NCBI GenBank assembly: GCA_017499595.2 | Contig: CM039003.1 | Coordinates: 2,976,001 to 3,040,000, forward strand | Direction of reading: 5' to 3' | DNA length: 64,000 bases | From: Psilocybe cubensis | Lineage: Eukaryota | Part shown: positions 1-64,000 of the stretch, one piece after another | Numbering within the stretch: position 1 is the first letter of the stretch | Layout of the letters: each line of letters opens with the position of its first letter | Made by a program: the position numbers and the translations under genes | The notes under the pieces: model-generated | Told to the model about the DNA's origin: nothing | The model's input: only the letters and a program-made list of their open reading frames with translations | Database searches by the model: none

Positions 1-650
1 TGACGTCATAGAATGTTGTACACATGGATCTAGTTCACTGCGTCATAAAATTGATTGCGGAGAAGGTTTGCATTCCGATTTGACCGCACGATGAGCAAAT
101 GACCATTATATGCAAACTTAACGAATAGCTGTAACAACGCGAGAAATTGGTCTCTCTGGTATTTAAATTGAAATCTCCAGGGAAGTAGAAATCCTATACA
201 AGATACCTGGAAAAAGCTGGCTGGAAAAAGCAAAAAAAACGAAGTGAAATGAGGTTCATTCCGGATCATGTGCACTATCCGGCCGGAACGAATCAACTCC
301 GCTCCGGGCCGTTCCAAAAGAGGCGGGACCATTCTTGCGGCTCTACGCTTAAAATGTAATGGCATCCTTTTCCAAACCTTTTCCTCCTTTTCTCGTTTTC
401 CGGTCGTTTTGTGGGACTCTGGATACTCGAGTAGACGCTTAAAGGGTAGACGAGCGTTTTCCACCACGTTTAGGGACGTTGAACCTCGAGGCTGTTGAGG
501 GCTAGTTTTGGTACGTCAACGCACGTTCAATGCAGCGAGCGAATGGGAAATTTGCGACTAACTTGGAAACTAATAGGTTGTTTATCGTGTATCTATCATA
601 TATAGGTACTTAGTGCTCAAGGACGCATTGTGCACGTCCTTGACTGCAAC

Positions 651-3334
651 ATGGGTATCCTGCGCAAAGTTTTTTCTCGCCGCACGCTTGCATACGCCAC
701 GGGTGGTACAGCGTTGTTTTTCGGAGGCGGTCTCGTATACCTGAATTCTGGTCCACCATATCCTGTTCCTTCGAAGGAGACTCGCCGACCACCTCCGCCA
801 TGGACACCACCATCGAGAGCTGAAATGTTGGCGAAGCTCAAAGCATCTGGTGCGATCACCACACTTACCAAGGGTGGTCAAGATGCACAGAGCGAGGAAT
901 TCGATTTGCTAATCATTGGAGGAGGCGCTACGGGTGCTGGTTGTGCTGTAGATGCGGCCAGTCGCGGGTTGAAAGTTGCGCTGGTGGAAAGAGACGATTT
1001 CAGTGCTGGTGCGTCGGTGTAGTCCAACTCCGCGGCGATTTCTAACGTTCGAGCAGGAACTTCTTCCAAATCAACCAAGCTCGTCCATGGAGGTGTCAGA
1101 TACCTACAAAAAGCTGTATTCGAACTCGATTATGACCAATACAAACTAGTTCGCGAGGCTCTCCATGAACGACGCACGTTCCTCCACATCGCCCCGTATC
1201 TCTCTGAAATGTTACCTATCATGCTTCCCATTTACAAGTACTGGCAAGTCCCTTACTACTGGGCTGGTTGCAAGATGTACGACGTTCTGGCTGGAAAGGA
1301 AAACATGGAAAGTTCGTATCTCATGAGCAAAGGAAAGGCATTGGAGACTTTCCCCATGCTTAAGAGCGACGGTCTGGTTGGGGCACTGGTTTATTATGAT
1401 GGTATATCTTCCCTTGGTTTATATGGTGAAATAATTAACGTAATTGATAGGACAACATAACGACTCGCGCATGAACATCGCTCTCATCATGAGCGCTGTC
1501 AAGGCCGGTGCTGTTGTGGCCAACTATTGCGAAGTCACACAACTGCACAAGGACGCGAACGGAAAACTAAACGGAGCAAAGGTCAAGGACACCCTCACTG
1601 GAGAACAGTGGAACGTTCGCGCCAAAGTGAGTATCTACCTCGTGTCAGTCGTACTGCAGACTAAATCTCTCAATTGTAGGGTATTATTAACGCGACAGGC
1701 CCTTTCGCTGATTCAGTCTTGGCTCTCGACAACCCTTCACATGAAACGATCGTCCAGCCATCCTCCGGCGTGCACATCACGCTCCCCAACTATTATTCCC
1801 CTCGCACGATGGGTCTTCTAGATCCCTCCACCTCCGACGGGCGCGTTATCTTTTTCCTCCCCTGGCAAGGCAACACCATCGCTGGCACAACTGATACCCC
1901 CGCACGCGTCTCTCGCGATCCCGAGGCATCCGAAGAGGATATCCGATGGATCCTCGAGGAGGTCCGCAGCTATCTCTCCCCGGATATCAAGGTCCGCCGC
2001 GGGGACGTTCTGAGCGCGTGGAGTGGGTTGCGTCCATTGGTGAGAGATCCGAATGCGGAGAAGACCGAGGGCCTGGTTCGCAATCATATGATTAATGTCA
2101 GTGAGAGTGGGCTGTTGACCATCGCTGGTGGAAAATGGACGAAGTATAGGGCAATGGCCGAAGAGACCATCGACACTGCGATCAAGGCGTTCGGTTTAGA
2201 GGGACGCGTTAAGAATGGGTGTGTTACGAGAGAGCTGAGGCTTGTTGGAAGCGATGGCTGGAGTCGTAACATGTTCATTGGGCTCATTCAGACCGTGAGT
2301 GGTATCACATGTCAAGTCTTTCAAAGTTTTCGTCGCTCACTTGTTATTCGCCTGAGTAGTACGGATTGGAAACTGCTGTAGCTAAGCATCTTTCGGAGAA
2401 CTACGGTGATCGCGCATGGACAGTCTGCTCGCTCGCCGAACCGACGGGCGAATCATGGCCTCTACACGGAAAGCGACTGGCTCCCCAATATCCTTGTACG
2501 TTATTTTCCTTCCCAATTGCGACATGGAGGTCATGAATCTGATATACATGCGCATATAATCAGTCATTGACGCGGAGGTGCGGTACGCCGTACGCCACGA
2601 ATACGCTCAGACCGCCATCGACGTTCTCGCACGACGCACACGGCTCTCCTTCCTGAACGCGCGCGCCGCGCTCGACGCTCTGCCCACCGTCGTTGACATC
2701 ATGGCACAGGAACTCAATTGGACGTACGCTCAGCGGAAGAAGCAGATCGACGATGCGGTCAAGTTCTTGGGTAGTATGGGCATCTCTCCCGCGCTCGCGG
2801 CGGCGCACAAACCTGAGCCGATACCGCGTGGGCGCTGGGAGAACTTGATGTGGTCGGTGAGGAAGACAGGCGCGGGTGTATGGAATGTGTTTTGGCCTGT
2901 TCATGAGACAAAGGAAAGCTTCGGCCCGGGGAGAAGCAAATTCGAGGCGGGTGAGGTGGCTGCGCTCCGAAGTGCGTTTGCTGGACGAGCGAGGCCAGTA
3001 GGCGATGGAGAGGAGAAGGTGAAGGCGGAGGAGGTGGTCGAGGTGCTGAAGCTTGTGCCTAGCTATTCGGAGATCAGCAAAATCACAAAAAAGGAGCTAG
3101 ATTATGTGTTAAACGAGGCTGGGATGCGTGGGCAGTCTGAGTTCGACTTTGATGAATTTATCGAGGTGCGTTTTTGTTTTTGTCTCTTGTGTTTCTGTTC
3201 AATTTGTTTATGCTTATTGTTCTCGTCTTCTGTAGATTTCTGGTAATCTAAAGGAGATCTTGGTTGCTCCCTCACCTAAAAAACATCGCAGTCGGATGAG
3301 CATTCCTGTGGAAAAGAGCGGAGGAGGCGTTTGA
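651..3334 (+). CDS. GUT2: Mitochondrial FAD-dependent glycerol-3-phosphate dehydrogenase (multi-exon)
   Basis: FAD motif [50 protein letters not shown] after intron 1009-1056; [24 protein letters not shown]-terminus [11 protein letters not shown]-terminal targeting/TM segment. Confidence 0.96.
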
Positions 3335-3918
3335 GGATCACACTCTGAACTCGTAATTTATTTTTCTTATCTTACCAATTATCGATCAAACTTTAATAAT
3401 CAAGCAATGCATGCAATATAACGACTCTTTTTCAAGTGCGGAAGTGCATTTGTCATGCAGTAAGCAATTTTTCTGTTCATTTCTCTCAGGCGGTAGAAGA
3501 ATGCGTTCACTTTGAAATTGAAAGGACCAACGGGGGCTGCAAAAATAATAGCAAATTGACGACATGATACATACACATCGCTGGTACCAAATCAACTCCC
3601 TTTGAAATATTATCTTCTCAGGCCTGGGGAAAGACGAGGCAACCTGTCGACGAAAGCAGCTTTCTCGATGGACATGAGGGTTCACGTTCAGCGATCAACC
3701 CACACAGGGCTTTCTATTCCTACACAAACTGGAAACACGTCCTAGATTCAATGGCTTGTAACTCGATACCAACTAGTCATGGACAGATGCGGTGGTACGC
3801 TATTCTTAGTCTTGATGCTCGGCAACCCCACCAGAACTCCAAGGCGACCGCACCTTATATATATTGTAAATGTGTAGCCCCCGTCTTCCTCTTACATTTC
3901 ATTGCTATAGCTCATACA

Positions 3919-4896
3919 ATGGCTCGATCCAAATCGGCTCCTGACAATCCCAGTCCACCAGTAATCCACAGCCTGATTGCCACGCTAACCAACTCAGTAG
4001 ATTCTCAGTCTGTCTGCAGAATCTTTTCCATACCATACAATATACGCCTCGAAATATACCGTTTGGCATTGCGCCAATACGACGACGAAACAAGACTGTA
4101 TCCCGAACACGCGTTTCGCTCGCGGCCTCCGCCATCACGCTACCGCCAACGCATATGCACTGACCTCTTGATCACCTGCAAACGCGTGTACATGGAGGCG
4201 CACGACATCGCGCTCGCGGTCAACCCGCATACTTTCTGGGACGCATCCGGCGACGTGCTCAATGAACGCGGCTATCCGGATACGAAAAAGTATCTCAGAG
4301 ATGACCTTAGTTGGTGCTTCCATAAATATACCGTCGAGCAGAGAGCTGCCATTACGGATGTCCGTCTCTTCGTCTCTAAGGATTGGTTAAACTCGCCGCA
4401 ATTCCAAATGTTCTGTCAGTTAAAAGACATTGCACCAAAACGGCTCCGAATCACCATTCGTCCTACCGAGTGGGATCCTCAGATAAACGGCATGATCAAT
4501 TTGGACCACGCATGGATGGATAATTTCAAGTATGTTGGCAGACTTAAAAACCTCCAGCTTGAAATGCAAACCGTTGAGGCAAACAGTGATCAGGTATGTA
4601 CTTGGAGTTTTTCGATCCATGAAATGCCAGATAACAATTTGTTCGTCCAGTTGGAAACTACAGTGCAAGACCTCCTCAAAAAGTCAATTCTCCTCGCAGG
4701 ATCGAGGAGCCTTGGAGAGGTTTCTGTTACAAGGGATCGATACATGGGCCATGGTATCTTTGAGCCAGGTTGGGAGTGGATAAATGCTGTGTATTATTCT
4801 CAAGAGGAAAACAGATGGAAAGCAGCGGAACCAGGCTCGCGATCTCCTTATCAAATTCAGTATGTATCAACTACTGTTGAGTGGAGGATGCAGTAG
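3919..4896 (+). CDS. Hypothetical protein with F-box/2EXR-like N-terminal motif
   Basis: TATA-like TATATAT near 3856; ATG at 3919; motifs FSIPYNIRLEIYRLAL and DLLITCKRVYMEA typical of fungal F-box-like families; in-frame 57-nt intron 4594-4650 (GTATGT...CAG). Confidence 0.7.
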   Translation: MARSKSAPDNPSPPVIHSLIATLTNSVDSQSVCRIFSIPYNIRLEIYRLALRQYDDETRLYPEHAFRSRPPPSRYRQRICTDLLITCKRVYMEAHDIALAVNPHTFWDASGDVLNERGYPDTKKYLRDDLSWCFHKYTVEQRAAITDVRLFVSKDWLNSPQFQMFCQLKDIAPKRLRITIRPTEWDPQINGMINLDHAWMDNFKYVGRLKNLQLEMQTVEANSDQVCTWSFSIHEMPDNNLFVQLETTVQDLLKKSILLAGSRSLGEVSVTRDRYMGHGIFEPGWEWINAVYYSQEENRWKAAEPGSRSPYQIQYVSTTVEWRMQ

Positions 4897-5159
4897 CCGT
4901 ACATGCTGAGTACATGGGATGAATATAGTGTTTAGAACGATGCCTCACAAGGGTATTAAAAATGAAATTCCATTAGAATACGTACAGTTTGGTTCCAGGG
5001 AGTATGATAGTGGGTTACTATATATTCACAGAAGTGATGATGGTCAGGACAGGTTAGTTACAATCGAGGATTAAATGATACTGGAGGTTAAATCAGTATT
5101 TTAGTATACTTATTGTCGAAATAGCCTACCACTTGCCGGAGAAAGCGGGGCCATAGATG

Positions 5160-6558
5160 TTACAGGACGTAGTCAATAAAGTACAGCTGGTCTTCTTCGA
5201 AAGACGTGAAAATGGGAATCCAGAATTTGTCCAGCGGAACAAGCGACTCCTGCGGCGTTTTGTAGTGCCTGAGTTCTTGGAGTAATAACCGGACCCTTTT
5301 CCCCACAGAAAAATGATGGAGAATAAAGGCCATCTTCATAGTTGGAATCACAAATTTTTCTGGGGAATGGAAAAGGCTGCTTCTGGGATCAGTTCCGACC
5401 AGTTGAATGCGGACAGATAGCGTAATTGAGGCTGCTCGCAGCAATCCTGCTCGAAGGGACCTCGCTAAAGCAGAGAATCCATCGTACTGTTTTTCGGTAT
5501 CGTTGGGATCTTCGACATCCTTTAGGCTAAAAGTCACCGATAGTGTAATGCGGTGGAGGGCGGTATGATTCTCGATGTCAAAACATGCGGCAATTTCATG
5601 TAGTTGCTGGTGGTAAACCGGAAGACCATCTAGGAAATTGTCAAATGACAGCCGTTATCCAATGAGGCCGTTACACACCAGTATTTCCTCGCTTGAACCA
5701 TTCGGTCGATATTTCAAGGCTTTCTAGTGTATCCTTGCACCCGTTGATGATTGATTGCATGGTCGCTGTGGTCACTGAAAATTCGGGCAGCGTAGAAATC
5801 CACAAGTCTCTTAAAACAGAGACGTCAATTACTGAATTGAAATCAGGTAGACAGGTTCCAATATCCAGGCTGTTTACCCGAAGCCGTTGATAGAATACAC
5901 CAGAAGGCATCACCATATCTAAGCGGGTGAAAGACAGCTTCTTGAGTCCAGCAGGGCACTGCAACACGAGACATAAGGGAAATATAGCAAATCCACGTGT
6001 ATCAAGATGTGAAAGGTTGAACGGCAGCGATAGAAAGGCCTCGAGTAGGTTAGTTACTGTCCTGGGGTGGAATTGAGTGTGGTGGTACACGTCAGACGCG
6101 GTGCCCTCAAGTTTGGAGAAAGACAGAGTTTCTAGCTTTCGCAAGAGTCGCAGTATTGGTCCCAAAGATAACACATGATGGTGTGGACTTATACATCGAC
6201 CTTCTTCCAGAAACTCTAGTTTCAACGTTCGCACATATGGTCGAAGATGTGGAAAGCGTTGTAGAAAATCAAAAAACCTTAGAGCAGTGCCACCACCTCC
6301 TGCGAGGTCGTGAATAGAGATGAGCGTGGACACCATAGTTGCACAGTTAAGAGGAGAGGTGCTCGCTTCTGAGCAGATTCCGTAGGTTACTGTTACCTCT
6401 CGAAAGAGTATTTCTCTGGAGAGATGATACATGCTGCTGTTGACTAACGACGAGGCATATAGGGTGGATTTCGAATGGTTGGGTTGAAGATGAGAAAGAA
6501 TCTCTCGTAGCAGTTCTGTTGGGAGTGTGAGTGCATGTGCATAGTAGGGGTTGCGCAT
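5160..6558 (-). CDS. F-box/LRR-like protein (paralog of 18173-19229)
   Basis: N-terminal LPTELLREILSHL...LYASSLVNSSMYHLSREILFREVTV; intron 5630-5678 joins the two ORF-track segments in frame. Confidence 0.8.
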
Positions 6559-6913
6559 CGGTTGATGTGGGCAAAGTAAAAGAAAAGATTGGTGTAACTA
6601 GAATAGCCAAAAAACAAGGGCCCTGTTTGCTTTTCAACACAGATCAAACGGTCACGCGTGCTTGGCGCCACTCAGTCGCGGCGCGTCCTTTCGTTACTCG
6701 CAAACTTTCCTGAAGGTTGCGTGAAGGTAATTCAGGTTATGTATTATGATATGGCTAATTTGCATTGATAGAAGTATACAAGAACACTGGGGGATCGTCG
6801 GATACCTGATATTGAAGCATCTTCCTTTATCTTCCCAATCAAACACGTTATCGTACACTGTCTTGAGCACATAATTGACAATAGATTAACAATACAGTGT
6901 CTAAAACAGGTAA

Positions 6914-7704
6914 CTATTCATACTTCCTCATGTTTTCCATGAGAGCTGTCCATCTTCCATCATGCCATGAGATAATCTCTTTCCACTTCTGGCTGTCTTC
7001 ACCGGTAGAAACTCTAAAACACATCAAGAAACCGGCAACCACGACATCAGCCCATGAAAGTTCCTCTCCCATAATAAATGGCCCTTTCCCCGCATTCTTG
7101 GCATACAAGTTGTTAATCTTTTCCAGAACACCTTGAAGCGCAGTCATATGTGCCGAAAGCTGGTCATCAGGCACGAGGTCTTCCAATTTCTTGCCGACCT
7201 TGGCCTCCATATCGTCACGAAAATATTGAATACTGGGTGGACGCAGACAAACGAAGATCGTCCAGATGAGAAGCTCGCGAGCGGGCGGTATGTATGACAT
7301 GAAGGCCTCTGTAAATGTCTGTGCGAGGCCAATCGTATTATGTGGGAATATTTGTGGGGTATCGGAGTACTGTTGATCGAGGTACTCGGCAATGGCCATG
7401 GAATCGTAGATCGACTTGTTTGTGAGGGGGTCGTAAATTACTGGAACCGTGTAGTGTGGGCTTCCGTTTGCCTTCATAGCTTTTGGGACAATACCCAATT
7501 TCGCGTACAGGCTCTCCAAGTGGGGGAACTCCACCCACTCTGTAATAAAAGGCAGCCCTTTGTAATTAAGACAGTACCTATGATGTTGCATCAGTATCAG
7601 AATAATAAAAAATACAACTCTAACTCTAACCTTGTTCTCCAGGTGTTCAAGGACATGGAATATCCAGGGGAAGTGGATGGCACGTCGTAAAGAACAATGT
7701 TCAT
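6914..7704 (-). CDS. Glutathione S-transferase, fungal-specific GSTFuA/etherase-like class
   Basis: Exon 1 MNIVLYDVPSTSPGYSMSLNTWRTR, 53-nt intron 7578-7630, then YCLNYKGLPF...WVEFP...YTVPVIYD...DSMAIAEYLD...GPFIMGEELSWAD...WHDGRW. Confidence 0.9.
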
Positions 7705-8858
7705 GATCAAATACGGGTTGCGATTAACAGAGTTGTAAATCTCCACTGCAACATTCTTTCAGACTCTTATACGTTTTGACTGAGGTGATATTGAATTATG
7801 CGATAGCTTGTCAAACAAAAGGTTAACCATCTATAGTTTAGTTTACTTAAATCATTATGCTATGGGCCCGGCGCGATTGCTTTGATGTCATTACAAGAGT
7901 TAGATATACGTTTGTCACAAGAACTGCTTTTTCCCTTCTTAACTGATCTACCCATGCTGTAGATTTTGACATCTCGCACTGAGTGATTTTATATTCCAAA
8001 AAGCATGTTTACCCTCTTTCCAATCTTCTTAGATTTAGGAAAGCGATACACGCATATGGCGTAATTTCCAGTGGCGTGCGGCCGTCTATACCAACACTGC
8101 GTGCGGGTTCAGAAGTTTCGAGATCGGCAAGCAAGCTGTTCCTCCAAACAAAAAAATATTTGTTGTCAAACGGGGACTCATTAACTGCTATCATCAGTTT
8201 CAGTTCCCTTCTAGATCACCGCCGTAACTGGCCGTCTGTGTGCTATTGTACGCGCAATCTGCCATTACTAAATTTTTGAAAATGCTCACATTAACGCCTT
8301 TAAAACTTAAGAAAGAAGAAAATCGATTAAACGGCTGATATACGATGTCTGTACGGAAGATACAATTACCAACGACATTTTGAGTCATCCTCGTGGCTGA
8401 ACAGGACCAGTGAAAACCCCTATCCAGCCCCTAACCAAGCGATATCTGTGCACGTGACGACATTGACGAGGCAAATGCCGGATCGGGATCGGGGCACAAA
8501 CAGTCCCGATAAGGAAGTTCGTCCTGCACTTGTGGGAATGAGTCATGGGCGGCTCCGGTGAGTATATAAGACACACCGGCCCAACATGCGGCCACTCCTG
8601 ACTCCCCCTGCATTTCAACCCTCCTTTCCCCCTCCTTTATCTGCGCTACAGCCTAAACTCTTCGATAATGAGAGAAACCTATCTTTTCTGCTATTTTTCT
8701 TGTGCATTCTCATAGTCACTTAGCTGTATCAACTCAGTGTCGCGTTGGTGGAGCATCTCTTGATCTTACGGGCGGAGGACCGAGTTTATTTTCCATCAGG
8801 AGTCGGTTTGGCACCATAGCCTCTCGCGCCGACTGCCGTGGCATGGAATAATTCCAAG

Positions 8859-10948
8859 ATGCCAACACGAACCTCTTTCTCCCAATCATTTAGATCGGCA
8901 CAACTTGCTCCTTATCTCACTGGCAACTTTGACTCAAAAACTCCTTTTGAAATCGGTGGACCCTGGCCTGATCGAAACCTGTCGTCAATTATGCCCTCGC
9001 TGCCGGTCTTTTCTTAAACTAATGTCAACTCTCTTCAATTTTACCTTTCCGTTTCAATCGTCACCGACTTGTTAATCATACCGGCGGTACTTGTGCTAGA
9101 AGTCATAAGCGCTATCGGTTCGATAAAGGTTTCGACAATTCATTTGTAGGGTTTCAGCTTCTCCGGATAGGGATCCTTTCCATAAACAAAATATATGCGC
9201 CTTTCGTCGACGCCAGGGTTCTTTCCCAACAACCTAATCTATGTTCGAAAATAGACCTCGTCCGTGGTTTTACTCCGAAAATAACATCTTGGATATATTC
9301 TCCCATGTTTTCGCTGGCTCCTGACACTCCTTGTCGACCCTGGATGCTATTCGAAAATAGCGTTTATCAACGTTCATTTGTTCTGGGACATCATCTTTGG
9401 CTCAAACCCTTTCGTTGTAATCTGGAAAGGCGCATTTTCTCCTACGCTATTCGCCTCAGTGCTCCGGGTTTCAAAGTGGTGTTCCCCATGCACTTACATC
9501 TTAATTCTTCGGGAATCAAGCTTTCAGCCGCCGGTTTGGTTTTAATATTCCTCGCTGTCCAGCTATATCAGCGTCTACTGGTGATCACTCTCTAACCGTT
9601 CGTCTCCAATGGTACTCGGAAAATCTTCAATTGCTTTACTTGAAGCAACTTCGCAATTTCTTCGTCTCGCGACAAGCGCGGAACAAACTTGTCGAACAAT
9701 GGTGTGCTATCGTTATCAAGAGATGGTTAACCATTCCAAAAACAATCAAAGCAATTCAGGGTTACTGGGTACGTCTCTGTTCTCACTTTTTTGTCTATAT
9801 AGGAATCAGGGTTGGATTTACCATCTATTCATTTCGCCATCCATCTATCTACGATGATTTTGGACTTCTAAATCTAATCGCCTACATCGAGAGAAAGGTA
9901 TGCTCCTTTTGTATAATTTGCCTTTTATAACATACATCTCATACTTTGGGCAATAAGATCGGTACATACGTACTGTGATCGTCGCGGCCCTGAATTATTC
10001 AAGTTGTTTTCCTCCCTTGTTGATGGATCCTCTAATCTTTACGTCCCGAGCTATTAGGAGAACTCGGTCCGACCTGTAATTGGCCAACACGCCTACCCAC
10101 CTACCCATCACCCGCTCCTCTGGACCGTCTCCCAATCCATTCATTCACTTTCATCAATTGTCGTATCATTCCCAGTCTGAGGTCCTGAAGAACGCACCAT
10201 TGCCCCCGTTTTTTGGGCCCTCATTCGCTGCGATTGGCTGGGGATTGTAAGGCTCCTTTCTCGTCGCAGCTCGTAGTAGGGATCGTGCTTAGGCATAAAA
10301 ATATGCTCTCGTTCGGTACTGTCCGTTGGTCAGCAGGTCATTCGGAAGCTCTGTTTCATTTTCTCTTCTCGAGCTTGATCTAGGGACGCAGAGGCTTACG
10401 AGTTCAGTGACTATATGTGCTTTATGGATGTCTCTCCGTTGTGCTGGTGTTTTCCTCAATTGTGCGCCGACTTTGCACCGTGACTATCGAGCCTGGACAG
10501 TGGCTGCTCGTGACTACTCGTTCTGAGATTGCACTCGTGACTCTCTTTCTGTGATGGTGATTATCAACTCCTGGTCTCGTCGGCGAGACAAAACGCGAAA
10601 CACGGAAACGCAGGAAACTAACATCTGCACGCACTCGAGTACGAAAACCTATTATGCAACGGGACAAGGGACAAGGGTGAACTCTTTGGCTGTCGGTTTT
10701 ACAGGCATCTCAGGCTTCATAATCAAAAGAGACTGACTACTGCAACCACTCTGGGGAGGCACCTGGGTTACCGTCATGGAATTGAATTGTCACTCTGGGG
10801 AATGTCTGCTTGCATATACATCGGAATTTGGATTACAGAAGAACAGGCTGTACGGCGCAGCCTCGACACAAACTCTTATCTTTTCACCCTTGATTATTAT
10901 CTGTTGGGCACTACAGCTTTTAACTTTGTGCTAGGTCTGTACCGCTGA
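8859..10948 (+). pseudogene. Decayed multi-exon gene of unknown family
   Basis: TATATAAG at 8563 followed by a pyrimidine-rich tract; long reading frames (9241-9897, 10562-10948) interrupted by isolated TAA/TAG/TGA; plausible introns (GTACTT...TTTGTAG ~9087-9149, GTATGC at 9898). Confidence 0.35.
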
Positions 10949-12711
10949 GATAGGGGTATTCAAGGAGTGCCATTTGAGCAGCGGTCGCAGTCGGTACGGC
11001 GCGTTTACCGTGGTTCCGTAGATTGGGCAACTCTATATACGCGATACGCAGCAATCCGGCCGATGTTGTTTGTCAGCTTCGTATCTATGCATGTCAGCGT
11101 CAGCGCCAGTGCTGCACTGAGCAGAAATCTTTCAACTGGGGCCCTGTGCTTTGACTGAGCAGCTTTGCTTTTCGGATCTGGAGCACACCGCGCTGCTATC
11201 GCCTTGACTGCGGAGGACGTGGACGTGGACGTGGACGGAGCGCAAGTGCTGAGTGCAGCGCAACAGTCTACCTTTTCAGTGTATCTGTGGAGTACCCCGC
11301 CACCCACGACACGACGGCATCCACGTATGAACACATGACATATGCGGCTCCTGTGGACGGCTGAGCACAGGCCATGTGCATTTCAATGGTACACGATCAT
11401 TCCAGTGTCAAGCGGTCGATGTCGACTTGCTGCGTAATGTCCGGCATGAAGTGCACAGCACTTCCAGAATATACACAGAGAGACTTCTAGTTGGGGGGAA
11501 ACAATGGAATGGAATGGTGCTGTGCAAAGCTTGATAGTGCTTTATGATAAAAAGGAGGGTACCTCGTGATGAACATTTAGACGCCAGCGCCTGCAAAGGG
11601 ATTCTCGCGATGAACAAGGAGATTAATTGGCGCGCGTATTTAATGAAAGTGCGCAGATATCGATGCTTGAAGAGGAACTCACGGCTTATGAACTGAAAGA
11701 GGACCGGTAATGGTATGGCTGTGTAGCGAATGTGTTGGAAGCTGTGAACAACGCCGAGAAGCGCTCGTAACTCTTGTCGACGCCGGTGTGGAGAGTGCGA
11801 GGGGTAATATATTAAAGATGCCTATTCTTATCGACGACCATTGGTAAGGATGAGAAAGCAGCACGTCTCCGCGAGAGTGCAACACCCGAAATATCGGATC
11901 AGGCGACGAGCACAAGACGTCATACGCATGCAACCCAAGTATGGGCGTCCAATAACATCGCGGAAAGGCCGAAGAAAACTCTGAACAGAACAATGGGCCG
12001 TCGGGGGCATAAATCCGTTGACAAATGACACTGAGTAAGAGTAACCACTGGGGAGGTTGAGGTTGATTATCGCTGGCTTGAGCTCCTATTCGAGTGCAAT
12101 TTTGCCGCCCGGCGCCCATTGAGGAGGACGGGGAATGTTTTCCGATTTCACGGGATATCATCGGTAATGTTACCGATGCCCTACGCCCATGGACGAGGTA
12201 GATTGACAGGGAAGAGGTACGGACTTGCCGCATTTGTCGACGCCGAACTCATAAGAAGGCGGGAAGCGCGCCTCGTGTGATGGGCGGGGGTCAGGTGGGC
12301 GCTGGGCGGAGGGCATGGGGCTGTGTTGGGCGCCCTTCGGGGGGCGGGGTGTGCCTAAAAGGGTTAGACGTCGGGTTGCCCATCAAATGCCTTCCATGTG
12401 AACGCCGTGAATAGCGGGGATGAATGTGTCATCTGTACAGCATGGTTACAGGGACCGATATGACTCGGTCTGAGAAACGGTGGGTCATACACAGAAAAAA
12501 GAGAGAAAAAACACGAATTTTGAGGGAGATTGGGGATGGAAATGTGGGCGTTGGAGACTGCGAACTGCGCTGGGCAGACGGGACAAGTAGGTGGAAGCTT
12601 TAGCGCAGCTGGGTGAAGGGTTATGCAGACGGATTAGAATGATGGGCGGGGAGATTTGTCAGGGCGGCACCGCACTTTGGCTGAGTCTGAAAAAAAAAGC
12701 TGTGCCGGGTG

Positions 12712-12718
12712 TATATAA
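12712..12718 (+). promoter_or_regulatory. TATA box of the bZIP gene
   Basis: TATATAA followed about 30 nt later by a CT-rich tract. Confidence 0.65.
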
Positions 12719-12841
12719 GCCGGATCGAGTCAGGACGATGGTTAGCCCGTTCTTTCTTCCCCAACCCCCATCTCGACTTGGCCGGAGTCACATCTCTGTC
12801 CAGTCCCCCCTAGCCCTCCTCAGCACACCACTGAGGCATTT

Positions 12842-13199
12842 GTGAGTCACAGTTTCCTCTCCAAATCTGATACTTTGGCCTACGTGTGCAATTGCCTTGT
12901 GCCACAGCGATAACTCGCTTATTGTATCATACACGTATACGCACTTTCGAGTCAGAAATGCAAATGGCTTGTGCATCTGCGACTTCCATGTCCGCGAACG
13001 AGTCGGCCGTGAGCACGTCTCCGGCGACAGCGTTGAACAAGGCTTATCAGATGGAGGTGGACCCCCGCGAATCCCCCGCGCGGGAGGCTCAGCTCTCCTT
13101 ACCTGCACAGGGCGCCCATGAATTATCCTCTTCCTCCGGGCGCACATCAGGGCCAAGCAATGATCATTTGGACAAGGAACTGATACCATCCACATCTAG
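12842..13199 (+). other. Predicted 358-nt 5' leader intron of the GCN4-like gene
   Basis: Donor GTGAGT at 12842, branch-like CTGAT at 13180-13184, acceptor CTAG ending 13199. Confidence 0.6.
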
Positions 13200-13309
13200 G
13201 CTTTCAAGGCTACCGTCCGAGGTGCCTTCGCCCAATACATTGACCAGTAACCCACACCCCGTCGCAATTCCGGTCCACCAGAACAACCTCACTACATACA
13301 CAAGTCAAG

Positions 13310-13327
13310 ATGTTCACCTCTTTGTGA
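13310..13327 (+). promoter_or_regulatory. uORF1 (MFTSL*)
   Basis: aagATG TTC ACC TCT TTG TGA, -3 A context, out of frame with the bZIP ORF; first AUG after the predicted leader intron. Confidence 0.7.
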
Positions 13328-13432
13328 ATAACTCGGCTTCTTCCACCTCGTCTACGGTTACTCGTACCTCTGGTCAACAGTCAACTCCACCCGAAACATC
13401 TGTTTCGAGTTTTTCTCAACCCCTCCATCACC

Positions 13433-13441
13433 ATGTCCTAA
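13433..13441 (+). promoter_or_regulatory. uORF2 (MS*)
   Basis: accATG TCC TAA, -3 A context, out of frame. Confidence 0.65.
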
Positions 13442-13510
13442 CTCACCCAATTCGTCGTCCTCGGACGTCTAGTACCATCTTCCAATCCTCCACGGATTTA
13501 GCAGCACATT

Positions 13511-13600
13511 ATGGAATCCCCCAGATACTGCCACCAGCACCACGCCCAACACCGCGCAATACAGCTCCAGTCTACCAGCAACCAAGCACTGATTCTATGA
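13511..13600 (+). promoter_or_regulatory. uORF3 (29 aa) overlapping the main AUG (ATGA overlap)
   Basis: attATG GAA TCC CCC...CTA TGA; its stop (13598-13600) overlaps the in-frame ATG at 13597. Confidence 0.65.
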
Positions 13601-14694
13601 TCAAATCTTATCTTAACATGCTTTACAACAAGCCGACAGAAACACCAGAAGTCGCCCCCAGCGCACCACCAATGTCTGCGTCTACATCCACGTCGTCCAC
13701 GTCTGCGGCGGGGCTTGACGCTCCCGTTGAGTTCATCACTCAAGATCAGCTCAATGATATCGCCGCGATCATCGGTAAGGATACTGCTTCGTGCTATGGA
13801 ATCACGGTGACTCATCTCTTCGGTTCCGTCTTCGCAGCGTCTTCTCCTGAGTTCCGCGACCAGGACACCTTCGACGCCTTTATGTCTACCTCCCCACTCC
13901 TGCCTGAGCTCGACTATGGCAGCTCGCCCTCCTTCGATACTCCTTACAACGAGTTCCTCACCACCCCACTCTTCCAGGACGAGAACGTCCCTGTCATGGA
14001 CGACTTTATGAACGAGCCTTTGTTCCCTATGTTGGAAGAGCCTGAGGTTTCGATTCAGTCGAAGGCCGTCGAGACTTTCGTGCCCACTCTCCAGCAGGAA
14101 CTCTACTCTATTTCGCCGTCGGCGACCCCCATCACTCCAGCCCTCCATTCCTTCGACACCTTCGAGACGGTTCCCATCTTCGAACCGAGTAGCGTGGCTA
14201 CTACTCTCCCTGTCACCGTCCCCGCTCAACCTCCTGTCGCACCCAGCCATCCTGCGCCTCGTCGCTCTAAGGCCACTGGCATCCGCAAGGGCGTCACTCC
14301 CGACAGCCTGCTCGACGAGTCCGCGCCGACGCAGCCGCGCAAGTACACGACGCCCTCTGCGACATCGCGCAAGGAGCTCCCGGCCGTGTTCGCGCGCAAG
14401 CGCTCGCGGTCGACGGCATTCGGGGAGGAGGAGGATCAGCTTGAGGAGATCCCGCCCGACGCGACCGAGGCGCAGTTGATCGAGATCAAGCGCAGGCAAA
14501 ATACGGTTGCTGCGCGCCGCAGCCGCAAGCGCAAGCTGGAGCAGTTCCAGAAGCTGGAGAACTCGCGCAACGAAGAGAGGCGGCTGAAGGAGCAGTGGAA
14601 GGAGCGCGCCAACGTGCTCTTGGGCATGCTCCGCAGCAAGGGCGTCAAGCATCCCGACTTCCCAGAGGATGTTCTTGAATATGCTGATGCGTAA
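13597..14694 (+). CDS. cpcA: GCN4/CpcA (cross-pathway control)-type bZIP transcription factor; AUG start at 13597 or 13618, with possible N-terminal extensions
   Basis: Basic region KRRQNTVAARRSRKRKLEQFQKLE matches the GCN4-family NTxAARRSRxRK signature; acidic/aromatic activation region; 63-nt intron 13775-13837; uORF-bearing leader. Confidence 0.85.
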   Translation: MIKSYLNMLYNKPTETPEVAPSAPPMSASTSTSSTSAAGLDAPVEFITQDQLNDIAAIIGKDTASCYGITVTHLFGSVFAASSPEFRDQDTFDAFMSTSPLLPELDYGSSPSFDTPYNEFLTTPLFQDENVPVMDDFMNEPLFPMLEEPEVSIQSKAVETFVPTLQQELYSISPSATPITPALHSFDTFETVPIFEPSSVATTLPVTVPAQPPVAPSHPAPRRSKATGIRKGVTPDSLLDESAPTQPRKYTTPSATSRKELPAVFARKRSRSTAFGEEEDQLEEIPPDATEAQLIEIKRRQNTVAARRSRKRKLEQFQKLENSRNEERRLKEQWKERANVLLGMLRSKGVKHPDFPEDVLEYADA

Positions 14695-15470
14695 ATTTGT
14701 TATATTTCTCTACATTATCATCTTTTTTTTTTCGTCCATCCTATATTCCCTATACCTTTTCTTCGTTCTTCCTCCCTTCTGTGTTTTGCTTTTGTTTTAT
14801 AGTCTCTCAAAATGTCTGAATAGCGTATGTCTACTGGACTCAAACGACGACCGTATATTTTTCAAGTCGTCTTTTATAGCCCTTCGATGCTTCCCCCCTC
14901 CCCATCCATTGTAATATCTTTTTATCATCATCATCATTCCCCAACCACTTGCTTCGAAGCATCGTCGTATCCCCCTTCCCTGATCGAAATCATTCCAAGA
15001 ATCGTATACAAACCCATCTCACTGTATGCTCACATCCTATGAAATCTATATCGTACACTTGTTTACACCCCCCACGAAGAAGTCTGTTGTTCAGTACTCA
15101 GTGCCTATCTTCTACATATTATACATTCGTGCTTTGTGATCTTGTGCTCTTTTGTGTCTTTAGTCTCTACGCTTCTCGTTGTATTAAAGTTGTTTGAAAG
15201 AAGATGATTGTTGTCGCTATTGGCGTTGTTTGTCTTGTAACTGTTTTGTGCGATTCGCAATTATAAATTTGTTTGATCGAAGAAAATGCTTATTAATATT
15301 ATGTATGAAACCCCGGGCTGAATTACTCTGCTCTCGAATGAACAAAGATGGTGATAATATAATTTATTATAAGTTGCTGCGCGAACAGGCTCTACGTCCA
15401 AGGAGTCTACGACAGGAGAGATGGATGACCTTGTCCCCACTTCGGAATAGTGCTGTCATGCTGATGGCTA

Positions 15471-16243
15471 TGACACGATTTTCCGTTGAAAAAGCGAACA
15501 TTTAGAAGTAGCATTGTACTGACTAGATTCCGGCCTTTCCTTATACTGCAGTACTTACTTTTTGAATGTGTGAACATCCAGGTACCTGGTATTTAGTTAA
15601 ATTTAGCACAGACCGTGGTAAATCTAAACTTGTGTCGTGGTCAGGTCGTGGTCAGGTCGTGGTTTTGATAAAAACCTACGGCTTACAAGTAGGTAATGAT
15701 ATAGGGAGGGTCCCTCTGAATATTTGCATACCTACGGCAGCCGTTTCAGTAGATAATTAAGCTTTTATTTATTCCAAAAAATCTGCCATTCTTCTGACTT
15801 TCTATCGGCCTATGCACGGCAAAGCATAATGCTGGGAAATCCATCCTGCCGTGGATGTTTCCGGTACAATTACATTTTCCATTATGAAGCCAAAGAAGAC
15901 GAGACAGATTGGAAATGAGAAAATATCAGGGAATCTGGGAAATAATCATGAGGGTTGTATAAAAGATAATTGGCCTTGGTTTATGTTGATGTCAGCCCTA
16001 TGGTACTGTATTGCTATTACGAAAACTATTCCATACGTTAGTACAGACCAAGGCCCCAGTAGTAAGTACGACCACACCAAAGTGTGTTCACTGTTGTTCG
16101 ACTCAGGGTGTATGCACTAAGAACTAAGTAGCACATTACGAAACCTAACACTAATGTACGTACTAAGGTTCTGGACTTGCTATTTTGGTACTGACCAAAC
16201 CCAGATGACAGCCACTTCGCATTTTCAACGGAAAATCGTGTCA
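15471..16243. mobile_element. Non-autonomous DNA transposon (MITE), Tc1/mariner-like TA target duplication
   Basis: 28-bp TIRs TGACACGATTTTCCGTTGAAAA(A/T)GCGAA at 15471-15498 and 16216-16243 (1 mismatch); TA on both sides (15469-70, 16244-45); no transposase ORF. Confidence 0.85.
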
Positions 16244-16397
16244 TACTAGCAGCAGTGTTATGTAGGTAGGTCTAGGTATACATATATATCCATCATGTAC
16301 GTACCCGATGCCTACTGGGTACCGTACCCGTTGCCTAAAAAAGGTATGGGTACGTACCGAACTAGCAAGCCTAGTAGTACTAGTAGCACTAGCAGTA

Positions 16398-16620
16398 TAT
16401 CCATGGGAAAGTTCATAACGCCGGTCAGACGGTCATGAGCGGTTACTGACGGTTTGGTAACGGTTACTGACTTTGATGGATGACCATTACACACTTTATC
16501 CATGGGAAAGTTCATGACGGTCAGACGGTCAGACGGTCATGAACGGTTACTGACGGTTACTGGCGGTCAATGGCGGTTTGCTAACGGTTACTGACTTCGA
16601 TGGTGACCGTTACATACTTT
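16398..16620. repeat. Two-copy ~100-120 bp tandem repeat built from ACGGTTACTG/GACGGTCA submotifs
   Basis: TATCCATGGGAAAGTTCAT at 16398 and 16497, each followed by GACGGTCATGA.CGGTTACTGACGGTT...TAACGGTTACTGACTT.GATGG. Confidence 0.85.
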
Positions 16621-18172
16621 GCAGCCACCTCGATAGTAACGAGATGTAGCGCGTTTACAACGCGTCCACGTCCGATCATCATGTGATGAGAACATCCAGT
16701 ATTCCTGGTTTCCCCAGTTTTCCCAAACCCCAGGCGAATCCCAACACAACTACACAAAAACCAAAACGCGGCCCTATGGACGTCGAGGGGAAGAGGACCA
16801 TGTAAACTCAAACCATCGGGATATGAGACTCGTAAGGGAATCTGCGGTTTTCGTAGATGGAACAAGGTGAGGTGGAAACCCCCCATCTCCCTAGATCAGT
16901 GAGTTTTTTTTTTATTGATTCATTGATTGGTTATGATTTATATTTTTTGAGCGTCTGTGTTGAATATGAAGTCGGACAACGGTCATTAAGAGTATTCTCT
17001 GAATAGGGCGTGGACGTAGGAAGAAGAAGGGACACAGAATTCTGCAGTGATGGGCCTCTGGTGTCTTAACGCTGTATCGATAACTCTACGGTTCTCGTCT
17101 TGGAGTTAGACCTGGAAATCCTGTTTGCAGCTGGTCGCCTGCACTTCTCGCTATGGTCTCTTAGAACCTTCGACGGGCTTCCCGGCAGGGGCGGCCAGAT
17201 GCACTTCTTAGGGGTCAGCGCTCTGCGATCATGGTCTGGCTGGCTCTCTATCTTTCGGGTTTCCGTGCGTGGCTTTAATCGTATACTGTCCTTCTCCAAA
17301 CATGCACTTGACAGCCTGGAGAAATTGTTAAAAAAATGGAAAACGTTCCATTTCCCTTTCTCCTTTTTCGGCTCCTAGATCAAGCTGACACCGATGCTGC
17401 AAACCTGCAAACCCGCCCCTCTCGAAGGAATCCGCCTATAACAAATGTCTAAGACGGATGCTGTCGGTTGGATAGACTTTTCATCGTTTCTTTCTAGGGC
17501 CACAGACGAGTTGTGCCCTGGGAGCTATGGTGATCAAGTGTATTCTTTCGCCCATTCGTTACTAGATACGTTTGTATACAGGCATGATTCCTTCCGTGGC
17601 AGTCAGATTCGATACTCGAGGTGGCTTGGCTTGTGGAAAGAGTTTGAAATCGTAAAGGGTCAGATGCGTGACCGATGCCTTCAAAGTGGTTTCTCTGAGG
17701 GTGGTAGTAACGTGGTTTTTCGATATCTATCTTCGTAAACTAGGACCCGACCTCCATCGTGTGCCTTGAGCTTGGGGGTGCTGGAAGTTTGTGCTGGGGT
17801 CACGTACGTTAGATATGTCCTGCTGGAATACATTCGAGTTTGAGAAGAACTTGGCAAGATCGGCTGGAAGGTTTCATGAGCACATGCTTCCCTAATTTTA
17901 TCGGTAAGCCCTCTTCGCTTTGGTAAACCGATCCTACGTATGCTCACTGAAAAATTCTTACCATTAGTATTGCAATGAAGTAGAGCTGAGTGGATAGAAC
18001 TGTACAATGTTCTTTTGTCAAGCCATTTGCTGACTTTGACGCGGTCACGATTAAAGTGCCACTGAACCTCGACGCGTGACCTGTTGAAAGCCAGTGGACC
18101 GAATCTTTCATTACTTACCACCTACTACTTCCTCATCTTACACTTCCTCGCACTTTCATCTGCATTGTAGCT

Positions 18173-19229
18173 ATGTCCTTCCTCCATTGGCACTGGCCCA
18201 TCTTGCCACTCGAGGTTCTCGGGGAGATTATGGTCCATGTACGCGAAGACCATCAATCCACAGATACTCTACGCGCCTGTGCCCTGGTCAACCGATCAAT
18301 GCGAGAGATCTGCCAGAGGCTTCTCTTCCGCGATATTACCGTTCTATACCACCTCCAAACCGCATCCGAACCCGACATGGCCTTTACAACGCCTACCACG
18401 ATATCGATCTTCGACTTTGACGAATACGAGGGGGGATGCACCACAGGTGCTCGACTGCACGATAACTTCCTCACGCGAGACGGGCTGCCGAGGATTCGTT
18501 CCTTCGTCCAAAAGCTCAGCGTACGGTTCTCGACGGAAGGAAGCGCTATCAGCCATCGCAGACGAACGTTCTCACTCCCTGCCATACTGAAATACTTGGA
18601 CCGCTTGAAAACAATCCAATTCTGCCGTCTCGACGGGATAGGGTCGGATCACTACAACGACATCGAGTTCCATCCAACCACCGTCAAACACTTGCAAGAC
18701 TCGATGCAAGCCCTTCCACCCACCATTACCCATATCGACACGCGCGCGTTCGCGATATTTCCCATTTCGCTGTTGTTGCGAAACGTCTCTTCTTCAGCCA
18801 GGTTGCGCAAATTGAGCTCGATGCGTTTTGATACAGCTATTCCCGCTGGGCTGGTTTACAAACCCCTCAGGGTCGAGCATCTCGAAATCGGAACCTGCCC
18901 TCCGCCCGCCCGACGGGCATTCGAGCTTTCTTCTCTACGACGCCTGACCATTTGGTCAAAACCTGAGTTTCCTATCGAGGTGGACGCCATTATGGCCATC
19001 GTTGAAGGGAGCAGACTCACACTCCAAAGTCTGGAATTAGCAAGATACCGCTGCAAGTCAATGAGCGCAGGTATGTGCGAGGCGCGTACATACCTGTGGC
19101 ACCGATTAATTTGAACCCCTCCGCAACTTTACAGAGTTGGTCACCCAGCTGGACTTGCTTGTTACCTCGTTGGTTGCATGCGAAGTTCCAACTTTCAAAA
19201 TAAGAAGTCTTACGGACGATGAAAACTGA
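18173..19229 (+). CDS. F-box/LRR-like protein, C-terminally truncated relative to its paralog (possible pseudogene)
   Basis: LPLEVLGEIM...LRACALVNRSMREICQRLLFRDITV; shares HIDTRAFAIFP, LEIGTC and KPEF blocks with 5160-6558; intron 19071-19134 at the equivalent position; exon 2 only about 31 codons. Confidence 0.72.
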
Positions 19230-19500
19230 ATGAATGATATTCATAGTAATATCAAATTTGATCAGTAACGACAACACTGTGAGTTGGTTTTCCGAAGGTT
19301 GGGACAAGGTTGAGATGTATTAACGACCAATAGAATATAGTATTTTGTGTCATTTATTAAAAGCTCAAAAAGTCCACGCATAGGATCGGAAGAAATGCAT
19401 TGATTTTACGAGAATATTGAATTTTAAGGACAAGGCTCGAGAAAACGAAGGCTTAGAGCGCGATCTAGGCGTGGGTGGGGAGGATGAGAAGCAAGAGCAG

Positions 19501-19660
19501 GAAGCAGGACGGAGTGAAGCAGGAAGGAGTGAAGCAGGAAGGAGGAAGGAGGAAGGAGGAAGGAGGAAGGAGGAAGGAGGAAGGAGGAAGGAGGAAGGAG
19601 GAAGGAGGAAGGAGGAAGGAGGAAGGAGGAAGGAGGAAGGAGGAAGGAGGAAGGAGGAAG
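19501..19660. repeat. Purine microsatellite (AGGAAGG) x ~18 preceded by 15-bp GAAGCAGGA(A/C)GGAGT units
   Basis: Perfect period-7 array 19536-19660 read directly. Confidence 0.95.
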
Positions 19661-20406
19661 TGAAGCGAGCGGGATGGGGGATGAGGCGGTAGAGAGGGTA
19701 GAGAGGAGGGTGGAGGAAGTGCAGAAGCTGCAGGAGACAGGAGATGTGGAGATACGGGTGTATGAGGAAGAAGTGCAGAGATGAAGGGAGAGCGGTAAGA
19801 AAAGGGCAGCAGATAGCGAACTAGCTGTATTCGTCTTTGGGAATGGAATGGGCGGGAATGCGCAAGCCTATTAGAAAGCTGAAGGCTGGAACGAAGAGAC
19901 GATGCGAACTGGTTTGTCAAAAAGGTCGAGCTGTGTAACAGTGAAGGACAGCAAAAAGGGACGGTTTGATTCGGGTCGATTCAATGCCTAATATGGTTCG
20001 TGTCGGTCCATTTTAAGCAAGTGAAGAAAGTGGTTGAAAACACTTGTGAATCGGACGGTGGAGGCGAGGGATGCCGAAAAGGGAAATGGTCATGCCAAAA
20101 AAGGAACGACTTATAAATGAACCACCAGGAAGCGGTTTGGGTCGCCAGTCCCCGTGCGATTGTCTGTTCCCGTGCTATCCTTGCTATTCCACGATGTCTA
20201 TTAGGTCAATCCCATTACTTTATCCGATGCGTGCTGAATTCCAACACATCACTACAGATTTCATGATTGAAGGTTTGTGGGTAACGTATGCGTAACGTAT
20301 GCCAGTACTCCTTACACCTCAGTGTTACTGTTTACTCATTTGGTCAAGAATTGCATTTCATTTCTCGCCACACTGTATGTACGACAGAACAAAGATGCGC
20401 AAGGCC

Positions 20407-21634
20407 TTACACGTCGACACCGCGGTACGTTCTCAACTCGGCCTTGATGCGCTTCGCCTGCCCCTTTGTAAAGTTCGTCATGCAGGCGTCGTCTGTGTAG
20501 TCCATAAAGTTTTCTGTGCAGAAGAAATGCCCACGGGTTAACGAACGCAAAGGTTCTCAGAAAGGAGACAGGACGTACGGACGGGGTCAGCGCCTTTGCT
20601 GGAGCAGGTGTCTCGCTTGAGCGGGCATCCGTAAGCGGGGGATTCCTCAGCGGGTGTATCGTCGACCTCATCTCCGGATCCAGTGCATCCGCCCTATTTC
20701 AAATAACAGATCCATCAGCCTACATATCTTTACCAAAAGGCACAGGACACTTGCCTGGAAGGTGTGATACAGCCCGCACCAGTGTCCCGACTCGTGCGTC
20801 AGCGTCCTACCGAGGTTATATTTCGGCGAGCTGCTTCCGGGCAGAGTGGAGAAGAGAAGCACGACACCATCGTTCGTTGGGGCGTCATTGAAGTCCATCG
20901 GGAACGTCGCGTATCCGAGGAGGCCAGCGCCATCGCCTTCCATCAGCCCGACGGTGTACACGTTGAGCGTCGACGCGTTTCCTTGTCTGTACGTCGTCTT
21001 CATCTCCAGCTCCTGCGTCCTGATCATTGATCGATCTCATTTAGCCCAGGTATGATGGGAGAGCAAACGGCTACGTACGAGTTGGGCGCTACGCGCAAGA
21101 ACCAGTCCTCGTTCTGGATACGCGTAATGTTGACCAGATTCCAACTGATACCAGTGCTGTTATAATCCGCGTTCATCGTGTCAACCTGCGCCTGGATCTG
21201 CGAGTCGCTGTGCGAGCACAAGGTCATATTCAGCCAAATCATCCATGGGATATGTAGGTAATGGATGCTTACGGCACGTATCCGCCCTCGATGGTCTCGT
21301 TCATGTACACGACGTGGAAGTAGATGTCCAGAGTCGCGGTGGCATTTTCAGACTCTGCGGGCATCCGCTCGGACTGGAAACGCCGCTCGGCGCTCGCCTT
21401 GCGCGCAGCGCCAATGTTCGTTCCGCATCCTCTGAAAAATAAGAAAAGAAAATGATCAGGGATGATTTAATGGCGCAATTCAAAGGAGTGTATGGAATTG
21501 GGAACGGACCTGTGTCGCTCGATGTCATGGGGAGCATCGCGGATGTAGGGACGGGGTACAGCAGCGACTAACGAGGCGGCAAATGTAAAAGCAACGCTCA
21601 ACGAAGCGACCATCTTCAAGTTCATCATCATCAT
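20407..21634 (-). CDS. Secreted zinc metalloprotease, M43 (pappalysin/ulilysin-like) family
   Basis: Signal peptide [18 protein letters not shown] (ATG at 21613 or up to 21634); propeptide [27 protein letters not shown]; Met-turn [11 protein letters not shown]; ends RTYRGVDV*. Confidence 0.93.
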
Positions 21635-23246
21635 TATCTTCTCAAGTCTGATAGAATCGATCCCGTCAAAATTCTAGGTTCGTAATATGTGTGTTTATTT
21701 CTTTTTCCTGTCTTGTCTTGTCTTATTCGTTAAGGAGGACCAGCTCCTGCTTGAAAAGCGACGGTGGATGACGAAGGTGGTGGGTGGGTAGGTGGGTGAG
21801 GGAGACGCACAGCGGTACCTGGGGGAAAATCCACGCAGATCGCATGCTTGCGGTTTTATAGTGTTGCAGCAGGGGGCTAAGCGCTGATTGCCTAAGCCGT
21901 TTGAGACTCTGGAGTGATGATATTTGTCGTGATGGCGCATTGCCGGAATCATACGTGATCACAGCCTCCCTAGTAATCCACCTCGTGTGATTTGAAGGTG
22001 AAGATAGCTATCGGGCTCCACTGCCGTTGTGAGTGGGCGGTGTGACGGACTTTGGGAATCGGAATGAGAAAAGGATGGAGTGAATATGAACGTCGGTACT
22101 GAAGCTTGAAGCGTTGCACTGGACAGTGCGAGATAATTATAGTCGCAAAGATTCCAAAAATACTTCCTTTGAATATCGACCTGGATTCTTAACGTGAGGC
22201 TGTTGACTTGCTGTTAGCCGTCCAGGACATGTGCATTGTACTTACACTATGAGCGCCATTTTCCTCAAAATAACTCGATGAAACTTCAAGTTGAAAGCTC
22301 AAAAGCAGTGGTCATGATCACTACTAGTTAGGGTATCTTTGCTTCATTCAGCTGGTATAACTGAAAGCATAGCTAGTCAAACTCACCTCAGATTTTTACG
22401 TGGAGAGTGCATGTCACTTTTATACAAAGAAATGCATGGTGATCGCATATCATTCAAGGCTGGGTTGTAACGCGCTGTGCATTTACACCGTGAGTGTCCG
22501 AGTTCGCCATGTCCATCGGCTACGCTAGACACCACATCCTTAAACATCACGAAGAAAGCATATATAGACCATATCGTGCAGAGTAAAAAAGGTCACAAAA
22601 GTGTTATTGAGGGATCAGATAAATCTATATCGATGATAGAAGACGATGTTCATGGACAGACAGTTTGAAGCCTTGAACGAACCAGACGGGCCAATCTGAC
22701 TTTGAAAAAAAATAAACCCATTTGATCACTTCCTTGTTTAGAAGTAACTTCTTATTTTGGACGTCAGCCCCTTTGAATTGAACAAGACTGGGTTTTCGGG
22801 CAATTGCCTGCCCAACTCAACCTGACACCAGCTTGACGATACAAAATGATCAAAAAATTGTTCCAATTACACACGGCATCGTAAAACCATCTTGTAAGGT
22901 GTCTACCATTACGATAGATCAAACGCAGTTAACAGACCAATTACGGCAGGACACGAACTGCTAGTGAGACATGCAGATCGAGCGATGATAAAGAGATGTC
23001 GGCGGCCTCACCAAATGTCAGCCAGCGTATTTCCAGCAGGAATCAACATGAACTAAGCCTGATCGTGATATCCAGCGAGGAACTGGTTAGTAAATATCGC
23101 GAGTACGCGGCACCGTACACGAGTCATAAAGTTTTCAAGTGCAGGAGAGTATAAAAGAAGAAATAAAAGAGTTCAAGAAGAAGAGATAACACGACCGATT
23201 AGGCTATTAGGGAAACAATATCGTCATCTTCAGAGAAATAAATGCT

Positions 23247-24277
23247 TTAATTTCCACGGTTGGCCTTGTCCAACACTGAAAAAAGAAAAGGGTACTCGTT
23301 AGCGCGCGATCATGGAGAATGACGGAATCGGAAGGATGGGAAAATGCGAGACACACAAGCAAAGATCGATGAAGAGAAGAATGCGATTGATTGCGATGAA
23401 GATGCATAAGGGAAGAAAACAAAGAAAACGGATAAATGCTAAAAAGTAAACAGGACTCACCACTCTCGAACGCGACCTCGCCAAAGTCAGTGCCTTGGAT
23501 CTCGACCGCGATTCCGTTCAGCGAGCGCTTGAGGGCGTCGCGGGAGGACGCGAACACCATCTTCTGCTTGACCTTCGCGTCATCGGGGGACCTGATCGTC
23601 GCGATCAGTATCACTCGTAATCGTAACCTCAACCACCCTGAACGGCGTGATAGACAGATAGATGCGCGGGCGATGGATGGACACGGGCCATCGTGTCTAG
23701 AATACGGGCACGGTTCTGACGCTGCGGTTGCGCGGCTAGAATCTGCTGTACTTGGATCTGTACGATTGGAATCGCGATGACTCGATATGACATACGCGCG
23801 CAGTGCCAGCGCAGCCCATGCGCGGTTGCCAACGGGTGGAACAACAAGGCTACAGCAACAACCAACAAAGCCACCCGACCGCCCTCGCACGACGCCTCCA
23901 GCAGCTCGTCCAGGGATGTAGACAGCGAACTCACCAAGAGATGAAGATGATCTTATTCCGCTTTCCAGCGCCCTCCTTTTCGAACTCAAAATCATAGATC
24001 GCCCATCGGCACTCGGTCTCGGGAAGATCAGCGAGGAACACGTCGTAGTCGGAGTCTTCAGAGGTTTTCTCGACGATAATCTCGCTGAGATCCTTGCTGA
24101 GATTGAAGATGATGTACTTGAACTTCTTCTTGAGCTTGAGATCCTGGAAGGTTGAAAGGCATGAATCGTTGACACCGACACCGGAGGCCTAGATGAGATG
24201 ATAGGGGTCAGATTATCAGCAACCACGTCCAGAAAGCTCTCTTATTAGATCGCCGTGGAGAAAAGATGACTTGCCAT
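23247..24277 (-). CDS. COF1: Cofilin/actin-depolymerizing factor
   Basis: [29 protein letters not shown]...[10 protein letters not shown]...[42 protein letters not shown]...|VLDKANRGN*; introns 24189-24274, 23592-23934, 23276-23460. Confidence 0.97.
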
Positions 24278-24596
24278 GGTTAATTCGAAATGTGATGTTG
24301 GAGAAGATGGATGTAGTCGGAAAGAGAGCTGGGAGTTGGGATTATAAGGCAGTGGCTGTGGAATGATTGATTGAGATTGACCTTTCGGGAATACAACACG
24401 CGATTATCTCAGCATCCCTTATCTGTACCTCCGATGGTCACTTCAAATTATATTACCCGCCAGTCATGAAATTACTGAATAGTGAAAGCTTTTCTCATCC
24501 AAAGGTGTTTTGCTTGTTCCATTCTTTTGAACCTTTTCCCTGGGCTGAACTGGGCTGAAACCTTTGCAGATAATTTTGATTTCATTTATAAAGTTG

Positions 24597-26544
24597 TCAT
24601 ACATCGCCGCTACAATGATGGCTGGATTTCTCAACGTCCGTACAAGAATCTACAGCGGGAGGAGAAAATGGTCCAGGAGAGTGCATAAACGTGATGTTAG
24701 AAATACAAATCTCCTGTGACTTATCCTCTTGATATTTCCTTGAATTTAGAGTAGCCAGGAGTGAGTTGGCGTATACTACGTAGGCGTAAAAAAGAGTCAG
24801 AATTTCTTCATAAACTGAGAGGAAGGAACTCCATACGCGATGATAAAATGTGAGAACAAGCGAAAAATAGGAGACTTTGTGGTTGAGCGAAAAGCTTTAT
24901 GAACACGTTAGCTTTGCAAGCCTACCGAAGGTTCTCATGATCAGGAGTACGCACCACCCCAAGCGTGATGAGATCCATGACACTGAGTATAGAAAACATT
25001 GAATATGTTCGATCACCAAGGAATCATAACGGAATTCACCTAGTCAATGCGCCGTTGCTAATGGCGTACTTTATGAGGCGGTTAATTAACTTATCGGTTC
25101 TAAGAGAGGTTTGTAAGATGCCCGACTTTCTGGAACGGAATTGTCAAAATCAATTACTGTTTCAGGCCTGTTCGATTCCGATGAAGGTAGTAGCTGAGTG
25201 TGGCTGAGATCGTGATATCAACAAAGGCTGCCGTGAATAAGAGTATTTTTCCAATTAACTATAAAGCCATGAAGTGAGTGCTTTCTTTGTTTACAAAAAT
25301 TATACACCGCCGTATCAAGTTCTTGACTTACAACGGAAAGGCTTGGAACTGGTGAAAGGGAAGGATCACGGAAGCTATAATGCTCAGTGTGAGACAAAGA
25401 AAGGTTGTCAATAAATCAGAGAGTGAGAAGCTCACAATTCTGCCACAAGAACTGAACAAAAGCACATAAGATGCTGCATCGTAGAAGGACGATTAACATA
25501 CTTACTCCACCCTAGTCCTGCCAATAGTGTAAGTATCATCAGCATCGGAGAGCCATAAGTACAACCCTACCGAAATTACTCAAAGCGAGAACTACCTGCA
25601 GTGTAGAGGACGGATTGAAAGTCAAAATTAGTCAATATTTCGCAATTAACGGGCTACAGACCATAATAGTAGGAATCGCCTTCCTTTTGCTAACTGGACA
25701 GTTGGAGTTTATCAGAGAAAAGTCCTGGCTAAATGAATTACAATGCGAGTGTGGGAAGTTGACATACCGCAATAGATTCGATGTGCATAAGAGAAATGCA
25801 CAATTAAAATTGTGAGATACTGGAACAGCAATCAATATGAGTATCTTTAAGACCACAACGCGAAATATAGCATTGTGACGTACGATAATTCCGAACGACA
25901 GCTGTTTTGAATGCATCCGTGAGGTGAACTTATACGTTATAACCGTTTAAAATGCCTCCTTACATTAATTGACCTGTTTCAAGGGTTATAACTGAGGATC
26001 CACATATTATATACAAAGGAGTACATACCACACAGACGTCTGAAGTGCAAACGGATCTTCATAGTTGACCACAAGATAGTGGTACACAGCATGAATTGAA
26101 AGGGAGGTATAAAGCGTCTCCAGGACTCTAGATCATATAATTTTATTTAAGCGCTCGTCAGAAGCCATCACGATTGCAAAGTTCACTGACAGAAGTGTTA
26201 ACACCTTCAGGTAGTCACGCGCCATTAATCCTTCTGGACATAGCAAATGAATAGTATGTGAACCTACCATAAGTCGAACACAGAATCTGTCTGAATAATT
26301 CATAAAGTAGTAATAGACCTATATACCGCATTTCATTGAACGTAATCCAACACTTTCGGTCCGGCGGCGCATACCTGCAGATAGACTCCGCCTAATAAAC
26401 TGAAGTACTGCAATATTAGCCAAATTCTTTAGCTACTGTGGATAAGTAGAAGTTGAATCACATTGCTGAAATATAAGTCCCAATCATAAACGCGCCAAAA
26501 GACTCCCTAATGTCGAGTTTGGGGAGAAATATAGAGGAAGACAT
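24597..26544 (-). CDS. DUF6534-like multi-pass membrane protein, tandem copy A
   Basis: MSSSIFLPKLDIRESFGAFMIGTYISAILLGGVYLQ|VYYYFMNYSD; later INRLIKYAISNGALT and YANSLLATLNSR; many short exons. Confidence 0.8.
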
Positions 26545-27609
26545 ATCAAAGGCCACCAGTGGCAGAGGAAACTGAAGGGAATCGATCAAAAACAATGAAT
26601 GGTATTACCAGGCCTTTATACCATACATAGTGAGATAGCTATTCACACCGTACTCCCAACAGTTCCCTGGTAAATTTCAAGATACAGCAAGAATACGCCG
26701 AGTGTGATTGATCATCATAGATCCAGTAACAAGAGTATCAGGCATTTCACGCACTATCTTTTTCTAACAGCTTTGTTTCAAATCAGGCCTCATAAATACT
26801 GATGCATCAGACTTTCTGGTGAAAAGAGGTCATTAGTGATGAAAATTGTCTATTAGCATATTCCATCAGATTCGTATACCTTCTTGACCAACCTTTAATG
26901 AGCAAGGACTTTCCCACATTATTCTTGAACTTTTCGCTATAGTACAAAGATCCCCAGAACACTGGATATGATCATGAATGACCTCGGTCAGCTCATAAGA
27001 ATTATTTAAGCAAGAATGACGAGGTAGTACACTACGTGTACGTTATACTTCACATCGACTACAACAATGTCACCCGCAGGCTGCATGATGCTACACATAG
27101 AATATTTTTACCACTGCGAAATTAGGACGATCATGCGCCAGCAACAGTGGGCGAGTACCCACGGCAGCTGGGGCAATTTCCTCTGTAGATACCTAGGGGT
27201 AAAAAATGAAAATTGGGGGATGACTGGAGGCCGTCAAGCCCGTGGCACTCGACTCTTTCTCGACCAAAATGCTTCATAATGAGAAACTATAAGTATTTGA
27301 TATTTTTATAGCAACACAGAATCAACGGCATCAGGAATCAAGGTCAGTACATGATTTCATCATGCAGTAGACAGATGCGCATTTCTGTATATATTTACGT
27401 GATGTAACCTATATCACTGATCAGTCCAGAGGTTTTGTACTATCAATTATTCAAGGGCAGATAATACATCATAATCAATTGTCTTTATAGTCCGTAGCTA
27501 TAATCCATTTCTATTCAGGTTACAGGGCAAAAAAAAGTCCAAAATGCTGTTTTGAATGTCCGAGTCTTTCCGACCCTAATGAGGAAGGGTGGGGCGCAAT
27601 AAATGTCTG

Positions 27610-29527
27610 TCATACATCACATCCATCCATTGTTTTTGCTTCGTCGGGGATTGAGGGCACTGTAGGAGGAGAATGCAGTCGAGAAGAGTGTATAAATACG
27701 ATTTTTGAAATAGAATTTTGCTTTGAATTGTGTTCGGGACGTTTTCTTGAAGTCAAAGTGGCTAAAAGTGAATTGGCGTACACTGAATAATAAGAATTAG
27801 AACTATGTCACAGAGAAAAAAAAGAAACCTCATACGTGATGATATTATTTGCGATGAAGCAACAAACAGAAGACTATGTGGACGTCCCAGAAGCTTGGAA
27901 AACTAGGGTTAATGTCTGCAGGAAGATGGCCATATTGAAAGGCCCACCAGCCCGAGCGAGACCAAACCCATTACACTGAATATTTAAAACACAATGAGCG
28001 AGGCGCTTCAATCTACCGTGAGCAAAACATACCTCGTCAACGCGCCATTGCTGATAGTGTACTTTATAAGGCGGTTTATTAACCTGTCGGCTCTGATCAA
28101 CCATCAACGTGAGATGTCCGGATCTCTGAACAAGCTTGTAAATATCTACCTCTCAAATCCTGTCTTATTTTTATGCAGGTGATAGCTGAGTGTGACTGAG
28201 ATCATGATGTCGACCACGACCGCTGTGGATGAAAGCACTTTCCCAATAAGCTAATAAAAAGTTATAACAATGTAAACCCATAGAATTAAATGATACTACT
28301 TCATAATATTAAGTATTTATGACTCACAATCGAAAGTAATGAAGGTGGCGAAAGTGAAGGAGAACGGAAGCTGAAAGACGCTATGTGAGATACCGAAGTG
28401 CTTGAACAGTGAATCAACAAGTTTGAGGCTCACAGCTCTGCCACAAGCACTGAAAAAATGGTATATCAGTTATCATTTCCATCATCGAATATGTTATCCT
28501 CTTACTCCAACCTAGCCCTTCAAATATCATAAGAATTATTTGAGGTAGTTAATATAAATAAACCATAGAGTCACCAAGCAGTCCTACCGAAGTTTGAAAA
28601 AGCAAGGAATATCTAGAGAAAATGTCGGGTAGGTCCGGTCAGAAGTAAATGGGTTGGTGGAGAAGAGTGAACACACAATGACAGTCGTTATGCCTTTTCT
28701 TCTTGTTACTGAACAATTCCAGTACGTCAGTGCGAAGTTCGAAGATTCCAAAAATCCCGAGTCATCGAATATTAAACGTACAACGAAAGATCCGATACGC
28801 GTAAGAGAGATGCACAATACAGATTGTGAGACTCTGTAGTGAGAGTGGGTGAGAAAACCTTGCTGTTATCATGGGGAATCCGGTTGGATACATACAATGA
28901 TCCCGAACGATAACTATCAAATACATTCATGATCTGCGTTGCTACAAAAAAGAGAGCGTCTCTTACAATAATTGACCTATTTTCAGGCTCGGTAAATTGA
29001 AGGGGCTCAGCGTTAGGTGGAATTGGACATACCAGACTGCGTTTAGGAGAGATATCGGATCGAAATAGTTACGTATGAGATAGTGGTACACGCCATGAAT
29101 GCAAAGGAATTTGTGGAATGTCTCCAAGACTCTATGCATAATTGTATTTAAGCGCCGAATCTGCTTTGGAAAGACTGTAAGAGCCACTGACAGAAGCGTT
29201 AACACCTTGGAAGTGGATCGTTGATATAAATATAATAATTGAACTGATATTAAGTGAGCCTACGGTTGTTTGAACCAGGATTCCATCTGAATATGTCATA
29301 AAATAGTAATAAACCTATGCCCCCACATCAGAAAAGAATGCGCCCTTTTTTGCCACGATATTACGTACCTGCAAATACATGCAGCCCAGTAGTCTATTCG
29401 GCATTGCCATTATTCAGGCGTTCTGGAACCAGCGAATACGAAGACATATGACTAACATTGACGAAATATATGTTCCAATCATCAACGCGCCAAAAGAGTC
29501 GCCCAGATCAATTTTGATGAGCGACAT
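27610..29527 (-). CDS. DUF6534-like multi-pass membrane protein, tandem copy B
   Basis: MSLIKIDLGDSFGALMIGTYISS; VYYYFMTYSD; LETFHKFLCIHGVYHYLIRNYFDP; INRLIKYTISNGALT; YANSLLATLTSR; same exon layout as copy A. Confidence 0.8.
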
Positions 29528-30516
29528 AATAAAAACCAAATGGAAAAGCCACCAGTGGCAAGGGAAAAACAAATATTAAGTAGAACGCCCAAATGGAGGA
29601 CAGTGGAATCAGGCTTTTATACCCTGAGTATAACATTTTTTTTCTAAATTGGCAAAGAAATACGTCGAACCATTCGCAATTCAAGCACTGCCATGTTTCC
29701 AAGTGGGTATATTTGGAGGTTTTGGAACTAGGAAGAATGAGGCCTCACGAAATATTGATACGTTTGAGTTTCCTGTCCAACTAACATATTTATAGCCTTC
29801 AGTTCCGGGATACTGTATCGGTATATTAAAGACATCAAGGTTCAAATAGACCTCAAGACGTGCAGGCAAGACAGTGGAACCTGCCTATCATAACACGGCT
29901 AGTTGAAACTCGCTCTTTCGCGCATTTCCAGTTCACTGTTTTCATTTAGGCGCCGTTCAAAAATACCATGTTACTTTGATTGTTGTTGGCTACTTTGATC
30001 GGTCTGGCACGGTGACATACCCCAGAAGATTGCAAAGGCAGAGGCTCTGACTTTTAAATAAACTGTCATACCAACTGACAGGAGAGTAGGTCAACGAACA
30101 ATGCCACGAAAGGACTCCCAACTTTCGCCATAGCGGCACATATAGTATTCTAAATTTAAAATCCGCGATAAGATCGAATTCATGACTGTCTTTAAATTTC
30201 CATGGAGTGCAACGGAGAGTAAGCCGCTATCTTGTCCAACTAATGCACCCCAAAATGTCACGGAGATCCTGGCTTCTCAATATACTCCATCTTTTCAACC
30301 TGCCGCGATGAGAACATAAACCATTCCACCAAACGACCATTGCTTCCTTCCACCTATTGGTTCCCATCCTAGTCTAAGAACGATAACGATAACGTTGACG
30401 GTGTGACGACGACGACGACGAAGGTGATGATACAAAAGAAAAACGAAGGGGAATAAATAAACAAAGCCATATACTCAACATACTCTGTCCCAGTGTGGCC
30501 GTTGGCCAATGCTATG

Positions 30517-33500
30517 CTATGTCGTGCTCCCAAACACCTCGTCGATGAATCGATCATAGTCATATTCTGCTTCACCGCCAGCACCACCACTACTACTGCC
30601 GTTGTTGTTGCTCTCCGGACCAGGAGCCTTGGGCATTGCCTCGCGTAGATACTCGATTGATGCTGCAGGTAGGTGGGCAAGACGCAGGTCGAGCTCTGTG
30701 ACGAATGGCTATTGGAGGTGAAAATTAATCATACTGTTGACACAAATACGGGGAGTGGAAATCGATTCTAACCTTGTCTTTTGCAATACCTCTGAACGCC
30801 TCACGCAGCTGGTCTGGCGACGTCTGATCCTCCGTAATCTCCACCTACAAAACAAAGGAAATCTGAGTCAGAAACCCAGCTTCCTCTTGCATTTTTCTTC
30901 CGCCCAAAAACCAAAAAAAAGACGTAGCATGATAGTAAAAAAGGACTCACTAAGAGATTAATAAATGCCTCAAACGTGACGTTTCCATACTCGCTCACGA
31001 GTTGCTCGTATATCAGATCCATGTCCTCCTCCGAGTACACAATTCCCAAACTCGCAAGCGCCGCAATCATCTCAGCCAGGTTGAGCGTATTCGTCTCATC
31101 CTTGTCAAAGTACCGGAACGTGCTCTCGAATTCTTCCAACTGCGCTGGGGTCAAGTTCGTCATATTCCGCGAAACGATCTGATCGAATCGTGTTATTTTA
31201 GTCATACATCGAAACAGCAAACCAATCAGAACGAAATCGAGAAGAAAAAAAAAAACATACCTGATTATCAATAAACCCAATCTTCTTCGCAACCCCATGC
31301 ACAACAAGCTCCAACTCAAATTCCAGATCCTGGCACGTAAACACTGTGTAATCATTTTCTTCCACATTCGCAGCCTCGCATGCCGCCTCGGCCTCTGCAA
31401 GCTCCTTGAGCGATGCCGATAGCTGCGGTAGGCGGTGTGTCTGGATATGTTGTACCTGCGCCTGCTGGGACTCGAGCGGGCCGGAGAGCGAGGCAAGGGA
31501 GGAGGAAACGTCTTGCAAGGACCGCTCGAAAGCGTGTGCGAGTGATGCGAAGCGCTTTCGCAGGTCTTCCTTGATTCTGGGAGAATGAAGAGGGTATTAG
31601 TTTGATCAATTGGCGAACTAAAAAAGGCCGAGAGATGATGAAAGAAAAAGACGGGGAAAAGGGATGACCAAACTCGATTCTGGACTGACACCTCAAAGTA
31701 CCATCCCAAAATCCAACAATAAAAATGTCTAATGAGAAGCACCAAAAAAACCAAACTCACTCTCTTATCTTCGCATTCACCCCTCTCCACCTCTCACCCT
31801 CCACCCGTCCAAGCTTTTCCCACGCCTCATCCACATCCGCCAGAGTGAGTCCCGCGGGGGGCACATACTCCCTTAGGCCATACGTCTTCAACTTTGTTTG
31901 CACATTCCCAAACAGGGTCGCCAGATCCTGGCGCTCAGCGACCCATGTGCGCTTCGTTGTGGACTTGTACTGAGTGAAGGAGGCGGAGAGGGCTTTTGCT
32001 GCTGGGTACGAGGTACATGATGAGGTCGGCGTGAGAGCCCATTGGGCTTGGATGTCGGATAGAGAAGACAGGAGCTGTGTTGGTTTTATGGTTTCGGATT
32101 TTGGATTTGTATTTAGAAATATGGTGTCGTTTGATTTTTTGTTGAAGTTGGCAAAGCCAATGGGGCATCGACGGATTTATGTGAATTGAAAGAAAACGCG
32201 ATAAATAAATGAAAAAGAATACGGTCCGATGTAGATGGTTAGGAGTTTGATGAGCAGAAAATATACAAAAAAAACGGAAATACATCCACTCACCAACCGC
32301 ACGCGTCTTTCATAGTCATTTCTAATCAACCAGACAGACTGCATGAGCTCCGCAAACTTCTCCACGCGCCGCGAAACCGTTTCTGCCTGGTCTAGTAGCC
32401 AAAGCCAGAATGAATATCGTAATAAAATCAAAAAAGAGATCAATAAAGAAACAAATAGTGAGAGGTCGAATAAAATCAGATGCAAAACACAACAATAACC
32501 CCACCAACATATGTTTTTAAATAAAAAGATATCAGCAACCCAACACACACAAGGCAAACGGGAGAAGAAATCAAAAAATAAAAAAAAGCAGACGTACCCA
32601 TCGTTGAAAACGCATGGAAGAAACTCGCAATGTACGTCATAACACTCCGTTCATCAGGGTGCGCCGAGTCGCACAAATCTTCCACTTCAAGGAGTTGCTA
32701 TATGCAAGATAAAAAAAACATGAAAGTGAAAGTTGATTAGGCGGAAGAATACCAGCGGGGTCGTGTTAGTTGGTATATCATCGTCAAAAAGAGCGGGTGA
32801 AGGGACGTACAGGGATATTTAGATGTTCCGCAGCTACTTTGAATGCTAGCCGTGTGTTTCCGTGGCGGTCCGTCTGTTGTCGGTCATTCATCGCGTCAGA
32901 TCGTTTCGCGTCGCATCGCATTTAAGATCATATCGCGCATCGCAATCGCATCGGTAGATTCGCCATGACGCCATGGTACAAATCGCGAGAGAGATCGAAG
33001 GTGGGATGGATATGAAAAAATGCAGCAAACGAGTTTATTGGCGAGCAAAAGCAAGAGAAAGAGGAAGAGGGGAGAAAGGAAAGACCTGTATTCGTCTGAC
33101 GTCGAGCGGTGCGATGGTGAGAGAGCGACGTACCTTGTCGAGCGAAGGGTAGTCGAGGAGGTCGGGGCGGTGACAGTGGATGAGCGCGCATCTGATGTCA
33201 ATTGAGATTGCCGATTATAAAATTTAGATTATGAATGAGGCAAGAAGGGGGTGGTAAGGAGAAAAGATGAAGGTAAAACAGATACGTTGGCAAGTCCCTC
33301 GCGTATCCATATTCGTGTCGCGTTTTTTTTTTTTCGTTCTTTTCGACAGGTTGCAAAGAAAATGGAAGGAAAGGAAAAAAGATGCATGGAGATAGGAAAA
33401 GTAGGTAGAGACGTACAAAGCTAATCCATCTGCCCAGCTATGCGAAAAATCCTGCACGTTCACTTCATTGTACGGCTCAGTCTTGCGCTGGCACCAGAGG

Positions 33501-34389
33501 AGAAGACCTTCTTTTGCAGAGAGACCTTCTTCGCTTTATCATCCGTATTCGTATTCGTCATCACAATCGTATTCGTATTCGGAAGAGTATTCGTGGGTCC
33601 GGTGTGTGTGGGAGGTGAGTGAGAGGGCGTTTGAGTGGATGAGTAGGAATATTCATGTTTGAGTAGATATAGAATTAGGAAACATAAAATAGGTAGGCGG
33701 GCGCATTAGTACCAGAATTCAATCGGGCGGGATAAAGGGAACACAGACCTGATATCTGCGATGGTAAACCGCAGAATAAGTGTCCATATCATACCGAGAA
33801 TGAGCTTCAGATTTCCGTCGATAATATCTATATATTATTGCACATATATTTCTTTAGTTGTATTCAATTTCGCGAACGATATAGGCAGAGCGAGACCGCA
33901 CCTTCTGGACCGATGTTCGTGAGCTTGACGTTCCGCTGGCGAATGAACTCGAGGGCTTTGTTGACATTCTCGGCTTTCTGTACGCGCATTCGTGGGTTCT
34001 TGTTATATCGCCCGAGAGAGGTGTCGCCTGGACATATGTGTCAGTGTCGGTTGTTCACAGAGATGCATGCGTCGAGATTATCCACCCATTATTTCCTAGT
34101 ACACATTCAACTTGTAAGAGTGAGTACGATTACACAGAACACTAGGGCGCACCATGAGCTGAATAAGTCGGACACCATCCGATAGATCTTTGACCAGCGA
34201 GCTCATTGTCGGGTATCCATGTGCTTCAAGTTTGGTGTTTAACCTGACAATGTTGAATATTAGATTAGATTGCCTTTGATTTTGTCTTCATTATTAGCAT
34301 AAGAGCTCATACCACTTGCAGAACGTGCGCTCCTGCATATCGCGCGAGCGGGCTTCGGCTTCTGGTGTGATCATCCTGGGCTTAGCCAT
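30517..34389 (-). CDS. ain1: Alpha-actinin-like actin cross-linker (CH1-CH2, spectrin-like rod, EF hands)
   Basis: [93 protein letters not shown]; ends [15 protein letters not shown]. Confidence 0.95.
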
Positions 34390-34903
34390 ACACTGGCGGT
34401 GGACGAAAATGTACTCAGGGGCGTGGACGAAGGGCACAGCGATCTCGCCGTGTCACGACGTCACACCTAACGCGTTCATTCAAACTCCGAAGCGCGTCCT
34501 TAGTCACACTGACAAACGCGCGTTCGCGCGGAATTGAAGCTTTCAAGAACGCCTATGTAAAATGGTACTTATCGTACACTCGTTGCATGCTCTTAATACT
34601 AAATATTCGTTCAGTTCAATTTTATGTGACGAAACCATGGTTCCATCTGCAGCCGCACCAGGTTTCCAACTCCATCTGCGCAATGCGATACGTCTCGCAA
34701 AGTGGCATATCCTAGTAGAAGATCCAACATGGAAAGCAGGCTGATATTTGGCTGATATTGGTCTTAATTAACAATCGAATAGAGATTCGATAAACATGAA
34801 CAAAAAAAGGTTGTAGCATAAAAGATAAAGAAAACAAAGAAAACAGTGAAAAGGGAAGTCTAAATCAAAATCCAGATACACCCGTTCACCCCAATCAACT
34901 CAT

Positions 34904-37430
34904 TCAATCCGTTTTCTTCATCTTCTTTTTGGGCGGTTCCACACCCGCATCACTATCTTTCTTCACCGCCGCTGGCGCCTTTGGTTTAAACTTGGGCTTC
35001 GGTTTATCTTCCCCATCCACATCCACGTCCATAGCATCCCCATTGCTTGGACCGGCCTTTGAGCTCGAGTTCGGTTTCGCAGCAGCTTTAGGCTTGGGCT
35101 TGGGTTTAGGCTTGCCCTCACCATCCACATCCATTGCGTCATCCTCCTTCTTCGCTTTTGGTTTTGGTTTTGGCTTGGGCTTTTCTGCATCGCTTCCGTC
35201 TTTGTCTTTCACAGGTGCCTTTTTCTTGACAACTTTTTTTGGTGGCGACCCACCATCGCCGTCTTCGTTATCCTTGCCCTTGCCCTTGGCTGCTTTAGCC
35301 TTTGGTTTGGGCTTGGGTTTGGTGAGCATCATGTCACCACTGGCATCAGAGGCCGTCTCAGCACCTGAGCCATCCGAAGAGTCGCTGTCCGATGGGGAGC
35401 CCGAATCGGATTCAGACGCCTCAAAGTCCTCTAAACACAGAGTCAACGACAAAATATACCCCAAAAAGAAAAACACGCACCATCATCCTCGCTATCATCA
35501 TCATCCATCCCTCCACTCGTCTTCACCGCGCCGCCACCAGACGCTTTCGCCTTGGCCTTGGCACGCCTCCTCCGCGCCTCCTCCTCACTGCTCAACACAC
35601 TCGCCATATCCTCATCGTCATCATCGTCATCATCATCATCCCCAGCGCCCACGGCCGCCATCAACAGATCCGCATCCGGCACCATCTCATTCTTCACCCG
35701 TACCTTCTTATCCTTCAGGTACGCATCGACAATCTCGTGCTCCTCCTTGTTGATGCTCGTGAACGTGTGTTCCGGCCCTCCGCTCTTCAGCGTGATATGG
35801 ATATCGAACGTGCGACCGGCCTGAGCAGCTGACGCCGAGCCCACGCGCGAGAAGGTGACAGTGTGGATATCCGCAAGTTCAATGAGCAGTGGGGACTTGG
35901 ACACGAAGAAGATGTATCGCTCGAGCATGAAAAGGTCGCCCTGGATAGCTTTTAGATTGGCTTTGAAGCCTGGGTGCCCGTCGCGCGATTGGAAGGATCC
36001 CGAGCCAATAATTTTCTTCCCAGAGAGAGCACGGAAGACGGAGGAAACGACTTCATATGTCGGGTCTTCGTAGTTCTTTTTTAGCTTGTCGTATTTCGCG
36101 AGATCCTCGCTGTAGGCAAATAGTTAGGCGTTGAGTGATTCATGATGGGTTAGGAACGTACTCGCTCATGTTCAGCTCGGCTGTAATCTCTTCTTCCCGC
36201 GTGAATTGCATGACAAGGTACTGGTAAAGCGTCTGTCCTTGTCGAATTGGCGTGCTCAAGCCCAACTACTCAACAATAATCAGTGACCTGTTAAAACAGA
36301 ACAAAAAAAAACCACTACGCACGATAAATAACACCTGCTGATCATCCTTCGGCAACAAAAACAGCCTCGAAATGCTCCCATATAGCACTTTATAATCATA
36401 TGTCTTTCCCCTCAACCGCAAAAAGTCCTTGAACATATCCATATCGTACCTTCCACGCGGCGTCAGGACCAATATCTCGTCAAACGAGAGTATAAGGTCT
36501 CCCGACCCGACGGAAATAGACGCCTTCTCCTTGATCGTGTCATGGAACACCTGCGCAGCGCTAATCTCCTCCTCGTCCTCGTTATCATTCTCCGCATCTG
36601 AGCCGGCGTCCGATGAGGAGCCTTTGAGTTTCGTGATGGTACCAGGGACGAAGAAGCGGATTTCAGTCAGCTCATCACCAGCTTGTTTGAGCAAAGCCGC
36701 GGATTTGGGGTTAGAGGACGAGGCGGAAGGAGTCAGGTTGGAAAATTCAAGAGAAACTTCGGTTTTTCCGGCGATATTGGAGTTGGCAACGTGGCGGAGG
36801 GGAAGCTCGAATGCGGTTCGGTCAGAGACCATAAATGCGAGCTCTTCGCCTGTGGGTGCGCTATGTTAGAGCAGAGTTGAGTTTGGAAAGGAGAGGGCTT
36901 GCCTACCATGGAAGTCGGCGACGCCCCAGTTCCACCCTTTGAAGGACGTCTCGACCGTCTCGAGCGTCACTCCGAAATGGGTTTGCAGCGTCTTTGCAAG
37001 CTTGTCATGGTCCTATACGTTAAAAGCCAATTAAATTCCTTAAATCCCCATATCCTCCTCGTGTTAGAAACAGTCAAGACACACGTACCTCCCTCGCAAA
37101 ACCGTCAAAGTTGTCTCTCTTGTGGTCTTTCATGCCCACGCGCAGGCGGAAGCCGCGAGCGACGCGGAGCCACTGCGCCCACTTAACGTCGGTATTGGGA
37201 ATAGCAGTCACAGCCTCCGTCTCAATACCCTTCCACGCCATCCCACTAGGTGCCATCCGGAATTCTATGCATCGTCAAAAGGTTTTTCACCAACGCAGAT
37301 GCACGGAACGATAAAGCACGCAAATGGAAATGGCACCGTCAACAAGATGAACATGACATAAGAAGAGTAAACACGCACTGCCAGTTTCCGGGGACATTCC
37401 ATGGTAGATCCTATCATACTGGGTCGTCAT
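34904..37430 (-). CDS. POB3: FACT complex subunit POB3/SSRP1
   Basis: KWAQWLRVARGFRLRV; KGWNWG; ANSNIAGKTEVSLEF; LTPRGRYDMDMF...LRLRGKTYDYK; IRQGQTLYQYLVMQF; RTFDI...HTFTSINKEE; acidic then Lys/Pro-rich tail. Confidence 0.96.
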
Positions 37431-38164
37431 CGTTCCCTAGTCTTGACGTCGTCGTTGTCTGGAGCAAAGATGATGAGCCTGTGATGAGCAGCCAATGCTA
37501 ATTTGTGACCACACAACGCATGACTGTGACACACGACGCGCTGCGGAGTTTGAATTACTTCAATGATCAGCAGCCGCTCCAATGCATTCTGGCGTCGGAG
37601 GAAGCTATGAATCTTGCAGTGATGGCTCGTTACTGGCCTTCGCAATATCAAGATAATGGTGATAATAGAACTTGGAACTTAGAAGTCAAGAAGAATACCA
37701 GACATCGCAAGGCTCATTTAAAATTAAATTGACGCGAGAGAAAGAACGAACGCAAGATAAAAAAACAAACACAACTACACATTTGAAGCGACAATATATA
37801 GATACATCTCAAGAGCTAATGTAAACAGGTACGCATCGTCTTCAAATCTTCAATAAGATAAGATGAGGGGCGGTGGGTGGACTAGAATAATGTAAAGGAA
37901 TAATGGTACGGTACGGGATGATGGAATGATACATGTGTGCGCATACAGCGGCGGCGGCAATGGTAGGATAGTGATGTGTTATGACAAAAGAATGGAGTGT
38001 CTAGTTTTTCTTGAAAACTCTTGAATATATAAACACGGAAGAGATGAACAGATCGGCAAAAAAAAAAATAGAACAACAGAAAGGAGATATACGAACAAAT
38101 AGAATAATGCAGAAGGAATGAAAGAATAACCAGATAACAGAAAGAACCCAAAGGTAAAAATAAT

Positions 38165-41100
38165 CTAATGTTTGGCAAGGAGCGAACCCGGTTCGAAAAC
38201 GTCATGGTGCGGTAAGGACTGTGCGACCCCGATCGGAGGTAAGGAGACGAGGGGCTGTTGATTTGATCTGACCGGTGTGTATTTCTTCGTTCCTGCCCGT
38301 GAAACTGCTGCACCGTTGCTGTTGCCGTTGGTGCCCGTAGTTTTAGGGTTGAACAAGATGTGCCGCTCTTGGTGAAGAACATATGACTGAAAGCGGAGAA
38401 CTATTCTCAGCACAAAATCACAATGAAACGTAACATATATGGGACGTACACGAGCCACGAGAATCTTTTCAATCCAGATTTGTCCATCCTTTTCGTTGCA
38501 TGAGAAAGTGTGCATATAGTCCGCGGTATTTTCAAAAAATGACAAGTTGTCGGTAGATTTTACGGCGAATGCAAACGGTTTTGGCGCACGATGGTGTCGG
38601 GTGATGGTATACGCGTCAAAGTTTGACAAAGAGCAGATGAGAACCTCGTCTTTGCCCTGTAATAATTACGCGATCAGCTGCATGGTAATAATCTCAAAAG
38701 AATGTCGACCTACGTTATCACGTTTGGCTAGATACAAATTGTGTTCTCGAAGGTGCAACCACCGTTTGCTCCATTTGCCTCGTTTTACTTCCCATTCAAT
38801 ATAACCAGAATGGGTAGGGGAGCTTGTTGGAATGGCCTGGATAAAGATATGAGATGTTATTAACCAAACAGGTTTAAAACTGACGTACATGGATATTGAG
38901 TGGGACGGCTAGGGGAGTCAGCCTCAAAACAAAGTAGTTCACGCTTTTGTCTTTGAGCCAGGAAGACTGCACATCAGCAAGCAATTCATAGCTTCGGACA
39001 GGACGTTCTAGAAGGCAAAACATGAGATCATGTATGATAAAAAAAAGCTCTGAATGCGTACCCATTCCAAAGTCTTGAGCAACCTCGAAGACCATCCATC
39101 CGCCACTACCTGCCCAGCCATTCAAGGCACCTTGAGCTTCCATCATTGAAACAATATCGCCAGCGGTAGTTGTGGGCCCAATCTCAACCATGTGGAATTG
39201 CTGGAGGTTGCCTACAAACACGCGCTGCTGCGAGACCACAACTTTATTAGCGAGAGGCGGCAGAGGAGGCTGAGCAGGAGCGCTCCTGGGCGCGCGTTCC
39301 ACATCTCCGGATGTTCGTGTCGATGGATTGCGCCCCTCTGCAGTGCCTGGCCTTACATTCTTTCTTGGATCATCATGACTGGTTCGGCCGTGCATGCTTG
39401 CGGGTAGCGGCGGCACCGGTTCAATGGAACGTTCGCCTCCGGGCCTCGATTGAGATGGTGATCGTCGACGTGGAGCACGGGTCGCTGAGGTCACAGAACG
39501 TCCCAGTCGAGGGTCAGCATCTGCGCCAAAGCGTGGGTCATCCACAGGGACAGGGCGGTGGCTGCGCGTCGCAGATGTCACAGAGCGGCCTAAACGCTGC
39601 TCAGCTTCAGAGGGATGCGGCATTGTTCGTGGATCTTCCACGCCGACGGAACGATGTTCTGATGGGCGATGGAATGAGCGCATGGGACGGAGACTCGGAA
39701 CCGGGGGGACATTCGTTTGGCCCATAGGCGATGATGGAGAAAATTGGTGTTGTGTCTGCGTCGAAGGGTCTCTGATACTCCGGCTACGCGTTGCAGGAGA
39801 TGATGCCGAAGGCGACGCTGCAGAATAAGGAGGTAAAGGTTGATGATCAGCGGACGGCTTGGAGACTGATTTGGAACGTTGGCGCAGAGCAAGCTGTTGA
39901 TGCTGTTGTTGGAGAAGATATAACTGTTGTTGCTGATATGCCGGCGGCGACGCTTCCGCTAGTTGCACATTCTGGAGTTTCCTTGCCAAATCGTGCGGGT
40001 TGAAAGCACCCGCCGTGGGAGCCTTACCCGGCAGCGTCGTCGTTCTCTGTCTCTGAAGAGCACTGACAGATGATGCAGCGTGCATAGCAGCATCACGAGA
40101 GCTGGACCCAACGTTGCCATCTTGCATAGAGGGCCCGGCTCCAGCAGGCCGCAGCGTCTCCTGTCGCGCTCGCCGCTCTGCATTTCCGTTCTCCATCCGC
40201 AACGCCTTCTCCCGCTTACGCTGCTCTCGCTCCTCCCGGAATTGCCGTCGTATCGTTTGCTGTGCTGTCAATGCGCCTGGGATGCGTTGCGCGAGGGGTA
40301 CGTCATCGTCGGAGTCGCTGGTGCTGTCATCGTCCTCGCTTTCGTCTTCGGATGCATAGCGGCTACTGTGTTTGGAAGAAGCAGGGAAGTCCATTGGTTT
40401 TAACGAAGGAGATCTCGAGGATGCAGTCACGAAAGAACCCGTGACGGATGGCGACCGTAAAATAACAGACCCGCCCGCGTTTGCTCTGGGCGCCAAGCGA
40501 TTTTTCGAGGACGAGGCGCTGATTTCGCCGTAGTTGTCTGCACTGTCATCGTCGCTGGAAGAATGCGAAGTGATCTTGGACACACTGTCGTGTACATACG
40601 TACGCTCCAATGCTCGGCGCCTCCTCTTCTCTTCCTCTCCATCTTCATCGTCGCTATCTCCTCTCCTTCTTACGCCTCGATAGTCGCGCGATCCCATAGA
40701 ATAGTAGTAAGCGTTCGATGTGATACTATTGGCCTGTTGCGCGTGTGAACTGCCTGCTTTATACGATTGAGATATTGATGACGCTGCAGAGTGTCCACGA
40801 GAGCGATAGCCCGTAGAATCGTTGGGCTCGCCTGAGGCCCTTGGTCTCATAGTTGTAGTCCGATACCGAAGCGGATGGCCAGATGCTAGTGCGTTTGAAC
40901 GAGACATCAACTCGTCGTCGGAAGTCAAGGAAGTGAGCTGTGTATTGGAGTCTGATTCGGAAACGAGCGGTGATATTCCGGGCTCCACAGGTGACAGATT
41001 TGTGGAGGCTGACAGTGATAAATCGTGTTGGTCTGAAGAGGAAGAGGAAGAAGGCAAGTCAGCCGCTCTGGGGACTGTTGAAGTAGGCTGGCCGTGGGCG

Positions 41101-44100
41101 ACCTCGACACTCGTGGCGGTCGTGAGGCTCTCCTTCTCTTTCCCAACGACGACGTCACGGTGGACTTCTTCCGCAACTATAACCTTATCGAACCCGAAGC
41201 CGTACCCTCCATCGCCGTCCGTGAGTTCCGTGAGTCCTTCAGGCATACTAACTCCCCTGTCCGTCTCCGTTATGAACGCCGCGTCCCACGTAATTCCTGC
41301 TTCTCTAACATCTTCAACTGAAGAAGAAGATGAAAAGGCGTGCCTAGCAGACTCAGTATGAAACAACGATTCATCCTCTCCAGGACCTGCGTTCGGCGCA
41401 AAGAGTGCCGAGTGCCTAGGTGCCTGGTACGTACTCGCCAACGCGCGGGCATGGGAGTAAGGGTAATAGGTGTAATCGTAGTCTCCCGGGGTAGGGGACT
41501 GAACCATGTCACTGTCATCAGACAAGGATCGCGTTCGCGACAGACTGGGGTGGCTGCTGCTGCTGTGAGTGCCATCGCCTCTCAACCAGTCGCTCTCCGC
41601 CGAGTGTGCGTCGTGTCCTGAACCAGCCACGCTCTCGCCATCCATATCTAATTCGAGTGATGATAAACTTCGACTAGGACCCACGAAGCGTCGATATGAC
41701 CACCGCTCTTCTCTTATTCGCCCCTTGCTTTCCGCGCGATCATCACCCGTATCAGCTTGCTCGACAGCACTCGCTGAATCAATGGAACCCATAGATGAAT
41801 CAGAACGCGTCGAGAACGACCGGTTCAAGGAAGTAGACAAAGGGGGCGACGAGAACATCGCCAATCCTTGAACCACATCTGATTGTACACCCGGACCCTC
41901 CACCTCCGCCTCTGTGTTGTCGTCGACCAGCTTTCCAAGGTAGGAGTATTCCTCCGTAAACGAATTCCTATCGACGGTCGCTCCTTGCGCTGCAACCGCC
42001 AATAACCCACTATGTGAAAGCCCATCGTCAACAGGAATTGGCATAGCGGAGCCATTTCCAACTCCATGTCCATCCTCGCTGCACGCCCTGCTTGGGTGTT
42101 GATACCGATCCAAAAAGTCTCCAAAGTATCCATCCGACCCCTCCTCCTCTGCCTCCTGCTGCACAACTACGTCCTGCGCGTCTTCCACACTAACTTTGGG
42201 CGGCTCCGCCTCTTCGACTACCGGCAGGCGCGTCGGCCCTGCCACATTCGAGAGCGGCTGCAATGGTGCGTCTGGCGCAGCTATGGTCGGCGACGACGTG
42301 GACTTCCATGACGTCCCAGGATACCCAGAAACAGGCACAACCATCTCGACATCAGCGGCTATCGAGCCGAGCGCGAGGATCTGGCTCGGTAGGAGCGGCT
42401 GCGGCCTGGCTATTTTCAGCGGCGTGGGTGGTGGGAGGTGTAGCGGCGCGTGCTGCTGCGGAGGCGGGGGTGGAGGTGGATGCATGGGCGCTGGCGGTGG
42501 GGGTGGGTGATACCCACTCGTTGGCGCGGACGCGAACGTCGTCGCTGTTGCGGGTGGGGTGAAAGATGCTGAAGAAGATGATGATGAAGGAGATGAAGGA
42601 GAGGCGGGCGACAAGGATGGCGATCGCATGGATGGAGACGTCGATACAGATGGTGTGGAAGAAGTGGGGTGAGGGGGCTGTAGAAGAGGCGACGGAGACA
42701 CTGCGCGAGATTGAATAGGCGATGTCATGGTCGAAAGCGCAGGTGAATATGTGGGCGGAGAAACTGTAGAATTAGATGAATATGTTGGAAGTGGAGGCGA
42801 CGAGGGAGTCGCTTTTGACAGCACAACTGGAGGAGTCTGTACAAGGGCACTTGGGGTGGGTTCGACAACTGCATTCGAACCTGACACGGGTCCCGCTGCT
42901 GCTGAAGCCGTATTCGGAACATTGAAACTCGAATTCGAAGCCGACGCGCTAGGTGGCGGAGGCGGCGGCGCAGCCTCGTCGTCCGAAGGCAAATCCCAAG
43001 GCTCAAACGGCAGTCCTGCACCAACACGTCCTTTTCGCACCTACATTATAATAATCATATTAACACAAATAAAACACGGCTTTTGAAAAACTTAATCACC
43101 TTCTTTGTCAGCACGACATTCATCCTCGCTAGTGTGTCGAGCGATGGCAAACTTGGCCTCGGGGAGAATGCTGGACGCTGGTGCGCAGGTCGCGCGCGCT
43201 GCGGGGGCGGGGCAGGTGGTGAAGACGGGGCAGAGAGTGAAGGAGTCTTCGCAACAACGCTGGAGCTTGACAACGATGAGGAAGAAACAACGGGTGATTT
43301 AGCCATGGAAATAGACGAAAGAGACGGCGATTTTGAGAGCGTTGTCAGAGAAAGCGTAGAGGTCGACGCGGACGGCGCGTTATGAGCGATCGGTGAGGAG
43401 GGTAGATGCACCGGTGCATGTCCAACAAGCGAAGAGGGACTTGAAATTGAACTTGTACTTGCGCTACTAGGTGTGATGGTCATATCCGACGACACAGACG
43501 ATGAGATGGCCCCAGCCACCGACGGTAACATCACTGGCGATTCATGCAACGGCGAGCGAGGGATCGGGATGGGTGGCGGCGGAAGTGGGACGACCACAGG
43601 CGCAGGCGCAGGCGGTGGGTGCGGGTGGTGGTGAAATCGACCTAGGCCCATTGACTCGGACGGCGCCGATGTGAGATTTGCGAATGGGTCGTCGTCAATC
43701 AGGAACGCGGGGGGTGGCGAGCTGCGTGGAGAGAGTGGGGTCGTGGACGGAGATGAGGGAGAAGAGACAGATGGGATGTCGGTCGCGACGAAGGGGGGTG
43801 ATGTGATGAACGAGGTTGTGGAGGGCGAGTGTAGTGAAGAGGCCATGCTCAGACTCATACTCATGCTAAATGTCATACTCCGTTTCCGCTGGTGCCCTTC
43901 GCTCGTCGCGTTGCTGACTGCACTGGAGTTCGAGATTGCATTCGCGCTGCCATGGCTCGCCTTTGACTGGCTTCCTGCAGCCGACAGTGCACGCATCCTT
44001 GACGCGTACTTCACGGTCCCGTGCCCTTGTCCAGGCACAGCAGTAGATGTTGATGGCGTAGACGTCGCTTCAGGTGTCAGCGGGGGCGTTGTACCACCGA

Positions 44101-45144
44101 TGGCGGATTGCAGGAAGGATGGCACGAAAATAGACTGGAGCGACCCGCGTTTTTTGGACATGGTGGGTGATGTGGGCGTGGGCGGCGGGTTCTGAATCTC
44201 TAAGGGTGCGGGCGTTGGGAACAGGATAGATCTATTTTCAGGTCTAGGCGTAAATGCAGAGATGGACGGGGATGCCTTGTCGCGTCTTGATGAGGACGAA
44301 ATGAGGTCAGACGCGCGTGGAGGTGGAGACGGAGATCTTGATGGTGGTTTCGTGACGTCGTAATAGTACTGGTATATGTCAGCGTAATATTCCTCTTCCT
44401 GGCTTAATCTATGGGTGATTGAGGCGGTGGTGTTACAGGGAGTAGTACAGGCAGAATTTGTGCCACAAGAACTGGAAGGGGAAGTAGTGGTGGTGGAAGC
44501 AGGACTAAGGACAGGATAGTCGTGCTGGAACTGGGCGTCCTGTTTCCCAGAAATGCGAGACTGGAGAAAGACAGAAAAAAGAGACGCGTGAGTAAAGTAA
44601 ACAAAGGTAAGGTATGTGTAAGCGGTATGCTATCAGGGCTGCGCCTCGAGTCACTGGTCTGCCAGGACGGTTAGGATATGTTGATGTTAAACAAGTGAAC
44701 ATAGACGCAAGGCAAAATTTCCGAGCGAAACGGCGACTAAAACCCCCTCATACTCCGAGCGGATGTCATGGATATCGATCTCTGGATACTTCAGACACCG
44801 CGCTGGCGTATGGATACCATGACCACGTAGCCAGTAATTGCGAAATTAAAGGCAAGACAGCTCGAAACACTTACCAAGAGCGTTTCCTCGTGCAACTGTT
44901 CCTCAGCTGAAACTCTGGATCGCGCAAGGCGCTCTCTAGGCGGGTCTCTGACCAGAATCAGGCTATCCTTGTCGATGAAGGGGTCGAGGTTGCTGCGGCC
45001 AATAGCAACAACCAATCTCTTCTTGTTGACGTTCCTCTTCTTCTTCGCCTTGCTCTCGTGCTCGTTATCGTTAATGGTCAAAGGCGGAAGCAGCGCAGGC
45101 CTCCCGCTCTGGCTATTGCTGCCATTGCTATTGGCCGACGCCAT
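38165..45144 (-). CDS. Large low-complexity protein with C-terminal Ras-association-like and PH domains
   Basis: GWMVFEVAQDFGMERPVRSYELLADV (RA-like); SGYIEWEVKRGKWSKRWLHLREHNLYLAK...FAFAVKS...YMHTFSCNEKDGQIWIEKILVAR (PH). The frame stays open upstream of ATG 44161 to an acceptor at 44561, joined by intron 44561-44874 to the ORF starting at 45144. Confidence 0.82.
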
Positions 45145-45769
45145 CCCAATGGTCGTTAATTAATAATTGCAATTCCGCGTGGGTGGTATCGCCCTTCGGA
45201 GAAACAGTTTTTTTTGTTGCCAAAGCAGGCGAACCAATTGCGTGGGGTCTCCGGTGCCGGTTGGAATTTGGAAAAAAATACGGGGTACAAAAAAACACGA
45301 TCAGATCCGCTTTCCTCTTGGTGCGGGTGCGGGTGGATTATAGTTATAGCGCGTACGCTGTGGTCGTTGGTGGTGTCGTTGTCGTGGGCGTGGTGGTGGT
45401 TCTGAAAGAAAGAAATGATATGGATAGAATTAGTGTAGGAGTAAGGATTAGACTGGGAAAGTCGACGGTATTGTGTGAACTTGAATGCTTGGCACATCAA
45501 TCAACGAAGTAAACAAACCGTGATCGACAGCTATTACAGCAGCGCGCTCATCACTGCTGTCTACCTTCACAGCTTCACCGCCGACAGTCAGTCTTGAAAG
45601 CTTGAAAGTTGACACTGCACTTGAGCCGAGTTGAGTCTGAAACCATCGCCTTGGTGGTGTAAATCTACTACGATGGTGCACAGCGCTCCTACTACCACCC
45701 AACGACGACCTCTTGACGACAATCCCCAGGTACGCCAAAGTCAACTTTGTTAAATTAAACATGAGAATC

Positions 45770-46068
45770 TGTAAGCCTGGAGACTTACCACACACGCAAA
45801 CACGCACCGCAGGCGGACGCGCACAACAAAACGGCGCACAAACGCGAGCCCAGATTGGGTCTCGCTAATCAACTTACAAAGATATTGAGACCGAAAGACA
45901 AAAGGGAAACAAATGACCTTCGTTGCTTGACTAGAACGCTACGCAACGAAGGTAAATATATTATAGTAATTTACTACACATCATGTATTGACTAGAACGC
46001 TACGCAACGAAGAGAGCGTTGTCCCTTCTGTTTCAGCGAGTGAGGCTGCCGATCCCGACAGCCTTCCA
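45770..46068 (+). repeat. 5' LTR (299 bp)
   Basis: TGTAAGCC...GCCTTCCA; reads identical to 51113-51411. Confidence 0.97.
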
Positions 46069-46125
46069 CTTTTTTTTTGAAGCCGACTACGTACCACCGC
46101 CGCACACTGTTACCGTTACCGTAAA

Positions 46126-49100
46126 TTGCCCACACTGTATACCGAATCGTCGCGGACCACTCGAGCGTCGACCCAACGACGAGAAGAGCTTGGATTACCC
46201 TCAGAGCTTGTTCCAGGCCTTACTGTTTTCCGCAAACCACGAACTGAACCCCAAGGTCCACCGCCGTCACCGTCTGCCTCATCAGTGAATCTCAGCTTCT
46301 CAGATTCAGCGACCTCTAACTCAGAGGACGAAGACCATACCGACACACACACTCCCACCGCGATCAGCAATCCGATCAGAGATCGACGCAATCGCCGCAA
46401 CCCTAGGTATCCCACCGTTGTCAGAGTCAAGATGCCAAACGATGACGATAAACCGCTCGCTACGGTTGTCCAAAATAAGATGAAGGACGTACCGATTCTC
46501 ACACCAGGGAAGATTGATCCTCTGGTAATGCAGCAGTGGGCGGTTGCTTGCCGCAAATACATGAAGCATGCAGCGAAGTCGCCAAAAGAAGTTGTGAAGT
46601 TTGTGGCCGATGGAATGCAAGAACCAAGACTGGTGGCTTGGTATCAAGCAGATTCCACACGGATTGATGAACTGCCGCTGGAGAAATATCTGGAGGAGCT
46701 TCAAGTGCTCGTGTTGGAGAAGAAGTGGGCTCACAAAGTCCGTGAACAGATCCTAACGTCCTATCAGGGCGACCGTATTTTCATCGACTGGAAGATCGAA
46801 ATGGAGAATTTGAATGCGATCTTGAAGACGATGGCACCAGAGGGGTACGCCTTCCCCAATGAAGCATTGAAGATACAGCTCGAGTCACACTTGAACCAGG
46901 AGCTTCGTGAGTCGCTCGGATTCGAGCCAGTCAAGGCCACCGAATTAGCCGCCTGGTCACTGGAAGTAAAGGACCGTGACGACCGCCTTCGTGAGGAACG
47001 TGCACGCACCCAACGTCAAATCGATGCGAGCTACGCAACACGAGTGGCTGCACGCAGGCTTGACAAGAAATCCTTGTTATTGCGTCTCTCGGATAGTCCA
47101 AATCCCAACCCTCGACCATCAAACAGCGAGTTCGATAATGGGGTGCGAAGGCCACTGTTACCTAAAATCACAGCAGAAGAACGTACATTACTCGACAATC
47201 ACAATGGCTGTACCAAATGCCGTCGATTTTACGTCAACCACCGCGCAAGGAACTGCCCAAATGGATGGCCAACAGCAAACGGATACAAGACCCTTACAGA
47301 AGAGATGGCATTAAAGGCACAACGTGAGAAGGATGCCAAAGAGCAGGGCACTAGGAAGTCCTTGCCCGTGGGGCAAATCAATGCTTCCTCCTCATATACC
47401 GTGCATGACGAGGAGACAGATTCTGATTCGTACGTCCCTACCATGTCTATGACCGTTCCGCACCTCTTTCCAGTTATGGAGATTGAGGGGCCAGCGGTTG
47501 TGGATTTTCCTCTTCGCATTCGACCAATGCTTGATACGGGATCTCCTTCCACAGTGATTGACGAGACACTCGTCACCCAGCTCGGCCTCCCCCGATATCC
47601 ACTACCACCCGCCGAGGACAATTTGTCATCGATTGACAATACACCGCTAGAATGCAGGGAGTATGTTAAGATTCGGGTTGCATCAGGAAACGGGAGCTGG
47701 ATATCACGGACACATAAAGCAAAGATTCATCAAAACCTATCTATACCGCTGCTACTTGGATTGTCATTTCTTTCCCCAGAAAATATAGTCATTGATACTC
47801 GGAAACGAACGGCTATTGATAAGCGTTCTGGATATGATTTAATGAATCCACCAACAAGAGATACTCTTGCTGCAAAGAGCACTGCTATCTGTGAGGGATT
47901 AAAGACGGACGCAGGGATAGATCAGGACAAACAGAGAAGATCGGCCATGGCAAAGGAACAACATCTGCGATCACAGGTCGAACCAGAGCGTGCAAAACAG
48001 TTGGTAGCAGCGATTAATGAGCAAATCAGCAACATTCAATTTCAGCAGAAGCTATTGCGCATGGACAAAGAAATGAAAGAGAAATATCGAGATCGCTTTC
48101 CTGACCGCCTACCAGACAACGTAGATATTCCTGATCACATATATCACCGGATACGATTGGTGGACAAAGACAAGATACATGCGGGTCGAGGATACGCTGC
48201 TCCAAAGAAATATCACGATGCATGGAAGAAGCTTCTTGACGAGCATCTGGCCGCGGGACGTATCCGACCATCCTCATCTGAATATGCATCGCCAGCATTC
48301 TGCATTCCAAAGTATAAAAACGGAGTACCTGACCTGTCAGTACCACCACGATGGGTAAACGATTATCGGGAGATCAATAAGAACACTATATCTGACAAAT
48401 TTCCACTTCCACGAGTAGATGACATTCTTGCAGACTGTGGAAAAGGCAAATTCTTTGCAAAATTAGACATGACCAACAGTTTCTTCCAAACACGAGTACA
48501 CCCAGACGACATTCACTTGACAGCTGTGCGTACACCATGGGGCCTATACGAATGGGTTGTGATGCCAATGGGCGGGAAGAATGCGCCAGCTACACATCAA
48601 CGGCGAATGACAGATGCATTACGGGAACTCATTGCACAAGTATGTCACGTCTATCTAGACGATATTGTGATCTGGGCAGACACCTTGGAACAACTATCAG
48701 AACGAGTAGAAAAGGTCTTGAAAGCGCTTCGGAAAGCGGGACTTTATTGTAATGCGAAGAAATCAGTCCTTTTTGCAACTGAAATTATCTTTCTGGGACA
48801 TGTTATTTCCGCAAACGGCATTCACGCAGACCCTGCAAAGACAGACCGAATCAAGAAATGGCCACGACCAACAAACGCAACAAATGTACGTGGATTTCTA
48901 GGACTCACAAGATATCTGGCTGTCTTTCTCCCTGCGCTCGCGGAACATACTAGCATCTTATCACCACTGACAAGCAAAGAATGCGATCGCGACTTCCCCA
49001 AATGGACCGCCGATCATGATCGAGCCTTTAACGCAATCAAGGAACTGGTTACAGGGGCGGAATGCCTCACTGTCATTGATTACGATGACCCTGAAGGGAA

Positions 49101-51060
49101 GATCTACGTGACAACAGATGCAAGCGATAGGCGAACAGGTGCAGTCTTGAGTTTTGGAAAAGATTGGGAATCAGCAAGACCAGTTGCATACGATTCATAT
49201 CAGCTGAAAGACGCAGAAAAGAACTATCCAACACACGAAAAAGAACTCCTGGCAATTGTGAAAGCATTGAAAAAGTGGCGCAGCAGTCTTTTAGGGGTCA
49301 AATTTGAAGTCTACACTGACCACCGAACATTGGAATATTTTCAGGCGCAGAAAGAGATGTCACGTCGGCAGATGAGATGGTCGATGTACATGGCAGATTT
49401 CGATTTCGAGATATGTTACATCCGAGGGGAGGAAAATGTAGCAGCAGATGCCCTATCAAGGATGCCGGACGAAGAGCCAAATTCAAGATTTGCAGCCTGT
49501 GCATTGGCCTATACACGGAACCCTAATCGCGCCCCAAGAGGATTTGTGGGATCAGTGTTATCTATTGAAATTGACCAGGAGTTTGTACAGGCAATAAAGG
49601 ATGGGTATGATGCCGATCCGTTTGTTAAGCAATTTCGAGATGGAATGCAAAAGCACAGTCTAACAGGAGCACGAGAAGAAGAAGGGCTGATTTATCTTGG
49701 ACAAAGACTAGTAATCCCAAACGATAGGAAGATCCGAGAACGACTGTATTATCTGGCTCACGATGTTTTGGGTCATTTTGGATTTGACAAATCGTATGAA
49801 GCATTACACGGGTCGTACTACTGGCCTAACATGCGAAGAGATCTCGAAAAGGCATATATTCCTTCGTGCACGGAATGTCAGCGAAACAAAGACCGAACAA
49901 CCAAACCTACAGGACCACTTCACCCACTTCCTGTCCCAGACAAACGACTCACGTCAGTTGCATTGGACTTTATTGGACCATTGCCCGAGGAGAAGGAACG
50001 CGACACAATACTCACGATGACTTGCCGTTTAGGTACTGATATACAACTGATTGCAACTCACTCCTCATGGACCACAGAACAAATTGCGCACAAAGTTGTT
50101 GACCACTGGATTTGCGAAAATGGATTGATGGAAGAATTAATCTGTGATCGCGACACAATCTTTACATCAGATCTATGGACTGCAATATGCAAGATTTTGA
50201 ATGTAAAGATCAAGATGTCGACCGCCTATCATCCAGAAACCGATGGAGCGAGCGAGAGAACAAATAAAACCGTCAATCAAGCAATACGATACTATGTGGA
50301 TAGAAACCAAAAAGGCTGGTTAGACAAGCTCCCTCGCATTCGGTTCGCAATGATGAACACAGTAAATGCATCGACAGGATACTCGGGTTTCCAACTGAAG
50401 ACAGGTCGATCTCCACGGATTATTCCTACAATGGCAAAGGCAAACAAGGATGCACCAATGGTGGAAACATCAGCAAGAGAGATCATTCGGAAAATTGAGA
50501 TCGATGTGAAGGAAGCGCAGGATGCCTTACATACAGCCAAGATCCGACAAGCAGCTCAGGCAAATGAGCAGCGAGGTAACGAGATCGTGTACCAACCAGG
50601 CGATATGGTAATGCTCTCTACAAAGAACCGGCGACGCAACTACAAACGGAAGGGGAAGAAAAGGGTGGCAAAGTTCATGCCACGGTTTGATGGACCGTAC
50701 GTTGTAGAGGCTGCCTTCCCCGAACGATCAGAATATACACTGAGGTTACCAAACAACCCAAAGACGTTCCCGGGGTTCCATGCCAGCCTTTTAAAACCAT
50801 TCGTGCCGAATGATCCAGAGAAATTTCCGGACAGAGAATTGGTACGACCACCAACAGTGATAACCGAGGACGGGGTGGAAGAGACAGTGATAGAGAAAAT
50901 TGTGGATGCGAGAAAACGTGGTAGAGGGATGCAATATCTGGTACGATGGGCTGGATTTGGGAAGGAGCATGATGAGTGGCTTCCAGGGCGTATGCTTGAA
51001 GAGAATGAAGCACTGGATAGATGGGAAGAGGAAGAGGCCGAGGACAAAGAAGACGAATAA
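46126..51060 (+). CDS. Gag-Pol polyprotein (Gag Zn knuckle, protease, RT, RNase H, integrase, chromodomain); first AUG at 46432
   Basis: CTKCRRFYVNHRARNC; LDTGS; YLDD; VTTDAS...EKELLAIV; HDVLGH...CTEC and D-D-E core; GPY motif; EKIVDARKRGRGMQYLVRWAGFGKEHDEWLP chromodomain. Confidence 0.97.
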   Translation: MPTLYTESSRTTRASTQRREELGLPSELVPGLTVFRKPRTEPQGPPPSPSASSVNLSFSDSATSNSEDEDHTDTHTPTAISNPIRDRRNRRNPRYPTVVRVKMPNDDDKPLATVVQNKMKDVPILTPGKIDPLVMQQWAVACRKYMKHAAKSPKEVVKFVADGMQEPRLVAWYQADSTRIDELPLEKYLEELQVLVLEKKWAHKVREQILTSYQGDRIFIDWKIEMENLNAILKTMAPEGYAFPNEALKIQLESHLNQELRESLGFEPVKATELAAWSLEVKDRDDRLREERARTQRQIDASYATRVAARRLDKKSLLLRLSDSPNPNPRPSNSEFDNGVRRPLLPKITAEERTLLDNHNGCTKCRRFYVNHRARNCPNGWPTANGYKTLTEEMALKAQREKDAKEQGTRKSLPVGQINASSSYTVHDEETDSDSYVPTMSMTVPHLFPVMEIEGPAVVDFPLRIRPMLDTGSPSTVIDETLVTQLGLPRYPLPPAEDNLSSIDNTPLECREYVKIRVASGNGSWISRTHKAKIHQNLSIPLLLGLSFLSPENIVIDTRKRTAIDKRSGYDLMNPPTRDTLAAKSTAICEGLKTDAGIDQDKQRRSAMAKEQHLRSQVEPERAKQLVAAINEQISNIQFQQKLLRMDKEMKEKYRDRFPDRLPDNVDIPDHIYHRIRLVDKDKIHAGRGYAAPKKYHDAWKKLLDEHLAAGRIRPSSSEYASPAFCIPKYKNGVPDLSVPPRWVNDYREINKNTISDKFPLPRVDDILADCGKGKFFAKLDMTNSFFQTRVHPDDIHLTAVRTPWGLYEWVVMPMGGKNAPATHQRRMTDALRELIAQVCHVYLDDIVIWADTLEQLSERVEKVLKALRKAGLYCNAKKSVLFATEIIFLGHVISANGIHADPAKTDRIKKWPRPTNATNVRGFLGLTRYLAVFLPALAEHTSILSPLTSKECDRDFPKWTADHDRAFNAIKELVTGAECLTVIDYDDPEGKIYVTTDASDRRTGAVLSFGKDWESARPVAYDSYQLKDAEKNYPTHEKELLAIVKALKKWRSSLLGVKFEVYTDHRTLEYFQAQKEMSRRQMRWSMYMADFDFEICYIRGEENVAADALSRMPDEEPNSRFAACALAYTRNPNRAPRGFVGSVLSIEIDQEFVQAIKDGYDADPFVKQFRDGMQKHSLTGAREEEGLIYLGQRLVIPNDRKIRERLYYLAHDVLGHFGFDKSYEALHGSYYWPNMRRDLEKAYIPSCTECQRNKDRTTKPTGPLHPLPVPDKRLTSVALDFIGPLPEEKERDTILTMTCRLGTDIQLIATHSSWTTEQIAHKVVDHWICENGLMEELICDRDTIFTSDLWTAICKILNVKIKMSTAYHPETDGASERTNKTVNQAIRYYVDRNQKGWLDKLPRIRFAMMNTVNASTGYSGFQLKTGRSPRIIPTMAKANKDAPMVETSAREIIRKIEIDVKEAQDALHTAKIRQAAQANEQRGNEIVYQPGDMVMLSTKNRRRNYKRKGKKRVAKFMPRFDGPYVVEAAFPERSEYTLRLPNNPKTFPGFHASLLKPFVPNDPEKFPDRELVRPPTVITEDGVEETVIEKIVDARKRGRGMQYLVRWAGFGKEHDEWLPGRMLEENEALDRWEEEEAEDKEDE

Positions 51061-51098
51061 CGCCATAGAGAACAGACCCTTTCACGATGGAATTCTTC

Positions 51099-51112
51099 AG
51101 AGGGGGGAGGGG
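51099..51112 (+). other. Polypurine tract
   Basis: AGAGGGGGGAGGGG immediately before the 3' LTR. Confidence 0.92.
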
Positions 51113-51411
51113 TGTAAGCCTGGAGACTTACCACACACGCAAACACGCACCGCAGGCGGACGCGCACAACAAAACGGCGCACAAACGCGAGCCCAGATTG
51201 GGTCTCGCTAATCAACTTACAAAGATATTGAGACCGAAAGACAAAAGGGAAACAAATGACCTTCGTTGCTTGACTAGAACGCTACGCAACGAAGGTAAAT
51301 ATATTATAGTAATTTACTACACATCATGTATTGACTAGAACGCTACGCAACGAAGAGAGCGTTGTCCCTTCTGTTTCAGCGAGTGAGGCTGCCGATCCCG
51401 ACAGCCTTCCA
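51113..51411 (+). repeat. 3' LTR (299 bp)
   Basis: Direct repeat of 45770-46068. Confidence 0.97.
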
Positions 51412-54033
51412 GAATCTCCTAGAACCCTCTTGCGCCCTGTCTGAAGCTGTCTTTACTGCTCCGGTCTTGACGAATATCCCTCTAGTACTTCCTTGGCTCT
51501 TTCCCTCGCCTTGCTCACCCACGACTGCCCACCGGAAAGGCTTAACTAAATCCGCGTGCCAGCGGTTAGACTAGGTGCTATAACTATTTCGGAAAGTCGT
51601 TCAAGGTCGTATATCACAAATTCTCATCTCCATCCGCACCTCACTCAAGTACGCCTTGCAGATCCCTCTCTCTCTTGACACGAGGCGGTATTTCTTCCGA
51701 ATGCACATTTTACTGACCACATGCCCTCAATGGCAGCATTTGGATCCATGGCGAGCATCTTGAATTCCTTAAACCGTCAGCGTCTCTCCGATTCTGAGCC
51801 ATACTGGAGGATCACCCATGTGTCTTTTAATAGGAACAGGTATCCTTCTCCAAACGAGATGAGTCGTAGGTCATGCAAGTGCTGTGCCCGTCATGTTCAG
51901 AATATTCCAGGCGCCGCGTCCATGTCCATGCAATCAAATCAGATATTCAAGTAAGCCCGTCATTCACCGCAATTGCATTTAGCCTAGTCCTATTCACTCC
52001 AAATTCATCCGACTCTATCACCGCTACTTGCAAAAAGCAAACCTACGCTCCACCCCTCATGTCGATTAAAACTCTCCTCCTTACGATCACCATTGAATAC
52101 TAATGTGTAGCGCCATACATGGTATCTCGTGTGCTATAAATCGCCCGTTCAGGTTCCGTGGTCAGAGGACCCTGGATTACGGGCTTGATTACTGATAAGA
52201 TGAAGCATCTGCGAAATCTGTCTCAAGAACTCGTCATCAGAGCCTCTCAATGCGCGCAGACGGCAGTTTACGCGAACGCCCAGATGCCGTTCTTTACTTG
52301 TTCTCCCCTTCAGCTTTACCATCCTTTCGCGTGAGATAACCCAACTCTTCGAATGGTAATTTCTGATGCACCAAGTTCAAGTTCCTTGATTCCTGATCGT
52401 ACTGGCATTCCGGTCAATCAAGAAAAGAAACGAGGCGCGAGAATACGGCTTCCCCAGCCCGATATTCCGAGTCTCTCTGATTCTTAATATACGCCCAACA
52501 TCTTACGCCACGCGTTTTCGTCTTTTGAGTTGACGACTTCTCGGTCCTTAAATTAAAAAAGGAGGACAACATACCACGACCGCACACGCCGCAGGTCACG
52601 CCGCCCGCCGAGCCGTGCGCGTATACTGTATCTGGGGTGGATTCTCCCACCACCTCCCAGGCCCCGACCTCGCTGCATCATCCAACACTGGAACACGGTG
52701 CGCCGTCTCCCCCGTGCGGTATATTTCTGGCGGTCTCGTCCAGGGCCGTAGAACTTCCATCCTTCATCGTCTCTTCTTTATTTCGCCATCGTTCCCCATT
52801 TCTTGTTTCTTTTATATGATTTTTCTCCATTTTCTCGTGTAGATCTTCAGAGCCAGATTATACATAGATTTTGTCTGATTTTTAGACATATTAGGGATGA
52901 GATTCTATTTAGGGGAGGTGGTTTGCGCTTTTGGAGTGAGCTGGGCCGTCCGGGTGTTTGGATGCGTCGTACTGGTTCGGCTCGTGAGTCGCTATTGAGG
53001 ACGAGAATTGACAGTTGGTCTGGAGTCCATGAGTTTGTTTTTGATAAGATATGGATTTAACGATAGTTATATTGCTGTGATAAGCATGCGGCTTTCCTAC
53101 CGTGTACAGTGCCAATATTCGAGGGTGCTGATCACAGTCTGGCAACTGAAGTACAACTTGGTATATCCCTAAAGTCCAGTCTAAATCGCGCTGACATGTG
53201 ATTTGAAATCTTTCAAGAAAACTAGATAAAGACTTGAGTGTAAAAATCGAAAAATGCTCACTCATACAGCGCCCAAAAGTATCCTGATTGAACAATTCAT
53301 AACGATGTTTAGTTCCATTTCCTGGTCTTTCTATCATTTGCCTGTTTCATTAAATTCTGTCTTGAAGACCGTTTAATGTTTAGCGACAAATTCTGTGCAG
53401 AAATGGTAATATGGGCACGTTGAGGGAATCTAATTCAAAGACGTACCATTTAAGCTGATACTAAGTATACGCGATGTTACCTTTAGGAATCTGCTCTTGA
53501 AATACCATTTTTACATCGTTGAACTTGTTTATTCAAGCAATACGTTTTTCAATCTGCTAAAATTGTGAGCGACACATAGATTGTATTCCGCTAACATGGG
53601 CGCTTATTGAGTTAGTAGTAATCAGAGCTCTCTGGAGGAGCATCTCTGTAGCTTCAAAAGTAGGTGCATATGATTCTACTGACTCGTCATTTTGTACTTC
53701 ATTTAGACATCCGTTTACTAGGTGGAGCCACAGCCTGAGTATTCTATCGGAGATATTCTAATGGTGTTAAAAACGTTAATAAACATCGAAATAGACATGT
53801 ACCTTTGGTGGGAAACGTTCTTCCTTTTTCACTTCCATCTCCCTGTTGTTGTACCACGATTACAGTGAACGAGCATCCGATGTCCGATGTCTTTACGCAT
53901 TCTCCGACGTTTATTTTCGGAAGATTGTTATTCCCTCCATTTCAAACGATATATATGGTTCTAAAAATTTGAATATTTGCTTTCAATTTATTCCCCTTAG
54001 CTCGTGTACAATCTGGTTTACCGCTGTTTCGCA

Positions 54034-54161
54034 GGTGAGATGGCCGAGCGGTCTAAGGCGCCAGACTAAGGTTAATGACCAGGGTGTTCGACACCCTCCC
54101 ATCATTTGAAATTGGTGGTATCTGGTCTTTCGGGGCATGGGTTCGAATCCCATTCTCATCA
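54034..54161 (+). tRNA. tRNA-Leu(AAG) with 48-nt intron (54072-54119)
   Basis: Acceptor GGTGAGA/TCTCATC+A; D arm TGGCCGAGCGGTCTAAGGC; anticodon stem CCAGA/TCTGG with CT-AAG-G; variable arm; GGTTCGAATCC; TTTT just downstream. Confidence 0.93.
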
Positions 54162-54587
54162 CATCTTTTGCATCGTTCAAGTCCAGGTTTTATCGTATTT
54201 TACGTCTGGAGTAGCTTCAGAACGACAAAGTTGGGTCCAGTCTATTTTTGTTCAATCTGACTTTCGGAAGTGTTGAATTGCGCTGAATTGGGGATAATAG
54301 CATCGATATACATTGCAATTTTTATGTTACCATATTCTACTTTGTTTTTGTCTCATTGACGATTGATTCAGAGTCTATCGAGAGAATTTGGGCGTCTGTT
54401 CTCAGTGCTTCAACGGAGCCTTGGTCTGTTCCCACGATTGTCAAATTTGGCCAGTGGCGCCCGCGCCCATGTGACCAGACGCGTGGGGCATGGACGTCCC
54501 CCTGATATTACCACGGTTGAAACTTCAACATTGTATTCTTAACATTCAAAACTACTGACATTTTCTAGGTTATACTCTGCTATCACC

Positions 54588-57500
54588 ATGAGCCGCAATG
54601 GAACGGTTCCCAGCACACCTTCCAGGGCAAATCGTACGACACCCTTCACGCCCAAACGATCCTTGTCTGTGCTGTCGACTTCATCGTCGACAAGTTCAAC
54701 TAGCACCACTACAGACCAGCAGTTGAATGCTCGACTTTCTCGCGCCAATCAACCAGTTCTGCTCAATTCTACTCACAAGAAGTACAAAGCCACATTATCA
54801 GTTGAATCGCGATCGAAGACTCTCAGGCCGAAGACACCATTGAATCCAGTCCCTGGGACGCCGACGAAGAAAGATGGTACACATAGTAGACCAAGGACAC
54901 CAGTTACACCCAGAAGCAGAAGTGGAGCTGAAAGTCCAATGCTATCTCCATCGAAGAGCGAGATGGATGTTAGTAATGTCGATCCTGAACAAGTTCTCGT
55001 CGATTCGCAGACCGTAGAGCCAGGTGATGTGAGTGGAGAGATTGACGAAGCATGGCTGAAAGCGGCGGAACTCAACCACGGAAAACAAGATAAAGTTATG
55101 GTATCCATCAGGTATAACAATGGAATCTTTACTTTATTTTGTCTAATCTTTTTATTTTATTTTAGAATACGTCCGACAGATTCAGACTCTGCTTGGATCC
55201 CCAATCAAAATACCAACTCACTAAAGCTTGATCCCAATTTTGCGAAACACGCCACCACCACCTCATCTTCGTTATCTTCATCCTTTAACTTTGATGCCGT
55301 ACTTACCGGGTCAGCGAACAAGCCCGTTTACACCACCGTTGCAAGATCTCATGTTCAAGCTGCGATGGAGGGGTACAATGCAGTTATATTTGCCTATGGA
55401 CAAACAGCATCTGGAAAAACTTTCACGCTCTCCGGAGACGAAACTGAGCCTGGTATCATCCCCCGCGCCATGCGCGATGTGTTCGGGTTCATCAAGAGGA
55501 CGCCAGAGAGGGAATACCTCCTTCGATGCAGTTATCTTGAGATATACAACGAAACAGTCGTCGATCTCCTGGCCCCACCAATGATGGCCAAGTCTAATCC
55601 AGTTCAAATTCAAGGTGGAGCCGGAGGAGATGTTATTCTTACTCCTCTAAGAGAGGAAGTCGTCACGAGTTTGAAAGGTGTCAAAGACGTTCTAAAACGA
55701 GGAGAGGGGAATAGGCGGACTGCGTGTACGGATTGGAACGAGCGATCTAGTCGGAGTCACAGTGTATTTCGTCTGGTTGTGGAGAGTCGTGAACGGGGGG
55801 CGTCAGGGTCGTCAGACGACGATGATGAGGATGAGCCTAGTACGCCCGCGTCCGCGATGAACGGCAGACAGACTCCAGGCTTTGCTGGGCGACAGACTCC
55901 AGGTCTTGGCGGCAGACAAACCCCAGGACCTAACGGCAGGCATACACCTGGATTAGGTGGACCCAGGCTTCAGGCAAGAGGCGGGCGGTCGGTTCAAACA
56001 TCTGTGCTGGTATGTCCACCAGCCATTATCGCCTTGCTAGGTGTGCTGATGCTATTTTCTGCAGAGTCTTATTGATTTGGCTGGTTCGGAGAAAGCTACT
56101 TCTGACAAGGAAAGAACTAGAGAAGGAAAGTACATTAATACGAGGTTTGTCATATTCATCGCAATTCAAAGATCTCCCGACTCACGTATTCGGTAGCTTA
56201 CTCACATTGGGCACTGTCATTGGCACTTTGGCTGACAATGCAGCGAAGAACAAGGCGGATCACGTACCATACCGAAATTCGAAGCTGACGCGTATGTTGC
56301 AACCGTCACTGTCAGGAAATGCACGAATTAGCGTTATTTGCACCATTAATCCTGATGCCGGGGCCATTTCCGAAAGCATGAGTACACTGCTTTTTGCAAA
56401 GAGAATCAAGAACGTACAGGTGCGACCGGATTACTGATCCAACAGTTTATTGTGACTGATGATTCCTGCAGCTGAATGCCAAGAAGAAAGAGGTAGTTGA
56501 CACCGACGCCCTGATCGAACGCTATCGTAAGGAGATTGAAGAGCTGAAGGCTCGTCTTGCTGAACGCGAGGCTGAGGTGCCAGCACGTTCTCGACGACTG
56601 TCCGCTCGTGAAGTAAGTTGGGACGACGGAGATACGATCAATGCTGACATTGCTTTTCTCAGCAAATTGATGAATCCCGTGCTATGCGCGACCTGAATGG
56701 AAGAATCCAGCAACTAACGAAGCTCATCCTGACGAGTGCGACTGTGGAAGAGACCAAGGTGGATGATGATGATGAGCGGGCCGCCAGTCCGGTCAAGATC
56801 GACTTTGACATGTCGCCGTATCAGCTTCAGCAGGAACTACTTGCCGCGCGTTTACAGATCGAATCCCAGGCCAACCAGATATTGTCACTGGAAGCATCGC
56901 TCCTTGCGCGACCCCCGTTACCCGCGGACGCATCGGAGAACGAGAAGGACAAGTTAATCGCGGAACAAACGAAGACAATACGTGAGCTTGAGATTGTGGT
57001 TCGCGGGTATGAGGAAAATCTAGGTGAACCTTTGAGGAAAGTTAAAGAGGATGTCGAGAAGGAATGGATGGAAAAACTCGAGGAAGAGCAGAGAAAGACT
57101 GAGAAAAGCGAAAAATGGGCTGAAGAGCTTGTTAAAGCCCTGGAGAAAGAAAAGAAGGTCGGTTGCTCAACTCTTCCAAGTTCCAGAAAGTCCCTTGGTT
57201 GCTCACATCAGAACCAATGTCTAGGCCAGGCAAACTTTAGAAGAAGAACGGCGCGCGCTGGCCACCTTTGTGACACGCTTTGATTCGCTGGGTCTCGGAC
57301 AAACCATTCCTCCTACAAAACTGAAAATGCCCACACATGGAGGCGCGATGGCGACTTACAACGAGCGGCGGCAATCACGATCGTTTTCTGCGCGCCTGCC
57401 GCGGATTTCGGATGTCACCGTTATGCGCGACATGACCGGTAACACCGAGTCGAGCCCAATGCGCCTTGACCGCGCTGGCGCGCGTTCGCAGCCGAGTTTG

Positions 57501-57710
57501 TTTGATCAGGATATGCTGGAGGAATTAGGCGGGGCGGCTGATGTGAGCTTTGATGAGTTGGAGGTGGAAAGACATCTCCTAGACACTTCGATATACATCG
57601 CACAGCCCCTATCTTCCAATGTCGCGGAGAAACTGGGCCACGGAGTTGATAAGACTGCCTTGGTGAGGCCACGAGACGTATTTGGGGATAAGGAAAACAT
57701 TCTCCCGTAG
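54588..57710 (+). CDS. Kinesin-7 family motor (Kip2/KipA/Tea2-like)
   Basis: GQTASGKT, SYLEIYNE, NERSSRSH, DLAGSE, HVPYRNSKLTRMLQPSLSGNARI; S/T/P-rich N-terminal extension; C-terminal coiled coils. Confidence 0.92.
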
Positions 57711-57984
57711 TTCCTCTGAGTCTTTGGCCGTTTTGGACTATGGACGTGCTGGTCATGCCAATTTTTCGTTCGCATGTATGTACTTTTCTGTTGCTCTTTC
57801 CTCTGTCGAATTGCTTTCCACGCACATGTTTTGTTTTTCAATACCCAACCAATCCAATTTTCATTTAGTCCGAATGGATTATTAGAGAAGTTGAGGGCAT
57901 AAAGCTTTAATTGAGAAGTATTTCATTCTATGTCCTGTAATCTTACATGACTCCTTGATTTGTTACGATGAAAATGGGAGTGAA

Positions 57985-58692
57985 TTATCCTTTGAAAACA
58001 TGGTGCTTCTTGTGCCATCCCTCGATGGAGTCGGGGCCATATGCATCGTATACTTCTTTGTCACCTTCGGGCAGGCGAACATATTTGGGCTTAGAATCAA
58101 GTTTGATGCAGGTCTAGGTGATATTATTCGTCAATTTGGCATGGGACCCACCACATTGATTGGTATTCACTCACCAACGTCTCTGGAGATTCAAGCTCAG
58201 GCGAGTCAATGGCAGACGCAAAAGGGTGAATTAAATCAGGCCTAAAAATCCATGTTGAACTTCGTTCACATCTTGGTCATAGAAGCTCACCAAGATTCGT
58301 CGTAGAGCCAGAGCATAGAAGAGCATTTTTTGCAAAAGTTCCTTTCGGACGATGCGATCTTTTCTTTGGGTGTATCTCGATTCATGACTGCTTTATAAAC
58401 GCTGCCACAGCGTTCAAAATGGAATTTATCTCGAAATTCAGGTACCCGAACCTTATGTTTTCCTTCCCTTCCACTTGCAGGCTCTTGCTGTGTCCACCCA
58501 AATTGATAGAGCCTCCGACACCACCCACTTTGCGGCAAATCGAGCAGAGGCAAAGCTGTTCCATAGAGTATGTGAAAACTTGTCCAAAGCTAGAAAATAG
58601 TGATGCGATACCTGGTAAGGAACGGGGGTGCTGGATTCGAGGCTAAACCTTACTGCGCCGCAATGGCAGCTTCCTTTTAATTGTACGGGCAT
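57985..58692 (-). CDS. GFA/Mss4-like (CENP-V family) zinc protein
   Basis: MPVQLKGSCHCGAVRF...LCLCSICRK...RNFCKKCSSMLW...IHPFASAID...DSIEGWHKKHHVFKG*. Confidence 0.9.
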
Positions 58693-58829
58693 CGTCGGTA
58701 GACGTTTGAGAGTAGAGTAACTATGATATGATAATGGTTGTCGCAGTAAGAAAAGCCTCATATAAACAAAAGTCTTACATTCCACAGATTCTCCCCCATT
58801 TACAAACTTCTGTAACTGAGTATCACTTG

Positions 58830-58837
58830 TGACGTCA
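58830..58837. promoter_or_regulatory. ATF/CREB-type palindrome upstream of the GFA gene
   Basis: TGACGTCA about 140 bp upstream of the ATG; function not shown. Confidence 0.3.
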
Positions 58838-58947
58838 GAGTATGGGGAGAGGAGGTAACACCAATTTCAAACAATTCCATAATCAACATGTAAAACACAA
58901 ATCGATATTTATTTCCCTAAAGATTCAAAGATCTATTCAAGGTGGAA

Positions 58948-60718
58948 TTAATACCATGCATTTCTTTTTGACAGTAGAAAAGACAAACTGGATTGAATTG
59001 AACATTCAAACCGACTTCGAGAGAGTGCACTAAAAATAGACTTCCAAGAAGAGAAACGCATGGTGCAAGTTGGCCCCAAAGTCTGGACCATTTGCTGATC
59101 ACGGGAATATTCGGGAACGTGCGGAGATCTAAAATCAAACTCCGCTTGACATGGATATATAAGCCTCACTCCGAAATTTTAGGATCCCCAGAAGATTTGC
59201 CACGCTGGTCGCTTTGATGTCTCCCACCATCGACACAGTGCCTTTGACTCTTCGGAGTCATTCTTCTTCGAGAGCAACAACCAGAGCTAGGAAATGTCTC
59301 GGTGCATATTATGTCGGGGCATGTCGATTTAAAGCTGGGATATTCTCATCGAGGTGTTTTTGTAGATTTAGCTTAGGTGAGTTTTGTCAATTCAATTTTT
59401 TTCTACGTCCCCATCCTTTCGATGATTTTCAAAATTATACTGATTTTAATGAGTCCGATTCGTCTTCGGGCGGGACTGCGGATACTTTCTTTGCTGAGCC
59501 CTTTCTTCACATCCTCTTGTATCTGGTTTTTTTGAATGACCGGATGTCTGACCAGATCTCTTTCCCTGTAGGTGCCATCTGTACCACGTCGATTTCTATG
59601 TTTTCTTGTTGCATCACGTTGTATCTGTCATTATGTTCCAATATATTGCTCATTCGTTCTTTTTGCTCCGATATCCTTGAACAATCATTGCTAGTATCCA
59701 GTCCGTTCCAACAAACATCTCTACCTGTGTACATCAAATGATTTGGCGATTCAATTCAATTTGGGTGGCTGCGAATTCGCTGGCCTGAAGCCATCGCGTT
59801 GTTGATGATCCGTCCTTGACAGTTGTTGCTAATCTCATCGGTTGTCATTGCACAGGCCTGCAGATATATTTTCTGTTTTATTTGTATTGCTTTTCTTCTC
59901 TCCGCACGCTTAAACAGATCGTTCTTCACATAATCTGCTTGTATGGATTTTGTGGGCATGTGCGTGTTACTCTCCGTACGCCTCGCAACATGTTAGTTTT
60001 AGGCAATTCTTTACTAAGTATATGTCTCGCCTCAGTCTCTATACCTTCGGAAGTTGTAGATGTGTCTTTTTCATGTTGTCTTCTAACGCCACTGACATCA
60101 GTCGGAAATCGATTTATGTGCCCGATGTCGCGCTTCTTTTGCTTAGGTTTTCATGTTGAACTTGGTTTTCTCTTGAAGTCGATTGAAATTTGGTAATGGG
60201 AACTTGCTTGTCGTTGTTGCTTCGTCTTCCTGTCACATTCACGTTTGTTCTGCTCAATTAGCTGTAAAAGGTATGCCCGAAGCCGTTCATTGTTGGCAGA
60301 TATACATAATGTAGCTTTCTCGGGAGTTTTTTCAGGTACTGTATTGATTGGCGGCAGTATAGGTTGAAGTCCCAGCCATGTCAAAAGACTCGACGCAGGC
60401 ACAACACCTACTGACTTCGTGCGACTATCGCTGTGCATACTCGCGATATATGATTCATGACAGGAACTTGTCAAGGTGAGAACAATTTGCTGCTGTGGAT
60501 AATTCAACAGCATTTTTCTCTCATCCTTCGCCAAAAGACGTGAAGCGTGACTCTTTTGTCGATGTCAATGCTCTCCGCTTCAACGCCGCATAAAAGGTTG
60601 ATGTTTTTGGCGAGGGGACTCTACTAAAATGCTGAAAGACGTCGCCAAGGAGCTTGCAGCGTGGATTCCATGTTTGTGGTGACAGTGGCAAAAGGCTAAG
60701 AGTACGATCATCCGACAT
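58948..60718 (-). pseudogene. Decayed gene, unknown family
   Basis: Chain of collinear ORF fragments (60521-60718, 60151-60534, 59756-59959, 59507-59737) broken by single stops and frameshifts; residual GTGAGG donor near 59169. Confidence 0.5.
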
Positions 60719-61071
60719 AGATCGATTCTCCTTCCCAATCGGCCTGTGGAATGGGCGCCAAAATAGAACAAAGTCTAATCCAACATCGGTTATCAGTCAA
60801 ACCTTTGTTTCAATTACCTCCAGACAGCTTTCAGTCGCACAAAAACTTTGCATTTACAATTCATTGGAGACCTAGGGAGATGATATTCATCGTTGACGAC
60901 AGCGGCGGACATTTGGTCAGGCGTATACAGAATCAAATTTGTAGCAATACAGAACTAATGTTACACGATAGCGACTTCAAGTCTAATCAACCAAAATACA
61001 ACCGTGGGTGTCAATAACACCTGCGTTTCAGAAATAGAGAAAAAGGAATATAGATCTACGGAGTGGTACAA

Positions 61072-63774
61072 CTATGAAGCATGAGAAAAAGAACCGTGCC
61101 GAGAGTGCGCGTGAGGGGAAGTCAGATGTGGAGATGTTTGTGATCCATGTCGAATGCTGGAGTGTATTTGGTGTATCCAAGCCTTGACCATCCGATAACG
61201 ATCTTCCACGTCGGTCTTGGTGCTTAACGCCCTGACGACAAAGGATCCGTTGTGTTTCGCGCCTTGTGCTAACCTCGCCAACCAGTAGAAAGGTGATGCA
61301 TTGTGCACGAAGGCATTGTCAGGATTGTGTTGCTCTAGACGTAGAGCTTCATGGTTGCTAGACCATATTTGATGCCAATTGTGGAGCGCACACTGGATAG
61401 TAAGCGTATCGACTGCATCCGGATCACTGGCGCCATTCGTTGGTATGGGCCTAGGGGTCTGAGGCGGCAGAAACACGTCCCTCAAAATGCTGTGTATAAG
61501 AATAAATGCAGAGAATGGGTTGACAGTGTAAGGGAAGGCTGCTGGGGCCTGTTCCTTGAGGGCAGCGAGCGACATCTGCAAGCTCATGCCGAGAATGCGG
61601 GCGCTCCCTATTCCGTAATTAGAAGGCATGGTTTGAAGTTGGTACCAATCTTGTGCGGTCTGCGCCCTCCAGAGATCATCATCCGCCGGAAGATTGATAT
61701 CCAGCTCAGAGTTTGTAAGTGCAGGTTGGCCCGAGTAGTACACTCCGTGTACGCAGTCCTGGACATAAGCCAAGAGGAGTGCTCTAATAATAGATTCGAC
61801 ATTCAGGAGAGGTGGGAGGAGAAAGATCAAGAGTGACATACCGTTTGAACGTCTCGTACCTGGCCCAGTCTCTCCAAGAATTTTCCAGATACTGCGGATT
61901 GGAGAACTCAGGAGGAGGCCAGGATTGGGTGAGTTTGATCAAGCCGGACTTTCGAATCATCTGTGAATATTAAGAAGCATCGTGTGGGTGCATAGTGAGC
62001 AATGTTATGTTCTGTGTATGGAGGCAACACTTACCATAACGAGAATCTCGTGGTAAACTTTGGACAGCGCCCGTTGGTCCGGCCGGCACTGAATTAACCC
62101 AATCGACTGCAGAAGAACCACAGTTAAGATTAGATTCATATGATCTTTGAGAGTGCAAGTTGGCTTCGACTGGCAGCGAAACAATGAAGAGAGGAAAAAA
62201 GTAGAACCGCGGTGTCAATGACGAAATAATTTGATGAAAGATCAAATACTTACATATTCCATGATTAGCGTATCCCGCGACGTAGTTAGAACTTTGCCAA
62301 TGTATTCAATTGATGTAGGAGTTTTGGCAAACAAGGCGCCGCAAGCTTGCATTGCGCTCAACAGAAGAGGAGGGACTGTCTCCATTCTCCATGATGGGTG
62401 GTGGCAGAGCGGAATCTGGTGATTGAACTCTGAGAAAAAGAGGAAGACTACCATGGATAGATAACAATTAGGAAACGTCCACTGTAATGAAATAATCATG
62501 AACAAATAACATACGGTACTGGTTCAACTCCTCGGTGGTCGGATCCGTTTGCGCCGAGGAATGAGCAAAGGGAGAGGGCGTGGTTTGACTTGCTTGTGGA
62601 ATTGTGGAGAAAGTATGTCTCAAAAAGGGCGATTTTCCAGATGAGGCAGGATTCAGGTTCGCGGAGTTATTGACAAAGTCCATATTTGTCGGTAGACAAT
62701 GCGACTGCGAGTACAGGGACGGGTCGCTATTGCCGTATACGGCACTAGTCCGGTTTGTTTCGAACCAACCTGACAGATCTGTTTCGGTTTGGACTCGAGG
62801 GACACACGGGGAATAGCCGTCCTCCACGAACGGGTCGACCGTGTTTGGGAAGTAGTCGTTGTTGTAGTCTGCTTCGAGTTCCAGCGCCTCGAAACTCATA
62901 TTGAATGAGTTGGAAAGCTTGCGACCATCGAAGTAGTCCAGTTGCGGAGATGACCGAGAAGAGCAGGCAGATGAAGAACAAGCAGAAGAAGAACAATCAG
63001 AAGTCTGGAGACCAAATGAAGATCCCGGTAGTAATTGGCCTGTAGGAGGCGGAGAAACAAGATACGAAAGGTTATCTTGTTGGCCATGTGAGCCAAAGGA
63101 AAACGTCGAGGATGGACTGGATGGTCCCAGAGAGTCCAAGCTTGTCGTTGATTCCGAGAAGTCGCCTTCACTGGATACCACGGATGGGGCGGGTTTGCCC
63201 GCCTTTTTGGCGATTTTTCTATTGCGGGATGCCTCGGGATCGTTGATGAATACGCATTCCCTGCCTCGCGACGAGCATTTGGAACAAGGTTGCTGGAGAT
63301 TGCATTTAACTTTGGACTCTGCGCATGCCTTTTGGTCCTCGTGAGTTATCCTTCTGATGAATCAAAATGCGCAAGCGGGCATACCTGACACGACTTTCTT
63401 CTGGATCGATTCACATTTCTGCTTCACGATAGCATGGTTAGCCAAAGCTCTCGATGAAGATACACTGAACACATACGAGTCCCCACAGGTTCGCTTATGT
63501 CGCGTTAATAAATCGCTACGAGTAAACTCGGCATTGCATATCTGTTAATTGACGTCAAAACGGAGAAGTGGGGGTGGGTCTCCTGAGAGAATTCTTACAT
63601 TGCACCGATGTGCACGTTCGTTGGTGTCTATTAGACATTGCTCATGAGGTGCAAGATAGAAGAACTTTTGATAGTGAAAAGCATACGTGAACGAAGGTGT
63701 CTATTAAGATGCGTTGTTCGCGTGAATTTGGCAGGGCACAACGCGCAATATTTGGTTTGCGGTAGTGAAGGCAT
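61072..63774 (-). CDS. Transcription factor with two C2H2 fingers, a Zn2Cys6 cluster and a fungal-specific TF domain
   Basis: CALCPAKFTRTTHLNRHLRSH; CNAEFTRSDLLTRHKRTC; CQACAESKVKCNLQQPCSKCSSRGREC; QIPLCHHPSW...PPLLLSAMQACGALF; LPADDDLWRA; alternative ATG at 63813. Confidence 0.92.
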
Positions 63775-64000
63775 GTTACCTAATGACGAGTGCCACTTTG
63801 AAGAATAGACCATGCTGATAATAACATTTACGGACCTTTATGACTTCGCATTCTACTGACTTCGCCATTCGCTTTCAAGTCGATACTGTTTTTAATCGTA
63901 GTTTCGGTCAAGGGCAAGTGTGGCATGATGGTTGGAGGTTGTTGAGTAGGGGCAAAACGTTCCTTGTTATATAAGCCCTCTAGGTCACATATTAGTATTT

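What the first reader, a model, noticed from the sequence alone, without database searches (positions are those of the whole stretch)
12738..13620. Stop-free in-frame leader of the GCN4-like gene: candidate non-AUG N-terminal extension
Seen: splicing 12842-13199 joins exon 1 (frame ...QSPLALLSTPLRH, open back past the TATA box) in frame to the bZIP ORF, so the whole leader lacks an in-frame stop. In-frame near-cognate codons precede uORF1 (CTG 12831, junction TTG, GTG 13222, acaTTG 13240), and an in-frame ATG at 12738 lies at about the expected TSS. The extension encodes a motif-like DLAAHYGIPQILPPAP that overlaps uORF3 (dual coding). Known: Neurospora cpc-1 uses near-cognate starts in a long stop-free leader to bypass its uORFs. 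Inference: the same logic operates here across a leader intron.
Basis: partly seen in the sequence, partly recalled or inferred. Interest (0 to 1): 0.7.

Follow-up and report, generated by a model that had tools for sequence, protein, structure and literature searches.

The report
GCN4-like gene leader with coding intron
The leader of a mushroom's GCN4-type stress regulator is protein-coding, as already published for related fungi, but its leader intron also carries a conserved ordinary start codon, so the longer protein may be made simply by leaving the intron in.

Summary
An RNA-derived contig joins 12841 to 13200 (GT..AG, 358 nt), in frame with the bZIP ORF. The leader has no in-frame stop. 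The out-of-frame ATGs at 13310, 13433 and 13511 are real uORF starts.

The core idea is already published. Ivanov et al. 2017 (PMC5487733) describe this architecture for 27 Agaricomycete cpc-1 homologues: a stop-free leader, a 4-7-codon uORF1, a long last uORF, one conserved AUU, and a conserved patch under the last uORF. This gene is another member.

Five of five spliced orthologous transcripts have in-frame stops in exon 1, and ATG 12738 is not conserved. The conserved near-cognates are ATT 13267 (40/40 loci) and GTG 13222 (39/40).

The intron appears new against the passages I read. In 31 of 31 unspliced loci, the first ATG after exon 1 lies inside the intron, in the main-ORF frame. From there to the 3' splice site that frame has 0 stops, against 83 and 97 in the other two frames. 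Eleven of 17 orthologous transcript contigs keep the leader intron although the CDS intron is spliced; their first AUG opens the whole 498-539-codon ORF.

Intron retention may therefore give an AUG-started long isoform that bypasses the uORFs.

The parts
12712..12732 (+). TATA box (12712-12718) followed by GAGTCA (12727-12732), within a promoter block AAAAGCTGTGC..TATATAA..(T)GAGTCA shared with related loci
   Evidence: Sequence; alignment by eye of 170 nt upstream of the 5' splice site in 31 loci. Function is inferred.
12738..12740 (+).
   Evidence: (RNA contig starts at 12784)
12784..12841 (+). Leader exon 1, the part covered by RNA; the true 5' end is unknown. It ends in the conserved CTGAGGCATYY and contains no ATG
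   Evidence: record 1
12842..13199 (+). Leader intron, 358 nt: GTGAGTCA 5' splice site, branch site CTGAT at 13180-13184, 3' AG at 13198-13199. Both spliced and unspliced forms are present in RNA contigs
   Evidence: joint 12841->13200; low-depth contigs on 12830-13162 and 12878-13124; the 5' splice site is conserved in 31/31 unspliced loci
12958..13199 (+). Intron-borne ORF in the main-ORF frame, with ATGs at 12958 and 12964 (the latter aligns with the conserved 'MA[S]S' start). It is the first ATG downstream of exon 1 and has no stop before exon 2
13200..13617 (+). Exon-2 leader: 139 stop-free codons in the main-ORF frame (the N-terminal extension)
13222..13224 (+). GTG, a position-conserved near-cognate codon (18 GTG, 19 TTG, 2 CTG in 39 of 40 loci), 14-17 codons 5' of the ATT
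13267..13269 (+). ATT, invariant in 40/40 loci, G at -3, 43 nt 5' of the uORF1 ATG. It matches the single conserved NCC reported for Agaricomycetes
   Evidence: paper passages
13310..13327 (+). uORF1 (MFTSL*, 5 codons, +1 frame). The ATG is invariant in 40/40 loci although the overlapping main-frame residues vary (D/N/H, V/A/G)
13433..13441 (+). uORF2 (MS*, 2 codons, +1 frame). The ATG is kept in 39/40 loci while the overlapping residues vary
13511..13600 (+). uORF3, the long last uORF (29 codons, +1 frame, A at -3 and G at +4). Its stop overlaps the in-frame ATG 13597 and ends 17 nt before ATG 13618
13495..13542 (+). Conserved patch DLAAHYGIPQILPPAP in the main-ORF frame, overlapping uORF3
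   Evidence: Note that the loci were fished with this motif
13618..14694 (+). Main ORF: conserved ATG 13618 (..NYLNML..), exon to 13774, 63-nt in-frame CDS intron 13775-13837, exon 13838-14694. The bZIP basic region lies about 14488-14544
   Evidence: (CDS intron spliced in X1 and X2)

Best explanation
This is the Agaricomycete orthologue of cpc-1/GCN4, a bZIP regulator.

The dominant mRNA in the laid runs lacks a 358-nt leader intron. Its leader carries three +1-frame uORFs of 5, 2 and 29 codons, which should impose GCN4-type reinitiation control on ATG 13618. This control is inferred by analogy.

The same leader is open in the main-ORF frame, and at least its last ~65 codons are under protein-coding selection. 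An N-terminally extended protein is therefore made. Two routes to it exist, and my data do not separate them:
1. On the spliced mRNA, initiation at conserved near-cognate codons ahead of uORF1 (ATT 13267, perhaps GTG 13222). This is the published model.
2. On mRNA that keeps the leader intron, ordinary initiation at the intron's own ATG (12958/12964). It is the first AUG of that transcript and runs without a stop into the whole ORF (557 codons here), bypassing all uORFs.

Comparative evidence shows that selection keeps route 2 available. I infer that splicing versus retention of this intron switches the mRNA between uORF-controlled and uORF-independent translation.
For: Shown:
- Spliced joint with GT..AG, and separate contigs holding intron sequence, in RNA-derived contigs.
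- The uORF ATGs are conserved as nucleotides while the overlapping residues change: 40/40, 39/40 and 43/44 loci.
- ATT is invariant in 40/40 loci although the preceding Ala codon varies at its third base. GTG/TTG/CTG is kept in 39/40.
- Omega is 0.22-0.30 between uAUG2 and the main ATG, with a third-position excess, against 0.38 for main-ORF codons 1-40.
- The 5' splice site CTGAGGCAYY|GTGAGTCA is present in 31/31 unspliced loci, and intron lengths are 214-391 nt.
- In 31/31 loci the first ATG after exon 1 is in the main-ORF frame, 80-157 nt into the intron.
- From that ATG to the 3' splice site there are 0 stops in that frame, against 83 and 97 in the other sense frames over 2065 codons. There are 19 different lengths, and every ATG is in frame with the main ORF.
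- The antisense frames hold 102, 83 and 92 stops.
- Of 17 orthologous contigs whose CDS intron is spliced: 8 keep the leader intron with its 5' splice site, 3 start inside it, 5 are leader-spliced and 1 is probably spliced.
- In all 11 retaining contigs, the first ATG of the contig opens a 498-539-codon ORF. In all 6 spliced ones, the first ATG is uORF1.

From the literature: the uORF/NCC architecture and the ~120-aa extension were reported for 27 Agaricomycetes (PMC5487733, passages).
Against: - The intron ORF shows little amino-acid constraint: omega is 0.64-0.81 and changes are nearly flat over codon positions. Selection may only keep it open, not preserve its sequence.
- In the window's own species the spliced contig has a word depth of 1254, against 15.9 and 15.3 for the intron-holding contigs. 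Retention may be minor there, or plain pre-mRNA. Contig depth is a poor measure.
- Invariance of ATT and of the GTG/TTG/CTG codon argues that near-cognate initiation matters in its own right, so the AUG route may be secondary.
- Assembled contigs can merge isoforms.
- The metagenome contigs are unnamed and not phylogenetically independent; they fall into about 20 clusters by eye.
- No translation data were available.
Confidence: 0.7

Rival explanations
1. One reading: the extension starts at non-AUG codons in exon 1 or at the splice junction (CTG 12831, junction TTG), or at ATG 12738, and is read across the spliced junction.
For: In this window exon 1 joins exon 2 in frame without a stop. The peptide SRLSRLP right at the junction is strongly conserved.
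Against: - Five of 5 leader-spliced orthologous transcripts have an in-frame stop 0-20 codons 5' of the junction.
- Intron length modulo 3 varies between loci.
- ATGs near the TATA box in L001, L003 and L005 are out of frame, and most loci have none.
- The RNA contig starts at 12784, downstream of ATG 12738.
- Conservation around the junction is largely nucleotide-level: branch site CTRAY, pyrimidine tract, AG and CARGGC.
Confidence: 0.08
2. Only near-cognate initiation (ATT 13267 and/or GTG 13222) on the spliced mRNA makes the extension, as published. Intron-holding RNAs are unproductive splicing intermediates. The open intron frame merely avoids harm, such as truncated products or NMD, when they leak to ribosomes.
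For: - ATT is kept in 40/40 loci and GTG/TTG/CTG in 39/40.
- Coding-type selection is strongest downstream of these codons.
- In vitro and in vivo support for NCC use comes from N. crassa (abstract and passages of PMC5487733).
- The intron contigs have low depth in X1 and X2.
Against: - In 31/31 loci the first ATG is in frame with 0 stops, and frame is kept through 19 different lengths. That is more than damage avoidance requires, although it is compatible with it.
- Eleven of 17 CDS-spliced contigs hold the intron.
Confidence: 0.2
3. There is one ordinary gene: a ~557-aa protein from ATG 12958/12964. The 'uORFs' are chance out-of-frame ATGs inside the coding sequence, and the 358-nt splice is aberrant. 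This is how several genome annotations read it.
For: Public models and ORF calls of 500-605 aa start with MA(S)S.... The frame is open from 12871.
Against: - The spliced form is the high-depth contig.
- Splice signals are conserved in 31/31 loci.
- Six orthologous transcripts are leader-spliced.
- The three out-of-frame ATGs are kept as nucleotides while the residues over them change (NAT.GNN).
- Tyr is TAT in 43 of 44 loci where TAC would be synonymous.
Confidence: 0.04
4. The leader is not translated in the main-ORF frame at all. Openness and conservation reflect RNA-level or uORF-peptide constraints.
For: Synonymous divergence is low in the upstream leader (dS 0.15-0.33 against 0.54-0.58 in the uAUG3-to-main-ATG segment and main ORF), which shows nucleotide-level constraint.
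Against: - There is an excess of main-frame third-position change and omega of 0.22-0.30 in the last ~65 codons, although uORF3 is read in another frame.
- The published analysis reaches the same conclusion.
- No consensus RNA structure was found around the 5' splice site.
Confidence: 0.04

Closest known systems
cpc-1 homologues of Agaricomycetes as described by Ivanov et al. 2017, mBio 8:e00844-17 (PMC5487733; abstract and passages read, supplements closed)
   Same: - 3-4 upstream AUGs, with a uORF1 of 4-7 codons (5 here).
- A long last uORF in good context that ends near or overlaps the main ORF (29 codons here).
- No in-frame stop between uORF1 and the main AUG.
- One position-conserved NCC, mostly AUU, at least 31 nt 5' of uORF1 (ATT 13267, 43 nt here).
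- An extension of ~120 aa (117 codons from the ATT here).
- A conserved patch within 50 aa of the main AUG, under the last uORF, selected in the main frame.
   Different: The passages I read mention no leader intron, no in-frame AUG and no retained-intron isoform, and they speak of a single conserved NCC. Here a second conserved GTG/TTG/CTG lies 14-17 codons further 5'. The leader intron also holds a conserved in-frame AUG-headed ORF. Fig. S5 of the paper could not be seen and may show more.
Neurospora crassa cpc-1
   Same: A GCN4 homologue with uORF control, a stop-free leader in the main frame and a conserved N-terminal extension. Near-cognate starts ahead of the inhibitory uORF bypass it.
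   Different: Per the paper's passages, N. crassa has two uORFs, a leader of more than 700 nt, three deeply conserved NCCs (ACG, AUU, CUG), uORF2 in the -1 frame, and explicitly no other in-frame AUG. Here there are three uORFs, all in the +1 frame, and an in-frame AUG supplied by a retained intron.
Saccharomyces cerevisiae GCN4
   Same: A bZIP of the GCN4/Jun type: the family profile hits GCN4 and c-Jun chains at E about 1e-6. Short uORFs precede the main ORF.
   Different: According to the paper, Saccharomycotina lack the N-terminal extension. GCN4 having four uORFs and no leader intron is recalled, not from a call.
C/EBP-beta LAP/LIP isoforms (named in the discussion of PMC5487733)
   Same: One bZIP mRNA family yields isoforms with different N-termini, and start-site choice is coupled to a uORF.
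   Different: There the choice is among downstream in-frame AUGs on one mRNA. Here the extra coding sequence lies upstream, and access to an AUG depends on whether an intron is kept.

Membership tests
cpc-1/GCN4-type regulator with the Agaricomycete leader architecture (Ivanov et al. 2017) | C-terminal bZIP with a GCN4/Jun-like basic region | tested here: met
   A profile of 21 orthologues hits c-Jun and GCN4 chains at E 7e-7 to 4e-6. Twelve of 21 members match Pfam bZIP_2 at E<=0.001. The window's own protein alone stays below Pfam cut-offs (17-19 bits) and hits GCN4 at E 0.005.
cpc-1/GCN4-type regulator with the Agaricomycete leader architecture (Ivanov et al. 2017) | Short uORF1 (4-7 codons), plus a long last uORF in good context that ends near or overlaps the main ORF | tested here: met
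   uORF1 at 13310-13327 has 5 codons. uORF3 at 13511-13600 has 29 codons, A at -3 and G at +4, and ends 17 nt before ATG 13618. The ATGs are conserved in 40/40 and 43/44 loci.
cpc-1/GCN4-type regulator with the Agaricomycete leader architecture (Ivanov et al. 2017) | No stop in the main-ORF frame between uORF1 and the main AUG | tested here: met
   The frame is open from 12871 to 14694. Fifty-five of 59 related loci are open from the GTG/TTG/CTG codon to the main ATG; 2 are cut and 2 are broken.
cpc-1/GCN4-type regulator with the Agaricomycete leader architecture (Ivanov et al. 2017) | Position-conserved near-cognate codon at least 31 nt 5' of the uORF1 AUG | tested here: met
   ATT 13267 lies 43 nt 5' of ATG 13310 and is ATT in 40/40 loci.
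cpc-1/GCN4-type regulator with the Agaricomycete leader architecture (Ivanov et al. 2017) | The extension is conserved as protein in the main frame where it overlaps the last uORF | tested here: met
   Omega is 0.22 (uAUG2..uAUG3) and 0.30 (uAUG3..main ATG). Position differences are 40/25/83 and 112/74/200.
cpc-1/GCN4-type regulator with the Agaricomycete leader architecture (Ivanov et al. 2017) | Translation actually starts at the near-cognate codon, and the main ORF is derepressed on amino-acid starvation | not testable with these tools
   This needs ribosome profiling, reporters or immunoblots. None were available.
Leader-intron retention switch (alternative splicing that changes the first AUG of an mRNA) | Both the spliced and the intron-holding forms exist as RNA | tested here: met
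   Window species: a spliced contig plus contigs on 12830-13162 and 12878-13124. Orthologues: of 17 CDS-spliced contigs, 11 hold the leader intron, 5 are leader-spliced and 1 is probably spliced.
Leader-intron retention switch (alternative splicing that changes the first AUG of an mRNA) | Retention changes which ORF the first AUG opens | tested here: met
   In the 11 retaining contigs, the first ATG opens a 498-539-codon ORF in the main frame. In the 6 spliced contigs, the first ATG is a uORF1 of 5-8 codons. In the window the equivalents are ATG 12958 and ATG 13310.
Leader-intron retention switch (alternative splicing that changes the first AUG of an mRNA) | The intron-holding mRNA is exported and translated, and the ratio of forms is regulated | not testable with these tools
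   Only contigs were available. There were no raw reads, conditions or translation data.

The most novel reading that the evidence does not exclude
The long leader intron of Agaricomycete cpc-1/GCN4 genes is a conserved coding intron that acts as a splicing switch. When spliced, the master regulator of amino-acid control is under uORF/eIF2-dependent translation. When retained, the first AUG starts a ~220-residue-longer protein with no uORF control. If so, part of what was published as a conserved non-AUG extension in Basidiomycota is reached from an ordinary AUG.
Probability: 0.45. Interest if true: 0.7.

Novelty: new variant of a known kind. Interest (0 to 1): 0.5.

Why it matters
GCN4/cpc-1 is the textbook case of uORF-based translational control. 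The stop-free, partly coding leader in filamentous fungi is a published curiosity explained by non-AUG starts.

What may matter is the second layer: a conserved intron whose retention hands the ribosome a normal AUG upstream of all uORFs.

That would couple splicing to general amino-acid control in mushrooms. It would also give a simpler origin for the extended isoform. It explains why public annotations of this gene disagree, at about 300-340 aa against 500-605 aa. It is directly testable with long-read RNA-seq, initiation-site profiling and tagged alleles.

Tried and rejected
- Own genome: none is held for this window.
Fig. S5 and S1B, which show the Basidiomycota leaders, were not seen.
- Sequencing runs: no listed holder is on record as RNA. 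X1 and X2 were treated as RNA-derived only because their contigs lack both introns that X4 and X5 contain.
- Parts of the stretch without cover in X1 and X2 (for example upstream of 12784) are not used as evidence.
- A short proximal intron, 12842-12907 (a conserved YAG|CGA about 25 nt after a conserved GCCTACGTG). No transcript shows it. The 8 retaining contigs with the 5' splice site, L011 and X1 record 2 are contiguous there.
- Consensus RNA structure around the 5' splice site: 0 predicted pairs.
- An antisense gene as the cause of the open intron frame: rejected, with 102, 83 and 92 antisense stops.
- Pfam on the 220-aa upstream peptide: 0 families at E<=1.
- The third shuffle test (spliced leader) crashed on a script bug and was not rerun.
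- Papers: the Ganoderma GCN4 paper PMC10563202 has no occurrence of uORF or intron. PMC7049704 only notes a Cryptococcus bZIP with two uORFs reminiscent of Gcn4.
- Searches listed no paper on leader-intron retention in a basidiomycete GCN4/cpc-1. Only listings were seen, apart from the three papers named above.
Full report
**What is at the coordinates.** On the + strand one frame is open from 12871 to the stop at 14692-14694, a run of 607 codons.
- It ends in a bZIP region.
- It is interrupted by a 63-nt in-frame CDS intron at 13775-13837.
- GTGAGT begins at 12842 and AG ends at 13199. Joining 12841 to 13200 reads ...PLRHL|LSRLPSEV... in frame.
- Out-of-frame ATGs at 13310, 13433 and 13511 open uORFs of 5, 2 and 29 codons, all in the +1 frame. 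The last one stops at 13598-13600.

**RNA evidence.** One search found six runs and four were laid.
- X4 and X5 cover the stretch in one piece and so behave as DNA.
- X1 and X2 hold contigs that lack the CDS intron, so they derive from RNA, although the record only guesses so.
- X1 record 1 (1925 nt, word depth 1254) lies on 12784-12841, then 13200-13772, then 13837 onward. The skipped 358 nt end in GT..AG.
- Short low-depth contigs lie on intron sequence: X1 record 2 on 12830-13162 (depth 15.9) and X2 record 3 on 12878-13124 (depth 15.3).
- Contig depth is a rough figure only.

**Identity.**
- The window's protein alone scores below Pfam cut-offs and hits GCN4 chains at E 0.005.
- A profile of 21 orthologues hits c-Jun and GCN4 at E about 1e-6.
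- Twelve of those 21 match bZIP_2.
- The named relatives among the 120 listed hits (663 hits at E<=0.001) are all Agaricales. The closest is a Psilocybe cyanescens protein at 59% identity.

**What is already known.** I read the abstract and passages of Ivanov et al. 2017 (PMC5487733). They report the following for 32 Basidiomycota cpc-1 mRNAs, 27 of them Agaricomycetes:
- 3-4 upstream AUGs;
- a uORF1 of 4-7 codons;
- a long last uORF that sometimes overlaps the main ORF;
- no in-frame stop between uORF1 and the main AUG;
- a single position-conserved NCC (mostly AUU) at least 31 nt 5' of uORF1;
- an extension of about 120 aa;
- a conserved patch within 50 aa of the main AUG, under the last uORF, selected in the main frame.

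The window fits every point. In the main text the word 'intron' occurs once, in the methods. Four literature searches listed nothing on leader-intron retention in these genes.

**Orthologous proteins.**
- Among the 120 listed proteins, lengths fall into two groups, about 220-350 aa and about 440-605 aa.
- Forty-nine of the 120 match my junction pattern. In all 49, the residues before it are the intron-encoded ...ELIP.T.
- Aligning the 66 proteins of 440 aa or more shows the leader peptide is as conserved as the main ORF. Examples are ELIPSTSRLSRLP, VAI, SQDVH.FVN, THPIRRPRT, STDLAAHYGIPQILPPAP and NYLNML. The weaker motifs QMEVD and MA(S)S lie in the intron part.
- Many of these are plain ORF calls. 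The window's own entry (568 aa) reads through the CDS intron. They therefore show only that the frame is open.

**Orthologous DNA and cDNA.** A scan with the leader alignment, using a pattern built on the HYGIP patch, returned 59 metagenome loci. Because of that pattern, the patch itself is not independent evidence. Forty-three of the loci, plus the window, are non-redundant at 95%.

Conservation of start codons:
- The uORF1 ATG is present in 40/40 loci, although the residues over it vary (GAT, AAT or CAT, followed by GTN, GCA or GGT).
- The uORF2 ATG is present in 39/40 loci, with the same behaviour.
- The uORF3 ATG is present in 43/44 loci. Tyr is TAT where TAC would be synonymous.
- All three uORFs are in the +1 frame, with lengths of 4-8, 2-3 and 13-47 codons.
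- uORF3 often ends 2 or 17 nt before the main ATG, and overlaps it in one locus (L003).
- ATT at the window's 13267 is ATT in 40/40 loci, with G at -3, while the neighbouring Ala codon varies at its third base.
- Fourteen to 17 codons further 5', 39 of 40 loci have an in-frame GTG (18), TTG (19) or CTG (2). It is often preceded by ACG. This is the window's GTG 13222.

**The intron is conserved and coding-competent.**
- In all 31 unspliced loci with enough upstream sequence (the window included), exon 1 ends in CTGAGGCAYY and the intron begins GTGAGT (usually GTGAGTCA).
- A CTRAY branch site and a YAG follow 214-391 nt later.
- The peptide conservation of 'ELI/ELT' is this branch site. The Leu codon is always CTG or CTA.
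- In 31/31 loci, the first ATG downstream of exon 1 lies 80-157 nt into the intron and is in the main-ORF frame.
- From it to the 3' splice site, that frame holds 0 stops in 2065 codons. The other sense frames hold 83 and 97. The antisense frames hold 102, 83 and 92.
- The ATG-to-splice-site distance takes 19 different values, and in every locus the ATG remains in frame with the main ORF.
- The loci are related to one another, about 20 clusters by eye. Synonymous divergence between the compared pairs is 0.06-1.5, so stops and frameshifts had time to arise.

**Transcript isoforms.** Seventeen loci lack the CDS intron, so they are transcripts. For some this rests on direct comparison with a genomic relative: L021 with L020, L026 with L025, L035 with L029, and L057 with L046/L052. 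For the others it rests on the absence of the 17-25-codon insert seen in relatives, which is an inference.
- Five are leader-spliced (L016, L026, L027, L034, L040) and L058 probably is.
- Eight keep the leader intron with its 5' splice site inside the contig (L008, L021, L023, L024, L033, L035, L037, L057).
- Three start inside the intron (L011, L028, L031).
- In all 11 intron-holding contigs, the first ATG of the contig opens a 498-539-codon ORF in the main frame.
- In all 6 spliced contigs, the first ATG is a uORF1 of 5-8 codons.

**Selection along the leader.** I ran Nei-Gojobori counts on 15 partly overlapping pairs.

| Region | Omega | Differences at codon positions 1/2/3 |
|---|---|---|
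| Intron ORF, first half | 0.81 | 81/48/64 |
| Intron ORF, second half | 0.64 | 100/97/118 |
| Junction to ATT | 0.58-0.74 | not listed |
| ATT to uAUG2 | about 0.55 | not listed |
| uAUG2 to uAUG3 | 0.22 | 40/25/83 |
| uAUG3 to main ATG | 0.30 | 112/74/200 |
| Main ORF codons 1-40 | 0.38 | 117/88/193 |

- Clear protein-type selection covers the last ~65 leader codons.
- Further 5', the frame is kept open but the residues drift.
- Synonymous divergence is lower upstream (0.15-0.44 against 0.54-0.58), which points to nucleotide-level constraint.
- This counts against a sequence-specific function of the intron-encoded peptide. It fits selection for an open, AUG-headed frame.

**Exon 1 and ATG 12738.**
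- All five clear spliced orthologues have an in-frame stop 0-20 codons before the junction. An extension read from exon 1 is therefore not conserved.
- Exon 1 holds no ATG in the orthologous transcripts.
- ATG 12738 lies 26 nt after the start of the TATA box.
- ATGs at similar places in L001, L003 and L005 are out of frame, and most loci have none.
- The RNA contig starts at 12784, which does not fix the transcription start.

**How it most likely works.**
- Shown: there are two mRNA forms. Conserved uORF ATGs and conserved near-cognates sit on the spliced form. A conserved first AUG in frame sits on the retaining form. The proximal extension is under coding selection.
- Inferred: GCN4-type reinitiation control operates through uORF1, uORF2 and uORF3. 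The extended protein is made from ATT or GTG on the spliced mRNA, from the intron AUG on the retaining mRNA, or from both. The splicing choice acts as a switch.
- Rivals are weighed in their own section.

**Limits.**
- No raw reads, conditions, transcription-start data or translation data were available.
- The contigs are unnamed, and assembly can mix isoforms.
- The pairs used for omega overlap.
- The paper's supplementary figures were not seen.

Noticed in passing
window 12880-12910; alignment A3 columns ~92-135: About 40 nt into the leader intron, a nearly invariant GCCTACGTG is followed about 25 nt later by YAG|CGA. It is conserved across most of 26 loci and is read in different frames in different species, so it is a nucleotide-level element. 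It could be a proximal 3' splice site or a regulatory site. No transcript uses it and no consensus fold was found.
   Followed up: partly
window 12690-12735 and the equivalent stretch of L001-L057: The promoter block AAAAGCTGTGC..TATATAA..(T)GAGTCA, and a second (C)AGAGTCA inside exon 1, are shared by many loci. GAGTCA resembles half of the GCN4/AP-1 site, which hints at autoregulation. The resemblance is recalled, not tested.
   Followed up: no
window 13775-13837: The CDS intron is 63 nt, in frame and stop-free, so ORF callers read through it. The database entry for the window's own protein (568 aa) and the Psilocybe cyanescens model (565 aa) both contain intron-encoded residues.
   Followed up: yes
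window 13597-13600: The uORF3 stop TGA overlaps an in-frame ATG (ATGA), 21 nt before the conserved main ATG 13618. The same extra ATG occurs in L009 and L058 only.
   Followed up: partly
window 14053-14208: In DNA runs X4 and X5, a second short contig (659 and 737 nt) matches 14053-14087 and 14140-14208, with a 52-nt skip and unrelated flanks. It is a partial look-alike elsewhere in that genome, and is unexplained.
   Followed up: no
window 12553-14772: The runs differ from the window at up to 18 single bases and two 1-nt indels, so they come from another strain or allele. Differences inside the coding sequence include 13638 A>C and 14673 T>G.
   Followed up: no
L036 1-1442; L059 2950-3328: Two of 59 loci have the HYGIP patch but an in-frame stop or unrelated sequence just upstream. 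They may be paralogues, pseudogenes or assembly chimeras.
   Followed up: no
window 13498-14709 (- strand) and 12788-13195 (- strand): Long antisense open frames of 403 and 135 codons lie opposite the gene. The antisense frames of the intron ORF are not open in the other loci, so these look like by-products of the sense-strand composition.
   Followed up: partly

Follow-up and report, generated by a model that had tools for sequence, protein, structure and literature searches.

A candidate long leader intron that may also encode the start of a longer protein in the cpc-1/GCN4 gene of Psilocybe cubensis

Introduction

Translational control through upstream open reading frames (uORFs) represents the textbook property of the GCN4, cpc-1 and ATF4 genes. 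The leader of a gene of this family in the mushroom Psilocybe cubensis raises the question of whether a decision taken before translation is added to this paradigm. The original prediction was that a 358-nt leader intron might act as a switch: its removal would leave a uORF-controlled mRNA, while its retention would supply start codons in frame with the bZIP protein and yield a constitutive long isoform. If true, this would place a pre-translational choice on top of the uORF mechanism and account for the many mushroom "bZIP proteins" of 500–600 aa, as compared to the ~250–340 aa expected from experiments in other fungi. It would also provide a candidate for a splice choice gated by structure, in a fungus whose introns are otherwise tiny, and warn annotators that long and short models of the cpc-1/GCN4 gene may both be right. 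All coordinates are positions in the analyzed window, a 64,000-nt stretch of P. cubensis DNA (CM039003.1, 2,976,001–3,040,000, forward strand), and the features are collected in Table 1.

Gene identity and leader organization

The locus represents the 5' end of a cpc-1/GCN4 bZIP gene of Agaricales type. Among natural PDB entries, the gene product is best matched by the GCN4 basic regions 2dgc, 1dgc and 1ysa, all weakly (E 0.005–0.02), and the Pfam match of the window's own protein (bZIP_Maf, E 0.0028) falls below the cut-off; the proteins of relatives carry PF07716/PF00170, and the C-terminal bZIP is related to that of GCN4.

According to the sections on Agaricomycete cpc-1 in Ivanov et al. 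(2017, PMC5487733), the leaders of these genes share a plan in which three uORFs are combined with an AUU that is conserved and a frame devoid of stops. There are 3–4 upstream AUGs (uAUGs), uORF1 has 4–7 codons, and the last uORF is much longer and in good context. In-frame stops are absent between uORF1 and the main AUG and for up to 77 nt 5' of uORF1. An extension of ~120 aa starts from one conserved near-cognate codon, the only one, located 31 nt or more 5' of uORF1; in-frame uAUGs are absent from the mRNAs as described in those sections. The window leader follows this plan in its uORF sizes, open frame and near-cognate AUU. The nearest in-frame stop, at 12868, lies 442 nt 5' of uORF1, and the spliced reading has none. 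By position and conservation, AUU 13267, which is 117 codons upstream of the main AUG 13618, fits the single conserved near-cognate start of that description.

The uORF-type leader assumed in the original prediction is well conserved, with all three uAUGs kept ATG-compatible among relatives at the frequencies given in Table 1 and the main AUG present as Met in 115/115. At uORF2 the ATG is kept compatible via varied residue pairs (HV, HG, HD, ND, DV and NV), and such conservation of uAUGs and main AUG through changing amino-acid pairs argues for their use as start codons. The uORF3 stop overlaps an in-frame ATG at 13597, which is not conserved. Further downstream, the gene models of Galerina, Hebeloma, Crassisporium and Crepidotus have a gap exactly where the CDS intron lies. 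For Leptosphaeria, the part of PMC3199737 that concerns cpcA reports an intronless gene, and a Gcn4-like uORF gene of Cryptococcus is merely mentioned in the corresponding part of PMC7049704.

Table 1. Features at the 5' end of the cpc-1/GCN4-type gene (window coordinates).
Feature	Position	Strand	Remarks
TATA-like motif TATATAAG, then C/T-rich tract	12712..12719	+	presumed core promoter
ATG with an optimal context (-3 A, +4 G)	12738..12740	+	bZIP frame after 358-nt splice
Presumed exon 1	12746..12841	+	no ATG; stop-free in the frame fused by the splice to the bZIP
Candidate leader intron, 358 nt	12842..13199	+	GTGAGT...CTGAT-16 nt-AG; end-to-end predicted helix; conserved open frame
Donor GTGAGT, overlapping a perfect TGAGTCA (Gcn4/AP-1-type) site	12842..12849	+	only strong donor in 12740-13320
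5' arm of predicted 37-bp interrupted helix	12842..12889	+	inner part traceable in three other lineages: LWPTCA, PTCAYT, LAYV
Proximal branch-like CTGAT and first AG after it	12867..12907	+	CTGAT 12867-12871; AG 12906-12907; TGA 12868
Four in-frame AUGs (12958, 12964, 12988, 13051)	12958..13053	+	12964 matches relatives' "MA..." start; 13051 in QMEVD
3' arm of predicted helix	13142..13189	+	in codons for GRTSGPSNDHLDKELIP; includes distal branch motif
Distal branch motif CTGAT (A at 13183), pyrimidine-rich spacer, acceptor AG 13198-13199	13180..13199	+	in frame ...ELIPSTS-R
In-frame AUU	13267..13269	+	43 nt 5' of uORF1; Ile in 104/104 relatives
uORF1 (MFTSL + stop, 6 codons including stop)	13310..13327	+	A at -3; ATG-compatible residue pairs in 103/104 relatives
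uORF2 (MS + stop, 3 codons including stop)	13433..13441	+	A at -3; ATG-compatible in 88/104 relatives
uORF3 (29 codons + stop)	13511..13600	+	A at -3, G at +4; ATG-compatible in 103/103 relatives
Main ORF, bZIP at C-terminus	13618..14694	+	TAA 14692-14694; 337 aa without CDS intron
CDS intron, 63 nt	13775..13837	+	in frame, stop-free; contains TGACTCA at 13808

Splice signals of the candidate leader intron

The segment 12842–13199 is most likely a long spliceosomal leader intron. Its ends are GT and AG, its donor agrees with the consensus, and a CTRAY branch motif is found a short distance 5' of the AG: GTGAGT 12842 is the sole strong donor in 12740–13320, and the distal one of the only two CTRAY motifs in this region lies 16 nt before AG 13199. 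A splice from 12841 to 13200 would fuse the only stop-free frame of the presumed exon 1 to the bZIP frame. In relatives, the acceptor region features Leu in 96/96 sequences, followed by Ile (61) or Thr (35), and Arg at the AG codon in 88/90. Leu-(Ile/Thr) can spell CTNAY; the exceptions are P0126 (V-A), P0150 (L-F) and P0139 (F-Q). AGG is a minor Arg codon in the gene (4/31). Peptide traces of the donor stretch in relatives' proteins from three other lineages (F-V-S-H in P0128 and P0119, M-S-H in P0124), which also carry traces of the 5' helix arm, fit a conservation of the sequence 12842–12849, which could also reflect a Gcn4-type binding site, because GTGAGTCA contains a perfect TGAGTCA as well.

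The length of the segment is unusual for the locus. At 358 nt vs. 63 nt for the CDS intron it is 5–6 times the local norm, close to the sixfold excess predicted; a crude survey of the window, restricted to lengths of 43–130 nt, gave 22 candidate introns with a median of 67 nt (range 48–128). Donor 12842 together with AG 12907 would form an alternative 66-nt intron, after the removal of which all AUGs are kept. A search of 12600–13700 against Rfam (E up to 1) returned no match, and thus no known snoRNA or other RNA family; Pfam gave nothing in the antisense ORF 12788–13195, the other-frame ORF 12846–13121 or the 220-aa extension.

The ATG at 12738 is probably located upstream of the transcription start. 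ATGs 12639 and 12642 are also upstream and likewise come into the bZIP frame after the 358-nt splice, and an ORF at 12639–12845 (68 aa) runs in the frame of ATG 12738. With a transcription start 5' of 12738, an in-frame AUG would be present even in the spliced mRNA. The region of the TATA-like motif can be aligned with the N-terminal parts of P0127, P0128, P0119 and P0161.

A conserved open frame with in-frame start codons

The region 12739–13309 contains six ATGs, all of which fall within 12842–13199: 12958, 12964, 12988 and 13051 are in the bZIP frame, and 13118 and 13160 are out of frame. The first of them has the context gaaATGc. Going upstream, the last stop in the bZIP frame is found at 12868, after which the frame is open through to the TAA at 14692; when read in this frame, the candidate intron would also supply the initial ~80 codons of the long isoform. 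The extent of the segment (358 nt, GTGAGT to AG), its four AUGs in the bZIP frame, an in-frame first AUG and a frame free of stops from 12871 are thus as originally predicted. The accompanying claim that the intron holds every AUG between the transcription start and uORF1 is true of all six ATGs counted here, but it rests on a presumed start, with ATG 12738 just upstream.

Across codons 12871–13617 (249 codons) the frame has no stops, vs. 9 and 8 in the other two frames, and such a stop-free frame appeared in 9 of 20,000 dinucleotide-preserving shuffles. For the intron part alone (109 codons) the absence of stops is only modestly rare (519 of 20,000). Codon GC3 values of 0.62, 0.44 and 0.60 upstream vs. 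0.77 downstream do not discriminate coding from non-coding sequence.

An in-frame, AUG-started extension upstream of the acceptor is present in the gene models of 26 of the 27 named relatives, where it comprises 33–95 aligned residues; the original prediction had named an intronic frame that is not conserved as grounds for its refutation, and these models speak against that outcome. Together with the shuffles, they also argue that the open frame is not a product of chance. In models for which the acceptor motif could be located, 27 to ~90 residues separate it from the first Met upstream, with 12 genera clustering at 62–75. Met occupies the 12964 column in 47/62 relatives and the 13051 column in 68/80, and an M-A-S-type N-terminus and the QMEVD motif recur among them. 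The N-terminal 46 aa are ~72% identical to those of Psilocybe cyanescens, with one 2-codon indel. Beyond the nearest genera the identity of the intron-encoded part is ~30%, no better than when the true CDS intron is read through. As a control, the [LMV]-T-H trace of that CDS intron is weaker, since it occurs in only 49/90 read-throughs.

A predicted helix joining the intron ends

Folding of the intron (z = -2.79) predicts 37 pairs between 12842–12889 and 13142–13189. At least 37 end-to-end pairs were reached by none of 395 random 358-nt windows of the same stretch (a maximum of 35), and folding within three larger contexts leaves all 37 pairs in place, with a mean pair probability of 0.83. With its native codons, the 3' arm pairs at -39.4 kcal/mol, whereas synonymous recodings average -19.9 or -22.8 kcal/mol and pair as well in 0/3000 and 2/3000 cases, respectively. 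The arrangement predicted here, with one stretch past the donor complementing another ahead of the branch point, is that of a zipper stem; the controls gave 0/395, 0/1000 and 0–2/3000. The 5' arm pairs equally well with 13020–13070 (-28.0 kcal/mol). Since the donor and a portion of the branch motif are themselves paired in the predicted helix, it could inhibit splicing rather than help it.

Gene models and transcript-like contigs of relatives

One public gene model uses the homologous junction. In KJA20137.1 (P0127, Hypholoma sublateritium, 267-kb scaffold), an exon homologous to 12690–12806 is joined directly to ...LTRVP..., whereas its close relative P0128 reads ...ELIPPTS-R-LSRVP... with ~105 more residues in between. 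The first-exon homology of P0127 is in the predicted frame and has an E of 6e-4 vs. the whole window, the next best match being 1.3. This model may be ab initio, and it has flaws: its CDS starts upstream of the TATA-like motif, 29 aa of leader are missing, and it ends prematurely. Searches with the first 120 aa of P0127 yielded no second exon-joined protein; they gave two matches among longer proteins and, among proteins of near length, P0127 itself and P0128. P0150 (Gloeopeniophorella) was considered as a second exon-joined model and rejected, as its alignment shows a contiguous but divergent protein.

We further considered 16 transcript-like contigs (1465–2200 nt, all without the CDS intron). 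The segment is kept in seven of them, five start no more than ~8 residues after the acceptor, and four start at the main AUG. Three contigs resembling Tricholoma matsutake start 5 residues after the motif; the genome is open for 160 codons further upstream. Where a database protein begins is a matter of the ORF caller used: the pairs P0026/P0075 and P0020/P0072 are identical over their overlaps. Because identical sequences occur with different starts, such positions are not firm evidence.

Proposed explanation and alternatives

We propose, with confidence that is evenly balanced, that 12842–13199 has a dual use, serving as a long spliceosomal leader intron and, when kept in the mRNA, as AUG-started coding sequence for a long protein. 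Donor GTGAGT 12842, branch A 13183 and acceptor AG 13199 would define the removed intron, and the predicted 37-bp helix would draw its ends together and bury the nearer decoy branch site. Removal would leave an AUG-free leader before the three conserved uORFs, and the 337-aa protein would be made from AUG 13618 via GCN4-type reinitiation control. Were the segment kept, by retention or by use of the nearer AG 12907, scanning ribosomes would first meet the in-frame AUGs 12958 and 12964 and produce a conserved protein of ~555 aa (576–578 codons less the 21 of the CDS intron), and on this mRNA the uORFs would be merely internal out-of-frame sequence. Since the intron also encodes the conserved start of the longer protein, splicing may decide between a uORF-controlled and a uORF-free regulator. 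We infer that the intron is spliced in P. cubensis, that both mRNAs coexist and that their ratio is regulated. More tentatively, and as a possibility rather than an expectation, the same two-layer choice could be imposed across Agaricales on this master regulator of amino-acid starvation, with helix-gated splicing directing spliced mRNA to a uORF-gated short CPC1, and unspliced or proximally spliced mRNA to an AUG-initiated long CPC1 that ignores eIF2-alpha.

The interpretation given in the original prediction is partly supported. The splice signals, the predicted helix and the H. sublateritium model favor a real leader intron, and seven transcript-like contigs of relatives keep the segment while lacking the CDS intron; the protein-level data would also fit transcription starting internally, at the acceptor, or splicing to AG 12907.

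An alternative that we consider unlikely involves two promoters and no splice at 13199. Transcription from near 12750 would give the long protein and transcription from near 13190–13215 the uORF-controlled mRNA, with GTGAGTCA being a Gcn4-type autoregulatory site and ELIPSTSRLSRLP simply a conserved peptide. The TGAGTCA at the donor matches such a site perfectly, and the CDS intron holds another TGASTCA copy, which reads TGACTCA on this strand; in addition, a nearby promoter at 8381–8570 has two sites of this type upstream of its TATA box; in the whole window such sites are not enriched (7 found vs. 7.8 expected). Transcript-like ORFs of relatives start within ~8 residues after the motif and never include exon-1 residues, and all searches produced a single exon-joined protein. 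However, exon 1 of the window has no in-frame ATG, GTG or TTG, so an ORF caller applied to a spliced mRNA would also start at or just after the junction. The boundary, moreover, falls on a complete acceptor, made up of branch motif, pyrimidine-rich spacer and AG, and has a consensus donor 358 nt upstream; the predicted helix joins exactly these two sites, the exon-1 frame is open in the fused phase, and the H. sublateritium model uses the junction.

We give little credence to the idea that the long protein is the ordinary product. The only mRNA would then have lost the 66-nt 5'-UTR intron from 12842 to AG 12907 and be translated from 12958/12964, and the uORF-like ATGs would serve leaky-scanning ribosomes only or be relics. 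An intron of 66 nt matches the local norm, the distal site has the same CTGATAC heptamer as the branch-like one at 12867, and the long ORF is found in 26/27 named models and seven transcript-like contigs. Against this, the distance from the proximal motif to AG 12907 is long (37 nt), and the motif is buried in the predicted helix (inner-pair probability 0.89). At least nine transcript-like sequences are devoid of the segment. The uORFs would be unreachable on such an mRNA because six AUGs precede them. Conservation of the main AUG and of the three uAUGs persists across varying amino-acid pairs, which points to their use as start codons, and Agaricomycete cpc-1 mRNAs are described without in-frame uAUGs in the relevant sections of PMC5487733.

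A constitutively removed intron, whose open frame has no protein function, appears similarly improbable. Extensions would arise solely from near-cognates such as AUU 13267, and conservation within the intron would be that of DNA or RNA elements (the helix and binding sites). The cpc-1 sections of PMC5487733 explain an open leader without any AUG, the intron-encoded identity is low beyond close genera, and all three T. matsutake-like transcripts are without the segment. This reading is at odds with the frame that stays open with an ATG in 26/27 named relatives, with first Met positions of models 62–75 residues upstream of the acceptor motif in 12 genera, with the recurrence of the M-A-S-type N-terminus and QMEVD motif, and with the seven transcript-like contigs that have the CDS intron spliced but keep the segment.

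Finally, that the open frame and its AUGs are chance features of a GC-rich leader is very improbable, since the modest rarity of the intron part alone (519/20,000) is outweighed by the 9/20,000 for the whole stretch and by conservation in 26/27 named relatives, which together contradict it.

Comparison with known systems

The dual-use intron proposed here combines kinds of elements that are already known: the cpc-1 N-terminal extension, the frq start-codon intron and the ATF4 leader intron. The cpc-1 extension, in the portion of PMC5487733 describing it, belongs to the same gene family and shares the short uORF1, the long inhibitory last uORF, the far-upstream stop-free frame and the AUU 5' of uORF1, as well as the idea that upstream initiation bypasses the uORFs. 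It differs in its non-AUG starts and, in Agaricomycetes, its ~120-aa length; that portion mentions no in-frame upstream AUG, leader intron or alternative splicing, whereas in the window the frame extends ~100 codons further, to conserved AUGs inside the candidate intron.

By analogy of arrangement, the closest mechanistic precedent in fungi is intron 6 of Neurospora crassa frq. This intron, as summarized in PMC6829141 (citing Colot 2005 and Diernfellner 2005), holds the start codon of the long isoform; splicing shifts initiation to a downstream AUG and the short isoform, and the ratio is regulated. The candidate intron shares this layout of start codons, with AUGs 12958/12964 inside the segment and AUG 13618 downstream. 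Unlike the present gene, frq encodes a clock protein, and, in the same summary, both its isoforms start at AUGs of one ORF, the short form being free of GCN4-type reinitiation control.

ATF4, the functional animal counterpart of GCN4, has a leader intron that is retained in variant V1 and spliced in the uORF-controlled V2, according to the pertinent part of PMC8933703. Retention there leads to an unstable, nuclear-detained mRNA and not to an N-terminally extended protein, and the introns are non-homologous. A splicing layer of this kind is in print for ATF4 (PMC8933703), and our literature search found none for GCN4/cpc-1. In the accessible text of two Ganoderma GCN4 papers (PMC10563202 and PMC10653791) the terms "uORF" and "kDa" are absent, as are "intron" and "isoform" in the former and "western" and "full-length" in the latter.

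The predicted helix resembles the zipper stems of long yeast introns such as that of RPS17B, in which, as outlined in part of Rogic et al. (2008, PMC2536676), a stretch just past the donor pairs with one just ahead of the branch point and shortens the effective distance. In both cases complementary segments lie near the donor and branch point of an unusually long intron. The helix described here differs in being predicted, in covering also the donor and part of the branch motif, and in having coding sequence as its 3' arm. Yeast HAC1 is another stress bZIP mRNA, and its intron exerts translational control and is paired to the 5' leader; that intron is cut by Ire1 and not by the spliceosome, whereas the signals of the candidate intron are spliceosomal.

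Gene identity and leader architecture

The bZIP gene occupies ~12.7 to 14.7 kb of the window on the + strand. A protein search with it returned 227 matches at E ≤ 0.001, and relatives were taken from the best 120 of these 227. Among the matches listed, the closest were "bZIP domain-containing" proteins of Agaricales, led by Psilocybe cyanescens (63% identity) and followed by Galerina, Gymnopilus, Hebeloma, Crepidotus and others; GCN4 structures were the best natural structural match to the basic region, a weak one (E 0.005–0.02). The leader, free of in-frame stops, fits on each point the plan given for 27 Agaricomycete cpc-1 genes by Ivanov et al. 2017 (PMC5487733).

Features of the cpc-1 leader and coding region (window coordinates)
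Feature	Position	Strand	Remarks
In-frame AUU	13267	+	43 nt 5′ of uORF1, 117 codons 5′ of main AUG
uORF1	13310	+	6 codons
Second uORF	13433	+	3 codons
Last uORF	13511	+	30 codons, optimal context
Conserved main AUG	13618	+	Met in 115/115 aligned relatives
CDS intron	13775–13837	+	63 nt, in frame; four spliced gene models lack exactly this stretch

The ATG at 13597 was rejected as the main start, since only 8 aligned relatives have Met there. The uORF3 stop (TGA 13598) overlaps this non-conserved in-frame ATG as ATGA (13597–13600), 18 nt 5′ of the conserved AUG.

Proposed leader switch

The original prediction held that retention of a leader intron at 12842–13199 (the segment) would supply in-frame AUGs and bypass uORF control. 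All its coordinates were reproduced on recheck: the segment is 358 nt long, runs from GT to AG and contains all six ATGs from 12739 to uORF1, four of them, including the first met (12958), in the bZIP frame, which is open from 12871.

From sequence and folding computation we propose a mechanism to which we give an even chance, namely that helix-aided splicing versus retention sets whether short or long CPC1 is made. Transcription would start in a C/T-rich tract 3′ of a TATA-like motif at 12712. Helix-aided removal of 12842–13199 would leave an AUG-free leader with three uORFs, and GCN4-type control would then govern the 337-aa protein made from the spliced mRNA. If the segment were retained, or AG 12907 used, AUGs 12958/12964 would be met first, giving a ~555-aa protein whose synthesis would be independent of reinitiation.

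That the cpc-1 frame extends upstream, conserved and free of stops, and that the uORFs might be bypassed, is already published (PMC5487733). As proposed here, an intron bears the long isoform's AUG in Neurospora frq (PMC6829141) and a leader intron can be retained in ATF4 (PMC8933703). Full-text literature searches turned up no description, for GCN4/cpc-1 genes, of alternative splicing, of an intron in the leader or of upstream AUGs in frame.

Splice signals and junction traces

Between 12740 and 13320 there is one strong donor, GTGAGT at 12842, and two CTRAY motifs, the distal one with its A 16 nt 5′ of AG 13199. Translated in frame, the acceptor region reads ...ELIPSTS-R-LSRLP. The motif's Leu is invariant in 96 relatives and is always followed by Ile (61) or Thr (35), a pattern matching what CTNAY would permit; the AG-containing codon is Arg in 88/90, AGG being a minor Arg codon of this gene (4/31). 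Exon 1 (the presumed sequence 5′ of 12842) has a single stop-free frame, open from 12639, which removal of the 358 nt joins to the bZIP frame. The spliced leader then has no in-frame stop, a property that Ivanov et al. (PMC5487733) report for cpc-1 mRNAs. We regard 12842–13199 as a candidate leader intron. Conservation of the donor stretch, GTGAGTCA, is open to two readings, since a perfect TGAGTCA site lies within it.

A second AGG codon (tca AGg) lies 9 nt 3′ of the acceptor (13198–13208); it encodes the second Arg of SRLSRLP and could serve as an alternative acceptor in frame. Upstream, an open 68-codon frame (12639–12845) contains ATGs 12639, 12642 and 12738, the last with A at −3 and G at +4. 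In unspliced RNA this frame stops at the TGA within the donor (gTGAgt); the 358-nt splice would carry it straight into the bZIP frame. If transcription started 5′ of 12738, the spliced mRNA would itself carry an AUG that is in frame and in optimal context.

The same junction occurs in a public gene model of Hypholoma sublateritium, KJA20137.1 (P0127; 267-kb scaffold). One of its exons is homologous to window 12690–12806 in precisely the frame predicted (E 6e-4 in a comparison with the whole window, the runner-up having 1.3) and is joined directly to ...LTRVPPATVP.... In P0128, a close relative of P0127, the sequence is ...ELIPPTS-R-LSRVPQATVP..., with ~105 extra residues between. Three proteins of other lineages (P0128, P0119, P0124) read through the region 5′ of the long isoform's Met as F-V-S-H (or M-S-H) plus LWPTCA, PTCAYT or LAYV, translations of the donor stretch and the inner 5′ arm of the helix described below. 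By back-reading peptides, we infer that the KJA20137.1 donor lies at the conserved GTGAGT. This model begins 5′ of the TATA-like motif, omits 29 aa of leader, ends early and may be ab initio; further protein searches found no second exon-joined protein. The 29 leader residues missing from P0127 (near its residues ~142–150) include the AAHYGIP block with uAUG3, and the gap could be a second alternative intron removing the inhibitory uORF, or an annotation artefact. Immediately after the CDS-intron position the model ends in a short unrelated tail.

A predicted end-to-end helix

The minimum-energy fold joins 12842–12889 to 13142–13189 by 37 pairs (whole-intron z = −2.79), all of which are kept in three larger contexts with a mean pair probability of 0.83. 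None of 395 random 358-nt windows from the 64-kb window had 37 end-to-end pairs (maximum 35; 11 reached 25). The 3′ arm is coding. With the native codons its pairing to the 5′ arm has an energy of −39.4 kcal/mol; the mean for synonymous recodings was −19.9 kcal/mol (0/3000 as good as native), or −22.8 kcal/mol with weights taken from codon usage in the gene (2/3000). The predicted helix buries the proximal branch-like motif (12867–12871) and brings the donor to within a few nucleotides of the distal branch A (13183), an arrangement that resembles the "zipper stems" described in long yeast introns (PMC2536676). An equally good alternative partner for the 5′ arm (13020–13070) counts against the intron reading, and the helix could hinder splicing because its outer 8 pairs take in the donor together with some of the branch motif.

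Opposite the candidate intron lies a 135-aa antisense ORF (12788–13195, −), for which no Pfam match was found; it probably just reflects how few stops the sense frame has.

Two apparent mRNA classes and the use of the uORF leader

Among the matches listed, 16 proteins lie on contigs of 1465–2200 nt without the CDS intron, which we took as transcript-derived. The segment is kept contiguously in seven (P0023, P0060, P0062, P0065, P0086, P0106, P0118); five start at most ~8 residues after the acceptor (P0067, P0068, P0070, P0071, P0120) and four at the main AUG (P0059, P0061, P0074, P0102). Three further contigs (1556–1834 nt) match the Tricholoma matsutake gene throughout except for the spliced CDS intron and three single-residue differences; they start 5 residues after the motif, although that genome is open 160 codons further 5′. 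Because contigs occur both with and without the segment, the group seems to make mature mRNAs of both kinds, which differ at a boundary that coincides with the predicted acceptor, although the contig starts are soft evidence, as identical sequences carry different called starts. An internal transcription start at the acceptor would explain this boundary equally well as splicing, and we consider it a rather unlikely alternative.

The uORF starts are widely kept: uAUG1 is ATG-compatible in 103/104 relatives (residue pairs DV/NV/DG/NA), uAUG2 in 88/104 (HV/HG/HD/ND/DV/NV) and uAUG3 in 103/103 (YG/HG). The pairs vary, yet always spell xAT-Gxx; the segment's two out-of-frame ATGs are not conserved (2/9 and 20/92 relatives). 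Preservation of the uAUGs through changing residue pairs points to a uORF leader in use: some mRNA evidently has it as its leader, and must be without the six upstream AUGs. This argues against an mRNA that makes the long protein only and loses just a 66-nt UTR intron, which we judge improbable, even though the nearer AG 12907 would give an intron of that ordinary size and counts against the 358-nt one.

Conservation of the open frame

On the test that the original prediction had set for itself, the frame is conserved: among the matches listed, 26 of 27 organism-named relatives have long models, with 33–95 aligned residues 5′ of the proposed acceptor, and Cyclocybe aegerita alone is annotated from the main AUG. 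These extensions are predicted models, not proteins. Where the acceptor motif is locatable, their first Met lies 27 to ~90 residues 5′ of it, with twelve genera clustering at 62–75, and many N-termini are M-A-S-like. The first 46 residues are ~72% identical to P. cyanescens with one 2-codon indel, and the QMEVD motif (AUG 13051) is widespread among relatives. Beyond the nearest genera, the intron-encoded part is ~30% identical, no better than read-through of the true CDS intron. Such low identity would suit constitutive splicing with a functionless open frame; the AUG-started extension in nearly all named models speaks against that reading, to which we assign a small probability.

Over the 249 codons 5′ of AUG 13618, the bZIP frame has no stops versus 9 and 8 in the other two, and only 9/20000 dinucleotide shuffles were equally stop-free (519/20000 for the intron part alone), so the open frame is not chance. 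Given also its retention in the named models, a fortuitous opening is scarcely credible.

TGASTCA sites and neighbouring genes

Retention of the 63-nt CDS intron, which is in frame and free of stops, would lengthen the protein by 21 residues and leave it intact. The ORFs of 90 relatives read through this intron, with (L/M/V)-T-H in 49/90, fitting nTGACnCA. The intron contains a perfect TGACTCA at 13808, which may be an intragenic autoregulatory site or merely the branch point. Two TGAGTCA sites (8381, 8539) lie in 8381–8570 (+), just 5′ of TATATAAG (~8565) and a C/T-rich tract, and a further TGASTCA copy, TGACTCA on the + strand, is at 8930; this arrangement suggests that 8381–8570 (+) is a promoter responsive to CPC1/Gcn4 that serves a + strand gene. 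No long ORF was found in the 3 kb 5′ of the bZIP gene. The neighbouring ORFs (6914–7723, −; 5671–6597, −; 18080–19114, +) comprise a glutathione S-transferase (GST_C_7, E 3e-37) and two whose F-box-like similarity is weak and falls under the Pfam cut-off.
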